Of a stretch of DNA of 64,000 bases, positions 1 through 64,000 are shown piece after piece. The stretch is from contig CP058896.1 of assembly GCA_013415865.1 (NCBI GenBank), forward strand, positions 971,957 through 1,035,956. Reading direction: 5' to 3'. The number at the start of each line of letters is the position of its first letter. Positions within the stretch are counted from its first letter, which is position 1. This stretch comes from Methanomassiliicoccales archaeon. GTDB taxonomy: Archaea; Thermoplasmatota; Thermoplasmata; Methanomassiliicoccales; UBA472. Position numbers and translations under genes: made by a program. Under the pieces are notes generated by a model. The model had not been told where the DNA came from. It did not search any database and was given only the letters and a program-made list of their open reading frames with translations.

Positions 1-862
1 TTGCAGGCGGTATGCCAGATGTCTGGTTGTCGAAATATGTGGTGACGTGGTACTGGAGCAGCTCCCACAGGTCCTCGACTATCAGCTGTGGGGCGCCAGC
101 ATCACGGTTCTCACGAAGGCGCTGATTGATCCTCAGCACATCGACGAGCTTGTGGGTGAGGTCATCCTCAGACCTGTCGCTCGACTCCAGTGTGATCGAT
201 GGTCGGACGGTCACGGGGGGAACTGGGAGCGCTGTGAGCACCATCCACTCAGGACGGCAGGACTGGGGGTCGATGCCTAGCGGCACCAGGTCCTCAGCTG
301 GTATCCTCTCCAACCTCTCCCTGACCTCCTTCGGGGTCAGCTTATGACCGTCCTCTCGGAAGGTGGTCGGCTTGTCCAATGTTATCTTGAGCTGTTCCTT
401 TCCGCAATGAGGGCATATCTGTTTCTGTGCGTCCTTGGCCGTGTCCTTGGAGAGCTCGCGTATGTCGGTCGTGTCCCCGCCCAGCTCCTCGAACTGTTCC
501 ATCTTCGACCTGAAGCCCTTGACCTCCTCCTCGTTGAGCATCAGGCGGCCGCAGCTCTTGCAGGTGGCCTGCAACAGCTTCTTAATCTCCTTGACATAGC
601 CCACGTGAATGACGGGCATGGCAAGGTCTATGCTGCCAAAGTGGCCGGGGCATTCGTCCACCTTGTGCCCGCAGGTCTTGCACCTGAGGCCCGGTTCGAT
701 GACCCCGAGGTGAGGGTCCATCAGGCCCATCTCTATCGGGAAACCGTCATCGTCATAGGTGTCGGCCGTTATTATCTTTGCAGCGGACATCTTGCGTATC
801 TCATCAGGGGACAGGCAGGCGAACTTTATCGACCCTATCCTCTTGGAAACCCCTCTCTTCAT
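1..862 (-). CDS. rpoA1: DNA-directed RNA polymerase subunit A' (N-terminal part; gene runs off the left edge of the window)
   Basis: Absent from the ORF track because there is no stop inside the window. The reverse-strand ATG at 862 overlaps the rpoB stop (ATGA). My hand translation is [89 protein letters not shown]..., the conserved zinc/clamp N-terminus of archaeal RpoA'. I checked the frame codon by codon over positions 2..541 and translated about 100 codons downstream of the ATG at 862, without finding a stop. Gene order is the canonical rpoH-rpoB-rpoA1. Confidence 0.9.
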
Positions 863-3800
863 CGCAAATCCTCCAGCTGAAGGCGCATGGCGACCCCAAG
901 CGATAGCAGCTCATCGAGGAGCAGTTTGAACGCATAGGACGTCTGCACCAGGTGCACGTTCGTGTTGTTTCCGCATACAGGGCAGCGGAGCGCCCCTCTT
1001 CGGTCCAATATCGCTATATGGCCGCAGTTGGGGTTGCCGCATACATATTGATAGGTACCATCGGACTCGTCGAGAAGCCGGTCCTTTATGACCATGGCGG
1101 CACCATGGCCTATCAGGCAGTCACGCTCCATCTCACCGAACCTGAGACCGCCCTGTCTGGAGCGGCCTTCTGTCGGTTGCCTCGTGAGTATCTGCACAGG
1201 CCCGCGGGACCTGACGTGCATCTTCCCTGAGACCATGTGATGGAGCTTCTGGTAATAGATCACGCCCATGAATATGTCGGCCTCTATCTTCCTTCCTGTC
1301 TGGCCATCGTACATGACCTCTCTTCCGGAGTGCATGAAGCCGGCCCTGACCAAGGACTCCCTGATCGCCTCCTCCTTCTCTCCGCTGAACGGGGTGCCAT
1401 CGATGGTCCTCGCCTCCGCACAGCCGACCTTTCCACCGATCATCTCAAGTATGTGCGCCACGGTCATACGGGACGGTATACCGTGCGGGTTGACGACCAG
1501 GTCGGGAGTGAGCCCTTCTGCTGTAAAGGGCATGTCCTCTGCAGGTTGGATCAGACCGACGACCCCTTTCTGCCCATGCCTTGAGGCGAACTTGTCGCCC
1601 AGCTCTGGAATGCGCTCGTCCCTCACCTTCACCTTGACGAGCCTGGAGCCGTTCTCGGACTCGGTCAGCATGACCGAGTCGACCCATCCGGTCTCGCCGC
1701 CGCGGCAGGTGACCGATGTCTCCCTGCGCTTCTGAACGGAAAGGAAGTCACCGACATCCTCCTCAAGGAACCTCGGCGGCGAGGTCTTCCCTATCAGCAC
1801 ATCGCCGGCATTGACCGCTATCTCAGGTGAGATCAGACCGTCGTCAGGGTCAAGGTTGACATATGACTGGTCCTGCCTTGCGCCACGGACGTCCGGCTGG
1901 GGGATCTCGAAATGGTCCTCCTGTCCCCCTGGGTATCTGCGTTCCTCGGCCCTGTATGTTCTCATGAATGTGGACCTGCCGAGGCCGCGCTCGACGCTCG
2001 CCTTGTTGAGGATCAATGCGTCCTCCATGTTGAAACCATGATAGGACAGGACGGCCACGACAAAGTTCTGCCCTGCGGGCCTCTTGTTGAACGCAACGAA
2101 GTCCATCGTCTTCGTCTGGACCAACGGCTTCTGCGGATAATGCATGATGTGCCCACGGGTGTCCGGCCTCATACGGTAGTTGGAGGCGGCCAGGCCCAAC
2201 GATTGCTTCGCCATCCCTGCCCCCATGGTGACACGCGGTGACGAGTTATGCTCTGGGTATGGCACCAGTCCGGAGCAGACCCCGAGTATGCACATCGGAT
2301 CTACCTCCATGTGGGTGTGCTCCTTGGTGATCAAAAGCTTGGATGAGATCATCCCTCCGCAATGCCTGCATTTGAGCTGGGCATCCTTGTCCGCCGTGCC
2401 TGGGTTCATCCAATCAAGGTCCATAGGTGATAATGCACGCCCACAATGGTCACATCTCTCAGGGACCTCATACGGAGATACGGCGATGAACGCGTCCTCT
2501 TCCTCCTCCGCATCGATCCATTCTATGACGCCCTCGCGGACGAGGTCGTTCCAGCGGAGCTTGCCCTCGCGGATCTCCTCAATATGCCTCCTGGTAAGGG
2601 CGATCTTCCCATCATTGACAACGATGAGGCTCCTCCGGAGACGCCCCTCATCGCAGTTGATTATGACCTCGTCCATCTCCTCATCATAACGGACGTTTAT
2701 CTCATGTGAGAGGAGCCCTGACCTGCGCCTCTGGCGCATCTCGTTGATGAGGTACTTTGCCCGGTCATGGACCCCCTTCAGGTCCCCATTTACATAGACC
2801 CGGGTGCCCGCCTTCTGCTGGCCTCTCACCTCTTTTACCCCAAGGTCCTTCAGCAGGTATGTGACGTCCTCCTCACGGAACCCTTCTGAGACGTCGATGA
2901 TAAGCGCGGCATTCTTGACCAGACCGCAGTTCTGCCCCTCGGGGGTCTCGTTGGGGCATAGACGGCCCCACTGGGTGGGATGTAGGTCACGCGCCTCGAA
3001 GTGTGGCTGGCTCCTGGTCAAGGAAGACGTAATACGCCTGAGGTGGGAGAGCGTGGACATGTTCGAGGTCCTGTCCAGCAGCTGGCTCACACCTGCACGA
3101 CCACCGACCCAATTGCCGGTCGCCAGGGCGTGCAGGAGACGGTGTGACAAAAGGTCTGGCCTGATTGCGCTCCCTATCCGAAGGTCCTTCTTCCTTGCAT
3201 AGGACCTCTCCAGCTGGTACTTCAGGTCTTTCATGAGGTTTGTGAAGGCGACGCGGAAGAGGTCCTCCATCAGGTCGCCTGCCAGCTTCAGCCTCTTGTT
3301 GGCATAATGGTCCTTGTCATCCTCGTTCCTCATGTTCAATGAAAGCTCAAGCACGGACCTTGCGATGCGGCCGAGGAATATCGCCTTCTTCATGCGGTCA
3401 TCGGGCGTATCGCCAAGGTGCGGGAGCAATGAGCGGTCGATGATGGACTCGACCTTCTTGACGCGGTATTCCTTTGCCTGCCCGGTAGCGAACTTGCGTT
3501 CCAGGTAGGCGATGGCGTCGTTCGTGGTGAAAATACCGTTGGGGGGGTAGACCTTCTTATCATGGATCTCCTCGATGTTAGCGTAAACGATGTTGCTCAT
3601 CCTCGGATCGGACGCGATGGCCTCGAATATCTCCTGGTCGTTCTCCATGCCTAAAGCCTTCATCAGTGCGACGAGGGGTATCTGGCCAGATGCCGCCGGG
3701 ACGGTGACCATAAGCACCCCATCCCGCTTCTTCTCGACAAGCGTCAGGGCTCGGTGCCCTTCCTTCTGCGAGAACACCTTAGCTACTTCCAGCTTCGTGC

Positions 3801-4458
3801 CATAGCGCTCGTTGAACTCCACCATGACACGGTTAGGCGCGAGGTCCTCGAGGGTGATAAGAACACGCTCCGTACCTCCGATGATGAAATAACCGCCTGG
3901 GTCCATCGGGTCCTCGCCCTTTTTCTGAAGGGTCCTGTTATATTCCTCCTCTGTCAGCTCCCGCTCCTCTTCAAGGTTCTCTTTATAAAGGTTGCACTTT
4001 TTGCTCTTGACCATGATCGGGAGGTCGCCTATGTGGACCGTCTCCGACTCCTTCTCTATCCCATCCTCTATAACCGTGAACTCGAGAAAGATCGGGGCCA
4101 GGTAGTTGAGGTTCCTCAACCTGGCCTCCATCGGGGTCAGCTCATGGACGTAACCATTGGCCTCCCGGGTCTCAGGGAGCTTGACATGGATCGTAGGCTT
4201 GGCGCTCTGGTCGATCGCTCCCGTCTTCTCATCCCTCTTCCTACCGACGCGGATCTCGACGATCCTTCCGTCCGTCTTGTCCTTGTCCAATCTTATGATG
4301 CCCCTGTCAAGGTCCTCAGCGGACACACGAAGGTTGTCAACGATCTTCTGCATCCTGCTGTTAGGATTGTCCATTGTGGACAGGAAGTCATTGAAGCTGG
4401 ATATATGATGGTTGACGATGCTCCTGTCCTTAAAATAGAGTTCGACTAGATCTCGCAA
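859..4458 (-). CDS. rpoB: DNA-directed RNA polymerase subunit B, unsplit (1199 aa)
   Basis: ORF track. Conserved Rpb2/RpoB blocks are present: [74 protein letters not shown], and the C-terminal CxxC..CxxC clamp zinc site. The only usable start is TTG at 4458, because an in-frame TAA lies directly upstream and the conserved N-terminus begins at once. Confidence 0.97.
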
Positions 4459-4463
4459 TTAAT

Positions 4464-4727
4464 TCACCCTCTGACCAAACGATAGGCGACCGCTACCTCC
4501 GCGGTCTTGCTCTTGCGGGTTATCTGGATGATAGACCCCTCCTTGATGTCTGTATGACTGATCTTCTCGAGGACCTTGATGCAGGCGTCGTTCTTCCTAA
4601 TCTTTGGAAGCTGATCCTTGGAGATCTTGAGCTTCGCTAGGACGGCCTCGGCCTCTTCATCCGATAACAAACGATGCTCGGGCACGAGATTGTGCTCTAA
4701 TACGTTGAACTGTGGCGTTTCGACCAA
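4464..4727 (-). CDS. rpoH: DNA-directed RNA polymerase subunit H (Rpb5-like)
   Basis: ORF track (87 aa) with the typical RpoH core (LVPEHRLLSDEEAEAVLAKLKISKDQLPKI...ITRKS...YRLV). It lies immediately upstream of rpoB. The start is TTG at 4727, preceded by a strong GAGGTGAT Shine-Dalgarno 5-6 nt upstream. Confidence 0.9.
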   Translation of the reverse strand: MVETPQFNVLEHNLVPEHRLLSDEEAEAVLAKLKISKDQLPKIRKNDACIKVLEKISHTDIKEGSIIQITRKSKTAEVAVAYRLVRG

Positions 4728-4847
4728 AAAATCACCTCGTCAATGACCCGCGACCTGTTTTCATCCTATAAGGTATAGATATTAATAGGCATCGGTGTCG
4801 GATTATGTTCTCCTGTTCGACTCCCATATTCCATTCACCTACCCAAG

Positions 4848-4981
4848 CGGGCCCGCGGGGATTTTCGACGCCACGGAGTTACCGTGAAACGATTCGAACC
4901 CCGGACCACCTGGTTAAAAGCCAGATGCTCTTTCTAGGGACCGCTGTTGCCAACGGTCCTACCTAGCTGAGCTACGGGCCC
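4848..4981 (-). tRNA. tRNA-Lys (anticodon UUU) with two predicted introns (about 4931..4959 in the D-loop, about 4861..4891 in the T-loop)
   Basis: The reverse complement reads GGGCCCG TA GCTC AGCTAGGTA [29 nt] GAGC A TCTGG CTTTTAA CCAGG TGGTC CGGGG TTCGAAT [31 nt] CCCCG CGGGCCC G. Removing the two inserts gives a complete 74-nt cloverleaf. Intron 1 shows a bulge-helix-bulge (CTAG/CTAG helix, GTA and AAA bulges). Splice junctions are ambiguous by 1 nt because of repeated bases. Confidence 0.8.
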
Positions 4982-5280
4982 TTTTGGATGTGTGCGCCGG
5001 CGCTGCGCCGCCGAGCATAAATGCTGCCCTTATTTAAGTGTTCGCCAAGTAATCCTTTCTTCCGACGCCGGACGGATAAACTATTTCATCTATTGTGAAT
5101 GGGAATTGTCACATGCCCAGTTCTTACCCAATCTTTATATTTCCTTTCGAGGATGGTCTTTTTAGACCATACAGTCAGGGCCCTGTGACCGCCCATTCCA
5201 AGTTCATTTATGTTCTCTTTGACCTAGGCTGAAATTTTTATATAGGGAGCCTAATCTCGCTACCCTCGCAGGTGCGATAC

Positions 5281-5448
5281 ATGCAGAATGAAAAGATTTG
5301 CAGTTCATGCGGCATCAGGTTGACCGGGACCGGTATTACATTCTTCAAATGCCCTGGTTGTGGGCAGGTAGAGGTCGGACGATGCTACAATTGCCGCGAC
5401 CAGAGCGTCAAATACGTTTGCCCTAGATGCGGGTTCACAGGACCATAA
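5281..5448 (+). CDS. Small zinc-ribbon protein (55 aa, four CxxC pairs), the class found upstream of aEF-1beta in archaea
   Basis: Below the ORF-track length cutoff. ATG at 5281, TAA at 5446. Translation: MQNEKICSSCGIRLTGTGITFFKCPGCGQVEVGRCYNCRDQSVKYVCPRCGFTGP. A TATA-like tttttatata lies about 40 nt upstream, and the gene ends 10 nt before the EF-1beta start. Confidence 0.75.
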   Translation: MQNEKICSSCGIRLTGTGITFFKCPGCGQVEVGRCYNCRDQSVKYVCPRCGFTGP

Positions 5449-5458
5449 AGGTGTTCAT

Positions 5459-5725
5459 ATGGGGCAGGTAGCTTCAGTTCACACCTTGATGTCAGAAGAC
5501 CCTGACTTCAATTATGAGAAGCTAGGTAATGATCTTCAGAGCTTGGTGCCGTCAGGCATCAAGGTCATCAGGACAGAGGTCAAGCCTTTGGCCTTTGGAC
5601 TGAAGATGTTGGAGGTCACCTGCATCATGCAGGACGCAGCGGGACTCATCGAGGAGCTGGAAAAGGTCTATAGCTCCATCGAAGGCATCTCCAACGTCGA
5701 GGTCAAGGAAGTCGGCCTCATTTGA
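5459..5725 (+). CDS. ef1b: Translation elongation factor aEF-1 beta
   Basis: ORF track (88 aa). The size and the sequence (VKPLAFGLKMLEVTCIMQD...GISNVEVKEVGLI) are typical of archaeal EF-1beta. Confidence 0.88.
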   Translation: MGQVASVHTLMSEDPDFNYEKLGNDLQSLVPSGIKVIRTEVKPLAFGLKMLEVTCIMQDAAGLIEELEKVYSSIEGISNVEVKEVGLI

Positions 5726-5835
5726 GCGCAGGGTCGTTCAATGTCATGCTGATAAACGCCTTCCGCTTCGGATTTTTTATTAATGTTGCTCAAGCACCTA
5801 GTATCTAAGGTCCTCGAGGTTTGGAGGTCTATGAT

Positions 5836-7449
5836 ATGAGGGCGACGGTCATCGACTGCTATATTGACGAACCTGGTTCCCTGGGAGTCCCACCGTTCAT
5901 ACACCCAGGGGTCCGGGCCGTATATGGCGCGCTCGTCGATGCCGGCTGCGACACCTCGTACGTAACTATAGATGACATCAGACAGGGAATGCACCTTGAC
6001 AACGCGGATGTGTACGTGGTCATGGCTGGATGCGCAGTTCCTGGCAGATATATCAGGGCGATGCCTGCCTCGGCCAAAGAGGTGCTCTCATTAGCAAGGA
6101 CTTTGCCAGGCATCAAGGTCCTGGGCGGACCCGCTGCCCTTGAGAAAATGGATTGGTCGAGCGCCTTCGATGTCATAGGAAAAAAGGACGCCGCCTCCGC
6201 TTCCTTCGATCTCGTGAGAAAAGGGTGGGGGACAGACCGTTGGAGGACGGTCTCGGAATGGGAACGGTGGTTACTGAAGGGTGCGGAGTGTGTTATGCAG
6301 CACCCTGACCATCCACAGCCATTGATAGCAGAGATAGAGACGTACAGGGGATGCGTAAGGTACCGAAGCGGAGGATGTTCATTCTGCATCGAGCCACTTA
6401 AGGGAGAGCCTGAGTTCAGGGATGCGGGCAGTATAATAGAGGAGGTCGCTCGCCTGCATGAGCTTGGCGTGCGCAACTTCCGTCTTGGAGCGCAGACCTG
6501 TTTCATATCCTATAAGGCCCATATGGATGGAACGGACAGGCCAAGACCTAACCCCCAGGAGGTCGAGCGCCTTCTTTCGGGGATCTCCTCGGTCAGACCG
6601 GACGTCCTGCACCTTGACAATGCCAACCCGGCGATCATCGCTCAATGGCCAGATGAGGCCAGGATGGTCCTTGAGAGCATAGCTGAGCATTGCACGAGCG
6701 GTAATGTTCTGGCTTTGGGGCTAGAATCGGCCGATCCTGTCGTGAGGGAGGCCAACAACCTGAACGCCTCGGCCGAGGAGACCATGCAGGCCGTGAGGAT
6801 GATCAACGAGGTGGGAGGTGAGCGTGGACCCAACGGGCTCCCCAAGGTCCTCCCAGGCATCAATTTCATAGTTGGTCTGGATGGTGAGCGGAAAGAGTCG
6901 CTCTTGCACAACATGAGGTTCTTGAAGGGAGTTATGTCCGAAGGCCTCCTCCTGCGGAGGATCAACATCAGGCAGGTGATCGGCATCCGCAGACAGTTCA
7001 GACAGAACCTTACCCATGGGGAGTTCCTTAAATTCAAGGAATGGGTCAGGCAGGAGGTCGACCACGTGATGCTCGAAAGGATGCTTCCCAGGGGCACCCT
7101 TCTCAAAGGAATATATACCGAGCTCAAGGAGGGCAAGGTGACGTTCGGTAGGCAGATAGGTACTTATCCCATCCTTGTGGGATTCGAGCATCCTGTGGAG
7201 ATGTCCCGCCTCTATGACGCCAAGGTCACAGGCTGGGGTTTCAGAAGCATCACCGCGGTTGAATGGCCCTTGAGCATCAACAGGTGCCACATATCTGCGA
7301 TCGAGGCCCTTCCGGGCGTAGGGAGGAAGAGGGCCATGAGGGTGTTCAGGGCAAGGCCTTTCAAAGGACCGGAGGACTTTGTTGCAAGCTTCGACGATGT
7401 TGAGCTAGGAAGATACCTGCTGGATTACGTGACCTTCGATCGGTTGTAA
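5836..7449 (+). CDS. Radical SAM protein with B12-binding-like N-domain and C-terminal helix-hairpin-helix
   Basis: ORF track 5821..7449. I prefer the ATG at 5836, which has a GGAGGT 8 nt upstream. There is a cysteine-rich core (ETYRGCVRYRSGGCSFC) and a C-terminal ALPGVGRKRAMRVF HhH-like motif. Confidence 0.7.
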   Translation: MRATVIDCYIDEPGSLGVPPFIHPGVRAVYGALVDAGCDTSYVTIDDIRQGMHLDNADVYVVMAGCAVPGRYIRAMPASAKEVLSLARTLPGIKVLGGPAALEKMDWSSAFDVIGKKDAASASFDLVRKGWGTDRWRTVSEWERWLLKGAECVMQHPDHPQPLIAEIETYRGCVRYRSGGCSFCIEPLKGEPEFRDAGSIIEEVARLHELGVRNFRLGAQTCFISYKAHMDGTDRPRPNPQEVERLLSGISSVRPDVLHLDNANPAIIAQWPDEARMVLESIAEHCTSGNVLALGLESADPVVREANNLNASAEETMQAVRMINEVGGERGPNGLPKVLPGINFIVGLDGERKESLLHNMRFLKGVMSEGLLLRRINIRQVIGIRRQFRQNLTHGEFLKFKEWVRQEVDHVMLERMLPRGTLLKGIYTELKEGKVTFGRQIGTYPILVGFEHPVEMSRLYDAKVTGWGFRSITAVEWPLSINRCHISAIEALPGVGRKRAMRVFRARPFKGPEDFVASFDDVELGRYLLDYVTFDRL

Positions 7450-7486
7450 TGTAAGTTTTTTATCGGCACATAAGGATGGACAGGAC

Positions 7487-8563
7487 ATGGAGACCCAACT
7501 CCTGTCCCGATATCCGTTCTTGAAGGCGGCCTCCGAGCTGGTCAGGTCCAGCAATGTCTCTCTCGATGAGCTATTGACGCACAGGGCGTATGAGGGTCCA
7601 AGGGCCAGGGGAAAACAGCGGGTCATGGACGCGTTGAACGACCTGAAGGTCGGTCTTGTACCTACCTCTTCGGACGAGGGGGCGATATTGCTGGAGGTGC
7701 TCAGCTATCCCGTCGCGAGGGTCCTGGTATCTTGTGTGGCCGATGAGTTCCTCGTAAGAAGATATGCCTTGGCCGAGGCGAAGACCATGCACGAACGCCT
7801 GGAGACGGAGGATCTTGATATCGTCGTTGAGGTGGCCGAGGACCTGGGCGTCACTGCGCACAGGGATGGCGATGTGCTCAGCATGCATTTCTGTGATTTC
7901 TTGCGGTACACCTCTGGCCTCAGGGGGAAAGAATGGAAGCTGGTCAACCATGAGCTCAGGAAAGGGTTCGTGGTCCTCCCAAAGAAGAAGTTCGCAAGGG
8001 TCCTTGAGCAGGCCCTCGCTGAGAAGATCGGGATGGAGCTTCCATTGCCCGTGTCTGATGATATAATGGAGGCGATGGCCAAGGACGTCGCTGAGATCAC
8101 GGCCGTCGTGTCACAGATGAGGGAGAGGATGAAGGAGCAGGGGTTCGGCGAAGTGAGCATCACCAAGTTCCCTCCCTGCATGAAAAAGCTGACGGTAATG
8201 GCCGAGAAGGGGGAGAACATGCCCCATGCCGGGCGATTCGCCATCACCACTTTCCTCAGCGCCCTGGGAATGTCGAATGATGACATCGTGAAGACCTTCT
8301 TCTCTTCTCCTGATTTCGATAATTCCATGACGGTCTACCAGGTCAGGCACATCACGGGGGATGGGATGGGTAAAAGATATTCCTGTCCAGAGTGCGCGAC
8401 CATGCGAACGAACGGCCTGTGCATCGATATGGACGATCTATGCCGGAGCGGTAAGGTCAGACATCCATTGGGTTATTACAGGATAAGGTCCATGGAACAA
8501 AAAAGGAGGCCCCGTCCTGAAGAGAGCGAGCAGATAGCTGCTCAGAGACCGTCAGGGCATTGA
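7487..8563 (+). CDS. priL: DNA primase large (regulatory) subunit PriL
   Basis: ORF track (358 aa). The C-terminal Fe-S cysteines (FPPCM ... YSCPECATMRTNGLC) and overall layout match archaeal PriL. Confidence 0.8.
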   Translation: METQLLSRYPFLKAASELVRSSNVSLDELLTHRAYEGPRARGKQRVMDALNDLKVGLVPTSSDEGAILLEVLSYPVARVLVSCVADEFLVRRYALAEAKTMHERLETEDLDIVVEVAEDLGVTAHRDGDVLSMHFCDFLRYTSGLRGKEWKLVNHELRKGFVVLPKKKFARVLEQALAEKIGMELPLPVSDDIMEAMAKDVAEITAVVSQMRERMKEQGFGEVSITKFPPCMKKLTVMAEKGENMPHAGRFAITTFLSALGMSNDDIVKTFFSSPDFDNSMTVYQVRHITGDGMGKRYSCPECATMRTNGLCIDMDDLCRSGKVRHPLGYYRIRSMEQKRRPRPEESEQIAAQRPSGH

Positions 8564-8569
8564 AGAGCG

Positions 8570-9211
8570 CTACCTGCCCCCCAGCGCCCTCCATGTGTAA
8601 AGGGCCCTTTGGACCGCGGTGATGTTCCCGATGACCGCGAACCAGGCCATCATCAGCTCGAAGATCGATATTTCAGACCCCAGGAGCGAGAACGTCATAT
8701 CTCCCGTGATGGCAGTGAACGATAATTGTAACATTGGGACAAAGAACATCAGGACTATCCGGTCGGCACGGCCCAGCAGGCCTCCGTACATACGACCGAT
8801 GCCCAACGCTTGGGCCTGTGTGCCCATGTATGAGGTCATCAGTACGCCGAGGAGCGCCAGGATCCCTAGATGGATGTCACACCACCCGCTCAATGCGACA
8901 CCGCCTATCATGAAGATGTCCGCATACCTGTCGAACACGTGGTCGATGAAGTCGCCGCGCTTGTTCGCCTTTCCAGATATCCTGGCGACCTTACCATCGA
9001 CAGCATCGAGATATCCGCTGGTGATGACCAATACCGATGTTGATGGAAGAAGCAGCCTCCAATGTTCATAGCTGTAATAAGCAGAGATGCCTGTCAGAAA
9101 TGCCAATATCAATGCCATCAGTGAGATGACGTTAGGGTCCACTTTCCTCAATGCCTTTGCCGCTGGCATCAGGAACCTCTCGGCCTTGTCCCTCTTCGCA
9201 TCTAGTACCAC
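8570..9211 (-). CDS. CDP-alcohol phosphatidyltransferase family protein (archaetidylinositol-phosphate / archaetidylserine synthase-like)
   Basis: ORF track (213 aa). The signature DAVDGKVARISGKANKRGDFIDHVFDRYAD matches D-G-x2-A-R-x8-G-x3-D-x3-D, and the protein has multiple TM segments. GTG start at 9211, TAG stop. Confidence 0.85.
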   Translation of the reverse strand: MVLDAKRDKAERFLMPAAKALRKVDPNVISLMALILAFLTGISAYYSYEHWRLLLPSTSVLVITSGYLDAVDGKVARISGKANKRGDFIDHVFDRYADIFMIGGVALSGWCDIHLGILALLGVLMTSYMGTQAQALGIGRMYGGLLGRADRIVLMFFVPMLQLSFTAITGDMTFSLLGSEISIFELMMAWFAVIGNITAVQRALYTWRALGGR

Positions 9212-9777
9212 TTCAGCACCTCGTCGCTCCAGTCGATATTTCCAGGCGCGTACTTGTCTGTTATCCCGTTTATGATGGACAACACGGCATCCACGATGTC
9301 CTTTCTCGGTCTGTCGGTCGTGTCTATCTCATAGACCTTTCCTGCAGTGCTCAATGATTCTATAAGGACCGCGTCGACCGCCTCTGCCTCGATGTTCTCA
9401 CGGACCTTCCTATCGCTCCACCCACGTGATGCCAATCTCTTTCCGAGCACGCTTGGCCTACATCTCAGGACAATGGCCACTTCAGGACCGACCAGGTGGG
9501 CTAGGTGGCCAACCAAGATGACCACCCCCTCACCTCTCAATGAAATAGCGGCTGCTTTGAGCTCGCCCACATCGACGTTATAACTATTACGGTCTACATC
9601 CATCTCCCCGAGCATCCCATGTTCCTTTGCCAGATCTGATACTTCTACCACGCGCAGACCTCTTTCCCGAAGATCGGAGGCTATGGTGGATTTCCCTGTC
9701 CCGGGGGTACCTGTCAGAGCGATGAGCACACCATCTGAATGCACGTTGTGATTAAAATATAGGAGGTACGGAGGCAC
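9202..9777 (-). CDS. Putative adenylate kinase AK6/Fap7-like nucleoside-triphosphatase
   Basis: ORF track (191 aa). P-loop LTGTPGTGKST near the N-terminus, with a size typical of the archaeal Fap7 homolog. There is no ATG start: the candidates are GTG at 9777 or GTG at 9741. It overlaps the downstream gene by 10 nt. Confidence 0.7.
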   Translation of the reverse strand: MPPYLLYFNHNVHSDGVLIALTGTPGTGKSTIASDLRERGLRVVEVSDLAKEHGMLGEMDVDRNSYNVDVGELKAAAISLRGEGVVILVGHLAHLVGPEVAIVLRCRPSVLGKRLASRGWSDRKVRENIEAEAVDAVLIESLSTAGKVYEIDTTDRPRKDIVDAVLSIINGITDKYAPGNIDWSDEVLKWY

Positions 9778-9925
9778 CTATGTGAGATGCCCCTCCCCCG
9801 TGGTCCTTCTCCCCAAACCTTACTAATGACTCAGAGCACGGGAACGATATTAAAATAATGATTGAGCATGCTACAGTCTGCTTTATATACTAGAATGTCG
9901 AGAAAGAGCATGCCACATTTCCAGG

Positions 9926-10747
9926 TCATTTGTCATCGTTACCGATATCTAGCAGAGAATCGTAAAAAAATAATTCGAGAAGGGCCTCTTCCCTTTTCTC
10001 ACCTACCTTTCTTTTCATAGGCTCGGTGCTCTCCGCCTTGAAATCGATGTCATAAATAATGTCCATCAAGCACAGGCCATATGGGTCTGCAAGGCCGAAA
10101 GATATGTCCCTTCCCTCGAGCGCTTCCCTGATGTCCGCTACGGTGACCGTCCCCCTCCCGGCCTTTTCCATCGCCGCCACCATCCTTCTGACCATGTTCC
10201 TGAGGAACTCCCTGGCATATAGGTCGATGATGAACAGCCCACCTGCCTTGGTAACGACTATGTTGTTCACTGTTTTCACCGTTGCCCTGCCTTCAGGCTT
10301 GCAAAAGCGTCGAAAATCGTGCCTTCCGACGAATAGCCGAGAGGCAGATATCAGTAGGTCCATATCGATCCCGTCGTCCGCAAGGAAGTACCTGTACCAT
10401 CGTTCCTTGGCCCTTCTAGGGGAGAATGATGGTGCCACTTCCCTGCAAGCGATGAAGTAAACGTCATCGCATACAGCGTTCAGGGCATGAAGGATCCTGT
10501 CCCTGCTGAACTCTGTGTCAAAGCATACAAGATTGCCCAACGCGCTCACACCTGCATCGGTCCTGCTCGCCACCTTGAACCTGGCCGTGACCGGGTCGTC
10601 CATAGCGCCTATCTTCTTGAGCCCCCTGATGACCTCGCCCTCGACCGTCCTTACCCCTGGTTGCCTCTGAGAGCCGTTGAAGTTCTTCCCTTCATATGCG
10701 AACTTGATGGCGGCGCGCCACATCCGCATCCAATCTCTGTCCTGCAT
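9926..10747 (-). CDS. truA: tRNA pseudouridine(38-40) synthase TruA
   Basis: ORF track (273 aa). Catalytic motif RTDAGVSALGN and TruA-like length. Confidence 0.85.
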   Translation of the reverse strand: MQDRDWMRMWRAAIKFAYEGKNFNGSQRQPGVRTVEGEVIRGLKKIGAMDDPVTARFKVASRTDAGVSALGNLVCFDTEFSRDRILHALNAVCDDVYFIACREVAPSFSPRRAKERWYRYFLADDGIDMDLLISASRLFVGRHDFRRFCKPEGRATVKTVNNIVVTKAGGLFIIDLYAREFLRNMVRRMVAAMEKAGRGTVTVADIREALEGRDISFGLADPYGLCLMDIIYDIDFKAESTEPMKRKVGEKREEALLELFFYDSLLDIGNDDK

Positions 10748-10820
10748 TATAATCGTTTTCCGATGTTATGCGAAATAATGGTGAAAAGACAAATAATCCA
10801 TCAGGCTCTCCTAGAAAAAG

Positions 10821-11564
10821 ATGGTCTCCTTCAGAGTGGTCTTGGTAGAGCCGCAGAACGACGGGAATGTGGGTGCTGTCGCAAGGTCCATGGGTAATTT
10901 CGGTTTCAAGGAGCTGTGCATGGTCTCCCCATGTGAGATAACCGATGAGGCGTTCAAGCGCGCGAAGCACGCTGGCGACATACTCAGGAGCGCGAAGGTC
11001 GTGTCGAGCTTTGAGGAGGCGGTCAGGGACTGTTACCTTGTGGTCGGGACCTCAGGGATAATCACCTATGGCGATGCCCATTTTGTAAGGATACCGATAA
11101 CACCAAAGGAATTCGCACAGAAGACCGTGGGCTTGGAGGAGAACATTGCCTTGGTCTTCGGTCGGGAGGACATAGGCCTTACCCAGGAACAGCTGCATAG
11201 ATGTGACCTGTTGGTCAACATCCCGGCCCATGAAGAGTATCCCGTCCTCAACCTTTCACATGCGGTCACCATAATACTCTATGAGATCTTCGCCCTCCAA
11301 GGGAAACCGAGCAACACGAGGCCTTCGACCGACGAGCAGAAGGAGCTCATGTTCAAATTCTTCGCAGAGGTCCTTGAGGCCATCAACTATCCTAAGTTCA
11401 GAAGGGAGAAGACCGACGTCATGTTCCGAAGGATGATGGGACGTGCCGTCCCGTCCAGATGGGAGTTCTATACTATCATGGGGGTGCTTGGCGGGGCGGC
11501 CAAGAAGATCAGGAGGCTCGAGGCGGAGAATGAAAGGCTCCGACAGACGACCGGGAAAAAATGA
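10821..11564 (+). CDS. SpoU/TrmH-family RNA 2'-O-methyltransferase (TrmJ-like)
   Basis: ORF track (247 aa). N-terminal VVLVEPQNDGNVGAVARSMGNFGF and the SPOUT knot region (NLSHAVTIILYE). Confidence 0.8.
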   Translation: MVSFRVVLVEPQNDGNVGAVARSMGNFGFKELCMVSPCEITDEAFKRAKHAGDILRSAKVVSSFEEAVRDCYLVVGTSGIITYGDAHFVRIPITPKEFAQKTVGLEENIALVFGREDIGLTQEQLHRCDLLVNIPAHEEYPVLNLSHAVTIILYEIFALQGKPSNTRPSTDEQKELMFKFFAEVLEAINYPKFRREKTDVMFRRMMGRAVPSRWEFYTIMGVLGGAAKKIRRLEAENERLRQTTGKK

Positions 11565-11565
11565 C

Positions 11566-12594
11566 CTAACGGCCATATTTCTTGAGCAATACTGAAAGGT
11601 CCCTTGTCATCTCAGGGCCGCTCGCCGGTTCATCAGGGATGTCGGTTATCCCCGTGATGACGGCTATCAGGCGGATCGTCGATTCGTTATCGTCCTCTAT
11701 CCTCACACCAAATTTAATGTTCGCGTCTGGATCAAGATGTCCGGTTATGCCTTGGAAGACCTTGTAGGCCTTCCTGAGGGTCAGCGTGCTACCTCCTGAC
11801 AGATGGACCAGCGCTCCCGTCCCTCCTTTGATGTCAATGTCAAGGAGGGGATTGTTGATCGCATCATTGACGACCCCATCAGGGTCAGCGTTCTCGGCAT
11901 ATAATATGGTAGATACCCCACCATGGGAAATGACCGTCTTCAGGTCGGCGAAATCGAGATTGATGAGCGATGGTTTGGTAAGCGCGTCCACTATGCCCCT
12001 AATAAGTTCGGCGATGAGCTGGTCCATGACCCCTAATGCCTGATTGAAGGGGATGTTCCCACATATTTCAATGAGCCTGTTATTGTCCAACACCAGTAAC
12101 GTGTCGGATGATTCGCTCAGACGCCGCAGGCCCTTGAGAGCGTTGCTCTTCCTTACCCCCCCTTCGATATGGAAGGGCAAAGTGGCGATCGATATCACGA
12201 CCGCCCCGTTACGCTTGGCCGTCTCAGCGACTATCGGTGCAGCGCCGGTACCGGTCCCCCCGCCCATCCCGACGATGATGAAGCAGAGGTCTACATCCCT
12301 TAGGGTCTGGTCGATGATCCCGCCTGCATTCATTGCGCATGTCTCTCCTACATCGACCCTTCCACCCGCGCCACGCCCCTTTGTGTACTCAGCACCTATG
12401 AGAAGGCGGTTCTTCGCGCAAGTTGCCTTAAGGCTGATGGCGTCTGTGTTAATTGCGAGCGTGTCGGCCCCTTCGATCCCTATCTTGTTGAGCCTGTGTA
12501 TGCTGTTACAACCCGCCCCACCGCACCCCACTACGAGTATCTTTAACCGATGGATATCGTAATCTGATGCTTCGCCTCCGTAGCTGGACCCCAT
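11566..12594 (-). CDS. ftsZ: Divergent FtsZ-family tubulin-like GTPase (third paralog; FtsZ2-like by its RHH-gene synteny)
   Basis: ORF track (342 aa). Contains GCGGAGCN, NTDA, the tubulin signature [12 protein letters not shown] and the T7-loop NLDFADL. It lacks the long C-terminal tail of the other two copies. It lies 28 nt downstream of the RHH gene on the same strand. Confidence 0.85.
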   Translation of the reverse strand: MGSSYGGEASDYDIHRLKILVVGCGGAGCNSIHRLNKIGIEGADTLAINTDAISLKATCAKNRLLIGAEYTKGRGAGGRVDVGETCAMNAGGIIDQTLRDVDLCFIIVGMGGGTGTGAAPIVAETAKRNGAVVISIATLPFHIEGGVRKSNALKGLRRLSESSDTLLVLDNNRLIEICGNIPFNQALGVMDQLIAELIRGIVDALTKPSLINLDFADLKTVISHGGVSTILYAENADPDGVVNDAINNPLLDIDIKGGTGALVHLSGGSTLTLRKAYKVFQGITGHLDPDANIKFGVRIEDDNESTIRLIAVITGITDIPDEPASGPEMTRDLSVLLKKYGR

Positions 12595-12622
12595 CCCTGT
12601 TCCTCCGGAGGGCTTGAGCGAG

Positions 12623-12964
12623 TCATTTCATCTCGTTCACGGCCCTTTCGAGACGCATGCGAACGTATTCCCGGACCGCGTTCCTGATCGCGTCATCGAT
12701 CGATACCGAATCACCTTCTTTTACCAAGGCCTCCAGCTCAACAAGTTTACCTTTTGGGAGCTCCACCGTGACCCTTTCGATGTATTCTGGCGTAAAATGG
12801 GTCTCGATGAAGTTGTCGATGGCTGCTCGTATGGCGTCCGATATTGTCGGATATTTGCCATCATTGACGAGCCCCTGAAGGGCCTGCAGCTTGTCAGCAG
12901 GTAAGCGGATCGTGATTCTCTCGGTATCGCTCATGGCACAACTCTGGAACGATGTGTCTGACAT
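12623..12964 (-). CDS. Ribbon-helix-helix (CopG/Arc/MetJ) DNA-binding protein with two RHH repeats in one chain
   Basis: ORF track (113 aa). Repeat 1 is ERITIRLPADKLQALQGLVNDGKYPTISDAIRAAIDNFIE. Repeat 2 is ERVTVELPKGKLVELEALVKEGDSVSIDDAIRNAVREYVR. They are about 40% identical over 40 aa by eye. An alternative start is the second MSDT at 12934. Confidence 0.8.
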   Translation of the reverse strand: MSDTSFQSCAMSDTERITIRLPADKLQALQGLVNDGKYPTISDAIRAAIDNFIETHFTPEYIERVTVELPKGKLVELEALVKEGDSVSIDDAIRNAVREYVRMRLERAVNEMK

Positions 12965-12984
12965 ATATAGTTATTTTGTCAGAC
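12956..12984. promoter_or_regulatory. 7-bp inverted repeat GTCTGAC-N15-GTCAGAC spanning the RHH start codon and 5' leader (candidate autoregulatory operator)
   Basis: GTCTGAC at 12956..12962 and GTCAGAC at 12978..12984, read directly. A TATA-like tttatatattt (reverse strand) lies at about 13000..13010. Confidence 0.35.
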
Positions 12985-13260
12985 AAATGCAAGATTATTT
13001 TGTAAATATATAAACATTACAACATAGGGATTAGAGATGCACCAGATTGTAGTAGCGATGGATTTTTATTCATCTGCCGAGACCGATGATCGTTCATAAT
13101 GGTTCCTCATCTGGCGGATCGACCAGCATATACGTTCTGAAGAGGTCTGGCCAGGATGGCGCTGTATTAGATGTCGCGGCGAGGCGCTCAGCCTTCATAT
13201 CGATGGGTACGTGCCTCCTTTCCTTCATGCCTGAACGTGTCTGCCCATGTGGCAAAATCC

Positions 13261-13280
13261 TTTATATAAGGTATTTAAAT
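13261..13280 (+). promoter_or_regulatory. TATA-box region of the tbp promoter
   Basis: tttatataaggtatttaaat lies 25-45 nt upstream of the tbp ATG (13305). GGTGA Shine-Dalgarno at 13293..13297. Confidence 0.45.
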
Positions 13281-13304
13281 ACCACGCAAAAAGGTGACCT
13301 TGTA

Positions 13305-13853
13305 ATGGCCAAAATCAAGATAGAGAATGTTGTGGCATCGACCTCCCTCGGGGAGGAACTAGACCTTCAGTCCATCGCGTTGGCCCTCGATGATGCTGAG
13401 TACGAGCCCGAGCAGTTCCCTGGCCTCATATACAGATTGAAGGACCCAAAGACCGCGACCCTTCTATTCCGGAGCGGTAAGGTCGTATGTACTGGGGCAA
13501 AGTCCCTCGAGCACGTAAAGGTCGCGATCAATAAGGTCGCCAAGCAGATAGAGAAAGCCGGGATCAAGATAAAGATGGAGCCAAAGATCGAGGTCCAGAA
13601 CATCGTTGCATCTTCAGACCTTGGACAGGAGATCAACCTGAACGCGATCGCGATATCCCTCGGCCTTGAGCGGGTCGAATACGAGCCCGAGCAGTTCCCT
13701 GGCCTTGTCTATCGGATCGATGAGCCGAAAGTGGTGGTCCTATTGTTCGGTTCCGGGAAACTTGTCTGCACCGGCGCCAGGAAGCCCCAGGACGTGGAGG
13801 CGGCGGTCAACAAGATCACCGAGGAACTAAAAGCAGCTGGTCTGCTAAGGTGA
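13305..13853 (+). CDS. tbp: TATA-box binding protein
   Basis: ORF track 13086..13853, trimmed to ATG 13305 (MAKIKIENVVAST...). This gives the canonical 182-aa two-repeat TBP (EQFPGLIYRL / EQFPGLVYRI repeats). Promoter and SD elements lie inside the track's upstream extension. Confidence 0.93.
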   Translation: MAKIKIENVVASTSLGEELDLQSIALALDDAEYEPEQFPGLIYRLKDPKTATLLFRSGKVVCTGAKSLEHVKVAINKVAKQIEKAGIKIKMEPKIEVQNIVASSDLGQEINLNAIAISLGLERVEYEPEQFPGLVYRIDEPKVVVLLFGSGKLVCTGARKPQDVEAAVNKITEELKAAGLLR

Positions 13854-14704
13854 AATCTTTTCCATACATCCTCGACAACCACATTCATCTTCAGCCGAAA
13901 GGAAGGGGGGTCGAGGCGATCAAAGAATTCTCAAAGGCAGGAGGCACGCACGCCATCCTGAGCCATATGCCTTATGATGAGGTCTTCATAAAGACCTCCG
14001 CCGATTTCATGAGGTCCTATCAGATAACTCTGGAACAAATGGACCTTTGCAATAGAGAGACCCCTGTGAAGATGTTCTGTACCGTCGGGCCCTATCCTGT
14101 GCTTCTTATCGAGCTTGCCAAGGATCACGGTCTGGTCAAGGCCAAGGAGATGATGATGGAGGGCATGGACCAGGCAGCCCACCTTGTCGAAGAAGGGAGG
14201 GCGGTCGCGATAGGAGAGGTAGGAAGACCTCATTTCCCGGTCGGCGCGGACATGATGGAGGCCTCCAATGAGATCCTGGCCTATGGCATGAGACTTTGTA
14301 AAGAGCTTGGATGCGCCATCGTCGTCCATGCCGAGAGCGCTACGCCGTCATCGATGGGGGACCTTGGAAGGATCGCTGATGCAGTCGGTCTTCCCAGGGA
14401 TAAGGTAGTAAAACATTTTTGTGCACCTTTAGTGCTTCCAGAGGAATCGAGGGGGTTGATGCCCTCGGTGCTGGCCAGCAAGAATGCTGTCCAGGAGGCC
14501 CTTTCCAAGGGTGACCGGTTCCTTTTGGAGACCGATTACATGGACGACCCGGCCAGGCCTGGAGCTGTCCTAGGCATCGCGACCGTCCCAAAAAGGATAA
14601 AGGGACTTTTGCTCTCGGGGGCGGAAGGGGGCCGGTTAGAAGATGCCTTATGGAAGATCAATAAGGATAATCCTGAGAGGACCTATGGCATCGACATCAG
14701 GTGA
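13850..14704 (+). CDS. TatD-related metal-dependent hydrolase
   Basis: ORF track (284 aa). Amidohydrolase-type H-x-H (NHIHLQP) at the N-terminus and a later HAE motif. The start overlaps the tbp stop (GTGA). Confidence 0.65.
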   Translation: MKSFPYILDNHIHLQPKGRGVEAIKEFSKAGGTHAILSHMPYDEVFIKTSADFMRSYQITLEQMDLCNRETPVKMFCTVGPYPVLLIELAKDHGLVKAKEMMMEGMDQAAHLVEEGRAVAIGEVGRPHFPVGADMMEASNEILAYGMRLCKELGCAIVVHAESATPSSMGDLGRIADAVGLPRDKVVKHFCAPLVLPEESRGLMPSVLASKNAVQEALSKGDRFLLETDYMDDPARPGAVLGIATVPKRIKGLLLSGAEGGRLEDALWKINKDNPERTYGIDIR

Positions 14705-14707
14705 TGA

Positions 14708-14980
14708 TCAATGGATCTCGAAGGTCGAGAACTCATTCTTTGGGGGCAGCCAGATGATGTCTACATGGTCAACTCTGGCATTAGGGTGGTCCTCAGACAA
14801 TAACCGTATGACCTCTTCGATCGCTTCGCTCTCCCCCTCGAACACAGCCTCCACAGACCCGTCTGGCATGTTCTTGACCCATCCTGTGACGCCCAGCCGC
14901 TTTGAGAACCTCCTGGTGAACTCCCGGAAATGCACACCCTGAACCCTTCCCCTGAACCTCACCTCGGCCCTCGAAGTCAT
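14708..14980 (-). CDS. acyP: Acylphosphatase
   Basis: ORF track (90 aa). Signature VRFRGRVQGVHFREFT ... GWVKNMPDGSVEAVFEG. Confidence 0.85.
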   Translation of the reverse strand: MTSRAEVRFRGRVQGVHFREFTRRFSKRLGVTGWVKNMPDGSVEAVFEGESEAIEEVIRLLSEDHPNARVDHVDIIWLPPKNEFSTFEIH

Positions 14981-15278
14981 TCGATCCCATTTTTAAGAAG
15001 GGACTGCATCAGACTTTAATATTCTCATACTTGATGGGGGCCATTGCCGTTGCTGCGAGCACGACCTCTACATGGTGAAAATAATGGGCGTTGGCGGTCG
15101 TCAAATCGACCGACCATTTACCAACATGGCCATAAGAAAGCCTATGGATCGATATGGGCCCAGACTGGCCTGGGGTTTACAGTTTCATATCGGCGTCAAA
15201 TATGTTTATCAAAGGTTTTTTATTAATTCAAATGGATGAGGGTTCAATTTGTGTATTTCACACTAGGATGGGATTGGG

Positions 15279-16409
15279 ATGATGAAATCGCTCGTAGAGG
15301 AAGCTTTGGCTAAAGATAATGATGTGCCGATGAGGCCCGAACCCAGGATGCAGATGGCCCCACCGCCGATGATGGACAACACCGATGCAGAGCTGATCGA
15401 GCTCTTGCAGAAACTAAGGACGAACATCAAGATAATCGGTGTGGGGGGCGGCGGGTCCAACACTGTCACCAGGATCTCTGAGGAGAACATCGCCGGGGCT
15501 GAGACCTACGCGGCGAACACTGACGCACAGCATCTTCTGGCATCCAAGGCACAGCATAAGATATTGCTCGGAAGGAGGAGCACCCGAGGTCTGGGTGCAG
15601 GTGCCATCCCGCAGATGGGCGAGGCTGCCGCCAAAGAGGCCGATGTAGAGCTGAAGAAGGCCTTGAGCGACGCAAATATAGTATTCGTCACTGCAGGAAT
15701 GGGAGGGGGGACCGGTACCGGCGCTGCTGCGGTCGTGGCGGAGACCGCAAAGGAACTAGGGGCCCTGACGATCGCGGTCGTGACGACGCCGTTCAAGGGA
15801 GAGGGTAAGCTTCGTTTTGAGAATGCTGAGTGGGGACTACAGCGCCTCAGGAATGCTGCGGACACGGTCATCGTCATCCCGAACGATAAGCTCCTCCAGC
15901 TATATCCTAAACTTTCTCTCAATGCTGCCTTCAAGGTTGCCGATGACGTCCTTTACAGGGCCATCAAAGGCATCACCGAGCTCATAACCAAGCCTGGCCT
16001 GGTCAACCTGGACTTCAATGACCTAAAGACCATTATGAAGGGCGCAGGGGTCGCCATGATCGGGATGGGAGAGAGCGACGGGGACCCTGCGGACAGGGCC
16101 ATGGAGGCCATAGAGATGGCTTTGAACTCCCCACTGCTCGAGGTCGACATATCGACCGCCACCGGTGCGCTCGTGAACGTCATGGGTGGGCCGGATATGA
16201 CCATAGCAGACGCCCAGAAGGTCGCCGAAGAGGTACATAAGCGCATAAGTCCCAATGCCAGGATAATATGGGGAGCGGGCGTGGACCCATCTTTGGAACA
16301 CAAGATCAGGGTCATGGTGGTGATGTCGGGTGTCAGATCGTCCCAGATCCTAGGAAGGTCAGAGGAAGCGCATAAGATCAAAGGGGCAGACCTCGACTTC
16401 ATCAAGTGA
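15279..16409 (+). CDS. ftsZ: Cell division GTPase FtsZ (copy a)
   Basis: ORF track (376 aa). Contains [28 protein letters not shown] and NLDFNDL. About 70% aa identity to copy b by eye. Confidence 0.93.
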
Positions 16410-16436
16410 CTCTTGAGGGTTCAACAGACGGTCAAA

Positions 16437-16480
16437 AAGGCGGCCGGTCAGGCCGCCTTGTGAATTCTTTATCTTCTTCC
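16437..16480. terminator. Bidirectional terminator-like hairpin between convergent ftsZ-a and the XRE gene
   Basis: A 9-bp stem AAGGCGGCC/GGCCGCCTT (16437..16459, loop GGTCA) is followed by a T-rich tract on the + strand (ttgtgaattctttatcttctt). It is preceded by A5 on the + strand, which reads as T5 on the - strand. Confidence 0.5.
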
Positions 16481-16539
16481 CTAAACAGAACAGGGCATGA
16501 TGCAGATGGACATCTGGTCTCGATCGCTCCATCTGACGG

Positions 16540-16731
16540 TCAGTCAGATGTGAACAATTCCTCGACCCTGACCTTGAACAGCCTTGCTATCCTAATGGCC
16601 AATTTCAAAGAAGGATCGGAGCGTTCATTCTCGATCGCGATTATCCGTTGCCTTGTGACCCCCACCTTTTTCGCCAGCTCTTCCTGGGTTATGTTCGTCA
16701 TCGCCCTGTACATTCTTATCTTATTTTTCAT
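16540..16731 (-). CDS. Small XRE/Cro-C1-type helix-turn-helix transcriptional regulator (63 aa)
   Basis: ORF track. The HTH TQEELAKKVGVTRQRIIAIENER is typical of the short XRE family. It is transcribed divergently from ftsZ-b across the AT-rich region. Confidence 0.85.
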   Translation of the reverse strand: MKNKIRMYRAMTNITQEELAKKVGVTRQRIIAIENERSDPSLKLAIRIARLFKVRVEELFTSD

Positions 16732-16766
16732 GTCAGCCCAGAAGGAGATGATTGTGATATTAAATT

Positions 16767-16798
16767 AACATTTTGTTAATTATTATATACAAAATGTT
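16767..16798. promoter_or_regulatory. Perfect 10-bp inverted repeat AACATTTTGT-N12-ACAAAATGTT around a TATA-like core (candidate operator/promoter of the XRE gene)
   Basis: Read directly: arms at 16767..16776 and 16789..16798, with spacer TAATTATTATAT. On the reverse strand the spacer reads as a TATA box about 50 nt upstream of the XRE ATG. Confidence 0.5.
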
Positions 16799-16811
16799 TA
16801 TCACAATAAAC

Positions 16812-16837
16812 ATAATGTTAATTATTATATACATTAT
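16812..16837. promoter_or_regulatory. Second inverted repeat ATAATGT-N12-ACATTAT with the identical TAATTATTATAT core
   Basis: Arms at 16812..16818 and 16831..16837. The 18-nt TGTTAATTATTATATACA is perfectly repeated at 16774..16791 and 16816..16833, a 42-bp period. Confidence 0.45.
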
Positions 16838-17024
16838 TTATTGATTATTAATTATAATATAGCATATTAAATAAATCAATGCCAGTATTTATAATATATA
16901 TTATAATAATATTATTTAACTGCAAACATGACGCTTGGGACCGAAACTCTTTTTTATATTCGAAACGGTAACCACCATAAGGAGTGATACCTTAGGGTAT
17001 ATCCTTTGTCAAGGGGAGTCTCAT

Positions 17025-18131
17025 ATGAAATCATTCATCACAGATGCGATGTCAAAGGCGGGGCCTTCTAGCGCCCCAGAGATGATGAGCAGCTATAGGA
17101 GCCCGACCGCGGACGATGAGGAGCTCGAGCGCATACTCATGAGCCTAAAGACCAATGTGAAGATCGTTGGATGTGGTGGCGGGGGATGCAACACCATAAA
17201 CAGGCTTTATGAAGCGAACATCAGGGACGCGGAGCTGTTCGCGCTCAATACCGATGCACAACATCTGCTGATAGTCCGCGCCAACAAGAAGATACTGTTG
17301 GGCCGGAGGAGCACTCGTGGACTTGGTGCTGGCGCATTGCCTCAGGTAGGCGAGGAGGCCGCCCGTGAAGCTGAGGAGGACATACGCAAGGCGCTAACGG
17401 GGGCGGACATCGTCTTTGTGACGGCCGGTCTGGGAGGAGGTACTGGGACAGGGTCTGCCCCTTATGTTGCCCAGATTGCAAAGGACATGGGTGCATTGAC
17501 CGTTGCAATAGTCACATCGCCGTTCAAAGCGGAAGGTGCGATAAGAACTGAGAACTTCGAGTGGGGCCTCGAAAGGTTACGCGGGATCGCTGATACGGTC
17601 ATCGTTGTCCCGAACGAGAAGCTCCTAGAGCTGTGCCCCAGGTATTCCCTCAATGCGGCGTTCAAGGTCGCTGATGAGGTCCTGATGAGGGCCATCAAGG
17701 GCATCACCGAGCTCATAACCAAGCCAGGACTGGTAAACCTGGACTTCAATGACCTTAGGACGATCATGAAGGGCGCAGGGGTCGCCATGATCGGGATGGG
17801 CGAGGGCGAGGATGACGACAAGGTCGAACAGGCGGTCAGTGAAGCGATCAACTCCCCGCTCATCGACGTCGACATCACAGGAGCTAGCGGCGCCCTCATA
17901 AATGTCACCGGCGGCGAGGACATGACGGTCAGCGAGGCTGAGAAGGTCGCCGAGATAATTCAGTCCAAGATCAACCCGAACGCCAGGATCATCTGGGGGG
18001 CGTCCATCGATCCATCCCTTGAGAACAAGATGAGGGTGATGGTGGTCGTCACCGGTGTCAAATCCAAATATGTCCTTGGACATAAAGAAGGACAGGCCCA
18101 GAAGGTGATGGGGGTAGACTTCATTAAGTGA
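17025..18131 (+). CDS. ftsZ: Cell division GTPase FtsZ (copy b, in the conserved ftsZ-secE-spt5-rpl11 synteny)
   Basis: ORF track 16935..18131, trimmed to ATG 17025 ([11 protein letters not shown]...) with a GGGGAG SD 8 nt upstream. Contains [27 protein letters not shown] and NLDFNDL. Confidence 0.93.
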
Positions 18132-18146
18132 GCCCTGTCCGAAAGA

Positions 18147-18162
18147 AAATTTAATTAAATAG
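18147..18162 (+). promoter_or_regulatory. TATA-like element upstream of secE
   Basis: aaatttaattaaatag lies about 40 nt upstream of the secE ATG (18198). Confidence 0.4.
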
Positions 18163-18197
18163 TATCTATTAGGGCCGCAGTCACAGAGCGTAGACCG

Positions 18198-18413
18198 ATG
18201 GACATAATCGAGAAATCCCAGGAGGTCCAAGACGGGATCGAAGAGAGGGTCAGGAACCTCGGGAAGGGCAAGTATGGGCGCGTCCTGAAGATGGCGCGCA
18301 GGCCCACCAACGACGAGTATTCCAAGATCGTCCTGATAACTGGCATAGGCATAGTCCTGATTGGATTGCTAGGTTTCGCCATATATTGGATATGGAAGTC
18401 CGTCTCGCCTTGA
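18198..18413 (+). CDS. secE: Preprotein translocase subunit SecE / Sec61-gamma
   Basis: ORF track (71 aa). It has a single C-terminal TM (IVLITGIGIVLIGLLGFAIYWIW) and the conserved position before spt5. Confidence 0.85.
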   Translation: MDIIEKSQEVQDGIEERVRNLGKGKYGRVLKMARRPTNDEYSKIVLITGIGIVLIGLLGFAIYWIWKSVSP

Positions 18414-18414
18414 C

Positions 18415-19335
18415 ATGGCGGAAGGATGTTACGCTCACAAACGAGGTTTGATCATGAATCAAGACGCGGACCAGCAGGCAGCCCCAATATCGACGCGCGG
18501 TGGAAGCGTGGTCATGAGCGGAGAGAGCGGAAGGCTCAACGTCACGGCCGGAAGCGTCGCTAACTGGAACATACAGATCAGAACAGAGGACGCTGCCAAG
18601 AAGAACGTTGTGGTGCGCGTGAACATCAACTACGAACCAGGCGCGCCCGAATGGGATGTAAAGCTCTCCGATAGGATGGACGTGCTTTACGACTCGGCCT
18701 CACTTGGTGAACCGGTAGTGAAGCTTCAGCTTGACAACCGCCCGAAGGACCTCAAGCTGAGCGCCGAGGCGCCACGCGGTGCCAGGATAGATGATGTCGT
18801 AAAGATATCATTGGAGGCCTTCCCTGAAGGGGACGCGTCATCGATTAGCAGGATGGAATTCTCGGCCTATGCTGTCCCTTCCGTCCTGATCCTAAAGACC
18901 TCGATAGGTCATGAGAGAAATGTTGCAGATGGCGTTGCAAGCAAGGCCAAGGCCGCGAAAGACCTTGGTAACAGCCTTGGCATATTCGCCATCTTGGCCC
19001 CTGAGAAGCTGGACGGGTATGTGATCGTTGAAGGGATGAACACAGACCTTGTTCGCGAGACGGTCCGAGGGGTACGGAAATCAAAGGGACTGGTAGAGGG
19101 AGAGACCAAGTTCAGCGAGATAGAGCACTTCCTGACGCCGAAGCCGCTGGTTTCTGGTATAATGGAGGGTGATGTCGTCGAGCTGGTGGCCGGACCGTTC
19201 AAGGGAGAGAAGGCCAGGGTCCAGAAGATCGATGAGAGTAAAGAGGAGATCACGGTGGAGCTCTTTGAGGCGCTGGTACCGATCCCAGTGACCGTCCGCG
19301 GAGACCATGTGAGGGTCCTCGAGAAGGAGAAGTGA
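18415..19335 (+). CDS. spt5: Transcription elongation factor Spt5 (NusG family) with an in-frame N-terminal extension of about 146 aa
   Basis: ORF track (306 aa). Residues from about 147 onward ([25 protein letters not shown] ... [22 protein letters not shown]...) form a normal NGN+KOW Spt5. The upstream 438 nt are open in the same frame starting 1 nt after the secE stop. The canonical-length alternative start is ATG 18853. Confidence 0.85.
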
Positions 19336-19339
19336 GAAA

Positions 19340-19819
19340 ATGCCAGAAACGATCGAGGTGCTGGTGGATGGCGGCAAGGCCACACCAGGTCCGCCGCTCG
19401 GGCCCGCATTGGGACCGACGGGGATCAACGTTGTACAAGTAGTGCAGAAGATCAACGAGAAGACAAAGGACTTCGCCGGCATGAAGGTCCCGGTCAAGGT
19501 CATCATCGACCCTAAGAACAAGTCGTTCGAGATCAAGGTCGGAACGCCACCGACCTCCGCCCTCCTCTTCAAGGAGCTTGGCATCGAGAAGGGCTCAGGG
19601 GCTCCCAAGGTGACCAAGGCAGGGAACATAACGATAGAGCAGGCCATCAAGGTCGCCGAGATGAAGAAGGACAGTCTCATGGGTAAGGACCTGAAGAACC
19701 GCGTCCTGGAGGTAATCGGCACTGCTGTCTCCTGCGGCATCACCATCGAGGGCAAGGACCCCAAGGAGATGCAGAAGGAGATAAAGGATGGAAAGTGGGA
19801 TGCCAAGTTGGTCGGATAA
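19340..19819 (+). CDS. rpl11: 50S ribosomal protein L11
   Basis: ORF track (159 aa). Contains [21 protein letters not shown]. Confidence 0.95.
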
Positions 19820-19845
19820 ACGCCATCCCATCCAATACCTTTATA

Positions 19846-19920
19846 AACGGTAGTCCCCTTAAGGGGGGCGCCGTACTGTAGGAGGGCCAAGGGCCCGCAA
19901 GGACTACAGGAGGGATAGAA
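19846..19920 (+). promoter_or_regulatory. Structured leader of the rpl1-rplP0-rpl12 operon (candidate L1 autoregulatory mRNA site); a TATA-like tttataaa precedes it at 19840..19847
   Basis: Nested stems read directly: CTGTAG/CTACAG (19876..19881 with 19904..19909) encloses GGGCC/GGCCC. An alternative 7-bp pairing is GTAGTCC (19850..19856) with GGACTAC (19901..19907). The GGAGG SD (19909..19913) abuts the stems. Confidence 0.4.
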
Positions 19921-20559
19921 TTGGTAGAAAAGACGACACTTGCGGCCGTCAAGGAAGTGCTGGAGAAATCTCCTAAGCGCAATTTTCGTGAGACGGTCGA
20001 CCTATCGATAAACCTGAAGGACGTTGACCTGTCCATCCCAAAGAACAGGATACAGGAGGACGTCATTCTGCCCCACGGTAGGGGCCGCGACATCAAGGTC
20101 TGCGTCATCGGTGGCGGAGAGCTCGCCATGAAGGCACGCGGGGTCGCGGACAAGGTCATAATGCCCGAGGAGCTCGGGACGCTCGCCGACGATAAAAAGG
20201 CGGCAAAGAAGATCGCCAATGAGATGGATTTCTTCATTGCGGAGGCGACTTTGATGCCCACTGTCGGTAAGAGGCTAGGTATCGTTCTCGCCCCGAGGGG
20301 CAAGATGCCCAAGCCTATCGCACCAGGTGCTGACCCAAGACCTTTGGTCGAGAACCTGCGCAAGAGCGTCACGGTGCGAAGCAAGGACAAGATGACCTTC
20401 CACACCACGGTAGGGACGACAGCCATGACGCCGGAGGAACTGGCCGAGAACATCGAGCTGGTGCTCAAGCGCATTTCCGCAAAGCTAGAGAAAGGAACGA
20501 TGAACATCAGATCGGTCTACGTCAAGACGACGATGGGACCTTCGAGGAAGATAATGTGA
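19921..20559 (+). CDS. rpl1: 50S ribosomal protein L1
   Basis: ORF track (212 aa). N-terminus AVKEVLEKSPKRNFRETVDLSINLK. TTG start with a GGAGG 9 nt upstream. Confidence 0.93.
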   Translation: MVEKTTLAAVKEVLEKSPKRNFRETVDLSINLKDVDLSIPKNRIQEDVILPHGRGRDIKVCVIGGGELAMKARGVADKVIMPEELGTLADDKKAAKKIANEMDFFIAEATLMPTVGKRLGIVLAPRGKMPKPIAPGADPRPLVENLRKSVTVRSKDKMTFHTTVGTTAMTPEELAENIELVLKRISAKLEKGTMNIRSVYVKTTMGPSRKIM

Positions 20560-20569
20560 GGTGAGCTGA

Positions 20570-21448
20570 ATGGCACACGTTGCAACTTGGAAGAAGGACG
20601 TCGTCAAGGACCTGACCGAACAAATGACCTCGCACCAGGTGGTGGCGGTCGTCAACTTGAGAGGCATCCCGTCCGCACAGCTGCAGAAGATGCGCGCCGA
20701 CCTGAGGAAGGATGCGAACCTCGTGATGACGAGGAACACCCTCATGGACATCGCGATCACCGAGGCTGCAAAGAAGAGGCCTGGCCTGGAGGCCCTGAAG
20801 GAGGTCGTCGACGGGCAATGCGCCATCGTGACCACCGACATGAACCCGTTCAAGCTGTTCAGGGCCATGGAGGCCACCAAGAGCCCCGCGCCAGCAAAGC
20901 CCGGTGATATCGCCCCCGAGGACATCACCATAAAGGCCGGAGAGACGCCCTTCAAGCCGGGCCCGATCGTTGGCGAACTTCAGAAGGTCGGCATTCCGGC
21001 CGGTATCGAGAACGGTAAGGTCGTGTTCAAGAAGGACAAGGTCTTGGTGGAGAAAGGAAAGCCGGTACCTGACGATATCGCCAAGGTACTGCCACGCCTG
21101 GAGATATTCCCAATGACCGTTGGTCTTGACCTGATGGCGGCCTTCGAGGACGGTCTCTTGTACCGCAGGGACGTGCTGAACATCCCGGCGGACTACTACA
21201 CGACGATGCTGTCCACCGCTAGCAGGAACGCGCTCGCTCTGAGCATGCATATCGCATATGTCACGCCGCAGACGATCACACCGCTGCTCGCCAAGGCGTA
21301 CCGCGAAGCGATGGCCCTGAGCGTAGAGGCCGCGTACCCGACAAAAGATAACATCAAGATCCTCCTGGCCAAGGCCGATGCACAAATGGCAGCTCTGGCC
21401 CGAAAGACCGATGGGTTGGAGGATGAACGCCTCAAGAAGAGGATCTAA
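20570..21448 (+). CDS. rplP0: 50S ribosomal protein L10 / acidic protein P0
   Basis: ORF track (292 aa). Position between L1 and L12, with P0-like sequence. Confidence 0.92.
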   Translation: MAHVATWKKDVVKDLTEQMTSHQVVAVVNLRGIPSAQLQKMRADLRKDANLVMTRNTLMDIAITEAAKKRPGLEALKEVVDGQCAIVTTDMNPFKLFRAMEATKSPAPAKPGDIAPEDITIKAGETPFKPGPIVGELQKVGIPAGIENGKVVFKKDKVLVEKGKPVPDDIAKVLPRLEIFPMTVGLDLMAAFEDGLLYRRDVLNIPADYYTTMLSTASRNALALSMHIAYVTPQTITPLLAKAYREAMALSVEAAYPTKDNIKILLAKADAQMAALARKTDGLEDERLKKRI

Positions 21449-21479
21449 GGATAGAGCAGAATAATAAGGAGGTAAAAAA

Positions 21480-21788
21480 ATGGAGTACATATACAGCGCC
21501 CTGGTTCTTCACGCCGCTGGTAAGCAGATTTCCGAGGACGCCGTCGCTGCCGTATTGAAGGCCGCCGGCGTCGAGGCCGATGCCGCTAAGGTAAAGGCCT
21601 TGACCGCATCCCTCGAGGGTGTCAACATCGATGAGGCGATCGCCTCCGCGATGGTTGCCGCCGCCCCTGCCGCAGCCCCGGCCGCCGCCGGTGCAGCACC
21701 TGCCGCTGAGCCAAAGAAGGAAGAGAAGAAGGAGGAGGCCGTTTCCGAGGAAGAGGCCGCCGCTGGACTCTCTGCCCTCTTCGGCTGA
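21480..21788 (+). CDS. rpl12: 50S ribosomal stalk protein L12 / P1
   Basis: ORF track (102 aa). Ala/Pro hinge, a KKEEKKEE stretch and the conserved C-terminal GLSALFG. Confidence 0.95.
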
Positions 21789-21814
21789 AGCCTATCAGGC
21801 GACGCGCCGACCTT

Positions 21815-21856
21815 GGGGCATCATGCCCCGGAAAACCATTTACCATTCTTTGTTTT
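21815..21856 (+). terminator. Hairpin plus T-rich tract after rpl12
   Basis: GGGGCA-TCA-TGCCCC (21815..21829) is followed by ttctttgtttt (21846..21856). Confidence 0.5.
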
Positions 21857-22119
21857 GACTCCACAGATGCATTGAACCGATCAAATGATTACACCTTTTG
21901 CTGCTGAAACGACGTATCAAGCCTGTTAGGGCCTCCGCTTTGGGCCAGCTCATATTGGTGAGGCCCTATGGTCCGAACAAGAGGGCCCAATGATTCCTTC
22001 TATTTCGAGCTCGGACGCCCGCCTGATATCGTTTCCTTGACGACCTACTTTATTACCAGATGAGTGTTGCCGCCCTTGTCCAAGAAGACATTATATAATC
22101 ACATGGTTTTTTCAAGGGC

Positions 22120-23079
22120 ATGTCCCTCAAACTCGGGGAGATCTATCGCTTGGCCATTGAAAAGGGGATGGAGAACGACGTCCGCACCAAGGAGGAGATC
22201 GCTTCTGACCTCGCACGGGTCCAGAAGAGATATGAAAAGATGGACGTCAAGGAAAAGGACCGTTTTGACACGGACGCGCTATGGAACCCCTATGCGGACT
22301 GCCGGGTCCTCTTTGGGGACCTTGAGAAGGAGGTCAGGACCGTCCTTTGGGGCATCGACATCGCGACCCCGGAGGTCCTTCTGGCCGACCGCCTGAGGGA
22401 GAAGGGAAGAAGGATAGACGCTCTGATAAGCCATCATCCCATCGGAAGGGCAAGGGCCAGGTTGCATGAGGCGATGCCGGTGCTCGAATACCTTATGCGC
22501 TCTGCTGGGGTCCCGATCACTACGGCCGAGGACATCCTCGGGCCGAGGATGAGGGAGATCCGCAATCTTACGGCCGTTGACAATCATATGCAGACGATAG
22601 ATGCGGCTAGACTGTTGGACATACCATTGATGTGCCTGCACTCTTGCACCGACAATCTTGTGCAGAGGTTCATAGAGAAGCTGGTGGAAGAAAGAAGGCC
22701 AGAAAGGATCGAGGATATCCTCGAGCTTCTGCTGGAGCTTCCAGAGTTCGATCGCATGGCACGGAACGGGAACGGCCCTGAGGTCTATGTCGGGGACAGA
22801 GGAAGGCGTGCTGGGAAGATCATGGTCAAGATGTGCGGCGGGACCTCTGGCCCTAAGGAGATGTTCGAAGAGCTCTCGGACGCTGGCGTCGGAACCTACA
22901 TGTGCATGCACCTCCCTGAGAACCAGCTCGAGGAGGCAAAGAAACATCATATCAATATCATCATTACAGGTCATGAGGCCTCGGACTCGCTAGGAGTCAA
23001 TCTTCTGGCGGACGAGGTCGAGGCCAGAGGGGTGGAGGTCGTCCCGTTCTCAGGGTTGATCAGGGTGAAGAGGAATTGA
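22120..23079 (+). CDS. NIF3-family (dinuclear metal centre) protein
   Basis: ORF track (319 aa). NIF3-like blocks are present (WGIDIATPEVLLA, ALISHHPIG, GHEASDSLG). Its stop overlaps the orc1 TTG start. Confidence 0.6.
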   Translation: MSLKLGEIYRLAIEKGMENDVRTKEEIASDLARVQKRYEKMDVKEKDRFDTDALWNPYADCRVLFGDLEKEVRTVLWGIDIATPEVLLADRLREKGRRIDALISHHPIGRARARLHEAMPVLEYLMRSAGVPITTAEDILGPRMREIRNLTAVDNHMQTIDAARLLDIPLMCLHSCTDNLVQRFIEKLVEERRPERIEDILELLLELPEFDRMARNGNGPEVYVGDRGRRAGKIMVKMCGGTSGPKEMFEELSDAGVGTYMCMHLPENQLEEAKKHHINIIITGHEASDSLGVNLLADEVEARGVEVVPFSGLIRVKRN

Positions 23080-24245
23080 GCTCAAAACTTAAGCGGCATG
23101 GTAGGGTCTTCAAGGACCAGTCGAAGCTTTCCTTCGATTATGTACCTGAAAGGCTGGTCCATCGTGAAAAGCAATTGGAGATATTGAGCTCCATCTTCAG
23201 ACCGGTCCTGGAGGGACAGATGTCCCAGACCGCCATGCTCGTGGGCAGCGTCGGGACGGGCAAGACGGCGACGACGAAAAGGTTCTGCCTTGATGCGCAG
23301 AGGGCATCTGAGGGGTCGGGGCGCGCCATCGATTTCATCATCGTGAACTGCAGACAAAGGAGCTCTGAGAATGCCGTCCTCCAGAGGTTGATCGCTCATT
23401 TCGACGACCGCTACCCCGACAGGGGCTTCTCGACCGCTGAGATGCTCAGGGCGATCGCGAAACACATCGAAAAGAGAAAGATACACCTGATAGTCGTCCT
23501 GGACGAGGCGGACGTCCTTGTGAGAAGGGGTGCCTCGGACCTCATCTACCAATTGTCGCGGTTCGATGAGGAGAAGATCTGCCCAAGGCCATCGCTCTCC
23601 CTGATCCTGATCTCCCAAAAATATGTGCTTGACATGCTGGACCAGGCGGCGGTCTCGACTTTCCGCCGAGCGAACGCCATCCGCTTTGAGAGATACAGCT
23701 CTCAGGAGCTGAAGGACATTGTGAGCTCCAGGGCGGAACTGGCCCTGTTCCCAGGTTCGATCGATGATGGCCCCGTCCAACTTATCGCCGATATCGCCTC
23801 AGAGTTCGGTGATGCAAGGTTCGCCATCGAGCTCCTGGAAAAAGCTGGGATGATTGCCGAGGAGGGGGGGCATGATTCCATATTGGCCGAGCACGTACGT
23901 GCAGCGAAGGCGCTCACATATTCCGTGGTCACCGAATCGAAAATAGAAGACCTGGACAGACAAAGAAAGCTGGTCCTTTTGGCCATATGCCGGTCCATGA
24001 AGGACCAGGCCTATGTGACGACCGGGGAGGTCGAGAGGGCATATAAGGTAGTAGCTGAGGAACATGGGGAGAAGGCAAGGGCCCACACGCAGTTCTGGGA
24101 ATATGTACAGGACCTTTCCAACAATGGGCTGATCAGCACGAAGGTCACGGGAGACCCGTCGGGAGGTAGGACGACATACATCTCATTGCCAGATATTCCT
24201 GCGAAGGTCCTCGCCGAAAAATTGGAGTCCGTGCTGCGGCCGTGA
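23076..24245 (+). CDS. orc1: Orc1/Cdc6 replication initiator
   Basis: ORF track (389 aa). Contains LSFDYVPERLVHREKQLEIL, Walker A GSVGTGKT, Walker B VVLDEAD and a C-terminal winged helix. The TTG start overlaps the NIF3 stop (TTGA). Confidence 0.92.
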   Translation: MSSKLKRHGRVFKDQSKLSFDYVPERLVHREKQLEILSSIFRPVLEGQMSQTAMLVGSVGTGKTATTKRFCLDAQRASEGSGRAIDFIIVNCRQRSSENAVLQRLIAHFDDRYPDRGFSTAEMLRAIAKHIEKRKIHLIVVLDEADVLVRRGASDLIYQLSRFDEEKICPRPSLSLILISQKYVLDMLDQAAVSTFRRANAIRFERYSSQELKDIVSSRAELALFPGSIDDGPVQLIADIASEFGDARFAIELLEKAGMIAEEGGHDSILAEHVRAAKALTYSVVTESKIEDLDRQRKLVLLAICRSMKDQAYVTTGEVERAYKVVAEEHGEKARAHTQFWEYVQDLSNNGLISTKVTGDPSGGRTTYISLPDIPAKVLAEKLESVLRP

Positions 24246-24293
24246 GTAAGAAAACTATACATGGACCGTCGTGCCATCGGTCAGTGTGATGAT

Positions 24294-25394
24294 ATGAGGA
24301 GGACCCCGCTCTACGAGGAGCATCTGGCATCAGGGGCCAGGATGGTCGATTTCGCAGGTTGGGAGATGCCGATACAGTACCAAGGCATAATCGACGAACA
24401 TCTGGCCATCAGGTCAAGGGCCGGTATTTTCGATGTGTCCCACATGGGGGACGTCCTTATCTCGGGTCCCAACGCAAAGGACCTCCTTCTCAGGCTCCTC
24501 ACCAACGATATTTCGAAGCTCCCGGTCTGGAAGGCTCTCTATTCACATATATTGAATGAAAGGGGGAAGATAATTGACGACACCATCGTCTATCGGTTGG
24601 GCGAGGAAGAGTACCTGCTCATCCCTAACGCTGCCACGACCGACCGGGTGGTCGAATGGATCGAGGAGCACAGAAGCTCGGAGGTCGTTGAGAACATCTC
24701 GTCCAGGGTCGCATGCATTGCCCTCCAAGGACCGATGGCGGTCAACATATTGCAGAGGCTGACGTCAGAGGATGTCCCCTCCATCTATCATTTCACATGC
24801 AGGTTCCTCGACCTTGGTACGAAGGTGAGCGGGGATGTGATCTGGAACGGAAAGGCCCTGGTCGCCCGGACCGGATACACAGGTGAGGACGGTTTCGAGA
24901 TAATGCTCGACAGCTCTCTCGCAGTGGAGGTCTGGAGGAAACTTCTCTCGGCTGGAAGGCAGGACGGGCTTGTGCCAGCAGGCCTTGGGGCCAGGGACAC
25001 CCTGAGACTGGAGATGGGGTATCTCCTGTCGGGAACGGACTTCGACGGCTCACAGAGCTCTGTCCAGACGGGACCGTCGTGGGTCATCAAATGGGACCAT
25101 GACTTCATAGGGCGCGAGGCCCTGAGGGCAGATGCCGCCAATGGGTCCCTTCCCCGATTGGCCTGCATTCAGCTCGAGTCAAAGGGCATACCTAGACATG
25201 GATACTACATCATGCATGATGGGAAGGTCGTGGGGCATGTGACGTCCGGCACATTCTCTCCATCATTGAGAAGGGGGATTGCGATGGGCTATCTGCCCCC
25301 TGAGCTGGCGAAGGAAGGGCAGGAGGTGGGGATCGCCATCAGGAACGAGAGGGTGCCCGCCAAGGTGGTCAGGCCGCCCTTCCTGAAGAGGTGA
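24294..25394 (+). CDS. gcvT: Glycine cleavage system T protein (aminomethyltransferase)
   Basis: ORF track 24261..25394, with ATG 24294 preferred (MRRTPLYEEH...). Contains GWEMPIQY, FDVSHMG and RTGYTGEDGFE. Confidence 0.9.
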   Translation: MRRTPLYEEHLASGARMVDFAGWEMPIQYQGIIDEHLAIRSRAGIFDVSHMGDVLISGPNAKDLLLRLLTNDISKLPVWKALYSHILNERGKIIDDTIVYRLGEEEYLLIPNAATTDRVVEWIEEHRSSEVVENISSRVACIALQGPMAVNILQRLTSEDVPSIYHFTCRFLDLGTKVSGDVIWNGKALVARTGYTGEDGFEIMLDSSLAVEVWRKLLSAGRQDGLVPAGLGARDTLRLEMGYLLSGTDFDGSQSSVQTGPSWVIKWDHDFIGREALRADAANGSLPRLACIQLESKGIPRHGYYIMHDGKVVGHVTSGTFSPSLRRGIAMGYLPPELAKEGQEVGIAIRNERVPAKVVRPPFLKR

Positions 25395-25398
25395 TCGT

Positions 25399-26457
25399 AT
25401 GGACAAGAACGTCATGGAGACCCTCATAGACCTGTTATTGATAGAGAGCGACCACACCAAGGACAAGAAGGAAATGGTGGATTATGTTGTAGGTTGGCTC
25501 CGCAATCTGGGTCTGGAGGTGGATATTGTCGGTGACCCCGCCGTCCCTGCCATCAGCGCCTATAATGGCTACAACGGTATAGCATTGGCGGGGCATCTGG
25601 ACACTGTCCCGATAGGTATGAACTGGACCTATGAGCAGGGAGAGGTGGAGGGCAACAGGGTCTACGGTCGGGGAGCTGCCGACATGAAGGGCGCCTGTGC
25701 CTGCATGCTGCACGCGGCCAAGGCCCTGATGAAAGAGGACGTGGATTTCTATGTCCTGTTCACGACCGACGAGGAGATGAGGATGAGCGGGGCCAAGGCT
25801 CTCCTGCACTCGCATGCCGTCAAGAACGCCTGTGGAATGGTCATCGGTGAGCCTACCGACCTGAGGGTGGCATATAAGGAGAAAGGGGTCTCCCAGATAG
25901 AGCTGACCACAAAAGGAAGGACCGCCCATGCAAGCATGCCGAAGCTAGGTGACAATGCGATCATCAAGATGAACCGTCTTCTGAGCAGGGTCGAGGCCTA
26001 TGCTGAAGAGGTGAACGCGGACGGGAGCGGGCTGACCGTCGGTGTGAACGTGATAAGGGGTGGGGAGAAGAGCAACGTGGTACCAGACCTCTGCAGAGCG
26101 GAATTGGATGTAAGGACACCCTATCCCATGAAGGCCGAGGATGTCGTAGAGGAGCTGAGGAGCAGGTTGAATGGACTGGAATTTGAAGTGAGGATAGCTC
26201 ATGAAGTGCCTTCTTTCCAGACCAGCCCTGACTCCCCCCTGTTGAGGGCCGCTCTCGAGATGCTCGGCACCGAGGCGATAGAAGTGCCTTATGCAACTGA
26301 GGCTGCGATCTACAGCAAGGAGGTAAAGGACATATTGATCTGCGGCCCTGGGGACCTCAGACTAGCCCATTCTCCTGATGAATATGTCGAAAAAGAGCAG
26401 TTGGGGCGCACTGTCGATCTATATGTCCATCTTGCAAAGATCATGGCTCAGGGATAG
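25399..26457 (+). CDS. M20-family metallopeptidase / deacylase (ArgE/DapE/LysK-like)
   Basis: ORF track (352 aa). Contains GHLDTVP, GRGAADMKG and TTDEE. TAG stop. Confidence 0.8.
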   Translation: MDKNVMETLIDLLLIESDHTKDKKEMVDYVVGWLRNLGLEVDIVGDPAVPAISAYNGYNGIALAGHLDTVPIGMNWTYEQGEVEGNRVYGRGAADMKGACACMLHAAKALMKEDVDFYVLFTTDEEMRMSGAKALLHSHAVKNACGMVIGEPTDLRVAYKEKGVSQIELTTKGRTAHASMPKLGDNAIIKMNRLLSRVEAYAEEVNADGSGLTVGVNVIRGGEKSNVVPDLCRAELDVRTPYPMKAEDVVEELRSRLNGLEFEVRIAHEVPSFQTSPDSPLLRAALEMLGTEAIEVPYATEAAIYSKEVKDILICGPGDLRLAHSPDEYVEKEQLGRTVDLYVHLAKIMAQG

Positions 26458-27746
26458 ACCCTTGCCACCGTCCTCGGGAACGGTATGGCATCCCTGATGT
26501 GCTCGAGCTTGCAGACCCATCTGACCACGCGCTCTATGCCAAGGCCGAAGCCGGAGTGCGGGACGGACCCGAACCTCCTCAGGTCAAGATACCATTGATA
26601 TGCTTCAACAGGTACCTGATGCTCCTCCAACCTGGCAAGAAGTTTGTTAAGGTCGGTCTCCCTCTCGCTGCCCCCGATTATCTCCCCGTAGCCTTCAGGC
26701 GCAAGAAGGTCCGCGCACTTCACGGTCCTTGGGTCCTCAGGGTCTTCTTTCATGTAGAAGGCCTTGCACTCCTTCGGGAAGTTCATGACAAAGGTGGGTA
26801 CCTTCTCATCCTCTGTCACGGCCCTCTCCTCCGGTGCCCCAAGGTCCGAGCCCCATTCGATCTCGAAGTTCTTTTTCTTCAACCTGTCGATCATCTGGGA
26901 GTAGGTCACCCTTTTGAAAGGGGGCGCTATCTCCTTGAGGTCCTCGATGTCCCGCCCGAGAAGTCTGAGCTCCTCGGGGCGCTCCTGGACGGCCTTATCT
27001 ACCATCGCCGATACCAGCTTCTCCTGTATCTCCATGTTCTGAGCGTTGTCCGTCCAGGCCTCCTCCAGCTCGAGGTGCCAAAATTCGGTCAGATGTCTGG
27101 TCGTCCGGGACTTCTCGGCCCTGAATGAGGGCGTTATTGCGTATACCCTCTCCAACGAGAATATCATGGCCTCCAGATACATCTGCGCGCTCTGGCTCAG
27201 GAATGCCTGGTCATCGAAGTATTTCAGCTTGAAGAGGGTCACCCCGCCCTCGCAGGCATTTTTTGTAAGTATAGGCGGTGTCACCTCGTAGAACTCGTTC
27301 GAGTTGAGCCATTCCCTTGCCCCCTTCATCAAGGATGCTTTGACCTTCATCACCGCGGTCTGTTCCCTGGACCTGATCCAAAGGTGCCTGTTGTCAAGAA
27401 GGAGCTCCTCGCTCTGATATTCGGTTATGGGGAACGGTGCTGCAGCACCGATAAGATGGAAGGATGTGGCCCTTATCTCATAGCCACCGGGGGCCCTTTC
27501 GTCCTTGAACATCCTGCCCTTGACGACCACGGATGATTCTATCTGGGAGCGCTGAGCGTCCTCGAACTCCTTGTCTGGAAGATTCCCCTTCTTTATTGTG
27601 ACCTGTATAACACCTGTCGAGTCCCTGAGGACATCGAACACGATCTTCCCACTGCTCCTGGTGCGGTAGACCCAGCCACGGACCTCGACGTCGGAGTCGA
27701 AGACTGGCTGTTTCAGAAGGTCGCTGATGTGGGATGCTGGGCACAT
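26448..27746 (-). CDS. asnS: Asparaginyl-tRNA synthetase (class IIb)
   Basis: ORF track 26448..27767 (TTG start); the ATG at 27746 is an alternative. Motif FRAEKSRTTRHLTEFWHLELE is AsnRS-type, and the C-terminus has GFGLGIERV. Confidence 0.85.
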   Translation of the reverse strand: MCPASHISDLLKQPVFDSDVEVRGWVYRTRSSGKIVFDVLRDSTGVIQVTIKKGNLPDKEFEDAQRSQIESSVVVKGRMFKDERAPGGYEIRATSFHLIGAAAPFPITEYQSEELLLDNRHLWIRSREQTAVMKVKASLMKGAREWLNSNEFYEVTPPILTKNACEGGVTLFKLKYFDDQAFLSQSAQMYLEAMIFSLERVYAITPSFRAEKSRTTRHLTEFWHLELEEAWTDNAQNMEIQEKLVSAMVDKAVQERPEELRLLGRDIEDLKEIAPPFKRVTYSQMIDRLKKKNFEIEWGSDLGAPEERAVTEDEKVPTFVMNFPKECKAFYMKEDPEDPRTVKCADLLAPEGYGEIIGGSERETDLNKLLARLEEHQVPVEAYQWYLDLRRFGSVPHSGFGLGIERVVRWVCKLEHIRDAIPFPRTVARVYP

Positions 27747-27856
27747 TTTGAACACGCTCCCGTCCAATCAATGTACGGATATCTCATGATTTCGATTGCG
27801 CAACGGTGCCGTGTTGCCTGACAAGCGTTATCAATTGGCTTGAGGATGGTCCATCG

Positions 27857-28297
27857 ATGAACATCCGCCCTGCCTCGATGGACGACCTAGACGGCCTTCT
27901 GGAAATAGAGGTCTCCTGCTTTGGGAGCGAAAGGTTCGATTCCAAGATGCTGACGAGCATCATGCTGGATGAGCGCAACGAGACGTTCGTCGCGGAGGAG
28001 GGGCATGTCATCATAGGGTCTGCCATGGTCCATCATGATCCTGCATTAGGACGTTCCAGGATCCTGTCCATCGCCATCCTTCCTTCTGAGAGGGAGAGGG
28101 GGAAAGGAAGGGCGCTTTTGGAGCATCTCGAGGAAATGGCGAGATCTAAGGGCTCCAAGATAATGGAGCTTGAGGTCAGGATCGTCAATGTTGCGGCCAT
28201 AGGGCTCTATCTCTCATCGGGATATCGTCCCCAAGGGATCATACCGAACTACTTTGGTCGAGGAGAGGATGCCCTCTATATGGAGAAATCCCTCTAA
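27857..28297 (+). CDS. rimI: GNAT N-acetyltransferase (RimI-like)
   Basis: ORF track 27806..28297, trimmed to ATG 27857 (MNIRPASMDDLDGLLEIE...). Acetyl-CoA site RERGKGRALL. Confidence 0.75.
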   Translation: MNIRPASMDDLDGLLEIEVSCFGSERFDSKMLTSIMLDERNETFVAEEGHVIIGSAMVHHDPALGRSRILSIAILPSERERGKGRALLEHLEEMARSKGSKIMELEVRIVNVAAIGLYLSSGYRPQGIIPNYFGRGEDALYMEKSL

Positions 28298-28440
28298 GAT
28301 GGCCCCATCTCTGACCGAGCATTTCCATCATCTGGATGCCTCTCAGTTCATCCGATGGTTGACAAAAATGATTTATATAGAGGGTTGTATTCCGCTTTTT
28401 GTCATGCCCTCATATGGGTGTTGGCTCGAGGTAGGTTTCC

Positions 28441-28608
28441 ATGGAAGAGTCTCTGTGCAACGTCGAGTTCCTCAAGAACAACAACACATTCATAGCCCGC
28501 GTGCAAAGCGAGCTCGGTGGCCTTAGGGAATACCAGAGCTCGAGCCTCGAAGAGGTTCTGGAACAGGTCATCATCGATCTGCAGGAAGAGTTCGAAACCT
28601 CGATGTGA
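28441..28608 (+). CDS. Candidate small acidic protein (55 aa), weakly HicB/UPF0150-like
   Basis: Not in the track (under 60 aa). Translation: MEESLCNVEFLKNNNTFIARVQSELGGLREYQSSSLEEVLEQVIIDLQEEFETSM. A GAGGT lies 8 nt upstream and a TATA-like atttatatag is at about 28371..28380. The competing track ORFs in this gap have no such signals. Confidence 0.4.
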   Translation: MEESLCNVEFLKNNNTFIARVQSELGGLREYQSSSLEEVLEQVIIDLQEEFETSM

Positions 28609-28663
28609 GCGTCAGTACCCTTTGTAACCGCCCTGAGAAGGATCGTCAAGCGGGGGTTTAGCT

Positions 28664-28999
28664 GTGCCGGAAGAGGAAAAGAACGGTATCGATAAGGTCA
28701 TGTCATCCTATTATGGAGATGACCAAGTGACCGCTATCATCAACCTAAAGGTCGACACCAAAGAGGCCGACAAGATCGCGCAGAAGGTCTCAGAGATCGA
28801 CATAGTCGAAGATGTGTTCCTGGTCACTGGCGACACCGACATCGTCGTCAAGACCAAGTTCAAGAACTATAACCAGCTCAAAAGGTTCTTAGTTGAGGAC
28901 ATTTCCGTCATCAACGGTGTGAAGGACACCAAGACGCTAATGGTCGTGACCACGTTCAAAGAGAATGGCGAGGTCAAAGAAGAGGGCCAAGAAAGCTAG
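28664..28999 (+). CDS. Lrp/AsnC ligand-binding (RAM) domain protein
   Basis: ORF track (111 aa, GTG start). Contains VTAIINLKVD...DIVEDVFLVTGDTDIVVK...GVKDTKTLMV, typical of the stand-alone AsnC_trans_reg domain. Confidence 0.65.
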   Translation: MPEEEKNGIDKVMSSYYGDDQVTAIINLKVDTKEADKIAQKVSEIDIVEDVFLVTGDTDIVVKTKFKNYNQLKRFLVEDISVINGVKDTKTLMVVTTFKENGEVKEEGQES

Positions 29000-29031
29000 G
29001 TTCATAATTACGATACAAAGGAGGTAATAAA

Positions 29032-29307
29032 ATGGCAGTCGATCCAAAGATTAAGCTTGGCCAGATCATCGAGGTCCTTGACCAGCTTGCCGAGGACACT
29101 TCGGTCCCAAGGAACATCCGCCGCGGGGCCACTGAGGCTAAGACCAGGCTCGAACATCCGACCGAGCCCATGGACGTCAAGATCGCAGGAGCGATAGGCA
29201 AGCTTGATGACCTGGCGAATGACCCGAACATACCGATGCACGGAAGAACGGTCATTTACAGGATAATCACCGAGCTAGAGAACGTCCTGAAGATCGTCAG
29301 CAAATGA
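29032..29307 (+). CDS. UPF0147-family small protein
   Basis: ORF track (91 aa). Contains DTSVPRNIRRGATEAK...LDDLANDPNIPMHGRT, as in the archaeal UPF0147 family. Confidence 0.7.
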   Translation: MAVDPKIKLGQIIEVLDQLAEDTSVPRNIRRGATEAKTRLEHPTEPMDVKIAGAIGKLDDLANDPNIPMHGRTVIYRIITELENVLKIVSK

Positions 29308-29367
29308 TGATCTCGGGGCCTCTTACCCGACAAGCACATCTATTGAAACGTACATCCGAGAAAACAT

Positions 29368-29439
29368 GCGGGTATAGTCTAGTGGTCAGGACAGAAGCTT
29401 CCCAAGCTTCGAGCCCGGGTTCGAATCCCGGTACCCGCA
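29368..29439 (+). tRNA. tRNA-Gly (anticodon CCC)
   Basis: GCGGGTA TA GTCT AGTGGTCA GGAC A GAAGC TTCCCAA GCTTC GAGC CCGGG TTCGAAT CCCGG TACCCGC A. This is a complete 72-nt cloverleaf without an intron. Confidence 0.93.
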
Positions 29440-29460
29440 CTCCATATCATCGAACCTTGA

Positions 29461-30612
29461 TCATATCTGTAGGGCCTTCTGTCCGACCGGAAGATAGATG
29501 TTGAACACCGAGCCCTTACCTATCTCGCTCTTTACCTCGATCCAACCACCATGACCTTTGACCACACCATATGCTATCGACAGCCCGAGCCCGGTCCCTT
29601 TGCCCTCAGGTTTGGTGGTGAAGAAAGGGTCGAACATTCTCGACATGACCTCTGGCGTCATGCCGATTCCCGAGTCGGACACAGTTAGGACCACGTAACA
29701 CCCGGGAGAGGCGCCATTATTGACGGCCGCCTCACTGACGACCTCATTCCTGAGGGAGATGAGCAATGTGCCTCCAGAGGGCATGGCATCCCTTGCGTTG
29801 GTGACCAGGTTCACCAACATCTGTTCCAGCATCCCCTGGTCCCCTTCGACCGGCCACAATCCTTCCTCCTTTTCGTACCTGACCTCAATGCCGGCGGGTA
29901 AGAGGCTCTCTATAAGCTGAAGTGTCCCGTATGCGACCGAGCCTAGGTCCACTGTCGACCTGTTCATTGGTTGTCTCCTGCTCACCAATAGCAGTTTGTT
30001 CACAAGTTCGGACGCTCTCATCGAGGCCTCATTGATGTTGTCGGCATACCTCTCCGTCTTGCTCCCCTTTTCGGAATGGGCCTTGATCAGGTCCGAGTTG
30101 CCCTTTATGACTGTAAGAAGGTTCTTGAGGTCATGCGCCAGTCCGGCCGCCATGCTTCCGATCGCTTCCATCTTTTGTGAATGGAACACTTGTTCCTGCA
30201 ATTTTCTGTTGAGCTCCTCCGTCCTTTTCATGTCGTCTATGTCGATGACGGTGCCGATATACCCCATGAATGTGCCGTCCTCCGTGATGATCGGTTTCGC
30301 TGAGTCCAGGACCCATCTGTATGTACCATCATGACGTCTGATCCTGTATTCCATCCTGAGAGGGAGCCTCTCATCGAAGGACCGGTTATAGGTCTGGATG
30401 CACATCTCTTTGTCCTCCGGATGGAGCCCCTCCGTCCATCCGTCGCCAAGCTCCTCCTCCATTCTCCTTCCTCTGAACTCTAACCATGGCCTGTTGAAAA
30501 AGATGCACTGCTTGTCGGCCCCTGAGACCCAGATCATGACCGGTGCCAGATCGGCCATCAACCTTGCACTTACCCGTTCCACCCTCAGTAAGGGAGCGTT
30601 TGATGATAACAC
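29461..30612 (-). CDS. PAS-domain sensor histidine kinase (no adjacent response regulator)
   Basis: ORF track (383 aa). PAS region (FFNRPWLEFRGR...YRIRRHDGTYRWV), H-box AAGLAHDLKNLL, and HATPase N/G boxes (NARDAM, DSGIGM, GTGLGL). Confidence 0.9.
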   Translation of the reverse strand: MLSSNAPLLRVERVSARLMADLAPVMIWVSGADKQCIFFNRPWLEFRGRRMEEELGDGWTEGLHPEDKEMCIQTYNRSFDERLPLRMEYRIRRHDGTYRWVLDSAKPIITEDGTFMGYIGTVIDIDDMKRTEELNRKLQEQVFHSQKMEAIGSMAAGLAHDLKNLLTVIKGNSDLIKAHSEKGSKTERYADNINEASMRASELVNKLLLVSRRQPMNRSTVDLGSVAYGTLQLIESLLPAGIEVRYEKEEGLWPVEGDQGMLEQMLVNLVTNARDAMPSGGTLLISLRNEVVSEAAVNNGASPGCYVVLTVSDSGIGMTPEVMSRMFDPFFTTKPEGKGTGLGLSIAYGVVKGHGGWIEVKSEIGKGSVFNIYLPVGQKALQI

Positions 30613-30719
30613 GTTTTCAGCCTTTCAAGAAACCGATGCTTGAACTAATAAATTCTATCCCGTGAATGAAATATTCGAAGATTGACGGGGCGGGATGGCC
30701 GCGCCGCCTTTTTTTAAGT

Positions 30720-31124
30720 TCACTCCGTCGGTTTCCCGTCGTACTCTTCCGGCTCGGCCAATGCCTGCGCCTTGGTGTGACGGACGGTCTTGTCCATGTG
30801 CTCCGGCGGCGAGTATATCGTATAGAGCTTGAGGTCCTTCTTCTTGGAGGTATTGACCACGTTGTGCTTCGCCCCCGATGGTACAATGACGGCCATGCCG
30901 TCCTTCACTTTATGCACCACATCATTGATTATGACCTCTCCCTCTCCCTCCTCGAACCTGAAGAACTGGTCTACTGTATCGTGTACCTCAGAGCCTATCT
31001 CCTCGCCGGGCCTCAGGGTCATGAGCACCAGCTGGCTATACTTACCTGTATACAGCACACGGCGGAAATCGGTGTTCTTGACAGTCTCCTTCTCGATGTC
31101 AGTGATAAATCCCTTCTTTGCCAT
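30720..31124 (-). CDS. Cupin-domain protein
   Basis: ORF track 30720..31154, with ATG 31124 preferred. Cupin motifs are GEEIGSEVHDTVDQFFRFEEGEG and PSGAKHNVVN. Confidence 0.7.
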   Translation of the reverse strand: MAKKGFITDIEKETVKNTDFRRVLYTGKYSQLVLMTLRPGEEIGSEVHDTVDQFFRFEEGEGEVIINDVVHKVKDGMAVIVPSGAKHNVVNTSKKKDLKLYTIYSPPEHMDKTVRHTKAQALAEPEEYDGKPTE

Positions 31125-31262
31125 TTCATCCCTCTCCTTAGAACAACCTTCCATCTTTCAATATTAAATTGTGATAAGCATTCACAGACCCCATGATATT
31201 AATTTTTTATGCGCCCCTACATCAATGCCTACGGGCGTTGCAAAATGACCTATGCCCGACCC

Positions 31263-31910
31263 TCATCCAGATCTTTGTTTCACAGCCCGTGCGAGCTCCT
31301 TTGTCTGCTTGAAGGCGTCCTCTATGAGCTTTAAGGAGCAGCTCCTGCTCTCATGCCTCAGCTCAAGGCGGTCGGCGAACTCCTTCGAGCGCTTCTCCCA
31401 ATGGTCCCTATCACCCACGTTGGTATCTATGAACAGACACCTCTGGTATCCCTCGAACATCATCTTCATGAAGTACATCGGGTCATAACCTTCATCCATC
31501 ATCGAATCCAGATGGAGCTCCCTGATCGCGCCTTCGATCCCCACCTCGGCCCAGCCAGGGGTATTGAACCACGTGCCTGTGCACTGCCTCTTCTCCTCGG
31601 CATAGCCCTGAGGTGTGAGCACCGCGGCAATGCAATCGTCCACCTCCAGCATAACCGTGGGGACCCTTATCTCCTGGGTCACCCCTTTCAGGGACTGGCA
31701 TATGGCATATCCGAGGAATACCGCGTCGACCTTTCCCTCGAGAGCGTTGACCTTGTCCAGAACAGTGAACCTCAGCTTCGGCGGGTCTATGTGCAGGGCA
31801 TACTCAAGATACTCCTTGTGTACCACATCTGGGTCGTCACCGACCACCTTGTCTATCTCCCTTTTTATGACATCGCAACCGATGACGCCGATCCTGACCC
31901 CTTCGGACAT
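31263..31910 (-). CDS. DUF1638-family protein
   Basis: ORF track (215 aa). The N-terminal IGVIGCDVIKREI and the overall pattern resemble DUF1638, often found near corrinoid methyltransferase genes. This is from recollection and not searched. Confidence 0.5.
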   Translation of the reverse strand: MSEGVRIGVIGCDVIKREIDKVVGDDPDVVHKEYLEYALHIDPPKLRFTVLDKVNALEGKVDAVFLGYAICQSLKGVTQEIRVPTVMLEVDDCIAAVLTPQGYAEEKRQCTGTWFNTPGWAEVGIEGAIRELHLDSMMDEGYDPMYFMKMMFEGYQRCLFIDTNVGDRDHWEKRSKEFADRLELRHESRSCSLKLIEDAFKQTKELARAVKQRSG

Positions 31911-31974
31911 CAGTATGGTTAAGGGAACATAGTATTATAATAGATTTCCACCCCGGTGGTGGTAGAAGCTGGCG

Positions 31975-33888
31975 CTACTCTTTTCTCATATCGTCCTCGG
32001 TTCCTTGACCTTCTATTTTCATATGGTCTGGTCCATCGACATTATTCAAGGAAACCTCCGCGCTCAAGCTTGCTCTGTCATAAGGGCCGGTCACATCGAC
32101 CTTTCTCTGCTTCTTTACGATGGATCCGAAGGCCGCCCTTCTTTGGGCCTTGTCCTTGATGTTCTTTGTTTTCAGGGGGGAGGGGGCTCTCTGAATGCTC
32201 TTAACATTGAGCGCATGACCTTCTCCATGTGCCCTTACAGCACGTGAGGTCGTATGCATCATGACGATAAGAGATACGAGATATCCAAGGAGCACAAGGA
32301 GGCTGGACCACCAGATGATCGTGAACATGAACGTGGCCAGGACGATCGCGGCCATGGCCGCGGTGATGAAGGCGGATATGAACCTGCTTATCTGCCTAGG
32401 GTCCCTGACAGCGACACCGAGATTGTCGTAATTGCAGGTCCTCACGATCCCAAGGAACTCCTTTTCAGCGAGCGGGTACATCCAGGCCGTCACGGTAAGC
32501 ACGGCCGTCAAGACCATTAGCTGGGGGGGGCCGTTGGTTATCATGAGGAGGATGAGGAGGATGAAGTAGCTTACAAGAAGTGCGTCCATACGTCTCGTCC
32601 TTTGGAACAGCTTCAATGATGACGGAAGTATCACCTTCCCTACTGTCCTGTTGATAAGCGCCGCGGAAAGGCGAACTGATGATGGCAATATCTTTCTAAA
32701 GAAGTCCGCTATAGAGCCGCTTGCCCTCATCAAAGCAGGGGTCATCATGCTCATTGAAAAACAGAAGGCCCCAGCAAAGGGGTGGATGACCGATGCTTTT
32801 GTCACGCCCACCGAGTTCGACCCTATGGTGGCGAACATCACCGATTCGGCCCCTCTCCCGCACATCGAGGAGCCCATGAACGCGGCCCCTTTTGGCCCGA
32901 AACCTAGGAAATATGCAAGGGCTCCGGTAAGAAGGAGGTCGCTGAGAATGACGAGAGGTATGGCCAGGACCACTATCGGAAGGACGGTCCCGAACATCGC
33001 CGGGTCTATCATCATGCCGAAGGAGACAAAGAAGACGGCCACGAAGGCGTCCTTGAAGGGGGAGATCCTTTCCTCCAACCGTTTTGACAGTCTCGACTCT
33101 GCAAAGACCATGCCCAGGAAGAACGCCCCGATTATCGCTGGGACGCCCGCCGCCTCGGCCAGTGCCGCCGACAGCAGCAACATCCCCAGGGCAAAGAGGA
33201 CGAACAGCTCATCGTTCTTGATCCGTTCGATCTGCTTTATCGTCCGCGGTATCACCAACAGGGCAAGAAAAATGAAGAATGCATAGAACGCGACAATGCC
33301 TACGATCATCTGGGTAAGGCTGAACGGGTCCACCGCATTGGACTTGAAGATAAGGCCGCCGGCGATGGTCATCAGCACCATCGATACGAAGTCCTCAACG
33401 ACAAGTATCCCAAGGAGAAACTCTGTCTCTGGAGCGGACATCTTCTGCATCTCGAGAAGGGATTTCCCTGTTATGGCCGCCGAGCCCATGGCGAAGACGC
33501 CGGCGAGGAACACCGTGTCGATGATGGGCCATCCAAGTATGTACCCGATGGTCACCCCCATGAACATGTCCAGGCCAGTGTTGAGCAGGGCCACGATCAA
33601 TGCGGGCGACCTCGTCCGTCTTAGCTTGCTGAAAGAGAACTCCAGCCCGACGAAGAACATGAGGAGGGTGAGCCCGAACATGGACAATGCGGAGATTAGG
33701 TCAGTATCGTGGACGAGACCGTCGTACCTCCAACCGAACAGCTCGAGGGCCATATGAGGCCCGATGAGCATCCCGGCCAGGATATAGCCTATGATGACGC
33801 TCTGCTTGGCCTTCATGGCCAAGGCTGCGCCTATGAAAGACACTATCATGATCGCCCCGATCTCGAATATCAGGTTGCTCGTCTCCAT
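31975..33888 (-). CDS. Cation:proton antiporter (CPA2/Kef-type) with extra C-terminal TM segments and a charged tail
   Basis: ORF track (637 aa). The first roughly 390 aa are typical of the Na+/H+ exchanger family (multi-TM, GLEFS motif). The C-terminal 240 aa add TM helices and a Lys/Arg-rich tail. Confidence 0.8.
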   Translation of the reverse strand: METSNLIFEIGAIMIVSFIGAALAMKAKQSVIIGYILAGMLIGPHMALELFGWRYDGLVHDTDLISALSMFGLTLLMFFVGLEFSFSKLRRTRSPALIVALLNTGLDMFMGVTIGYILGWPIIDTVFLAGVFAMGSAAITGKSLLEMQKMSAPETEFLLGILVVEDFVSMVLMTIAGGLIFKSNAVDPFSLTQMIVGIVAFYAFFIFLALLVIPRTIKQIERIKNDELFVLFALGMLLLSAALAEAAGVPAIIGAFFLGMVFAESRLSKRLEERISPFKDAFVAVFFVSFGMMIDPAMFGTVLPIVVLAIPLVILSDLLLTGALAYFLGFGPKGAAFMGSSMCGRGAESVMFATIGSNSVGVTKASVIHPFAGAFCFSMSMMTPALMRASGSIADFFRKILPSSVRLSAALINRTVGKVILPSSLKLFQRTRRMDALLVSYFILLILLMITNGPPQLMVLTAVLTVTAWMYPLAEKEFLGIVRTCNYDNLGVAVRDPRQISRFISAFITAAMAAIVLATFMFTIIWWSSLLVLLGYLVSLIVMMHTTSRAVRAHGEGHALNVKSIQRAPSPLKTKNIKDKAQRRAAFGSIVKKQRKVDVTGPYDRASLSAEVSLNNVDGPDHMKIEGQGTEDDMRKE

Positions 33889-34129
33889 CGAAATCCGGGG
33901 CCGAGGCCCCGATGCAAACCACTGGCCCGGACGATGTCGCGTATGATCGCTGGCCGGAGCAGGGGTGTCCCTGGACCTATTTCACCATCCTCTCGCGCCC
34001 ATCCGCATCTGAACGGGCCTTGTGCATCCCGAAGGCCGCATTCCGTTCCGAAGATATTAATGATTCGTGACCACCACACCTCTGTTGACCAGTAGGAGAA
34101 CATATCGTTATGTTCTTCCTATACTGCCT

Positions 34130-35179
34130 ATGATGGCATCGGTCAAGGAGGGAAAAGAGGTCGTCATCGACGGCTCGATGGGCGAAGGGGGCGGACAGGT
34201 CGTCAGGACCTCGGTTGCGCTTTCAGCTGTGACTGGTAAGGCCGTCCGGATCAAAAATATACGGGCAGGGAGATCGAGGCCTGGCCTTATGGCCCAGCAT
34301 TTGACCGCTATCAGGGCGGTCGGCCAGCTATGCGATGCGGAGGTGGCCGGGGACAAGGTGGGAAGCTCAGAGGTCATGTTCTCGCCCTCCTGTGTCCGGC
34401 CAGGCAGGATAGATGTCGAAGTTGGCACGGCCGGGAGCGTGAGCTTGGTCCTGCAGTCATGCATCCTTGCGCTTGCCAGGACCGACGGTGAGAGCCTTCT
34501 CATCATCAAGGGTGGGACCGATGTGAAGATGGCCCCTCCCCTGTCATATTACGATCTGGTCCTGTTCCCATTATTGAAGATGATGGGCATCGATGCTGTG
34601 ATCGAAGAGTTTAAAAGGGGCTTCTATCCCGAGGGAGGGGGGATGTGCCAGGTCAGGGTCGGCCCGAAAGGCATCGTCGGGCTGGACCTTGATGTCAGGG
34701 GCGGGTTTAAAGGCACGAAGGGTGTGGCGTACTCCCAGAACCTCCCCGAACACGTGGTCTCGAGGATGGCTTCCACGGCCAAAAGGGAGCTGGTCGACCA
34801 TCAGCCGGTGACGATCCTACAGGAACGAAGTTACGGACCGTCTACGGGGGCGGGGGTCGTCCTTTCAGCCATCTATGAGAGGACGGTCATCGGGTCCTCC
34901 TGCCTTGGGGAGAAGGGGATGAGCTCCGAGAGGGTGGCACAGATGGCATCGGAGGAGCTGAGAACGTACCTCAGGTCCATATGCACCCTTGACGTACATG
35001 CGAGCGACCAATTGCTGCCATATATGGCATTGGCGGATTCCCCTTCGGTCTTCATCGTGGACAGGGTCACATCGCACCTCGAGACCCAGATAGAGCTGGT
35101 CAGGAAATTCCTAGACATGGATGTCTCCATCGAGGGCCAAGGCCCTTTCAAGATCAGGATAACGCCTATCCGAACATGA
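34130..35179 (+). CDS. rtcA: RNA 3'-terminal phosphate cyclase
   Basis: ORF track 34067..35179, with ATG 34130 preferred. Contains GSMGEGGGQVVRTSVALSAVTGKAVRIKNIRAGRSRPGLMAQHL. Confidence 0.9.
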   Translation: MMASVKEGKEVVIDGSMGEGGGQVVRTSVALSAVTGKAVRIKNIRAGRSRPGLMAQHLTAIRAVGQLCDAEVAGDKVGSSEVMFSPSCVRPGRIDVEVGTAGSVSLVLQSCILALARTDGESLLIIKGGTDVKMAPPLSYYDLVLFPLLKMMGIDAVIEEFKRGFYPEGGGMCQVRVGPKGIVGLDLDVRGGFKGTKGVAYSQNLPEHVVSRMASTAKRELVDHQPVTILQERSYGPSTGAGVVLSAIYERTVIGSSCLGEKGMSSERVAQMASEELRTYLRSICTLDVHASDQLLPYMALADSPSVFIVDRVTSHLETQIELVRKFLDMDVSIEGQGPFKIRITPIRT

Positions 35180-35969
35180 CCTCTCTGGAGCGCTTCTTCG
35201 CCATCTCCTCTGAGTCCGTGGTCTTCTTCGCTATGTCCTTTAGGGCCTGTTCTATCATCGCTGCCTCCTCCAGCAGGGGTTTTGTGTCCAGCTGTGTGTG
35301 CAATAGTAGCTTATCGATGACCTCCACCGCTGTCGCGGCGGCCCTGGCGTCAGGATAGTCCGCGTGGGCCTCGGACAATATCGATATCACGTCGAAGTCC
35401 CTGTTCACGCCCTCGTTGAGCAGGACCCCTGCCAGACCAACGACCACGCCGTTCTCGAATATCGGGATGTTATTGGCCTGAAGAAGCTCCCTGGCCCTTG
35501 GGGTCGACGCGACGCCATAGAATGTCACTTCCGGTTCGTCCCCCTTTTTCTCGACCTTGGTCTGGGGACCGTTACCTTGATTCTCACTGGCCTTGCTCGC
35601 GATGCCTTCCGGCGAGATGACCATCCTGCACCTCTTGTCCTCCACCCAGTCCATGAGCGTCAACGCCAGTGATTTGAGGATCTCCTGTGGTGGCTCGAAC
35701 TCGGATACCACCACCACGATCTTGTCCTTCTTGTCCTGACCGATCTGGCCAGCATATATGCGGACCGGGCTGTGGGGAACACCGTCCCTGACTATCGAGA
35801 CAGAAGGCAGGTATGCTGAGTCGAGGATGGCGATCTGCTGCAGGTCCAGCAGCGTGACGATGTAATTTGCGGCGATCGAGCCTACGAGGCCGATGCTAGA
35901 GAAACCTTCGATCACGTAAGCTCCCTTGATGTTGTTCGGCCTGATCTCAATGATGTCGAAATCGTTCAT
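35166..35969 (-). CDS. PAC2-family proteasome assembly chaperone-like protein
   Basis: ORF track (267 aa). N-terminal GAYVIEGFSSIGLVGSIAANYIV and length typical of archaeal PAC2 (ATP-grasp-like) proteins. Confidence 0.65.
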   Translation of the reverse strand: MNDFDIIEIRPNNIKGAYVIEGFSSIGLVGSIAANYIVTLLDLQQIAILDSAYLPSVSIVRDGVPHSPVRIYAGQIGQDKKDKIVVVVSEFEPPQEILKSLALTLMDWVEDKRCRMVISPEGIASKASENQGNGPQTKVEKKGDEPEVTFYGVASTPRARELLQANNIPIFENGVVVGLAGVLLNEGVNRDFDVISILSEAHADYPDARAAATAVEVIDKLLLHTQLDTKPLLEEAAMIEQALKDIAKKTTDSEEMAKKRSREVMFG

Positions 35970-36053
35970 CGCCAGTGTATTGCTGAATCGGCCATATTAA
36001 TTGATTGACATTTACCGCAAAGTATTATGAGCGGACCGAGGGATGGGTGGGAC

Positions 36054-36689
36054 ATGAGGCCCAGGGTCATTGTGAACTGTGCCATGTCCGCAGATGGTAA
36101 GATAGCCAGCAAAGAAAGGAGACAGTTAAGGATATCTTCGGACGAGGACCTTGCCCGGGTCAAAGCGCTGCGCCTCGATTGCGATGCCGTCTGTGTGGGC
36201 GTAGGGACGGTCATCGCCGACGACCCTCACCTGACCGTCAAAGGCCGGCCAAGGGAGGAGCAGCCGCTCCGCATCGTGATCGACCCCAACGGTCGTACCC
36301 CTGACGGGGCCAAGGTCCTTAATGATTGGGCCGATACCCTCATCGTCACCAACATCAGATGCAGGAGGAGATGGCCAGGTGCAGAGGTGTTGAGGTCCGG
36401 GGAGGACCGTGTCAACCTCCGATCTCTCATGGCACATCTGGAGGCGAGCTGGGTCAAGAAGCTCCTGGTCGAGGGGGGCGGAGAGACGATATGGTCCTTC
36501 TTCGAGGCCGGCCTGGTGGACGAATATCATGTCTATATCGGGCCGATGGTAATAGGAGGGAGGGACGCGCCGACCCCTGTCGACGGCGCTGGTTTCACTG
36601 GCAGTTCTGCCGTAAAGCTCAGACTGACCGGCCATGATAGGATGGGAGAAGGTGTGCTGTTGAGCTTCGAGGTCGTCAAAGATGTCTAG
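36054..36689 (+). CDS. 2,5-diamino-6-ribosylamino-4(3H)-pyrimidinone 5'-phosphate reductase (RibD C-terminal-domain family)
   Basis: ORF track 36027..36689, with ATG 36054 preferred (MRPRVIVNCAMSADGKIA...). Also GVGTVIADDPHLTV and LLVEGGGET. Confidence 0.85.
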   Translation: MRPRVIVNCAMSADGKIASKERRQLRISSDEDLARVKALRLDCDAVCVGVGTVIADDPHLTVKGRPREEQPLRIVIDPNGRTPDGAKVLNDWADTLIVTNIRCRRRWPGAEVLRSGEDRVNLRSLMAHLEASWVKKLLVEGGGETIWSFFEAGLVDEYHVYIGPMVIGGRDAPTPVDGAGFTGSSAVKLRLTGHDRMGEGVLLSFEVVKDV

Positions 36690-37158
36690 GCCACGGTTCG
36701 CCGCGGATGAGATGCTCGGGAGCCTTGCAAAGTGGTTGAGGATACTTGGTTATGACACTACCTACGAGAAGGACAAGAAAGATGATGAGATCCTAAAGCT
36801 CGCGATCGAGGAGGGAAGGGTGCTTCTGACCAGGGACAAGGGGCTTGCCAGGTCTGCCGAGGATAATGCTCTCTACATTGAGAGCGATGACATCGATGAG
36901 CAGCTGAGGCAGGTCGTTTCAAGGTACCGTCTTGTGTTCAACGAGGGGTTCACGAGATGCGCTTCCTGCGGAGGGGACCTTATGAGGGTCTCGAGGGAAG
37001 AGGCCTCAAAGGAGGTGCCTGCACGCTCGCTTGCCATGACCGATGAGTTCTTCCGATGCGTATCGTGCGGGCAGTATTATTGGAAAGGCACGCATTGGAA
37101 GAGCATGACCGAGAGGATCGATTCACTTGGTATCCCTCACGAGAGGTCTTTAGAGTAG
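36682..37158 (+). CDS. Mut7-C (DUF82) PIN-like RNase domain protein with C-terminal zinc ribbon
   Basis: ORF track (158 aa). Contains RFAADEMLGSLAKWLRILGYDT, then CASCGG...CVSCGQYYWKGTHW. Confidence 0.75.
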   Translation: MSRPRFAADEMLGSLAKWLRILGYDTTYEKDKKDDEILKLAIEEGRVLLTRDKGLARSAEDNALYIESDDIDEQLRQVVSRYRLVFNEGFTRCASCGGDLMRVSREEASKEVPARSLAMTDEFFRCVSCGQYYWKGTHWKSMTERIDSLGIPHERSLE

Positions 37159-38102
37159 TAGTCTTCGCTGATGATCTTCCCCGTCCCAGCGTTCAGGACC
37201 ATCACGCCCTTTACACCTTCGACGCACCAGACTGGAAGATAATGGATGCCAAGGCTCTCTAGCACTATCTCGTCCCTTTTCGGCGACACCTTCTTACGTT
37301 CTGTGACGGTGACGTTCCCTGACTCCCTCACCACGTCCCTCTCGGCCGTGTGGCGGGCCATTATCTCGTCGAGGGCAAAGGCCTTGGACTCGTCGATGTC
37401 TATCCTCGGTTCAAGCCGCTGATGGCTCTGGTCGATGGTGAGCACGAGCTCCATGTTCTCAGGCCATTCGACCGTCTCGTTCGTCAGCGCATTGATCGCG
37501 AGCGTCCCTTCCTGCATGCCCAGCCTATGATGGTCGATATAGAGGGCGCAAGCATAGCGGAAAAGATAATGAGGCACCAGCTCGAGCCTGAAACGGAACC
37601 CCTCGACCGTTCTGGCCCCTATCTCCTTTGCGGCGTCCACGTTGACTATCGGTTTGACGATGCGCTCCCCGACCTCTAGAACATCGAACTTATCAAGGTC
37701 CTCGGCCGATACCGTTCTGGGATAGTCGTCAGCGACGAACTCATCCACCAGCCCTGCCTCCCTGTTGCCGACTATCCTCTCGATATGGACCCGACCGATC
37801 TCGTGCTCTATGGCCTCCCTGTCCCAAACAATTATACCAGAAGGGACCTTGTTCATGAAACCTTCCGGTAGACGGGAAAGCGTGGCGATGACCTTCCTTC
37901 CAGCGAGCCCTTTTGTCCTGGACACGAATTCGTCGAGCTTCCTTTCGTCAGGCATTTCCATGATAAAGAAGACCACCTCGACGTCTCCTTTCTTGCAATG
38001 GATGAGCCCGTCCCTTTCGACGACGCCGAAATCACGCGAGTGCATGATATCGTAAACCAACGCCTTCAAGGAGGACATGGAAGTTCCGGAGACCTCAATC
38101 AT
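37137..38102 (-). CDS. Hypothetical protein; N-terminal restriction-endonuclease-like (Mrr-type, possibly inactive) fold plus a repeated beta-hairpin C-terminal region
   Basis: ORF track (321 aa). The N-terminal pattern GDVEVVFFIMEM...GRKVIATLSRLPEGF...GIIVWDREAIEHEI resembles Mrr_cat but lacks the Lys. The C-terminus has two similar units: LVPHYLFRY...GTLAINALTNE and IHYLPVWCVEG...MVLNAGTGKIISE. Confidence 0.45.
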   Translation of the reverse strand: MIEVSGTSMSSLKALVYDIMHSRDFGVVERDGLIHCKKGDVEVVFFIMEMPDERKLDEFVSRTKGLAGRKVIATLSRLPEGFMNKVPSGIIVWDREAIEHEIGRVHIERIVGNREAGLVDEFVADDYPRTVSAEDLDKFDVLEVGERIVKPIVNVDAAKEIGARTVEGFRFRLELVPHYLFRYACALYIDHHRLGMQEGTLAINALTNETVEWPENMELVLTIDQSHQRLEPRIDIDESKAFALDEIMARHTAERDVVRESGNVTVTERKKVSPKRDEIVLESLGIHYLPVWCVEGVKGVMVLNAGTGKIISEDYYSKDLS

Positions 38103-38162
38103 GCTCGGATATTAAAAGGATTATCCAGCCGCTCTGAAGATGGCTTCCGGTCATCCAAGGGT

Positions 38163-39158
38163 TCATTGCTCAAGGTCCGCCCATAGGTCCCTGCCTAGAC
38201 ATGCATCGTTGCTCATCATCTCCAGGAACTCATCAGGGAACGGTTGCAGGAACCTCTGTTGCCTCAGATAGGGGATGTCGAACCTCGCGACCCAGGCCTT
38301 TATAATCCCGATAGGGACGGTCATCGGGACCTTTCCATCATTGAACTTCTTGAGGGTGTCGAGGAAGAGCGCCTTCTCCTCTGTATTGAGCTTGTCCGAC
38401 AGATAGCCGAAAGCATGGAGCAGGACGTTCGTCCCAGAACCGCATCGGGGGGGCCTTGACAATGCCGCGTAGAAATGAGGAGAATAGGCCTCTATGACCT
38501 CATCGAATCTTCTCTTCTCTCTGTTCGCCACGATGTTCCCCAGAGTTCGAAGTTCCTTATGGCTATAGCTCATGAGCAGCAGCTTGTACCTGCTATGCAT
38601 GTCAACAAGTTTTGACAATTTCCTCGACCCCTTGACATCCCGCAGCTCGGCGAAAGCGAATATCTGAGTAAGAAAGTGCTCGCCGATCCTCATGTTCAAA
38701 AGCCTGGCCTCGTCCTCGATGGCCAGATGGCCGAACTTTGCGAGCACTGCCCTGCCGAAGAACCCCCTCTCCTTGGCCGTGAGGGCGGCAACCTTCTCTC
38801 CTGGCGGGTAGACCTTGACATCCTTGATGCCACAGGAGGGGGACCTGCTCTTGAGAAGGAACCCGTCCACCTCGCCGATATGGGAAAGGTATCTGTCACA
38901 GAACTCGTTGGCCAGGTCCGTAACGTCCCTCCCCGTGGCAGGTTGCACCATCCTCAGCCCTTCCTTTTCCTTGACCACCCTTACCGGGTCCCTAGGAACG
39001 CCCAGGCCGATCTCGACCTCCATGCATACCGGGAGCATGTCACAATAAGGCATCAATCGCTTGACAATGTCGCTGTTGATCATCTCCCCGTTCCATCTGC
39101 ATCTTTCGAACTCGATGCACTTGCTGATGACCAACCTCGGTCGGCAAAAGGAAGACAT
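38163..39158 (-). CDS. DUF523 (TudS-like 2-thiouracil desulfurase family) fused to DUF1722
   Basis: ORF track (331 aa). N-terminal VISKCIEFERCRWNG...SPSCG cysteine pattern of DUF523, and a helical DUF1722-like C-terminal half. Confidence 0.6.
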   Translation of the reverse strand: MSSFCRPRLVISKCIEFERCRWNGEMINSDIVKRLMPYCDMLPVCMEVEIGLGVPRDPVRVVKEKEGLRMVQPATGRDVTDLANEFCDRYLSHIGEVDGFLLKSRSPSCGIKDVKVYPPGEKVAALTAKERGFFGRAVLAKFGHLAIEDEARLLNMRIGEHFLTQIFAFAELRDVKGSRKLSKLVDMHSRYKLLLMSYSHKELRTLGNIVANREKRRFDEVIEAYSPHFYAALSRPPRCGSGTNVLLHAFGYLSDKLNTEEKALFLDTLKKFNDGKVPMTVPIGIIKAWVARFDIPYLRQQRFLQPFPDEFLEMMSNDACLGRDLWADLEQ

Positions 39159-39241
39159 CTGCGATGCTCTCCAGGAAATAGATATATTACGACGTTCTTA
39201 GGTTGTATGCTCAAATTATAATTTCCCCTCCTGGTGACACG

Positions 39242-39658
39242 ATGAACTACCTGAGAACCGTCGGTAAGGTCATGTTCTTTTTCGGGATGGTGTGCATGGC
39301 CATAGCTCTCCTGGGAGGGGAGTTCGAGATAGGGCTCTTCATGATGTTCCTTCCTGTGCTCATAGCCAAGACGTTCCTTTCCACACTGGCGGTGCTTCTG
39401 ATATTCTTCGGTATGATGACCTGGATCTTCGGGATGCTGGATGACGCGAGGACAAGGGAGGAGGTCTCCCATCTGCTCGAGAAGGGGCTGGACGGTAGCT
39501 GTCAGAACGGCGAGGACAAGATAAAATGTGCAACATCCGGTGTCGTCCTGATAGGCCCGATATTGATCGTCTGGGACTCGGACTACAGGATGATACTTCT
39601 TGCGGTCGTGATCGTGATGGTGATGCTCTCCTCGATGCTCCTTCTATACTTCAGATGA
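39242..39658 (+). CDS. Small integral membrane protein
   Basis: ORF track 39203..39658 (TTG start). I prefer ATG 39242 with a GGTGA 5 nt upstream. Three or four hydrophobic segments. Confidence 0.55.
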   Translation: MNYLRTVGKVMFFFGMVCMAIALLGGEFEIGLFMMFLPVLIAKTFLSTLAVLLIFFGMMTWIFGMLDDARTREEVSHLLEKGLDGSCQNGEDKIKCATSGVVLIGPILIVWDSDYRMILLAVVIVMVMLSSMLLLYFR

Positions 39659-39838
39659 TCTTGCTAGTAACTTCGCGGCCTTGTCCAGCGATACATCGTC
39701 CTTTTTTGCCCTGCCTCTGACGATCCCGATCAGCCGGACATAATCATCGTAGCCCAGTCCTTCCCGTCTCATGCATCTGCCAAGGACCTGTTCGAAGACC
39801 TCGCCCTTGTCCTTGAAGGCCCTTGCCGCCTCTTTCAA
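39644..39838 (-). CDS. Small helical hypothetical protein (64 aa) immediately downstream of guaA subunit A
   Basis: ORF track. It starts 20 nt after the guaAa stop on the same strand. No recognisable motif. Confidence 0.35.
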   Translation of the reverse strand: MKEAARAFKDKGEVFEQVLGRCMRREGLGYDDYVRLIGIVRGRAKKDDVSLDKAAKLLARSSEV

Positions 39839-39858
39839 CGCCCGGACCTCGGCTTCGC

Positions 39859-40437
39859 TCAGCTCTTCTTCGCGCGCTCGACCACCCTCAGGAAGTTCTT
39901 GAAGATGTCATAACCATGCTCGGTGTTCTCGACCTCGGGATGGAACTGCAGGCCGTAGATCGGCCTGGACACGTGCCTGATTGCCTCGATCTCACAGGAG
40001 TCCGTACGGGCCAATACCTCAAATCCTGGAGGGAGGGTCTTGACCTCATCGTTGTGCGACTCCCATACGGTGAACTCCCTTGGCAGGCCGTCGAACAGGT
40101 CGCCGTCCTTCTCGACACGGAGCGTCGCCTTCCCGAACTCGGGCCTCTCCGCCGGTCCTATCGTGCCACCGAAGTGCGTGCTCATGAACTGCATGCCAGC
40201 ACATATGCCCAAGATGGGGAACGTCGCCCTGTCCAGATATTCACCGTTCCTGCCCATCCGTCCCGCCTCCGAGGCCACGCTGGGGGACCCTCCTGACAGG
40301 ATGAGCCCATCTACCTCGGCTATTTCCTCGAACGGGGTACTGTTCGGGACTATCTTGGTGTCCACCTTCAGATACTTCAGGACCCTCCATTCCCTATGCG
40401 TCCACTGGCCACCGTTGTCGATCACGTAGACCTTCAT
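39859..40437 (-). CDS. guaAA: GMP synthase, glutamine amidotransferase subunit A
   Basis: ORF track (192 aa). Class I GATase with GICAGMQ and a HPE triad region. Confidence 0.9.
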   Translation of the reverse strand: MKVYVIDNGGQWTHREWRVLKYLKVDTKIVPNSTPFEEIAEVDGLILSGGSPSVASEAGRMGRNGEYLDRATFPILGICAGMQFMSTHFGGTIGPAERPEFGKATLRVEKDGDLFDGLPREFTVWESHNDEVKTLPPGFEVLARTDSCEIEAIRHVSRPIYGLQFHPEVENTEHGYDIFKNFLRVVERAKKS

Positions 40438-40550
40438 CTGCTGACGAAAATGACCGAATTATTATTAAACCGATGGGGTGGCGTGTTCCGCCATGAACGA
40501 GAACCTTCTGAGAAAAAGGTTAAATCAAGGGCGACAATGGTCAACCTGAG

Positions 40551-41264
40551 ATGAAAGCCGTCCTCTTCGACCTGGGCCATACGCTCATCGATTATTATTA
40601 CGATTGGGAAGGGCCAGAGGACCGTTCCATAAGGAAGTTCTATGGAATGGTGATCGATGCTGGCGGGGATGCTGAGGAGATGGAGTTCACCAGGTTCGTC
40701 AAGGCCCTATTGAACGAGGGGAGGAGAAGGAGATCGGCCGAGATGGTCGAGATACCTCTCGAGAAGGTGCTGATGGCCGTGCTGGAGCATTATGAGATGG
40801 AGGATGATGACCACCTTGTCAAGCTGGGCTGCGATGCGTTCTATGGTTCCCTCATGGAGGAGAGGGAGCTGGTCCCAGGGACCATAGAGATGCTTGAGAG
40901 GGTGAAGGCCAAGGGTTACAAGGTCGGCCTGGTGTCGGACGTTGCCTGGGGCCTTCCTGTGGAGTATCCCATGCAGGACATAGAGCTCTATGGCCTGGAT
41001 GCCTACTTCGACGACCTCGTCTTCAGCACCGATGTCGGGCTCAGGAAGCCTCACCCCAGGTTGTTCAAGCTTGCGCTATATAACCTTGGCGTCAAGGCGG
41101 AGGACTCTTTCTTCATAGGCAATTCGATAAGATGCGATATCAAGGGGGCGAACGACGTTGGAATGACGTCTGTGCTCAAGGAATCGGTGCACCCGGAGCC
41201 TGTGGACGGCGTGGTTCCGAAGCACAGGATCAAGGACTGGGATGAGCTGGATGACATACTATGA
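40551..41264 (+). CDS. HAD-superfamily hydrolase
   Basis: ORF track (237 aa). Motif I is FDLGHTL. It also has a later SD(V) and a GNS..CDIKGA motif. Confidence 0.7.
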   Translation: MKAVLFDLGHTLIDYYYDWEGPEDRSIRKFYGMVIDAGGDAEEMEFTRFVKALLNEGRRRRSAEMVEIPLEKVLMAVLEHYEMEDDDHLVKLGCDAFYGSLMEERELVPGTIEMLERVKAKGYKVGLVSDVAWGLPVEYPMQDIELYGLDAYFDDLVFSTDVGLRKPHPRLFKLALYNLGVKAEDSFFIGNSIRCDIKGANDVGMTSVLKESVHPEPVDGVVPKHRIKDWDELDDIL

Positions 41265-41285
41265 CACGGCCCTGGTATTAATGGT

Positions 41286-42233
41286 TCACTCCCATTCGAT
41301 CGTCGCGGGCGGCTTGTGCGTTATGTCGTAGACCACACGATTGACGTCCGCCTTCATCTCGCTCGTTATCCTGAGCGATATCCTCTCAAGGACGTCGTGC
41401 GGGACCTTCGAATAGGCGGCGCTCATGCCATCTATCGACTCCACCGCCCTGACGGCGATCGTGCGGCCGTAGGCGCGCCTGTCCCCTTGTACCCCTACGG
41501 ACTGGCAAGGAAGAAGGACCGCGAAATATTGCCAAGGTCTCTCCATCTTTCCTTCGGCCGAGGCCTTTTCGAGCTCTTCTTCCACTATCGCGCACGCCTC
41601 ACGGACGATCTCGACCGACTCCCGCGTAGCCTCCCCTATCACCCTTATGGCCAATGCCGGGCCTGGGAAGGGCTGCCTCTCCGACACCTCGATCCCGAGG
41701 TATCTTGCAACGACGCGCACCTCGTCCTTGTAGAGGTCCCTTAACGGCTCGACTACCTTCAGATGCATGTCCTCAGGCAGCCCACCAACGTTGTGATGGC
41801 TCTTGATAGTGTCCCTGACACCGTCCCCCGACTCTATCCAATCAGGCGCTATGGTGCCCTGCACGAGATATTCAGCGTGATATGCCTTGGCCTCGCGCTC
41901 AAATACACGTATGAACTTCTCCCCGATGATCTTCCTCTTCTTCTCTGGCTCGGTCACGCCTTTCATCGCGCTGAAGAACTCGTCCGACGCGTCGACTATC
42001 TTATAATGAATGTTCAGCTTGCTGAACATCCTGTCAACATACTCTGTCTCCCCCTTCCTCATGAAGCCGTTGTTGACATATACTGTCAGCAATTTGTCGC
42101 CGATGGCCTTGGAGACCAGAACGGCCGCGACCGTGCTGTCTACCCCGCCAGAGCAGGCGATCACCGCCCTCCCCTTTATCGTGCTTTTCAGCTCTTCGAC
42201 CTTCTCGCTCACGAAAGACCCTGCGTCGAACAT
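41286..42233 (-). CDS. guaAB: GMP synthase, ATP pyrophosphatase subunit B
   Basis: ORF track (315 aa). PP-loop SGGVDSTV and the C-terminal KPPATIEWE. Confidence 0.93.
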   Translation of the reverse strand: MFDAGSFVSEKVEELKSTIKGRAVIACSGGVDSTVAAVLVSKAIGDKLLTVYVNNGFMRKGETEYVDRMFSKLNIHYKIVDASDEFFSAMKGVTEPEKKRKIIGEKFIRVFEREAKAYHAEYLVQGTIAPDWIESGDGVRDTIKSHHNVGGLPEDMHLKVVEPLRDLYKDEVRVVARYLGIEVSERQPFPGPALAIRVIGEATRESVEIVREACAIVEEELEKASAEGKMERPWQYFAVLLPCQSVGVQGDRRAYGRTIAVRAVESIDGMSAAYSKVPHDVLERISLRITSEMKADVNRVVYDITHKPPATIEWE

Positions 42234-42700
42234 CAGTTCAGCTCCTGAGAGTCCTTCTCGATCTTTTCGGCCATCTCCTTCCTATAGGCCTCGAGCTCTC
42301 CCTGCAGCCTCTTGTCCTTCAGGCTGAGGATGGAGACCGCCAGCAGCGCCGCGTTGTCCCCGCGGTCAAGACCGACGCATGCCACCGGTATGCCTGGTGG
42401 CATCTGAACGATGGATAATATGGAATCGAGGTTGACGTTCCCGCTTATGGGCACACCTATCACCGGTCTCGTCGTGAGCGAGGCGACGACCCCCGGAAGG
42501 GCGGCCGATAGGCCTGCCATAGCTATGAAGACCTCTGCATCGCTCGTTGTGACGAGCGATTTCACCCTCTCAGGGGTGCGGTGGGCGGACGCCACCTTGA
42601 TCTCGCTTGTCACTTTGAACCTGTCCAGCATGGCCTTGGCCTTTTTACCTGTCTCAGCATCGCTCTTACTTCCTAGCAGAATGAGGACTTGGGGCATCAT
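42233..42700 (-). CDS. purE: Phosphoribosylaminoimidazole carboxylase/mutase PurE
   Basis: ORF track 42233..42769, trimmed to ATG 42700 (MMPQVLILLGSKSDAE...ASAHRTPE...). The stop overlaps the guaAB start by 1 nt. Confidence 0.88.
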   Translation of the reverse strand: MMPQVLILLGSKSDAETGKKAKAMLDRFKVTSEIKVASAHRTPERVKSLVTTSDAEVFIAMAGLSAALPGVVASLTTRPVIGVPISGNVNLDSILSIVQMPPGIPVACVGLDRGDNAALLAVSILSLKDKRLQGELEAYRKEMAEKIEKDSQELN

Positions 42701-42778
42701 GTCCACTGACCGATTACAAATAAAAATATCTTTTCTTGATAAAATGAAAAAGGGATTGTGAGGGGGCATCCCCTTCGT

Positions 42779-43090
42779 TCAGCTCTTCATTATCGCCAAA
42801 AGGAACGCACCGATCGCGATCAGGGCGCCGATCACCGCGGCGATGATGTACACGAACGCGTTCCAGATCACATCACTGATGTGAACATCCTCTGGCAGTG
42901 GGATGTAGTCTCCCCCGCCCCACATCGCGCCATATACCCAGATAACGCCGACAACGAGGCCGACTACGAGCAGCACGATACCGATCATCCTGCTCTTTCC
43001 ACTTCCGAAGTAGGCGGTGAAGACGCCGGCCACGAGCATGAACAGAGCAAACGTCAGCACGAGCACTGTCAGGAACTCCCAAAGATCCAT
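42779..43090 (-). CDS. Small membrane protein (3 TM)
   Basis: ORF track (103 aa) with three clear hydrophobic helices. A TATA-like caatataaaaatg (reverse strand) lies about 30 nt upstream. Confidence 0.55.
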   Translation of the reverse strand: MDLWEFLTVLVLTFALFMLVAGVFTAYFGSGKSRMIGIVLLVVGLVVGVIWVYGAMWGGGDYIPLPEDVHISDVIWNAFVYIIAAVIGALIAIGAFLLAIMKS

Positions 43091-43327
43091 TTAGGTCACC
43101 TTTCTGTCGTTGACATGAACATTTTTATATTGATGACTTTCGGGTCCTCTCGAACAGAGTTCAGCCCAATATAGGACCGGACAACGTTCCAGTGGTCCCA
43201 CCGCCACCCGTTCACTTGCCGCCCGTTACGATTTTTTAGTTATTAAACGTTTCTACTTTGGCCGTGCATGGGTTGATTGGAAATCCATAGGTCCAGAGAT
43301 TTATTCTTCCTCATGCTTGAAAATCGC

Positions 43328-44242
43328 TCATAGGTATGGGGCCGCCCTTTCCATCACCATGTCCCAGGTAGGGATGAAGGTCAAGGAGCCTCTGCTCTCT
43401 ATGACGAAAGAGGCGGCCGAGCTTCCTAGTACCCCGCACTCGAACAGACTGAGATCTCTGTAGAGGCCCGCATAGAACCCGGCCCTGTAGGCATCTCCAC
43501 AACCGGTCGTGTCAACGATGCTGCGCGGATGGACCACGGGTATCTCCACCCTCGATTCCTTGGTTAGTATGACGCTGCCCTTGGCCCCCCTCGTGCTGAC
43601 CACCATCGGTACGAGGTCGAGAAGTTCCTCTTCTTTGGTCGTTCCCGTATAACGCAAGGCCGTGGAGAGCTCGCTCTCGTTGCAGAACAGGATGTCGCTG
43701 AGCGCGAGCGCCTTACTGAAACGCCCAGGGTCCCAGACGTGATGGACCTCCTGCGCGGGGTCGAAGCCGACCTTCTTCCCTTTGCTCCTGAGCTTTTCCA
43801 TGACCTTCAGATAATAATCAGGGCGCCCGGTCATGATGTGCGCCCTTTGGGACCTCTCGGCCATGTCCGTGATGGGATGGATGGTGTCCATGGCCCCCAT
43901 GGGGCCTTGGTAGACGAACGCTATCTGGTTGTGCTCTTTGTCTGAGACTATCCAGACCGTAGGGGTCTCATAGCCTTCCACGACCTTAAGGTCTGTAAGG
44001 TCCACGCCGAAGCGTTCCATCATCCTGCGGAACTCGATGGGCATGTCCGTTCCGACGAAGGATGCCAATGCGGTCGGGACGCCAAGGGCGGAGGCCATGG
44101 TCGCGACGTTCGCGGCGGTACCTCCAAAATACCTCTTTTTCTCAATGATATCGACCGAGGTGTTCTTCGGGGGAAGCCTCTCCAGGCTCATGATGAAGTC
44201 TAGATTCGTGTGACCATAGACACATAGGAACGGGTCCGGCAT
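43328..44242 (-). CDS. PfkB-family carbohydrate/nucleoside kinase
   Basis: ORF track 43328..44260. I prefer ATG 44242, which overlaps the ahcY stop (TGATG). Contains GGTAANVA and the C-terminal DTTGCGDAYRAGF motif. Confidence 0.85.
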   Translation of the reverse strand: MPDPFLCVYGHTNLDFIMSLERLPPKNTSVDIIEKKRYFGGTAANVATMASALGVPTALASFVGTDMPIEFRRMMERFGVDLTDLKVVEGYETPTVWIVSDKEHNQIAFVYQGPMGAMDTIHPITDMAERSQRAHIMTGRPDYYLKVMEKLRSKGKKVGFDPAQEVHHVWDPGRFSKALALSDILFCNESELSTALRYTGTTKEEELLDLVPMVVSTRGAKGSVILTKESRVEIPVVHPRSIVDTTGCGDAYRAGFYAGLYRDLSLFECGVLGSSAASFVIESRGSLTFIPTWDMVMERAAPYL

Positions 44243-45483
44243 CAGGTCCCCTCTTTCCACTCCTCAAGATACTTCCTCTGCCCAGGGGTCAGCACGTCGA
44301 TCTTTGACCCCAGGGAGCGGAGCGCCAGATGAGCAACTTCCTCATCGATCTCCCTCGGAACGTCGTATACCTTGTTCTCCAACCTCGGATGCTCCTTTAC
44401 AAGATGTTCAAGGCACAGTGCCTGGATGGCAAAGCTCATATCCATTATCTCCACGGGATGCCCCTGCCCGGCGGCCAGGTTCATCAACCTGCCCTCCGCG
44501 ATAAGGTAGACCTTCCTTCCATCTCTCAGTACGTACTCGTCCACGAACTCCCTGACCTTCCTCGGCCTCGACGCCGCTTCCGCGAGCGCGACCTTGCTGA
44601 TCTCATTGTCGAAATGTCCTGAGTTCCCCATGACGCAACCGTCCTTGATCACCTCGAGGTGCTCCTTCCTGATGATGTCCTTGCATCCTGTGGCCGAGAT
44701 TATGATGTCCGCCCGGGACGCTGCCTCCATCATCGGCATCACCTGGTGCCCGTCCATCCTCGCCTCGATCGCCCGGACGGGGTCCACCTCCGTCACGATA
44801 ACATTAGCACCAAGCCCCTTCGCCCTCATGGCTATGCCCCTTCCACACCAGCCATAACCGGCAACGACCAAGGTCTTCCCTGCGACCAACAGGTTGGTCG
44901 CGTTCATCCACCCATCGAACGTGCTCTGTCCGGTCCCATACCTGTTGTCAAAAAGATGTTTCATCTGTGCATCGTTGACCGAGATCACAGGAAAGCACAG
45001 GCGGCCCTCCTTGGCCATGGCCCTTAATCTGATGACGCCCGTGGTGGTCTCTTCGTTGCCGCCCTTGACGTTGGCGAGAAGGTCCCTTCTCGTGGTGTGC
45101 AGGAGGGTGATGAGGTCCGCGCCATCGTCGACGACGTAATCAGGCCTCATGTCAAGGACCGCGCCCAGGTTGGCATAGTACTCCTCGGTGCTCTCCCATT
45201 TTTTGGCATATACCTTGACCCCATAGTCCTCCCTCAGGGAGGTTGCTACAGAATCGTCCGTGGACAATGGGTTGCAGCTGGCCAGCCTTACCTCGGCACC
45301 CGCCCTGGCAAGCCATACCGCCAACATGCCGGTCTTCGCCTCCACATGAAGGGCCATACCGACCTTCACACCTGTCAACGTCTGCTCCTGGACCATCCTG
45401 TTGCCTATCTCTTTCATCACCCTCATATGGGTCTCTGCCCATTCCAGCCTTCTCTTGCCCTTGGCCCTGAGCTCATCGTCCAT
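44242..45483 (-). CDS. ahcY: S-adenosyl-L-homocysteine hydrolase
   Basis: ORF track (413 aa). NAD site VVAGYGWCGRG and the HFDNEI motif. Confidence 0.95.
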   Translation of the reverse strand: MDDELRAKGKRRLEWAETHMRVMKEIGNRMVQEQTLTGVKVGMALHVEAKTGMLAVWLARAGAEVRLASCNPLSTDDSVATSLREDYGVKVYAKKWESTEEYYANLGAVLDMRPDYVVDDGADLITLLHTTRRDLLANVKGGNEETTTGVIRLRAMAKEGRLCFPVISVNDAQMKHLFDNRYGTGQSTFDGWMNATNLLVAGKTLVVAGYGWCGRGIAMRAKGLGANVIVTEVDPVRAIEARMDGHQVMPMMEAASRADIIISATGCKDIIRKEHLEVIKDGCVMGNSGHFDNEISKVALAEAASRPRKVREFVDEYVLRDGRKVYLIAEGRLMNLAAGQGHPVEIMDMSFAIQALCLEHLVKEHPRLENKVYDVPREIDEEVAHLALRSLGSKIDVLTPGQRKYLEEWKEGT

Positions 45484-45489
45484 CCAGGA

Positions 45490-46254
45490 TCACCTTCTTA
45501 GGCAGGCCTCGCCCCTCCCCCTCATTAGATTAGAGCATATGATGACCATCATCTCCTCCAGGCATCTCCTGTTATCATGACCCGCGATGGCGTTCTTTCT
45601 TGCGACCGCATCCTCCTTCATACGCTCCGCCGCCGTGATCATGTTTGCCACCGCCCTTGTGAGCTCGTCGACTATGGTCACGTGAGCGGTCTGTGCCGTC
45701 CTTGACAATGGGTTAAGGTCGATGGCTATGACCTTCTTCCCTGCCTTTACCAACGCCTCGGCCCGGTCGCCGTCCTCCAATGGTATGAGCACCACGTCTG
45801 CGGCCATAATGCCCTCCTTCGTGCACTTGGCCCTGTCGGAGGCTATACCTGGTAAAACCGCATCAGGCTCCCTTCCCAGGACCTTCATCCCACCTTCTTT
45901 CTCAACGTAAGCGCAGACCTTTTCGACCCTTTCGTCGGTGCGGTGGAATAAGTTCACCTCGACCTTTGCCCCTACTAGCTTGGCCAGTTCAACGAGCTCT
46001 TTTGCGGCAAGGCCCGCCGCGTTACCGTTGACCGTTATGACGGGCGATCTCGCCTCGAGCAAAAGAGCGGCAGCGGCCTCTTCCGCTCCAAGAGCTGGGG
46101 GATTTGTCCTCTCTCCGATAAGATAGTCGAACGCCTCGCCTCTCCCATGAGCGATGAGGCCGGTCGGGGCGACGATCCCCAGCGAGACCAGCTCGCTCAT
46201 CCTTTCCCGCGTCACCAAAGACCTATAGCGGGGATGGTCCTTCGATATTTCCAC
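45490..46254 (-). CDS. 4-phosphopantoate--beta-alanine ligase (archaeal phosphopantothenate synthetase)
   Basis: ORF track (254 aa). N-terminal HPRYRSLVTRERMSELVSLGIVAPTGLIAHGRGEAFDYLIGE matches my recollection of the archaeal PPS (COG1701) family. Confidence 0.65.
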   Translation of the reverse strand: MEISKDHPRYRSLVTRERMSELVSLGIVAPTGLIAHGRGEAFDYLIGERTNPPALGAEEAAAALLLEARSPVITVNGNAAGLAAKELVELAKLVGAKVEVNLFHRTDERVEKVCAYVEKEGGMKVLGREPDAVLPGIASDRAKCTKEGIMAADVVLIPLEDGDRAEALVKAGKKVIAIDLNPLSRTAQTAHVTIVDELTRAVANMITAAERMKEDAVARKNAIAGHDNRRCLEEMMVIICSNLMRGRGEACLRR

Positions 46255-46462
46255 ATAAAGGGGAACGCTCTATGCAATAAAGATATTGAGGGCGGAAGGG
46301 ACAAGGACCGCTCCGTTCCTGAAAAAAGAGGTACTTCTTATCTACGTGGAATTTTTATATATGCCGCATGCAAAAGCAAATATATGTTTGGGTAAGGTTT
46401 AAATATTTGTTTCTTATTTGGTTCCCTAACGCCGGTTAATATCGGCAAGACCCTGGTGAAGT

Positions 46463-46744
46463 ATGCGGTTTCTTGGGAATGTCCAAGAAGTGAGTTTTGA
46501 TGGCAAGCTTATCGTTCGCGGTTCCTTCGCCCCACAGTCTCATTCCAGAGTTGTGGACAACAGACAGAGGCCTGTGGGCAAGGTCGCGAGGGTCTTCGGG
46601 CCAGTAGAAGCACCTTACGTCACTGTGGAGCCAACAGGCGGATCTTCGCTGCTCTCCGCCATAGGGAAGCAGCTATATGTGGAGGAGGTCGGAACAACTG
46701 CCAAAACCAAGGGAAGGGACAGACGAGATAGAAAGATGTCCTGA
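46463..46744 (+). CDS. gar1: H/ACA RNP protein Gar1
   Basis: ORF track (93 aa). Contains [17 protein letters not shown]...[26 protein letters not shown] and a basic tail. Confidence 0.8.
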
Positions 46745-47630
46745 GTGCAACAGCGGTCACCTGGTCAGGGACTATGAGAGAGGTGAGTTGATCTGCGAGG
46801 AGTGCGGCCTGGTCATAGACGACCAGTTCATCGACCTTGGTCCTGAGTGGAGGGCTTTCGATGTCGAGCAGGGCGAGAAGCGGGCCCGCACCGGTGCCCC
46901 CATGACATATACCATACACGACAAGGGGCTATCGACCGAGATCTCCTGGAAGAACAAGGACTCCTACGGAAAGAGCATCCCGACAAGGAACCGCGCGCAG
47001 CTCTACCGTCTCCGCAAGTGGCAGAGAAGGATCCGCGTGTCCAACGCCACCGAGAGGAACCTTGCGTTCGCCCTGAGCGAGCTGGACAGGATGGCCTCCG
47101 CCATGGGCCTCCCGCGGAACGTGAGGGAGACCGCCGCCATGGTCTATAGGAAAGCGGTCAACAAGAACCTCATAAGAGGAAGGAGCATCGAGGGTGTCGT
47201 TGCCGCATCGCTCTACGCCGCGTGCAGGCAGTGCAACGTCCCAAGGACCCTCGATGAGGTCGCAAACTCCTCAAGGGTAGGGAGAAAGGAGATTGGGCGC
47301 ACGTACCGTTTCATGACGAGGGAATTGAAGCTCAAGCTCATGCCCACCCGCCCACAGGACTATGTCCAGAGGTTCTGCTCCGAACTGAAACTGAGCGGAG
47401 AGGTCCAGGCCAAGGCCGCGGACATACTGAAGGACGCGGCAAAAAAAGAGCTGACATCTGGACGAGGCCCTACGGGGGTTGCGGCCGCTGCCATCTACAT
47501 CGCCTCGATATTGTGCAATGAGCGCAGGACGCAGCGCGAGGTAGCGGACATAGCCGGGGTGACGGAGGTCACCATCCGTAACCGTTACAAGGAGCTGACG
47601 GAGAAGCTGGGGATAGAGATCCAGCTCTGA
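46677..47630 (+). CDS. tfb: Transcription initiation factor TFB
   Basis: ORF track (317 aa). Zinc ribbon [25 protein letters not shown]-reader/linker and two cyclin folds. The only in-frame start is ATG 46677, which gives a 68-nt overlap with gar1. Confidence 0.93.
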
Positions 47631-47726
47631 AAACCTTTCTTTTCCAGCCCGGGCCCGATGGTCCTGGGCCTAAAACGTATTATATAGCTCGGTCGTTTTT
47701 CAAAAAAAGGACTTGAGGTGCATCGA

Positions 47727-48713
47727 ATGGACAAGAAATTCCTATTGTTGAGGCCCTTGGCCGTTTGGATGATATTTGCTGGACTGCTCACCCTGATAAC
47801 TACGGTGGCTGTCACCTTCATCTTCGGGGTCCTCAGCTCTATTGTGGGTTTCATATCGCTCCTGTTCCTTGTCTTCCTCGCGGCCTATGAGATGGCGACC
47901 TTCCGTTCCATCTGGATAGCCCAGGTGGGGGAATGGGCCAACATAATCAAGGCCTTGGGCGTGAGCGTGGTCGTCAGGGCGGTCTTATTGTCTTTGACCT
48001 TCTCAGCATACGGCGATGGCTTCACCGGGAGCGACCGGGTGCTCCTCGATGCGCTCTTCCTTCTCAACGTCGCTTCGATCCTGATAGAGGCTGGAGGATT
48101 GGCATTCATATTCATGAAGAAACAATACTTCCTCCCTTCCCAAGAGGAGATAGATGCGGTCATGCGCCGCCTCAGGGCGGTTGGCACTACCACGGTCGCC
48201 GAATGCCCTACCTGCAGACAGTTGGTCGAAGCGGATTGGCGCTGCTGTCCCACCTGCGGGACTGGCCTCCCGAAGTTCTGTGCGTCCTGCAAGGCCGAGG
48301 TAGGGGGCGAAGATGTAAAATGCCCCAAGTGCGGGGCAGATGTCGTTCCGACAGAGGCCATCGAGAGCCTCATCAGGACGATGAAGGAGACGGCCGAACA
48401 GCCGGCCATGCCGGAAACGAGGTCGGTCCGTTACGCGAGATATGCCGAGGCGCTGCTGAAGGGAGGCCGTGTGGAGGAGGCGATCGAGGCCTACAGGCAG
48501 GCCATCCACTACACCAAGTTCGTAAGGAAACAGACGAACTTCCTCGTCAAGATGGCCACCATCTACAAGAACACTGGAAAGCAGAAGGAGGCCGCCGAGC
48601 TGTTGAATGCGGCGATCGAGCTTGACTCTGAGGACATCGCAGGTGCCAGAAAGGCATTGGAGGACCTTATGGCCCCTGTTGCCGGGGACGGGACGAAGAC
48701 CGTCAAGGCCTGA
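47727..48713 (+). CDS. Membrane protein with cytoplasmic double zinc ribbon and TPR-like C-terminus
   Basis: ORF track 47718..48713 (GTG). I prefer ATG 47727 with a GAGGTG 7 nt upstream. It has about 4 TM helices, then CPTCRQ...CCPTCG and CASCKA...CPKCG, then a helical repeat tail. Confidence 0.6.
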   Translation: MDKKFLLLRPLAVWMIFAGLLTLITTVAVTFIFGVLSSIVGFISLLFLVFLAAYEMATFRSIWIAQVGEWANIIKALGVSVVVRAVLLSLTFSAYGDGFTGSDRVLLDALFLLNVASILIEAGGLAFIFMKKQYFLPSQEEIDAVMRRLRAVGTTTVAECPTCRQLVEADWRCCPTCGTGLPKFCASCKAEVGGEDVKCPKCGADVVPTEAIESLIRTMKETAEQPAMPETRSVRYARYAEALLKGGRVEEAIEAYRQAIHYTKFVRKQTNFLVKMATIYKNTGKQKEAAELLNAAIELDSEDIAGARKALEDLMAPVAGDGTKTVKA

Positions 48714-49758
48714 CCCGCTTCAGCTTTGCATATTGCACCCTGTCTTCTCCAACCCGCCCGAAAAGTACCTCTTTTTTGACCCCGTGGGCCAGACGGATGG
48801 CCCTCGATACCTCGGCCCAGATGGTCACATAGTCCTCAGGTACCGCGTGAACAAGATATTTCGAGTGGTGATTTCCTGGATCGCCCTCGTAGACGCGGAA
48901 ATGGGTCCCATACTTGAACCCTGTCTTTACCACCAGGCCTCTGGACCTTAGGTCCGTGAAGGCCTTTAACCTCATATCGAAATCTGGCTGCACTGCCCTG
49001 GCCCTCTTGTTGAACGCTATCTCCCTGATGTTCCTACCAGACCTGCTGGAACGGACGGTGAGCCTTCCCAAGGACTGAAGATGGGCGGCCTCTATCAACG
49101 AGAGCTGGAGGAATCTTCCGACCTTCTTTCCATAGAACCCCTCCTTTATTAGGGCGTCCGCCTCGGCCTCGTCGATGACGAGCACGCTGTCCTCTACCAG
49201 AATCCCCTTTGCGTCCTCGATCATCGGTTCTTTCTCAAGCTCCCCATGAGGGTCGGCCCTTTCCGCCTCATAATACGTTATGTCGCCCTCCTCGTCGACG
49301 ACGGCCAGAAGCAGCTCCTTCCTTGTCCGTTCGGATATTTCTGCCTGCGCTAACATATCCACGATGCTAAACGAGGATCTTTCAGACACTGCGAGCACCC
49401 ACGCCTTTGTTTGGGATGTCGTCGGGGTCCCGCCCCTTGGGAATATCCTGAAATCGAAATCCCCCCCATCAAGCTTGACGATATACCCCCGCTGTCGGAG
49501 GTCCCGATAGACCAGGAAGCGCGTGTGGAAATCCTGCCTGCTCCCTACGCCGGCATGGACGAGCTCTTGCAGGCCTATCTCCTTTCCATCTGAGAACACC
49601 TTTAACCGGTCACTTTCTGTAAGATAGATGGCCTCCATTATGTCGAGCTCCAGGCTCCCACCCCGCTGCGGATATCCATAATAACCGCGGTTGTAGATCT
49701 GGCTCGCCTCGGACTGGTCCTCGATGATCACAAAGTCGCCACGGAGTTCGCCTGGCAT
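48703..49758 (-). CDS. endA: tRNA-splicing endonuclease EndA, two-domain (alpha'2 homodimer-type) form
   Basis: ORF track (351 aa). The C-terminal unit keeps the catalytic Tyr/His/Lys context (FRVYEG, HSKYLVHAV, GVKKEV). The N-terminal unit is a degenerate copy (FRIFPRG, KAWVLAV). Confidence 0.85.
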   Translation of the reverse strand: MPGELRGDFVIIEDQSEASQIYNRGYYGYPQRGGSLELDIMEAIYLTESDRLKVFSDGKEIGLQELVHAGVGSRQDFHTRFLVYRDLRQRGYIVKLDGGDFDFRIFPRGGTPTTSQTKAWVLAVSERSSFSIVDMLAQAEISERTRKELLLAVVDEEGDITYYEAERADPHGELEKEPMIEDAKGILVEDSVLVIDEAEADALIKEGFYGKKVGRFLQLSLIEAAHLQSLGRLTVRSSRSGRNIREIAFNKRARAVQPDFDMRLKAFTDLRSRGLVVKTGFKYGTHFRVYEGDPGNHHSKYLVHAVPEDYVTIWAEVSRAIRLAHGVKKEVLFGRVGEDRVQYAKLKRVRP

Positions 49759-49873
49759 CAGACCTTAAGAGGGATGCCGTAGTTAAATATTGTCTGGGGC
49801 TTGGTCTTCGATGATCGATCGTGTCCCGGACCGGGTAGAACGAGAATATTAAATAAGAGGATGTACAAGTAAT

Positions 49874-49884
49874 GTATACAACTT
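49874..49884 (+). promoter_or_regulatory. Shared promoter/operator core GTATACAACTT (copy 1, upstream of the wHTH regulator gene)
   Basis: The identical 11-mer ends exactly 26 nt before ATG 49910. It is followed by nnnGTTGnnATC, as in copy 2. A TATA-like aatattaaataa lies at 49845..49856. Confidence 0.55.
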
Positions 49885-49909
49885 GTAGTTGATATCTAAG
49901 GTGGCCCCT

Positions 49910-50575
49910 ATGGACGAGCTCGACATGCTGCTCTCGGTGATAGAGAACCCTACGAGAAGGAAGATACTGGAGGCGCTGATGCGTGAACCGCATTATCCAC
50001 TTCAGCTCTCCAGGGAGCTGGGCCTAAGCCAGCAAGGGATAATGAAGCACCTCAAGGTGTTGGAGGACTACGACCTTGTCAGGTCTTACAGCGAGGAGAG
50101 CGACCAGGGGGGCCCATCAAGGAAGATCTATGTTCCGACCACCGGGTTCACGATCACGGTGGACATCGGGCCAGGTCTTTTCAACACAGAGCTCGTGAAA
50201 AGGGTCCTTGAGATGGACGATGTCAATGAAAAGGAGATGTCCAGTTCAGATCTGAAAGAATTCAAGGACAAGCTCATGCAGGCGAGGGGCAAGATCAGGG
50301 ACATCGACCGGGAACTGGAGGCGCTTGCGGAGAGGAGGGCCCGCCTGATACAGGAGAAGGAAAAGAGCCTGAACGACGCGTACAATCTGATCGAGGCGCT
50401 TATCGATGATTACCATGAAAGGCGCGTTCTTTATGCCTATATGCAAAGACCTGAGCTTGACGAGAAGGACCTGGCCCGTACGCTGGGCCTTAGGGACGAG
50501 TATGTGAAGGATACTCTAGAGAGATATGCCGGGGGTGTAAAAGATGACCGAAGGGGGCAGCGACAGGAGCGATAA
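49910..50575 (+). CDS. Winged-helix (ArsR/Phr-like) regulator with long C-terminal coiled coil; candidate heat-shock regulator
   Basis: ORF track 49889..50575 (TTG). I prefer ATG 49910 (MDELDMLLSVIENPTRRKILEALMREPHYPLQLSRELGLSQQGIMKHLKVLEDYDLV), followed by a coiled-coil region. Confidence 0.75.
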   Translation: MDELDMLLSVIENPTRRKILEALMREPHYPLQLSRELGLSQQGIMKHLKVLEDYDLVRSYSEESDQGGPSRKIYVPTTGFTITVDIGPGLFNTELVKRVLEMDDVNEKEMSSSDLKEFKDKLMQARGKIRDIDRELEALAERRARLIQEKEKSLNDAYNLIEALIDDYHERRVLYAYMQRPELDEKDLARTLGLRDEYVKDTLERYAGGVKDDRRGQRQER

Positions 50576-50849
50576 ATACGTCGAGGAACTGAAAAAGTTG
50601 CTGGATGATGCTCAGAAAGACTTTGAGAAGGGGATCAAGGAGATCGACCGATTAGGAAAGATCGTCTTTGAAGATGTCAGAAAGGGGATCAAGGAGACAA
50701 AGATGGATGTAAGAGAGACCACCGGAAAGGTTAGGGAAGACCTTGAAAAGGAGCTCCCGGGCATCAAGGCCGAGGTGAAAGAGTTCCAGAGAAAGATGGA
50801 GAGGCATCTGCGGGACCTTGAGGAGGAGCTTAAAAGGGTGTTAAAGTAA
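50544..50849 (+). CDS. Small charged coiled-coil protein (101 aa)
   Basis: ORF track. Lys/Glu-rich heptad-like sequence. It overlaps the upstream gene's end by 32 nt. Confidence 0.5.
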   Translation: MTEGGSDRSDKYVEELKKLLDDAQKDFEKGIKEIDRLGKIVFEDVRKGIKETKMDVRETTGKVREDLEKELPGIKAEVKEFQRKMERHLRDLEEELKRVLK

Positions 50850-50888
50850 AATTTAAATAGAAGCGCAAACTATACTATACATTGTAAA

Positions 50889-50899
50889 GTATACAACTT
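50889..50899 (+). promoter_or_regulatory. Shared promoter/operator core GTATACAACTT (copy 2, upstream of hsp20)
   Basis: The identical 11-mer ends exactly 26 nt before ATG 50925. ACAAC-N5-GTTGT dyad. A TATA-like atttaaatag lies at 50851..50860. Confidence 0.55.
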
Positions 50900-50924
50900 A
50901 AGGTTGTAATCAGGAGGGATCGAC

Positions 50925-51392
50925 ATGGACGCGAAAAGAAGGACAGAACTGGTCCCGTTCCAGTGGGGACCTATGAGCATCTTCGAGGAGCTTGAGAGGT
51001 TCATAAATGACAGGACCATGGACCTTGACAGGTTCTGGTTCCCCCAGGTCGTCGCGGGAGGGTACAGGGTACCTGCCATCGACCTTAGAGAGGAAGGGGA
51101 CAGGTATGTGCTCACAGCAGACCTGCCTGGTATGTCCAAGGAGGACGTGAACATCGAGATCGGCGATGGCGTTGTGGAGATCACCGCCAAGAAGGAGACC
51201 TCCAAGGATGAGGAGAAGGAGGGCTACATCCGCAAGGAGCGCGGGTCCATGTACTACCACCGGAGGCTGGCGATGCCCGAGAACGTCGACACGGAGGGCA
51301 TCTCAGCAAAGCTTAACAACGGGGTGTTGGAGCTGACGCTCCCGAAGGTTAAGGAAGCGGAGAGGGCCAAGAGGAAGGTCGACATCCAATGA
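50925..51392 (+). CDS. hsp20: Small heat-shock protein (Hsp20/alpha-crystallin)
   Basis: ORF track (155 aa). ACD core: PAIDLREEGDRYVLTADLPGMSKEDVNIEI...GVLELTLPK. Confidence 0.92.
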   Translation: MDAKRRTELVPFQWGPMSIFEELERFINDRTMDLDRFWFPQVVAGGYRVPAIDLREEGDRYVLTADLPGMSKEDVNIEIGDGVVEITAKKETSKDEEKEGYIRKERGSMYYHRRLAMPENVDTEGISAKLNNGVLELTLPKVKEAERAKRKVDIQ

Positions 51393-51460
51393 TGTCGGCC
51401 ATCAAAACCCTTTATTGATGAACGATAGGATGATAAATTGAAGATGGACAAGGAAAAGAT

Positions 51461-53644
51461 ATGGTAGCTACTGACAAAGTGCTAAAGGTCGCTGAGGCTA
51501 AGCCGAGGGACGCTGGCAAGGGGATCGCAAGGATAGACCCGGAGATAATGGAGATATTGGGCATACAACCCGGTGACGTTATTCAGATAGACGGCAAGAA
51601 GAAGACCGTTGCGGTCGTCTGGCCAGGCTACTCGGAGGACGAGAACCGCGGACTTATACGTATCGATGGACATATAAGGCGGAACGCCAACGTCGGTCTG
51701 GACGACAAGGTGGCCATAAGGAAGATCGTCGTTAAGAGCGCGCAGAAGATGACCTTCGCCCCTTTGGAGGAGATGAAGATAATGGGGGGCGAGGAATATC
51801 TGGGCCAGGCCCTGGAGGGCAGGGTCGTCACGAGAGGCGACGTGGTCGAGCTCAACGTCATGGGAAGGCGGATCGACCTGGCCGTGGTCTCATATCATCC
51901 AGCTGCGGATGCTGCGATGATCCAGCGTGATACGGAGATAAAGATCAGCGACAAGCCCGCTAAGGACACGCTGTCGAAGATACCGAAGGTCACGTACGAG
52001 GACATAGGTGGCCTGGGCGACGAGGTGAAGAAGGTCCGAGAGATGATCGAGCTGCCGCTGAGGCACCCAGAGCTGTTCGAGAGGCTGGGCGTCGAAGCCC
52101 CCAAGGGCGTTCTGCTGCATGGTCCTCCTGGGACAGGAAAGACGCTGTTGGCCAAGGCCGTCGCTGGCGAGACCAACGCCAATTTCGTCTCGATCGGCGG
52201 ACCGGAGATCATGAGCAAGTTCTATGGCGAGTCCGAGGAGCGCCTCAGGGAGATATTCAAGCAGGCGGAGGAGAACGCGCCGACCATCATATTCATCGAT
52301 GAGATAGACTCGATCGCCCCGAAGAGGGACGAGGTCACCGGTGAGACCGAGCGGCGCATCGTGGCGCAGCTGCTCGCGCTGATGGACGGTCTGGAGTCCC
52401 GTGGCAAGGTAGTTGTCATAGGGGCCACGAACCGCCCGAACGCGCTGGACCCGGCGCTCAGGAGGCCGGGCCGCTTCGACAGGGAGATAGAGATCAGCAT
52501 ACCGAACAAGGAAGGCAGGCTCGAGATCCTGCAGATCCACACGCGGGGCATGCCTCTGGACGAGGATGTTGACCTGGCGAGGCTCGCCGCCTTGACGCAT
52601 GGGTATGCGGGTGCCGACCTGCAAGCGCTGGCCAAGGAGGCGGCGATGCGCTCCCTGAGACGGGTGCTTCCGGACCTGGACCTGGAGATGGACTCGATAC
52701 CCGCCGAGGTGCTCAACAAGCTGATCGTCAAGAGGCAGGACTTCTTCGATGCCCTGAGGGAGATGCAGCCCTCGAGCCTGAGGGAGGTCCTGATCGAGTC
52801 CCCGGACGTCAAATGGGATGACATTGGCGGCCTGGAGGACGTAAAAAAGGAGCTGAAGGAGGCGGTCGAATGGCCCCTGAAGTACAACCTGGTCTTCGAG
52901 CGCATGGACGCAAGACCTCCGAAGGGGATACTGCTGTACGGGCCTCCTGGTACCGGAAAGACCATGCTGGCAAAGGCCGTTGCAACGGAGGCCGAGGCGA
53001 ACTTCATCAACGTGAAGGGGCCAGAGTTCCTGAGCAAGTGGGTCGGAGAGTCGGAGAAGGCGGTCAGGGAGACCTTCAGGAAGGCACGTCAGGCCGCGCC
53101 GTGCATAATATTCATGGACGAGATCGATTCGATCGCCCCTGTCAGGGGAGGGAGCTCGGACTCTCACGTCACCGAGAGGGTGATATCTCAGCTCCTGACG
53201 GAGATGGACGGGCTGGAGTCGCTACATAACGTCGTGATCATCGCGGCGACGAACCGGCCAGACATGATCGACCCGGCCTTACTTAGGCCAGGAAGGTTCG
53301 ACAGGCTCGTGTCTGTAGGCGTCCCGGACCTGGCGGCCAGGAAGGACATACTCAGGGTGCATACGAGGAAGAGGCCTCTTGACCCTGGCGTGGACCTGAA
53401 CGAGCTTGCCGAGAAGATGGACGGATACACCGGTGCGGACATAGCGGCCGTCGTGAACGAGGCGGTCATGATGGCCATAAGGGAGTTCGTGGCGGAGGGC
53501 GGCGAGCTGACGAAGGAGCGTGTGGGCGAGATGAGGCTGATGAAGAAGCACTTCGACTCGGCGCTGGGGCATTACAAGCCCCGGACCAGGTCTGAAGTGT
53601 CGGAGTTCAACAAGCTCATCAAGGACTTTGAGTACGTGAGGTGA
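51461..53644 (+). CDS. cdc48: AAA+ ATPase Cdc48/VCP/VAT
   Basis: ORF track (727 aa). N-domain, two Walker A (GPPGTGKT twice) and Walker B ([16 protein letters not shown]) modules. Confidence 0.95.
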
Positions 53645-54153
53645 TGATGATGGCGAAGATATCATTTGACATCGAGGACCCCTTCTCGGAATTCGACCGG
53701 ATGTTCGAGGAGATGAGGAGGCGCATGGATGAGATGATCCGAGGCGCCGTTCCGATGTATGATGATGAGGAGCCTGTCTTCGTCTCCTACCGGAGGATCG
53801 AGGGGGCCGGCCGTGAACCCATTGAGGAGGTGAGGAGCAGCGTCCCGATGAGAAAGGCCTTGCCCGTCCACGATGAAGATGCTTTGATCGACGTAAGGGA
53901 GAAGGACGGAAAGGTGACGGTCCTGGTCGAGCTGCCTGGGATCGCGAAGGAGGATATCGACCTGGAGGTCGTCGACAAGAGCCTTGTCATCGATGTGGAC
54001 GTGCCACAGAAAAGGTTCTCAAAGGAGGTGGAGCTGCCCTGTGCCGTGAAGGCGTCCTCGACGAGGGCAAGCTATAGGAACGGCGTCCTAGAGGTGGTGC
54101 TCGATAAGAATGTTCCACGCAAACGTAAGGGGACAAAGGTCAAGGTCGAGTGA
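53644..54153 (+). CDS. Hsp20/alpha-crystallin-domain protein (divergent second copy)
   Basis: ORF track 53641..54153. ATG 53644 overlaps the cdc48 stop (TGATG). ACD-like LIDVREKDGKVTVLVELPGIAKEDIDLEV...NGVLEVVLDK. Confidence 0.8.
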   Translation: MMMAKISFDIEDPFSEFDRMFEEMRRRMDEMIRGAVPMYDDEEPVFVSYRRIEGAGREPIEEVRSSVPMRKALPVHDEDALIDVREKDGKVTVLVELPGIAKEDIDLEVVDKSLVIDVDVPQKRFSKEVELPCAVKASSTRASYRNGVLEVVLDKNVPRKRKGTKVKVE

Positions 54154-54177
54154 CCTGGCCTTTTTTAATTTCGGGCC

Positions 54178-55194
54178 GTGGGGTCCGGTCTATATAGTAA
54201 TCCTTTTATAAACGTGCGGGACAATCATATTTTCGTGCAGCGTGACGATCTAATCAATGGAGTGAGAGAGGCCCTCATCCGTTCTGGGTTCACGGTCTCA
54301 AAGCCCCTCAACATGAGGAGCATAAGCTTTGACATCGTCGCGAGGCGGGACAAGTCCCTGCTGTTGATCAAGATATTGAGCAATGTCGATGCGTTCTCAA
54401 AAGAGACCGCGGACGAGCTGAAGATATTGTCCGAGGCGTTGGCGGCATCTCCCCTGCTCATAGGGGAGCGCTCTGGTTCGGGCGAGATCGAGGAGGGCAT
54501 AGTCTATTCGAGGTTCTCGGTCCCGATAATATCCCTGAAGACCTTGTCCGACCTTCTTTGCGAGAACGTACCGCCTTTCATATTCGCTGCCCCAGGTGGG
54601 CTTTATGTAAAGCTCGACAGCGAGCTTCTCCATAAGATAAGGGAGGACAAGAACATAAGCCTCGGCACGCTCGCAGAGGTCGCGGGGGTCTCCAGGAGGA
54701 CCATCCAGATGTATGAGGCGGGGATGGGCGCGATGATCGATGCGGCCATACGTCTTGAGGAGTTCCTTGACGCCCCGATACTCATTCCGGTGGACCCGCT
54801 ATCGTTCAGGCCTGAAAGGACCGAGCGTCCGAAGGTCGATATCGAGAGCCTCGACCCCTTTACCCGTGAGATCTTCCGGGTCCTCATGAACATGGGATAT
54901 TCGATCAGGCCGACACAACGGGCTCCCTTCGAGGCGCTGACAGTGGACGACGAGGTCCTGATCCTCACTGGCCTTGGTAAGGATGAATCGAAGGTCGTTG
55001 AGAAGGCAAGGGTCGTTCATGACATATCCAAGGTCACCGGGAAGGAATCGGTGATCTTCATAGAAAGGGTCCGCTCCAAGCAGTCGATAGGAGGTACGGC
55101 CCTCATCGGAAAAGATGAGCTTCGCAAGATTGATGAGGGCGTCAAGCTTCGCCGTCTCGTGATCGAGAGAAGTGAGACGGATGAGAAGTATTGA
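54178..55194 (+). CDS. Archaeal putative HTH-type transcriptional regulator (about 330-aa family with a central XRE-type HTH)
   Basis: ORF track (338 aa, GTG start). Central HTH ISLGTLAEVAGVSRRTIQMYEAG. The layout resembles the conserved euryarchaeal family. Confidence 0.65.
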   Translation: MGSGLYSNPFINVRDNHIFVQRDDLINGVREALIRSGFTVSKPLNMRSISFDIVARRDKSLLLIKILSNVDAFSKETADELKILSEALAASPLLIGERSGSGEIEEGIVYSRFSVPIISLKTLSDLLCENVPPFIFAAPGGLYVKLDSELLHKIREDKNISLGTLAEVAGVSRRTIQMYEAGMGAMIDAAIRLEEFLDAPILIPVDPLSFRPERTERPKVDIESLDPFTREIFRVLMNMGYSIRPTQRAPFEALTVDDEVLILTGLGKDESKVVEKARVVHDISKVTGKESVIFIERVRSKQSIGGTALIGKDELRKIDEGVKLRRLVIERSETDEKY

Positions 55195-55792
55195 GCTGAA
55201 CGGCTGCAAGGTGACCGTCCTGCCTGTGATAAAGGGACTTGTATCTGAGGAAAAGAAGGTCCAGGAAGCGTTCGATGCGGTCATGCCCGATGTCGTAGGG
55301 ATATCGATCTCCAAGGAGGAGCTGGAAGGTCTTTCGCATAAAGAGGAATACGAGTTCATCGAGCCTTCCTATATAGAGAAGGTGTACCAGGCGAATCTTG
55401 AGACGTTCGGGGAGGTCAGATTGCCTCCCCCCTGCTATGTCAGGACCATGGACCTTTGCGCTGAAAGGGGCATCAGGCTCATACCGCTTGACATGAACGA
55501 GGAGCTGTTCAGCGAGACCTATTGCGAGAAGGTCGGTGGCATCGAACTTCTAAGGGAGGCGTTCTTTTCCAGCAGGGTCCATAGAATGAGGTTCGACCTC
55601 TCGTCTCCAGAGAAATTTGTTATTGATTGGGATAAAAGGATCAACAAGAGCAGGGGGCTCAGGGAGCTTGCTTCATTAAGGGAGCGGCATATGAGCGATG
55701 TCATAGAAAGGCTTTCGAAGGGCTGCAATAAACTTTTGGTGGTCGTAGAGCTGGAGAGGTCCGAAGGGGTCTTGGGGTTGATTACAGAATGA
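55172..55792 (+). CDS. TraB/PrgY-like family protein
   Basis: ORF track (206 aa). N-terminal VTVLPVIKGLVSEEKKVQEAFDAVMPDVVGISISKEE resembles TraB-family proteins. It overlaps the upstream gene by 23 nt. Confidence 0.45.
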   Translation: MRRMRSIELNGCKVTVLPVIKGLVSEEKKVQEAFDAVMPDVVGISISKEELEGLSHKEEYEFIEPSYIEKVYQANLETFGEVRLPPPCYVRTMDLCAERGIRLIPLDMNEELFSETYCEKVGGIELLREAFFSSRVHRMRFDLSSPEKFVIDWDKRINKSRGLRELASLRERHMSDVIERLSKGCNKLLVVVELERSEGVLGLITE

Positions 55793-55815
55793 TGTGTTGA
55801 TAATAAGTTATATAA

Positions 55816-55834
55816 AGGGTGCTTTTGGCACCCT
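55816..55834. terminator. Hairpin between convergent genes (bidirectional terminator candidate)
   Basis: AGGGTGC-TTTTG-GCACCCT, a 7-bp stem, lies in a 50-nt A/T-rich gap between 55792 and 55843. Confidence 0.45.
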
Positions 55835-55842
55835 GAATTGAT

Positions 55843-58800
55843 TTAAGGTGCGAACTTGCTCACATCCACATCGTTGACCATGCCAGCCCCGAGATTGTCA
55901 ACGACATAAATCTGCCATCCAGAAGCGCTCTGTCTTCCTAGGTAGTTGGCATATACGAGCAGGTAGCCTGAATCTGTATAGGCTATGAGGTCGTCCCTGC
56001 CATTCCCATCAATGTCTGCACCGACCATCTTCATGAAATTCCCATACGTGTTCGAAAAGCTGAAGGACAGCAGCCCTGAATAGGTCCTTGTCGATTTTTC
56101 GGTCTGGTTGATGAAGAGTATCTTAGAGCTGGTGCAGACTGCGATATCGAGATATGCCTTTCCATATGGTGAGAAATATTTTCCACCTGTTATTGATCTG
56201 GCCGTATACAGTTGAGCATCGGCAGAGCTTACAGCGACTATATTAGAAGGCAGGAATATATCTCCTGGGCCATTGTAAAGCACATACGCCTGACCTCTAT
56301 TGCCCGTCTTCATACCGACGGCCAATATGTCGAGGTCCCCATCTTGGTCCATGTCGGCCACGTTGATCGCCAGTATGCTGCTACCGATTGCCGTTGAAGA
56401 AACGGTCGTCAGGATCTTCATTTGACCTATCCTGATATAGTTTGGATCTGGGCTGGAGGTCGTTACTCCTCCTAGGTCCTTCACGCGTATATAGACTGTA
56501 CCAGATACGGTCCCTGGTATCGACCCTGTATAAGGTTGCATCGGGAGGCTGGTCCCGATCGTGGCGGAAGTAATTTGCGTCCATGGACCGGCTATACTGG
56601 TCGAATAATAGAACACGAAATTGTCCCCATCGATGCTGGGTGACCTTAACGCATACACCTGGAACTGATGGTTCCCGCTCGAGGCCGGGTTCAATGTGAA
56701 CTGCCATATATGCTCAAGGGAGTCACCAGTCTTCCAAGTTACATTGATCCACCAATAATCAAAATTGATGGCCGCCCCATTGGTGTTCGTGTTGGTTATA
56801 TTCAGTTTGGCGGTCGTTAACGCAGATGCAAGTGTCCCTGCGTAGGGGGTCATATTGAACTCCCGTTCGACCCAGGCACCACTTGTGTTCTCGATCTGTA
56901 TGGTATTTATAACCGCACCCGTTTTATTGGTCCATATGAGATAATCTCCAGTAGTTCCATAAGCTTCATCGGTCATGTATCTGACCTTGAGCGTGACCTT
57001 GAAAGGCACAAGGTCGTCCTGAAGACCGGTCGAGTCCCAAGCTATGACCTCTGCCGTGCTTCCAGCATTTACAGTGAAGGCGCTTTCTATTGGCACGATG
57101 TCGTCCCTATACCTCAATTGTACAAGCTCATCGCTCACCTCGTTATTTGGACCTTTCAATGTCGGGAATGTTTGCGCATAGCGATATGTGATGTTTTCTC
57201 TGATCTGCTCATAGACCCCATCATCTTGGATCGGGCTTGTCGTGCTCAAGTAGTTGTTCGTCACCGTACCTGTGACGTTATATTCTGCCTGTGCCCAGAA
57301 ATCGATCAAGGCCGTTCCGGTGGAGCTAAGGCTTTGCTGTACCCAGGTCACACCATTTCCGAACTGGTTCTTAAGGACGGTTATTGTTCCCCCAGTTCTG
57401 CTGACTATGATGTCCTGGGACCTGCTCGGGTCATTCCCAGCCGTACCTGCTGGGTCCATATCCGCCAATATTACTTTCTGGACTCCCGACAATGAGACGG
57501 ATGTTCTCGTCCATGCCCCATCGTTCCTATAGATGTGCAGAATACCGGTGGTTGCATAGCTGAGCACCACATCGGCATCATTGTCAAAATCTATGTTCCC
57601 GATGGCTATATCTGTTGGTATGCTAGACAAAATTGCAATCTGTGACTTTATCCATCCTCCACCAAAGGAACTCTGGAAGTTATAATACACATAGAGGTAG
57701 ATTATGTCAGTGCTCCCATCTTGCAACACTGCCACCAGATCGGTCTTGTTATCTCCGTTCATGTCCCCTGCCCTCACCAAGAAGACGGTCGGGCTGTAGT
57801 ACTTCTTGTCTGTGCTTCCGGTCTCAAGCAGCTGGGGTGGATACCATTGGTTCTCGTTCTCGTAATAATACAATGCATTTGCGGTGGCGAACCTGGCATT
57901 GCCGGTCGGTTGGCTTCCTATAGTGATGTCCAACTTGATGGATGGGGCCGTTATGTTGATTATCTTGCTCAAGAGGCTCTTTTCGGTGCCTGCCTTGAAC
58001 ATATCATATCTCAATGCATATGCGTTTTTCCCTGGTATCCACGATTTCCCATCGGTCACGTTGTTCAGGTTTATCGCAAAACGGTATTTCCCAGGAGGTG
58101 CTTGCTGAATTATCTGCCATAGGTTGCTCACGGGTCCATTCCACTTGCTCAATGGGGTGTTGGTAGCATCGTATGCTGGTGCTTTTTTCAATTGGGCATT
58201 CCAGAAGAAATCTCTGATCTCTACATCCCCTGTGTACGGGTCCCAAGCATTACCGTTGTAATTCAAAATCTCGACATATATCACGTTGTTGGTCGGGTCG
58301 TAGGTCGTGAAGTCTGAACATGGGATCGTGTATGCACTGTCCTTGTAGGTCCTGAATACAGGGTACGTAGGCGTCTGCGAACCTCCAGGGACGGCAACGA
58401 ATATCATGTCATTCATGACGAACTGGTTGTTGGGGACCCAATTGTCCTTCAGGGATGCCGTCACGTAATAATATGACGACATGTAAGGCAGATTGGTCGT
58501 GTTGAAGGTGGCTAGGTACACATAATAACCAGAGACGTAAAGATAGGGCACGAACTTGACATTGGGCGTTGAGACCGCCGAATATGGCAATTTCGTGGTC
58601 CCGTTTATCACCTGGAAGAGATTCTCATTCTGTGTGTTGACCAGATACTTGCTCACGACGACGACCGCCACGCTCTCGGTGTATGCGAATATCCTTCTTG
58701 GTGTGGCATTAAATGCATTTTCAATCCAATCGTTGAGCTCAAAGATGTTGAATCCTTGGAGCGCGGAGTAGTCGATATTACCAGGAGGGCCTCCACCTCC

Positions 58801-59610
58801 ACCGATTGTTCCATTTCCCTTCTCATCTTTGAAGACAACGACAGTATAATCTACAAATCCCTCTAGATTTGTCGTGTCGGTCGCATTGAACCTTACTGTC
58901 TTACCATTCCAATTAAGGTCCGCCTTTACAACGCCTGAGGCCGACCTGAACGTTCCATTCCCTGGGTCATAGGTCAATTTGTATTTTACCCCTGATAGCC
59001 CAAGCCCAGAAAGGTCCACGTACACACTGTTGAGGTTCAGATTTGAATTGAAATCAACGACCTTACAGTAGAATGTTATTAAAGAATTTTGATAAAGAGG
59101 GAACTGGACGATGCCTCTTTCTGTGATTATCGGAGCATATTCCTGATTTATCACCCCGGTCACAAGGCTGGTCTGCCAGACGATGTTGTTGTTTGTATTG
59201 TCGATTATGCTTATCTCCAATTTGTCATCAGGAAGCACGCCTGTGGCCTTATATCTCCAGGTCTCCCCTGTGACCCAAGAGGGGCCTACACCGCCCTGGA
59301 GCAACGTGAGCCGTAGCGGATTATCGTTGATGAAGAGGACCACGATGACATCCTCATTGTTCAATATCTGCCCCCCGCCCATGGTCACATTTATCATCAC
59401 ATATGGGGTCCCTCCATCGGCCCCATAGAACAATGGCTGCTCATATGAGAAGTCCGCATATGTCTGCTTCTGTGGCCCTGGGAGGTTCATCACCGAGATG
59501 AGCACACTTGAGAATAACACCACAGTTATGCCCAATATCAATAAATTGCCAATTATGTCGGAGACCGCGCTTTTTGATCTTTTATGTCTCCCTTTTGGAC
59601 CACACCTCAT
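55843..59610 (-). CDS. Large surface protein (1255 aa) with archaeal type IV pilin-like (class III) signal peptide and FG-GAP/VCBS-type repeats
   Basis: ORF track. The N-terminus KRSKSAVSDIIGNLLILGITVVLFSSVL resembles the DUF1628/archaeal pilin signal. Ca-binding FG-GAP-like loops are present: GDMNGDNKTDLVAV, NIDFDNDADVVL, DMDQDGDLDILAV, DIDGNGRDDLIAY. GC is about 40-45% on hand-counted lines. Confidence 0.85.
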   Translation of the reverse strand: MRCGPKGRHKRSKSAVSDIIGNLLILGITVVLFSSVLISVMNLPGPQKQTYADFSYEQPLFYGADGGTPYVMINVTMGGGQILNNEDVIVVLFINDNPLRLTLLQGGVGPSWVTGETWRYKATGVLPDDKLEISIIDNTNNNIVWQTSLVTGVINQEYAPIITERGIVQFPLYQNSLITFYCKVVDFNSNLNLNSVYVDLSGLGLSGVKYKLTYDPGNGTFRSASGVVKADLNWNGKTVRFNATDTTNLEGFVDYTVVVFKDEKGNGTIGGGGGPPGNIDYSALQGFNIFELNDWIENAFNATPRRIFAYTESVAVVVVSKYLVNTQNENLFQVINGTTKLPYSAVSTPNVKFVPYLYVSGYYVYLATFNTTNLPYMSSYYYVTASLKDNWVPNNQFVMNDMIFVAVPGGSQTPTYPVFRTYKDSAYTIPCSDFTTYDPTNNVIYVEILNYNGNAWDPYTGDVEIRDFFWNAQLKKAPAYDATNTPLSKWNGPVSNLWQIIQQAPPGKYRFAINLNNVTDGKSWIPGKNAYALRYDMFKAGTEKSLLSKIINITAPSIKLDITIGSQPTGNARFATANALYYYENENQWYPPQLLETGSTDKKYYSPTVFLVRAGDMNGDNKTDLVAVLQDGSTDIIYLYVYYNFQSSFGGGWIKSQIAILSSIPTDIAIGNIDFDNDADVVLSYATTGILHIYRNDGAWTRTSVSLSGVQKVILADMDPAGTAGNDPSRSQDIIVSRTGGTITVLKNQFGNGVTWVQQSLSSTGTALIDFWAQAEYNVTGTVTNNYLSTTSPIQDDGVYEQIRENITYRYAQTFPTLKGPNNEVSDELVQLRYRDDIVPIESAFTVNAGSTAEVIAWDSTGLQDDLVPFKVTLKVRYMTDEAYGTTGDYLIWTNKTGAVINTIQIENTSGAWVEREFNMTPYAGTLASALTTAKLNITNTNTNGAAINFDYWWINVTWKTGDSLEHIWQFTLNPASSGNHQFQVYALRSPSIDGDNFVFYYSTSIAGPWTQITSATIGTSLPMQPYTGSIPGTVSGTVYIRVKDLGGVTTSSPDPNYIRIGQMKILTTVSSTAIGSSILAINVADMDQDGDLDILAVGMKTGNRGQAYVLYNGPGDIFLPSNIVAVSSADAQLYTARSITGGKYFSPYGKAYLDIAVCTSSKILFINQTEKSTRTYSGLLSFSFSNTYGNFMKMVGADIDGNGRDDLIAYTDSGYLLVYANYLGRQSASGWQIYVVDNLGAGMVNDVDVSKFAP

Positions 59611-59785
59611 GTTTTTGGACCTCCCGTATGAGCAGATATTGTAGACTAATCCTAAATTGTATTAATTCGAAATCTGACTATATAATCATTTGTTTTTATT
59701 TTTACAGCAGAGAATAAAAAATACCACGATGCCAGATGTTCTAACTTCTCGTCTTCGAAGTTTGAACTAGCAACCTTACACGGCC

Positions 59786-60313
59786 CTAATATTCTACTCC
59801 TTTTCTTGCGATCACGCCCTCATCGTATGGATGCTTCTCGGCCACCATCCTTGTCACAAGGTCTGCCTCGTCCAAGACCTCTTTGGGCGCGTTCCTTCCC
59901 GTCAGAACGACCTCTGTCCCTTCCTTTCTGGACCTTACAACGTCTATCACATCCCTAGGGGAGATGAGACCAAAGAACATGGCGACATTGACCTCATCAA
60001 GGATCACCACATCATAATCATTGGATGACAGCACGTTCCTGGCGAACTCCAGGGCATGCTCCGCCAATTCAATGTCCTCCTTTCTTACGGATTCCTTGGT
60101 TATGAGACGGTCGCTCCCGAACTGAAACACGTCGATGCCTTCCATCCTTCTCAGGGCGATTATCTCCCCATAATCCTCCCCGCTTTTCATGAACTGGATG
60201 ACACAGACCCGCAGACCGTGCCCCCACGCACGTACCGCCAGTCCAAGGGCCGCCGTCGTCTTGCCCTTGCCCTCGCCAGTATAAACGTGAACCAGTCCCA
60301 GCTCTGACCTCAT
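59786..60313 (-). CDS. cobO: Cob(I)yrinic acid a,c-diamide adenosyltransferase
   Basis: ORF track (175 aa). Contains HVYTGEGKGKTTAALGLAVRAWGHGLRVCVIQFMK and LDEVN. Confidence 0.9.
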   Translation of the reverse strand: MRSELGLVHVYTGEGKGKTTAALGLAVRAWGHGLRVCVIQFMKSGEDYGEIIALRRMEGIDVFQFGSDRLITKESVRKEDIELAEHALEFARNVLSSNDYDVVILDEVNVAMFFGLISPRDVIDVVRSRKEGTEVVLTGRNAPKEVLDEADLVTRMVAEKHPYDEGVIARKGVEY

Positions 60314-60405
60314 GGAATGCCCTCTTCTTTCTATCCCGGTCTTATGTGATATAATTTCCTACGCCTTCTGCTTTATCTATGCATTTGACGATCTCATCAG
60401 ATGTG

Positions 60406-60921
60406 ATGGAGATCGAGGTCAAGGTCCCGATAAGGGACCGGGAGGGGGTTCTATCGAGAATCCTTTCATTGGGAGGTAAAAAGACCAGTGAGAAGGTCCA
60501 GGAGGACCTTTACTTCAAACATCCATGTAGGGATCTCGGCAGGACTGACGAGGCGCTCAGGCTTCGCAGGGATGGAGCAGATGAGGTCCTGACCTATAAA
60601 GGTCCCAAGCTTGACGGCAGGTCAAAGACTAGAGAGGAGATAGAGTTCCATGTGCCCTTTGAGGAGTCACGCCGCCTGTTAGAAAAATTAGGCTTTGAGG
60701 GTTCCTTTAGGGTAAAGAAGTGGAGAGAGGAGTTCGACCTTCCTAATGTCAAGATCTGTCTCGACGACGTAGAGGGCCTTGGCTGCTTCCTGGAGCTGGA
60801 ATATAAGGGGCAGGATGTGGAGGAGGGTCTTCGCATGATCGGGAATTTAAAAAAGGAGCTGGGCGTCGAGGGGAGCGAAACGCGCTCCTACCTTGAGATG
60901 TTGTACTTCAATGAAAAATAA
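60406..60921 (+). CDS. CYTH-domain protein (class IV adenylyl cyclase CyaB / triphosphatase-like)
   Basis: ORF track 60379..60921, with ATG 60406 preferred (MEIEVKVPI...). It has the ExExK start, with LRLRR and LTYKGPK blocks. Confidence 0.75.
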   Translation: MEIEVKVPIRDREGVLSRILSLGGKKTSEKVQEDLYFKHPCRDLGRTDEALRLRRDGADEVLTYKGPKLDGRSKTREEIEFHVPFEESRRLLEKLGFEGSFRVKKWREEFDLPNVKICLDDVEGLGCFLELEYKGQDVEEGLRMIGNLKKELGVEGSETRSYLEMLYFNEK

Positions 60922-60943
60922 AAGTTGGCCGTGATCTGCCAGA

Positions 60944-61273
60944 TCACATCGACTTGATCTTCTCGATCACGAAGTTCTTTATCTGCGGGTCGTCCGGGAT
61001 GGTCACGGACTTCTTGAACCGCTCCGTCCCATCAGGCAAATAATAGCCCCTGGACAACGAAATGAACTCGTTCTCACCACCGTCCGCCGTCTTGGCCCTC
61101 TTGCGGGCCACCTCTATGAAGTTGTTCCTTCCAAATGGGATTTTCTCAGCGCTGATGGTTACGAAGGTCACATTCTTGTCCTTGCTGTCCTCTTCCAAAT
61201 CATTCTCCTCCCTTGGGACTTTATATTGGAACAACTGTATGAATATAAAAAGGTTCCATGCTCTGTTCTTCAT
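60944..61273 (-). CDS. Small PC4/YdbC-like putative ssDNA-binding protein
   Basis: ORF track 60944..61423, trimmed to ATG 61273 to avoid overlap with the divergent gene. The core NNFIEVARKRAKTADGGENEFISLSRGYYLPDGTERFKKSVTIP has the PC4-like beta pattern. This is a weak call based on recollection. Confidence 0.4.
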   Translation of the reverse strand: MKNRAWNLFIFIQLFQYKVPREENDLEEDSKDKNVTFVTISAEKIPFGRNNFIEVARKRAKTADGGENEFISLSRGYYLPDGTERFKKSVTIPDDPQIKNFVIEKIKSM

Positions 61274-61330
61274 TTGGTTATGTAAAAGTATTGGCCAGAT
61301 GTCAAAGATCGCATTGTCCGTATCTCCCTT

Positions 61331-62650
61331 GTGATACCGACAACTAAAAATAATGCGCTCCGGATGATTGCGCTCATGGAGCAGACTGGTGGGGACGCGC
61401 CAAAATGGCCTTTCTGCGGTCACTGCGGGAGGGCCATCCCAAAAGATTCCCGTTTCTGTCCATATTGCGGGGCCAGTACGTCCCTTCCTCGATCGGTGCC
61501 GGCATATAGCCCGTACCTATACTCATCATTGCCAAAGGAGACGACCTGGCAGAAGACCAGAAGGTTTGCTGCCATCGTCGTTGCGTTCGTCACATTGGCG
61601 GTGCTCATCGAGGTCGCGTTGAACGTCGTCCTGCTCCTTTGGGGTGTAACAATAATCGCCCCTAACTCTGGCCTTCATTTTCCCATCTTCATAGTCACAC
61701 CATTCATCGTGACGTTGTTCGAGGTGACCGGTCCAGCGTTCCTGCTGTACCTCGGTTTCATCGTGGTGTGCATCGTCGCGTCCTTCGCGTTCATGACATG
61801 GAAGAGCTGGAGGACCTTCAACGAGGAGCTTATGGGCATCCGTCCGAAAGGAGGGCACAGCCCGTTGTTCGTGATAGCTACGATCTTCTTCGCAGTCGTC
61901 TTCTTCAATGTCATCTTCGTTCTGTTGGTCCAGGCGTTCGGCGTCGAGCCCTCCTCGCCCGGTCTGGAGGACCAGGACCTATGGGAGATCATGTACGACC
62001 TTGCCAACGCCTCTATCTGGGAGGAGGTCATCACCAGGGTCCTTTACATCGGGGTCCCTCTTTTGTTATACGATCTTGTGACCGGCCATCGCAAGCCTGC
62101 CCGCCGATATCTACTTGGCGGGGGATTCGAGCTTAAGGGGGCGGCGATCTTCTTCCTCTTTTTCTCTGCAGGGATGTTCGGTGTTGCGCATGTCTTCAAT
62201 TGGGACCTGTGGAAGATAGCGCCAACGTTCGTGTCGGGGCTTGGCCTTGGCTATCTCTTCCTGAGATACGGCCTCTACGCCTCCGTGATGATGCACTTCT
62301 TCGTGGACTACTTGGCCATGCCGACCTATGTCTTCGAGAGCGACCTTGCAGACGTGGCCGTAGGCCTTCTTACGCTGGCGATACTCGCCGCAGGGTTCAT
62401 CTGCTTCGTTTACTACCTAGGAAAGGTCTATACGTTCTTGACCGGGAAGGAAATCATCTTAGAAAAGCCAGTGACGACCGGTGGGACCGTTGTTGTCGAT
62501 CAATATAATGTATCCGTCCCGCCGCCCGTCCAATCATCCCTGCCCACCCCCCAGACCGGGTTCGGGTTCGTCTGCAGGTACTGCGGTAACACCGAGGCAA
62601 GATACCATGATGGTACGTTGACCTGCACGAGGTGCCAGAGGAAGAACTGA
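61331..62650 (+). CDS. CPBP-family intramembrane metalloprotease with zinc ribbons at both termini
   Basis: ORF track (439 aa, GTG start; ATG alternatives at 61364 and 61376). N-terminal CGHCG...CPYCG, multi-TM core with EE..R (WEEVITR) and FGVAH/HFFVD motifs, and C-terminal CRYCG...CTRC. Confidence 0.7.
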   Translation: MIPTTKNNALRMIALMEQTGGDAPKWPFCGHCGRAIPKDSRFCPYCGASTSLPRSVPAYSPYLYSSLPKETTWQKTRRFAAIVVAFVTLAVLIEVALNVVLLLWGVTIIAPNSGLHFPIFIVTPFIVTLFEVTGPAFLLYLGFIVVCIVASFAFMTWKSWRTFNEELMGIRPKGGHSPLFVIATIFFAVVFFNVIFVLLVQAFGVEPSSPGLEDQDLWEIMYDLANASIWEEVITRVLYIGVPLLLYDLVTGHRKPARRYLLGGGFELKGAAIFFLFFSAGMFGVAHVFNWDLWKIAPTFVSGLGLGYLFLRYGLYASVMMHFFVDYLAMPTYVFESDLADVAVGLLTLAILAAGFICFVYYLGKVYTFLTGKEIILEKPVTTGGTVVVDQYNVSVPPPVQSSLPTPQTGFGFVCRYCGNTEARYHDGTLTCTRCQRKN

Positions 62651-62651
62651 C

Positions 62652-63422
62652 CTAATGATGGGATAGGAGGTCATTTAGCCTCTCCTTAGAGGTTGATGCG
62701 TCCTCGAGCCTCCTCGCCTCGATCACATACCTTCCTTTATATGACGAGAGCTTGGAGATTATCGGGGCGAAATCGATGTTCCCATCGCCTATCGGAAGAT
62801 GTTGATCGTACTTGCCCATGTTGTCATGGATGTGTATATTGACTATCAGGTCTTTGAGCCCAAGGTACTCGTGTATATTCCTCGTTGTGTTCGCATGCCC
62901 GATATCAAGGCAGACCTTCATCTCCGTCCCTTCGATCATCGAGAGCAGTTCATCCGGCGTCTTGACCATCGAGATGGGCATGTCAGGCATATTCTCCAAC
63001 GCCACCGTCACACTGTTCTCTTTTGCCACTTTATCGATCGCCTTTATAGAGGCGATGGTGACGTGCCTCGCCTCTTCTCGGTCGACCATTCCAAGAGGAG
63101 TGTAAAATCCTGGATGCAAGGTGAAGGGGCCGAACCCGAGCCTTCCTGCCACCTCTATCGAGCTGATGACCTCCTTCATCGCCTGGTCCCTCATCCTTGG
63201 GTTGAGGCTGCCGATGTTGACATCGCTCAGCGGCGTGTGCACCGAGACCTTGAGGTCATATGATGGCAGCAGCGCTCTGAGGGCGGGCTCTATGTCCGGA
63301 AGATGGTGCCCCCCTTCCCCGACGATCTCCCAGCCCTTGAACCTGGGGGCCACAAATGCGAGCGACTCCTCCACTGAGAACCTCGTCAGGGCATGTGATG
63401 ATATGGCTATCCTGTCGTTCAT
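62652..63422 (-). CDS. Sugar phosphate isomerase/epimerase (xylose-isomerase-like TIM barrel)
   Basis: ORF track (256 aa). Contains LHPGF, ALENM, CLDIGHA and HIHDN motifs. Confidence 0.75.
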   Translation of the reverse strand: MNDRIAISSHALTRFSVEESLAFVAPRFKGWEIVGEGGHHLPDIEPALRALLPSYDLKVSVHTPLSDVNIGSLNPRMRDQAMKEVISSIEVAGRLGFGPFTLHPGFYTPLGMVDREEARHVTIASIKAIDKVAKENSVTVALENMPDMPISMVKTPDELLSMIEGTEMKVCLDIGHANTTRNIHEYLGLKDLIVNIHIHDNMGKYDQHLPIGDGNIDFAPIISKLSSYKGRYVIEARRLEDASTSKERLNDLLSHH

Positions 63423-63802
63423 TCTATCACCTCCCCGTCCACCGTCATGGGGGCGATCTGGCTTATAGATGCCTCTATGTCGTCATCCTCGATGGTGACG
63501 GTGATGTTGCCCAGGGGCGGTGACCCCTCGGCCATGCTCACCTTTCCAGCATATGCGGCCTGCTTGTTCAAATGGAACGTCGTCCTGTTCCCTTCAATGC
63601 CTGCGATCATCCTCCCCCTCACAGCATCCAGTATCCTATGCTGACGGATGAGCGTCATGAACGTCCCAAGTTCGGTGGGCCTCGCTGTGATCTCGTCCTC
63701 CTCCACGACGACGTTCTCCGTCGGGAATATGTTGAGCACCGCTTCCCTGACCTTCTCCGCATCCTCCGTAGGGTAGACCTTGGCCCTGACCGAGACCATC
63801 AT
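63419..63802 (-). CDS. UPF0201-family putative RNA-binding protein
   Basis: ORF track (127 aa). N-terminal VSVRAKVYPTEDAEKVREAVLNIFP is typical of UPF0201. Its stop overlaps the downstream start. Confidence 0.65.
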   Translation of the reverse strand: MMVSVRAKVYPTEDAEKVREAVLNIFPTENVVVEEDEITARPTELGTFMTLIRQHRILDAVRGRMIAGIEGNRTTFHLNKQAAYAGKVSMAEGSPPLGNITVTIEDDDIEASISQIAPMTVDGEVIE

Positions 63803-63858
63803 ATGTCCTGGTCATAAGGGGAATAACTATTAAAAACGGATTCCCGTATCCGAGACCG

Positions 63859-64000
63859 ATGAGCGACAGGCTGATAGAGTCCCTGGCCAGCCAAGGCTTC
63901 CTTCTTGATTCCGAGGCCGAGAGGTTCATCCGTAGCCAGGAGGACCCCCTTGGTTTCATCCGAGGGGCGATAGATGCCATGGAGGAGCGGCCGCTCATAA
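63859..64000 (+). CDS. 5' end of a gene running off the right edge; N-terminus resembles the DNA polymerase II (PolD) small subunit DP1
   Basis: Not in the track because there is no stop in the window. ATG at 63859: MSDRLIESLASQGFLLDSEAERFIRSQEDPLGFIRGAIDAMEERPLI. A TATA-like ctattaaaaac lies about 30 nt upstream. Identity is tentative because only 47 aa are visible. Confidence 0.35.
   Translation, partial: MSDRLIESLASQGFLLDSEAERFIRSQEDPLGFIRGAIDAMEERPLI

Follow-up and report, generated by a model that had tools for sequence, protein, structure and literature searches.

A predicted Ig-like domain at the N-terminus of the elongation factor Spt5 in archaea of the class Thermoplasmata

The window analysed here, a stretch of 64,000 nucleotides from a Methanomassiliicoccales archaeon (contig CP058896.1), carries a gene cluster in the order ftsZ-secE-spt5-rpl11-rpl1-rpl10-rpl12. 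Between secE and rpl11 lies an open reading frame on the + strand (18415..19335) of 306 codons without a stop, which encodes the transcription elongation factor Spt5. A six-frame search gave one match in the window's own genome, and spt5 is thus a single-copy gene. The Pfam match of the upstream neighbour to SecE (21.3 bits for 18198..18413) is slightly below the cut-off of 22.7 bits. The features of the locus are:

16935-18131: ftsZ, first listed gene of the cluster (list of open reading frames)
18198..18413, + strand: secE, 71 aa, upstream neighbour, with its stop codon TGA at 18411-18413 (list of open reading frames; conserved secE-spt5-rpl11 order)
18415..18453, + strand: in-frame leader of 13 codons, probably untranslated (third-position GC content, conservation, no Shine-Dalgarno sequence)
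18443..18447, + strand: Shine-Dalgarno-like GAGGT, 6 nt ahead of ATG 18454 (read directly from the sequence)
18454..19335, + strand: most likely extent of the translated long Spt5 gene, 293 aa and a stop codon (start aligned with closest relatives)
18880..19134, + strand: NGN domain, Pfam Spt5-NGN PF03439, 56 bits, residues 160-240 of the 306-aa frame
19165..19260, + strand: KOW motif, Pfam PF00467, 35.4 bits, residues 251-282 of the 306-aa frame
19340..19819, + strand: rpl11, downstream neighbour, followed by rpl1, rpl10 and rpl12 (list of open reading frames and translations)

The C-terminal half of the frame matched TIGR00405 with 170.8 bits (cut-off 69.95) over residues 160-306 of the 306-aa frame and positions 3-144 of the 145 in the model, and both Pfam matches listed above exceeded their cut-offs. 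Moreover, a Foldseek comparison of the window Spt5 with chain B of the Pyrococcus furiosus structure (3p8b_B) gave an E-value of 1.6e-13. Judged by these matches, this half is canonical Spt5. The canonical part begins at about residue 156-160 of the 306-aa frame and not around Met147 (ATG 18853), as had originally been proposed: position 3 of TIGR00405 falls on residue 160, and Met147 is unconserved. Archaeal Spt5 proteins of known structure (P. furiosus 3p8b, T. kodakarensis 9bct, M. jannaschii 4zn1/4zn3; 147 aa) have the same NGN and KOW domains (Foldseek E-values of 1e-13, 37-44% identity) and share the secE-spt5-rpl11 context, and a gene for the Spt4 partner is present in this genome as well (PF06093, 54.5 bits; 70-aa ORF at G000:C1:140589-140762). 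In contrast to them, the window protein is about twice as long, with a folded, Ig-like domain of about 130 residues predicted ahead of the NGN domain. In the Spt5 and NusG proteins studied so far, the NGN domain is the part that grips the clamp coiled-coil of RNA polymerase (PMC7289017), and this coiled-coil of Rpo1N is conserved.

The original prediction held that the frame is translated from its first ATG, giving Spt5 an extension of 146 residues. As read in the sequence, the frame is indeed open for 438 nt upstream of ATG 18853 and begins with an ATG 1 nt past the secE stop (TGA 18411-18413). The chance of a stop-free run of 146 codons is P = 0.0025 at the base composition of the window (GC 0.545, stop probability 0.040 per codon), which agrees with the earlier estimate of about 0.3%. 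Translation of the extension was borne out by the further comparisons, whereas its length was not, since the start is most likely ATG 18454, which is Met14 of the frame, giving a protein of 293 aa with an extension of 133 aa. This placement is based on an unconserved leader, the GAGGT box, and the aligned starts in relatives. The spt5 frames of relatives match from about query residue 9-30 onward, and codons 1-13 are without counterpart. In the closest relative (genome G001) there are stop codons in the leader region, one of them immediately before its MNQNADQQ start, and most relatives have none in the extension itself; stops in orthologs had been named beforehand as a finding that would speak against the extension. 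No Shine-Dalgarno sequence was seen ahead of ATG 18415 when the sequence was read directly. Met14, by contrast, aligns with the starts of the closest relatives (MNQDADQQ in the window protein; MNQNADQQ and MNENVEQQ in these relatives), and the aligned start codons of relatives are preceded by purine-rich boxes (GAGGT, GGGGT, GAGGG or GGAGAGG). The leader codons (18415-18453), with a third-position GC content of 0.46, are therefore probably untranslated.

The whole protein, extension included, was found in all 41 genomes covered by a six-frame search of the order (40 relatives plus the window's own genome; 7 families, 17 genera), with matches beginning at query residues 4-34 in open frames of 269-384 aa. 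Database homologues number more than 2,400; the best are 284-293 aa long, come from Methanomassiliicoccales and are named Spt5 or NusG. A coding signal, proposed earlier as a check, is present: the third-position GC content of 18454-18852 equals that of the NGN-KOW part (0.684 and 0.681). The ratio dN/dS, estimated by the Nei-Gojobori method from unsaturated pairs, was 0.12-0.19 for the extension and 0.01-0.09 for NGN-KOW, which means that the extension is under purifying selection, although weaker than that on NGN-KOW.

The alternative offered with the original prediction, that the first 438 nt are an untranslated secE-spt5 spacer of unusual length (440 nt) and that Spt5 starts at ATG 18853, has in its favour that this ATG exists and that the canonical domains start about 10 residues later, but it is refuted, and we give it virtually no credence, in view of protein-level conservation over the whole class, the dN/dS values, the coding GC content, a confidently predicted fold, the lack of stop codons there in most relatives, and the replacement of Met147 by L, I, K or R in relatives. 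The sequence runs on continuously through Met147, which is located within the last strand of the extra domain.

The fold of the extension was predicted with AlphaFold2; residues of the domain are numbered from Met14 in the following, unless the 306-aa frame is named. Its features are:

18484..18876, + strand: predicted Ig-like beta-sandwich of the NEW3/CARDB type, 11 strands, acidic, residues 11-141 (AlphaFold2, Foldseek, hhalign)
18646..18654, + strand: PEW motif, P65 E66 W67 (alignments; Trp invariant in 38 of 38 class members)
18769..18795, + strand: APRGARIDD loop, A106-D114 (alignments; P107 invariant; G109, R111 and D114 at 84-92%)

Modelled in isolation, from an alignment of 38 N-domains taken from named genome records, the domain is a confident all-beta sandwich of eleven strands (pLDDT 92.1, pTM 0.85), in keeping with the beta-sandwich character first read from the sequence. 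A model of the full-length protein, built from an alignment of 36 full-length homologues, likewise gave an all-beta block for residues 11-141 (block pLDDT 84-94); NGN-KOW has a pLDDT of 50-80 in this model, and it gives no reliable orientation of the Ig domain relative to NGN. The last Ig strand (residues 132-141) is followed by one residue and then by the first NGN strand (residues 143-148), so that in the model the domain joins the first NGN strand without a linker. The best Foldseek matches in the PDB were Ig-like sandwiches with query-normalised TM-scores of 0.48-0.61, among them the N-terminal domain of GH123 glycosidases, the Ig linker of a Micromonospora sialidase, PapD-like/ASH domains and the PorA N-domain. 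A PDB sequence search with the N-domain profile returned no related structure, only a chance protocadherin match (E 0.33), and in the PDB comparisons no solved Spt5 or NusG chain had an Ig domain before NGN. The domain has a net charge of -3 in the window protein; the family median is -7, with a pI of 4.9, and none of 38 members is basic. Neither a signal peptide nor a hydrophobic segment was found (maximum Kyte-Doolittle value over 19 residues 1.28, in a segment located in NGN).

Residues 1-146 of the 306-aa frame match no family, and no match to NEW3 (PF10633) was obtained at E <= 1. Among 38 relatives, however, sub-threshold Pfam matches were found to NEW3 (16 relatives, best E 2.5e-4), Ig_VWA7 (10) and FixG_C (9, best E 6.1e-6), and some Thermoplasmatales Spt5 entries in databases bear a precomputed FixG_C match. 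When searched against 1.84 billion representative proteins, the domain profile gave 1,049 matches, which, besides long Spt5 proteins, were giant multi-repeat proteins whose repeats are NEW3, CARDB or FixG_C by Pfam; single full-length domain matches in such repeat proteins scored 25-30 bits. The tiny whole-protein E-values of the giant repeat proteins (e.g. P0124) were rejected as evidence, being the total of some 29 repeat matches that individually score about 5 bits. The best single-domain matches, P0138 and P0144, are hypothetical proteins from metagenome-assembled genomes (MAGs) of Thermoplasmata, the former with a C-terminal membrane helix, and their repeats share with the Spt5 domain the motifs (G/E)W and (V/I)TAPxxAxxG, the latter followed by an alternating strand. 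An hhalign comparison of the Spt5 domain with NEW3 repeats gave a probability of 99.2% (E 2e-19, 111 columns), with repeats that were chosen from the profile's own matches and of which 8 of 12 match PF10633 independently. On these comparisons the domain is a diverged NEW3/CARDB-type Ig domain, the kinship initially suggested from its strand pattern, and its nearest relatives outside Spt5 are, by the same profile comparisons, repeats of membrane-anchored Thermoplasmata surface proteins. Its origin would therefore seem to be a module of surface proteins that was taken over for use in the cytoplasm.

NEW3 (PF10633), CARDB, FixG_C and Ig_VWA7 domains have the kind of beta-sandwich and the motifs in common with the Spt5 domain; NEW3-type domains, however, form tandem repeats in secreted or membrane-anchored proteins, whereas the Spt5 domain is present in a single copy in a cytoplasmic factor. 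The PEW motif corresponds to the GW/EW motif of the surface-protein repeats and the APRGARIDD loop aligns with their (V/I)TAPxxAxxG signature, which suggests that the loop is probably structural. Since PEW and APxGARYGD match the structural signature of NEW3, they would give no pointer to a functional surface.

Several candidates for a domain outside its usual setting were set aside. The short, seemingly stand-alone matches P0130 and P0141 are fragments of genes that break off in the first strand or helix of NGN; P0123, which has Ig and KOW but lacks NGN, occurs only once and was assembled from reads; and P0137 is chimeric, containing a fragment of L1. In genome G428, an apparent separate copy of the domain (L163 1218-1631) lies upstream of spt5; it is identical to the start of spt5 over ~115 residues, after which comes a tail identical to the end of another nearby ORF, and we took it for an assembly duplication and not a gene.

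The domain is found in every inspected family of the class Thermoplasmata. A profile of the N-domain matched every sampled genome of the window's order, and matched genomes of other families of the class in 9 of 9 (f16), 3 of 4 (f19), 23 of 27 (f24) and 1 of 1 (f21) cases; in family f25 the profile matched neither of two genomes, yet the domain is evident on direct reading (LEW ... STPKGSALGD). Within the class, the open frames that hold these matches are about 270-420 aa long and run on into NGN-KOW. With a member of family f24 as the query, a search recovered the Spt5 proteins of Thermoplasma acidophilum (299 aa), T. volcanium (288 aa), Picrophilus oshimae (285 aa), Ferroplasma (297-298 aa), Acidiplasma (299 aa), Thermogymnomonas (293 aa) and Oxyplasma (293 aa), and named records with a long Spt5 also include Methanomassiliicoccaceae, Methanomethylophilaceae, Methanoplasma and many MAGs labelled "Thermoplasmata archaeon". 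Outside the class, the profile matched only large surface-type ORFs, and the Spt5 frames there are for the most part short, at about 150-260 aa, or bear other additions. Two families of another class of the phylum (f38 and f56) carry a Nudix-like N-terminal domain on Spt5, with Pfam NUDIX scores of 18.3 and 14.6 bits against a cut-off of 21.1. In other orders of the class Thermoplasmata, the Ig domain is preceded by a flexible tether rich in K and E, which bears a conserved peptide at the N-terminus; the window protein lacks this tethered peptide.

Pairwise distances of the Ig part correlate with those of NGN-KOW (Mantel r 0.75, a value reached by none of 999 permutations), and mean identity is 29% for the Ig part and 66% for NGN-KOW. 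These data fit a single fusion in the common ancestor of the Thermoplasmata that has since been inherited vertically, the Ig part changing more quickly than NGN-KOW. The domain is kept in genomes as small as 1.2-1.5 Mb, a retention that argues that it matters to the cell. Taken together, the sequence comparisons and models make it very probable that the gene encodes, from ATG 18454, a 293-aa polypeptide in which an otherwise normal Spt5 follows directly, with no linker, on an acidic Ig sandwich of the NEW3/CARDB type that is about 130 residues long, an arrangement ancestral to the class and vertically inherited.

Lineage-specific extra domains are likewise present in NusG of Thermotoga maritima (DII; 2xhc, 2lq8) and of Aquifex aeolicus (1m1g). 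These bacterial domains are inserted inside NGN, whereas the archaeal Thermoplasmata domain precedes the first NGN strand, and the 50 best matches that Foldseek returned for the Ig domain alone did not include 2xhc, 2lq8 or 1m1g. The Thermoplasmata domain and those of T. maritima and Aquifex are of independent origin. In T. maritima, DII is reported to aid the recruitment of NusG to the elongation complex and to stabilise the complex of NusG with the polymerase (PMC7819879), and DII offers the best functional analogy. The Nudix-like domain of families f38 and f56, from a different class of the same phylum, occupies the same site directly before NGN and is similar in length at about 130 aa; its fold and origin, however, are unrelated. 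In eukaryotic Spt5, the acidic region is generally held to be unstructured. It is also N-terminal, while the acidic domain of the Thermoplasmata is predicted to be compact and folded, and the two sequences are unrelated. The eukaryotic region is described as lying before NGN, with no domain named in it (PMC7819879).

The Ig domain, lying beside the clamp-binding NGN, may give the elongation complex a surface for protein-protein docking. Such a role is suggested by its rigid attachment next to NGN and by its acidity, the latter also making binding of DNA or RNA unlikely. By analogy with DII of T. maritima, we tentatively favour docking in the form of a second contact with RNA polymerase or Spt4, which would stabilise or tune the binding of Spt4/5. 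The first 450 residues of Rpo1N, compared among six lineages with the Ig domain, four with a short Spt5 and one with the Nudix-like domain, held no class-specific insertion, and lineages that have the Ig domain do not differ from the others in the clamp coiled-coil; there is thus no sign of a co-evolved docking site in these 450 residues. The much faster divergence of the Ig domain relative to NGN-KOW counts against the docking mechanism. Replacement of Spt4 by the Ig domain, a further function considered, was rejected on the presence of the Spt4 gene described above.

Ranked next after the second contact with the polymerase or Spt4 is a rather unlikely role of the Ig domain as a recruitment platform for another factor, such as the ribosome, the termination nuclease aCPSF1/FttA or a chromatin protein. 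Contacts between proteins are a common task of Ig-like domains, and Spt5/NusG is a known hub whose KOW domain contacts S10. Consistent with this hub role, the T. kodakarensis complex 9bct shows FttA in contact with Spt4/5 (PMC11616081). The lack of a co-evolved insertion in the first 450 residues of Rpo1N is also in keeping with a partner other than the polymerase. The tethered N-terminal peptide of other orders of the class resembles a recruiting device, but it is absent from the window protein, and a mean identity of 29% is ill-suited to contact with a conserved, universal partner.

Compensation for the loss of TFE, the competitor of Spt4/5 for the clamp, with Spt5 having taken over part of the work of TFE on the clamp, is improbable and agrees with the data only in part. 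Thermoplasmata are stated to be without TFE alpha and beta (PMC7289017). In agreement with this, no TFE match above the cut-off was obtained in the window's own genome, and TIGR00373 matched none of 25 sampled genomes of the class and none of those of the families with the Nudix-like Spt5 (0 of 9 in f38, 0 of 15 in f56), while several families with a short Spt5 have strong TFE matches (e.g. 9 of 9 genomes in f40 and several genomes in f59). However, the short-Spt5 families f46 (9 genomes) and f49 (16 genomes) gave one match of about 20 bits each, and f35 two such weak matches among 8 genomes. Since plain short-Spt5 families are thus also without convincing TFE matches, the loss of TFE is wider than the gain of an additional Spt5 domain, and the correlation comes from very few independent events.

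Equally doubtful is a role of the Ig domain as a lid, autoinhibitory or regulatory, that would cover the clamp-binding face of NGN, or KOW, until Spt5 is recruited. Interdomain autoinhibition has precedents in T. maritima NusG and in RfaH (PMC7819879), and the linkerless attachment holds the domain near NGN; the same rigid fusion, though, limits switching between open and closed states, and no interface was confidently predicted. Binding of the Ig domain to nucleic acid, be it upstream DNA, the non-template strand or nascent RNA, is very improbable given the acidity of the family and the lack of a basic member among 38, even though in known complexes NGN lies close to the upstream DNA and to the non-template strand (PMC7289017).

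Beyond the second contact with polymerase or Spt4 that we prefer, a longer scenario can be drawn, which we think has little chance of being correct. A surface-protein repeat would have been recruited at the root of the Thermoplasmata, fixed and become required; it would provide a new contact to the clamp or stalk and alter the entry of Spt4/5 in the absence of TFE, and Spt5 would be active already at initiation or promoter escape.

Full-text literature searches on Spt5 and NusG in Thermoplasmata and Methanomassiliicoccales returned no paper describing an Ig-Spt5 architecture, a 2026 survey of elongation-factor domains makes no mention of Thermoplasmata lineages, and databases annotate the long Thermoplasmata proteins simply as Spt5. 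As far as can be told, this class-wide accessory domain of Spt5 is undescribed. Spt5/NusG is the only transcription factor common to all cellular life, and archaeal Spt5 has been treated in the literature as a minimal NGN and KOW protein of about 150 residues. A whole class, including the long-studied Thermoplasma acidophilum and the Methanomassiliicoccales methanogens of the human gut, thus carries a conserved extra domain, predicted to be folded, beside the polymerase-binding surface. The Ig-Spt5 protein may help to explain transcription in archaea without TFE, and would be a case in which an extracellular repeat of the Ig type has been put to use within the cell. Furthermore, sister lineages carry different additions at the same spot, and the N-terminus of NGN is therefore a place where evolution inserts additions, which may give lineage-specific control of elongation.

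In two families of another class in the same phylum (f38 and f56; loci L151, L152, L156, L157 and L164), the NGN domain of Spt5 is preceded by an N-terminal domain of another kind, about 130 residues long. It carries the pattern MxxAFVAFVRxxEKxLLxxR..DFPGxWDGxxGVGD, and its scores against the Pfam NUDIX model, 18.3 and 14.6 bits, do not reach the cut-off (21.1); judged by this sub-threshold similarity, the domain is Nudix-like. The same Spt5 proteins possess an additional insertion within NGN. The frame before NGN in the Spt5 genes at L154 (f66) and L155 (f70) encodes an acidic, low-complexity stretch in which EEKTEETPPEDTIDEKEEK is repeated, with no folded domain, the L155 sequence being partly masked. 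By analogy, this stretch may be likened to the acidic N-terminus of eukaryotic Spt5. In a family with genomes of about 1.2 Mb (f45, locus L153), Spt5 has no N-terminal add-on, and its NGN is interrupted by an insertion of about 150 residues, apparently helical, located after the first NGN helix and before the next strands.

In the window, parts of the genes for RNA polymerase subunits A' and B lie at the start and overlap by 4 nt (locus L166):

1-862, minus strand: rpo1N (RNA polymerase subunit A'), 5' part; the gene continues past the window start
about 859-2334, minus strand: rpo2 (subunit B), 3' part; directly upstream of rpo1N

Rpo1N from the lineage with the Nudix-like Spt5 (L171, genome G265, f56) has two insertions of about 11 and 12 residues in the clamp-head region and a divergent stretch beyond residue 400; these features were absent from the other ten lineages compared. 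Spt4 is encoded in the window's own genome (G000:C1:140589-140762), while a search of the whole genome for TFE-alpha returned no match above the Pfam or NCBIfam cut-offs, consistent with the published absence of TFE from Thermoplasmata (PMC7289017).

At one locus (L163, G428:C3), a 137-aa ORF (1218-1631) just before spt5 (1706-2557) could be taken for a stand-alone Ig gene. This reading is disfavoured, since the ORF is an exact copy of the first ~115 spt5 residues followed by a tail that matches the last part of ORF 838-1143 without a difference; it is probably an assembly duplication.

The long Spt5 proteins of Thermoplasmata MAGs outside Methanomassiliicoccales (L086-L133) share a conserved short hydrophobic-acidic peptide N-terminal to the Ig domain, in the variants (M)LGLFD.., MGLLDDF.. 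or MSLLEGL.., and a K/E/P-rich tether of 20-30 residues connects the two. In contrast, the window's own Spt5 lacks such a peptide and tether. Together they resemble an inverted version of the ribosomal stalk tail, as seen at the C-terminus of the window's rpl12 product:

21480-21788: rpl12, C-terminal end ...KKEEKKEE...GLSALFG

Follow-up and report, generated by a model that had tools for sequence, protein, structure and literature searches.

Organisation of the locus

The window, that is, the whole stretch of 64,000 nucleotides of Methanomassiliicoccales DNA that was analysed, includes a forward-strand cluster comprising a regulator gene of the Phr/HSR1 family, a short coiled-coil ORF, two hsp20 genes and cdc48, with two putative operators in front of the regulator and the first hsp20 (Table 1). 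The coiled-coil ORF can be recognised behind the regulator gene in many relatives and is probably co-transcribed with it; searches of Pfam, NCBIfam and PDB assigned the ORF to no family above the cut-off. According to the ORF list, the start of the second paralogue, hsp20b, overlaps the cdc48 stop codon by 4 nt.

Table 1. Features of the locus, numbered from the first nucleotide of the window
Feature	Position	Strand	Description
TATA-like box of the regulator promoter, ATTAAATA	49848..49855	+	starts 26 nt before operator 1
Putative operator 1, regulator's own promoter, GTATACAAC-TTGTA-GTTGATATC	49874..49896	+	27.0 bits (PWM); orthologous sites in relatives
Phr/HSR1-family regulator, 221 aa	49910..50575	+	ArsR-type winged helix, long helix, C-terminal helical bundle
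Charged coiled-coil ORF, 101 aa	50544..50849	+	overlaps the 3′ end of the regulator gene by 32 nt
hsp20 core promoter, TATA box TTTAAATA (50852-50859) then GAAGCGCAAACTAT	50852..50873	+	chaperone promoter module
Putative operator 2, hsp20 promoter/5′ leader, GTATACAAC-TTAAG-GTTGTAATC	50889..50911	+	29.5 bits (PWM)
hsp20, small heat-shock protein, 155 aa	50925..51392	+	Pfam HSP20, E 1.3e-24
Hairpin enclosing the hsp20 stop codon, GGTCGACATC-CAAT-GATGTCGGCC	51377..51400	+	
cdc48, AAA+ ATPase, 727 aa	51461..53644	+	TIGR01243 CDC48, 1066 bits
hsp20b, second hsp20 paralogue	53641..54153	+	Pfam HSP20, NCBIfam archaeal Hsp20

The 68-nt spacer upstream of cdc48 contains no operator of its own, either here or in relatives, and transcription of the gene probably begins at the hsp20 promoter and reads through. 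In 38 of 39 related loci the hsp20 stop codon lies within a hairpin that has a stem of 6 bp or more and arms of varying sequence; it may serve as a terminator, an attenuator or a 3′-end stabiliser. Because cdc48 has no operator and this conserved hairpin lies 3′ of hsp20, the membership of cdc48 in the regulon depends on read-through.

The regulator protein

The N-terminal winged helix of the regulator (residues 12-59) is matched by the Pfam families HTH_20 (E 7e-13) and HTH_5 (E 1e-10). The best sequence match among solved structures is Phr of Pyrococcus furiosus (PDB 2P4W; E 7.4e-18, residues 2-172), and the best NCBIfam family is NF053602, Phr_regulator (E 8e-17). The score against this strict ‘exception’-type model, 61 bits, lies far below its cut-off of 320 bits, so the protein is to be regarded as a distant member of the family. 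The AlphaFold model (pLDDT 85) contains a helix at residues 112-164, and the top Foldseek matches to it are 2p4w_B and 2p4w_A (E 1e-9, about 202 columns), with TM-scores of just 0.41-0.45 because the orientation of the domains differs.

The architecture of Phr and HSR1, which the initial annotation had attributed to this protein, is thus borne out by the sequence comparison, the fold and the family assignment. As judged by sequence and by the modelled fold, the adjacent protein is a Phr homologue. The proposed gene set was likewise recovered: a regulator, hsp20 and an AAA+ ATPase, here of the Cdc48 type, are the genes reported together for Phr and HSR1 (PMC9133787, PMC5852551), whose regulator family corresponds to arCOG01684 according to PMC5852551. 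A homologue of the regulator is present in 40 of the 41 genomes searched within the order.

Matching boxes upstream of the regulator and hsp20

Two copies of GTATACAACTT are located at 49874-49884 and 50889-50899, and no other match with one mismatch or fewer exists in the window. Each copy ends 26 nt before an ATG-GAC start (49910 and 50925), exactly as reported in the initial annotation. The sequence is part of a longer near-palindrome of 23 bp, GTWNWYAAC-N5-GTTRWNWWS, of which it covers the left half and two bases of the spacer; this near-palindrome coincides with the putative operators in Table 1. Aligned in register, the two sites share 22 of 28 bases, GTAAnGTATACAACTTnnnGTTGnnATC. Both dyads noticed earlier are real; they describe, in different ways, a single inverted repeat whose arms are 5 nt apart and which reads CAAC-N5-GTTG at site 1 and TACAAC-N5-GTTGTA at site 2. 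The TATA-like elements described upstream of both sites were found in place. The identical spacing of 26 nt to the start codon holds for both sites here, but it is not a conserved feature of hsp20, where 13-32 nt separate the 23-mer from the start in nearly all relatives. The spacing after the 23-mer of the regulator is tight in relatives, mostly 9-11 nt.

When the two 60-nt regions were shuffled 200,000 times, they had an 11-mer in common at any offset in 269 cases (1.3e-3), matching the earlier estimate of about one in a thousand, and in register in two cases (1e-5). The shared 11-mer is weak proof by itself, since same-strand pairs of identical 11-mers number 1,375 across the window. The simple pattern ACAAC-N5-GTTG proved uninformative (13 genomic matches compared with 11 for the reversed control), and a position weight matrix (PWM) trained on 55 sites, taken from relatives only, was therefore used instead. 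In the scan of the 1.82-Mb genome with this matrix, operator 2 ranks first and operator 1 second (scores in Table 1). The third-best match, at G000:1735786, reaches 16.3 bits, and the top scores in ten order-2 Markov shuffles of the genome were 15.3-20.0 bits; this match was rejected as a further member of the regulon, being located inside a 547-aa CDS and scoring within the range of the shuffled genomes. The result is an operator model of 23 bp and 23 bits, together with a minimal regulon that is predicted to consist of two promoters.

Conservation of the sites

The cluster of regulator, coiled-coil ORF, hsp20 and cdc48 is syntenic in 30 relatives. The initial annotation had made the operator reading depend on conservation of the motif upstream of orthologous genes, and the motif is conserved there. 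An orthologous site precedes the regulator in 29 of the 30 relatives and in 69 of 80 further Methanomassiliicoccales loci, and precedes hsp20 in all 29 relatives considered and also in the set of 80; in all, sites upstream of the regulator and hsp20 were found in about 100 loci of the order. Throughout the 80 further loci (about 420 kb), PWM matches above 12 bits are confined to the immediate upstream regions of the regulator, hsp20 and cdc48 or to the interval between regulator and cdc48. The AAC-N5-GTT core occurs in 57 of 59 promoters of relatives, the chance expectation being about 0.03 per 150-nt region. The distance from the beginning of the TATA box to the operator is mostly 24-33 nt in regulator promoters of relatives and 36-41 nt in their hsp20 promoters, where the corresponding value here is 37 nt. 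This conservation, together with the first two ranks in the genome under a matrix trained on relatives only, is the decisive support for the boxes.

The arrangement of the genes varies within the order. In Methanomethylophilaceae relatives, cdc48 lies directly 3′ of the regulator gene, with one operator in front, and at four loci that have no hsp20 (L034, L070, L074 and L100) the operator lies directly 5′ of cdc48. The genus Methanomassiliicoccus, as represented in the sample, shows the order regulator, 53-aa ORF, cdc48. In other families of Thermoplasmatota, an AAC-N5-GTT palindrome is found in front of the regulator, or of an operon of hsp20 and the regulator, at approximately 17 of 20 loci. 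The preservation of this core across the phylum supports the view that regulation of the Phr/HSR1 type is ancestral in Euryarchaeota (PMC5852551). No operator was found at the cdc48/hsp20 loci of one genus (g21) and two families (f13 and f18) that have no match to the regulator in genomes 97-99% complete, PWM scores outside coding sequence being at most 9 bits; this test of the joint absence of regulator and operator covers three lineages only.

Comparison with HSR1 and Phr

HSR1 (AF1298) of Archaeoglobus fulgidus belongs to the same regulator family, and autoregulation, predicted here, is common to both. Its targets, hsp20 and a Cdc48-type AAA+ ATPase adjoining the regulator, are the same as those proposed for the present protein. 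The published HSR1 motif, CTAAC-N5-GTTAG (PMC9133787), has the AAC-N5-GTT core in common with the sites here and is likewise an inverted repeat with 5 nt between its arms. The outer bases differ, ACAAC/GTTGW here against CTAAC/GTTAG, and the half-site is longer here, GTATACAAC against CTAAC. The Methanomethylophilaceae relatives resemble the hsr1 operon in having the regulator followed by cdc48 behind one operator, whereas the locus considered here comprises two transcription units with two operators, the first containing the regulator and the coiled-coil ORF and the second hsp20, cdc48 and hsp20b. Unlike that of HSR1, the host is no hyperthermophile, as far as record titles suggest. The comparison with HSR1 relies on its published description, while a solved structure is available only for Phr.

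Phr (PF1790) of P. furiosus and other Thermococcales has the same build as the regulator, a winged helix followed by a long helix that serves for dimerisation in Phr (the fold here being taken from the model); the sequence identity is about 25%. The genes repressed by Phr include the one that encodes it, hsp20 and that of an AAA+ ATPase; its site extends over the transcription start or lies after it, so that the recruitment of RNA polymerase is blocked (PMC9133787, PMC10746257). The distances between TATA box and operator in the present group are compatible with this mode. The Phr site is described in a review as 29 bp long with TTTA, TGGTAA and AAAA blocks (PMC9133787). The Phr regulon comprises ten or more genes, in contrast to two sites in the whole genome here, and its hsp20 and AAA+ genes each possess a site, whereas cdc48 here has none.

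Proposed regulation and alternative explanations

The two boxes are, with high probability on the sequence evidence, operators of the adjacent Phr/HSR1-family repressor. The switch is of a kind already known, and the boxes are a clear new case of it. The candidate heat-shock operator of the initial annotation is thus supported by the Phr-like regulator, the gene set known from Phr and HSR1 and the conserved palindrome downstream of TATA. The operator would be composed of two 9-bp half-sites flanking the invariant AAC-N5-GTT core, a structure fit for a winged-helix homodimer. Operator 1 would cover positions of about −4 to +19 of the transcript of the regulator and coiled-coil ORF, the start of which is predicted near 49878 from the position of the TATA box, and would provide negative autoregulation. 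On the hsp20-cdc48-hsp20b transcript, whose start is placed in the same way, operator 2 would occupy about +7 to +29.

We infer that the regulator would bind these sites and repress transcription, and that stress would relieve the repression. In the unstressed cell, the dimer would be located just downstream of TBP/TFB and would block the recruitment of RNA polymerase or promoter escape; the location of both sites downstream of the TATA box fits a repressor. Under heat or other proteotoxic stress the dimer would release the DNA, allowing transcription of the chaperone operon and of the regulator gene alike. Judging by record titles, the host organisms are apparently not thermophiles, and so the physiological signal may not be heat.

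It seems improbable that some other regulator than the neighbouring Phr homologue binds the sites and that the adjacency reflects co-regulation only. The site is always found before the regulator's own gene, which is a signature of autoregulation, it was not found at the examined cdc48/hsp20 loci of the three lineages with no match to the regulator, and the published motif of the homologue HSR1 has the same core. Equally little probability is assigned to the Phr homologue binding the sites and acting as an activator or a dual regulator. In the Methanomethylophilaceae genome L139, a perfect site is located 11 nt before the TATA box of a thermosome gene, which would be more typical of activation, but here and in about 100 relatives the sites are situated downstream of TATA, over or just after the predicted start, which is the repressor position described for Phr.

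Still less probable is an RNA hairpin in the 5′ leaders, such as an RNA thermometer, in place of a protein-binding DNA site. The transcript probably includes operator 2, which could fold into a stem of 6 bp, but the Shine-Dalgarno sequence lies outside this stem, and operator 1 spans the predicted start, so that the RNA would hold just part of the palindrome. The arms are conserved as sequence and not as pairs: at the outer arm positions of 123 distinct sites, complementarity is no higher than independent columns predict (z −0.4 to 1.9), and the hairpin was rejected for this absence of covariation. A chance similarity, or a generic core-promoter sequence of two A+T-rich spacers, might be suspected from the abundance of identical 11-mers in the window, but is effectively refuted by the rarity of in-register sharing in shuffles, the two top genome-wide ranks under an independently trained matrix and the conservation across order and phylum.

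With the boxes read as operators of the Phr homologue, the Phr/HSR1 heat-shock circuit, for which experimental characterisation is limited to two hyperthermophiles, would be extended to Methanomassiliicoccales, an order that includes rumen and other host-associated methanogens according to record titles. A literature search for Phr and hsp20 in Methanomassiliicoccales brought up no specific work. In a group without genetic tools, the pair of operator and promoter could be used as a stress-inducible expression switch.

A promoter module of chaperone genes

The hsp20 promoter also bears an order-wide chaperone promoter module, TATATAGAAGCNCWAA, common to thermosome genes, which have no operator. 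The module, TTWTAWATAGAAGCNCWAA, begins at the TATA box and ends shortly before the predicted start site. The genome contains four copies of TAWATAGAAG, three of them in front of hsp20 and two thermosome genes; these two, the main thermosome genes, are the only ones with which hsp20 has the module in common. It is conserved in the hsp20 promoters of 24 relatives and in 28 of 29 thermosome promoters, and is kept in a genus where neither Phr nor the operator was found. In that genus a GC-rich leader of about 95 nt replaces the operator; an Rfam search of this leader gave no credible match.

It is conceivable, though we consider it somewhat less probable than the contrary, that the hsp20 promoter is composite and that the module serves a second reader of Methanomassiliicoccales chaperone promoters. 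If true, Phr would act as an additional layer of control, confined to hsp20-cdc48. A TFB paralogue was rejected as the reader, the genome encoding a single TFB. The cct1 promoter of Haloferax is a haloarchaeal heat-shock core promoter with chaperone-specific sequences right next to the TATA box. In another such promoter, that of hsp5 of Halobacterium, the sequences directly flanking TATA are likewise chaperone-specific (PMC2396416), as with the module described here. The effect in haloarchaea is attributed to particular TFB/TBP paralogues, in contrast to the one TFB present here. The chaperone-specific core-promoter module is a less expected by-product of the analysis and provides a new lead.

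Gene layout and identity of the regulator

The genome under study (G000) is one contig of 1.82 Mb with 52% G+C, and the window corresponds to G000:C1:971957-1035956. Among solved structures, the 221-aa winged-helix protein was matched best by Phr, the heat-shock repressor of Pyrococcus furiosus (PDB 2P4W, E 7.4e-18, residues 2-172), and its top NCBIfam model was Phr_regulator (E 8e-17), with a score of 61 bits, far under the strict cut-off of 320 bits. In the AlphaFold model (pLDDT 85) the winged helix carries a long beta wing and is accompanied by a helix of 53 residues and a small bundle of helices; a Foldseek search with this model placed both 2P4W chains on top (E 1e-9, about 202 columns). 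Since sequence and fold both lead to 2P4W, and the best model is Phr_regulator, albeit below its cut-off, the protein is, judging from sequence and predicted fold, a distant yet full-length member of the family of Phr and its Archaeoglobus fulgidus counterpart HSR1. This family, arCOG01684, has been reported from most euryarchaea (PMC5852551). Homologues were found in 40 of the 41 genomes searched within the order and in 84 of the 151 genomes of a phylum sample. The coiled-coil ORF is kept downstream of the regulator in many relatives; family and structure searches gave no match for this uncharacterised part of the predicted autoregulated transcript.

Features of the regulator region (window coordinates)
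Feature	Position	Strand	Remarks
tfb	46677-47630	+	
endA	48703-49758	minus	
Operator 1 (regulator promoter)	49874-49896		
ArsR-type winged-helix protein, 221 aa	49910-50575	+	
Coiled-coil ORF, 101 aa	50544-50849	+	highly charged; 32-nt overlap with regulator 3' end
Operator 2 (hsp20 promoter)	50889-50911		
hsp20	50925-51392	+	
cdc48	51461-53644	+	TIGR01243, 1066 bits
Second hsp20 (hsp20b)	53641-54153	+	overlaps cdc48 stop

Form and conservation of the predicted operator

The 11-mer GTATACAACTT is present at 49874-49884 and 50889-50899 and stops in both cases 26 nt short of ATG-GAC (49910 and 50925), exactly as described in the initial annotation, which proposed a heat-shock operator here. No further copies with at most one mismatch were found in the window. 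An in-register alignment of the two regions shows 22 identical bases out of 28, GTAAnGTATACAACTTnnnGTTGnnATC. When both 60-nt regions were shuffled 200,000 times, an 11-mer was shared at any offset in 269 shuffles (1.3e-3, in agreement with the earlier estimate of about 1 in 1000) and in register in 2. Since the window contains 1,375 identical 11-mer pairs, the repeat by itself is weak evidence, and it is conservation that decides the question of the operator.

The upstream regions of relatives reveal the shared block to be part of a 23-bp near-palindrome, GTWNWYAAC-N5-GTTRWNWWS. The 11-mer first noticed is real but covers only the left half-site and two spacer bases, the right half-site being the 'GTTGnnATC' downstream. 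The synteny regulator, coiled-coil, hsp20, cdc48 was found in 30 of 30 fetched loci. As to conservation ahead of orthologous genes, on which the initial annotation had made its proposal depend, the near-palindrome stands before the regulator in 29 of 30 loci (in the remaining one the spacer is 6 nt) and before hsp20 in all 29 loci carrying this gene; ahead of cdc48 it is absent in these loci, save where hsp20 is missing.

A weight matrix (PWM, 23.4 bits) trained on 55 sites of relatives, G000 left out, was used for the suggested genome-wide motif search. The two window sites took ranks 1 and 2 (29.5 and 27.0 bits); rank 3 (16.3 bits) lies within a 547-aa CDS, and the maxima of ten genome shuffles (order-2 Markov) were 15.3-20.0 bits. 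The regulon defined by the motif in G000 would comprise two promoters. A weak match (12.8 bits) was seen in an A+T-rich spacer with two GTTAATTATTATATACA copies separating two ftsZ-like ORFs (window ~16700-16830; G000:988660-988790).

In 80 additional Methanomassiliicoccales loci (~420 kb), every match above 12 bits stands directly 5' of the regulator (seen in 69 of the 80), directly 5' of hsp20 or, where hsp20 is missing, of cdc48, or at a short ORF replacing hsp20 behind the operator in loci labelled Methanomassiliicoccus. This conserved ORF of ~53 aa (MNPEVP-ERTPVP-RRWKPL-EPDRR...) lies ~230 nt 5' of cdc48 (L077-L095 and L114, ~3500-3660 per locus). Methanomethylophilaceae have one operator followed by the regulator and directly by cdc48, an order also described in A. 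fulgidus, for the hsr1 operon. In other families of the phylum, ~17 of 20 loci have an AAC-N5-GTT palindrome ahead of either the regulator or an hsp20-regulator operon. In L119-L123, from other orders of the same class, hsp20 comes first and the operator stands ahead of it, ~600 nt 5' of the regulator, which is a single operon with a single operator. Some relatives (L102 2453-2503, also L047, L072, L073 and L076) have operators overlapping at a 14-bp period, so that neighbouring sites share one half-site (right in the first, left in the second), which points to half-site arrays, possibly bound cooperatively.

The reading of the site as structured RNA was rejected, because paired changes would be expected, and over 123 distinct sites complementarity at the six outer arm positions is no higher than independent columns predict (z -0.4 to 1.9). 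What is conserved is the sequence, per half-site, as expected of a dimeric DNA-binding protein.

Promoter position and proposed circuit

Operator 1 begins 26 nt, and operator 2 37 nt, after the TATA start; among relatives, these distances cluster at 24-33 nt (regulator) and 36-41 nt (hsp20). Given that archaeal TATA boxes have their centre near -26/-27, operator 1 would reach from about -4 to +19, and operator 2 from about +7 to +29. From such a position Phr blocks RNA polymerase recruitment, TBP/TFB not being displaced, and the published HSR1 motif, CTAAC-N5-GTTAG, is alike in core and spacer (PMC9133787). We therefore infer a Phr-type autoregulated circuit including binding, repression and a stress signal, in which the regulator would repress its own promoter and that of hsp20-cdc48-hsp20b. 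Circuits of this kind are already known from Phr, HSR1 and RegPrecise's comparative predictions (mentioned in PMC10746257); a literature search found no paper on one in Methanomassiliicoccales.

No own operator was found for cdc48; in all lineages examined it nevertheless stands behind a promoter under operator control, and it is likeliest reached by read-through, possibly attenuated. The hairpin GGTCGACATC-CAAT-GATGTCGGCC (51377-51400) spans the stop codon of hsp20, with the final hsp20 codons forming its 5' arm. In 38 of 39 related loci this stop likewise sits within a stem of 6 bp or more, the arms differing in sequence (mean z -2.1 when compared with a shuffled 3' arm). The hairpin may act as a terminator/attenuator or as a stabiliser of the 3' end that sets the hsp20:cdc48 ratio.

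Chaperone promoter module

The hsp20 promoter, TTTAAATAGAAGCGCAAACTA, shares with the two main thermosome genes an element from the TATA box onwards, the module TTWTAWATAGAAGCNCWAA (window 50852-50873; G000:C1:3299-3322 and 1255680-1255703; loci L156-L185). Three of the four genomic matches of TAWATAGAAG precede these three genes, and a matrix trained on relatives' hsp20 promoters ranked hsp20 first, thermosome-2 second and thermosome-1 tenth. Ahead of thermosome-1 the module is nearly invariant, the promoter reading TTATATAGAAGCACTAAAATACCG in 28 of 29 relatives, and the Phr operator is absent from those 28; the regulator's own promoter is without the module. The module may add a second layer of regulation, or it may simply be a core promoter under strong selection. 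A switch of TFB paralogues fails to explain it, since the genome has one TFB gene.

A Phr-less Methanomethylophilaceae genus (L148-L150; G172, G153, G180) retains the module promoter, TATATAGAAG, at its cdc48-hsp20 operon. Where the operator would stand, ~100 nt 5' of cdc48, there is a GC-rich leader of ~95 nt with long-range complementarity, GTCCGAGCGGAAGCCGCCC...GGGCGGCTAGGAC; an Rfam search of it gave no match. This leader could stand in for Phr control at the RNA level.

Co-occurrence of regulator and site

In three lineages neither a regulator match nor, at the cdc48/hsp20 loci examined, the site was found, against ~100 loci with both. Three genomes of genus g21 (same order), 98-99% complete, gave no regulator match; the cdc48-hsp20 operon of this genus lacks an operator (highest PWM score 7 bits), and genome-wide pattern matches there are at control level only. 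Families f13 and f18, represented by four genomes that likewise gave no regulator match, are also without the operator at their cdc48 loci. The regulator-positive control, G030, has perfect sites ahead of the regulator and close to a thermosome gene. The latter site (L139, G030:C2:64020-64042; Methanomethylophilaceae) lies 11 nt 5' of the thermosome gene's TATATAGAAGG promoter, so the G030 regulon includes or abuts the thermosome; unlike the window's operators, it stands on the opposite side of the TATA box.
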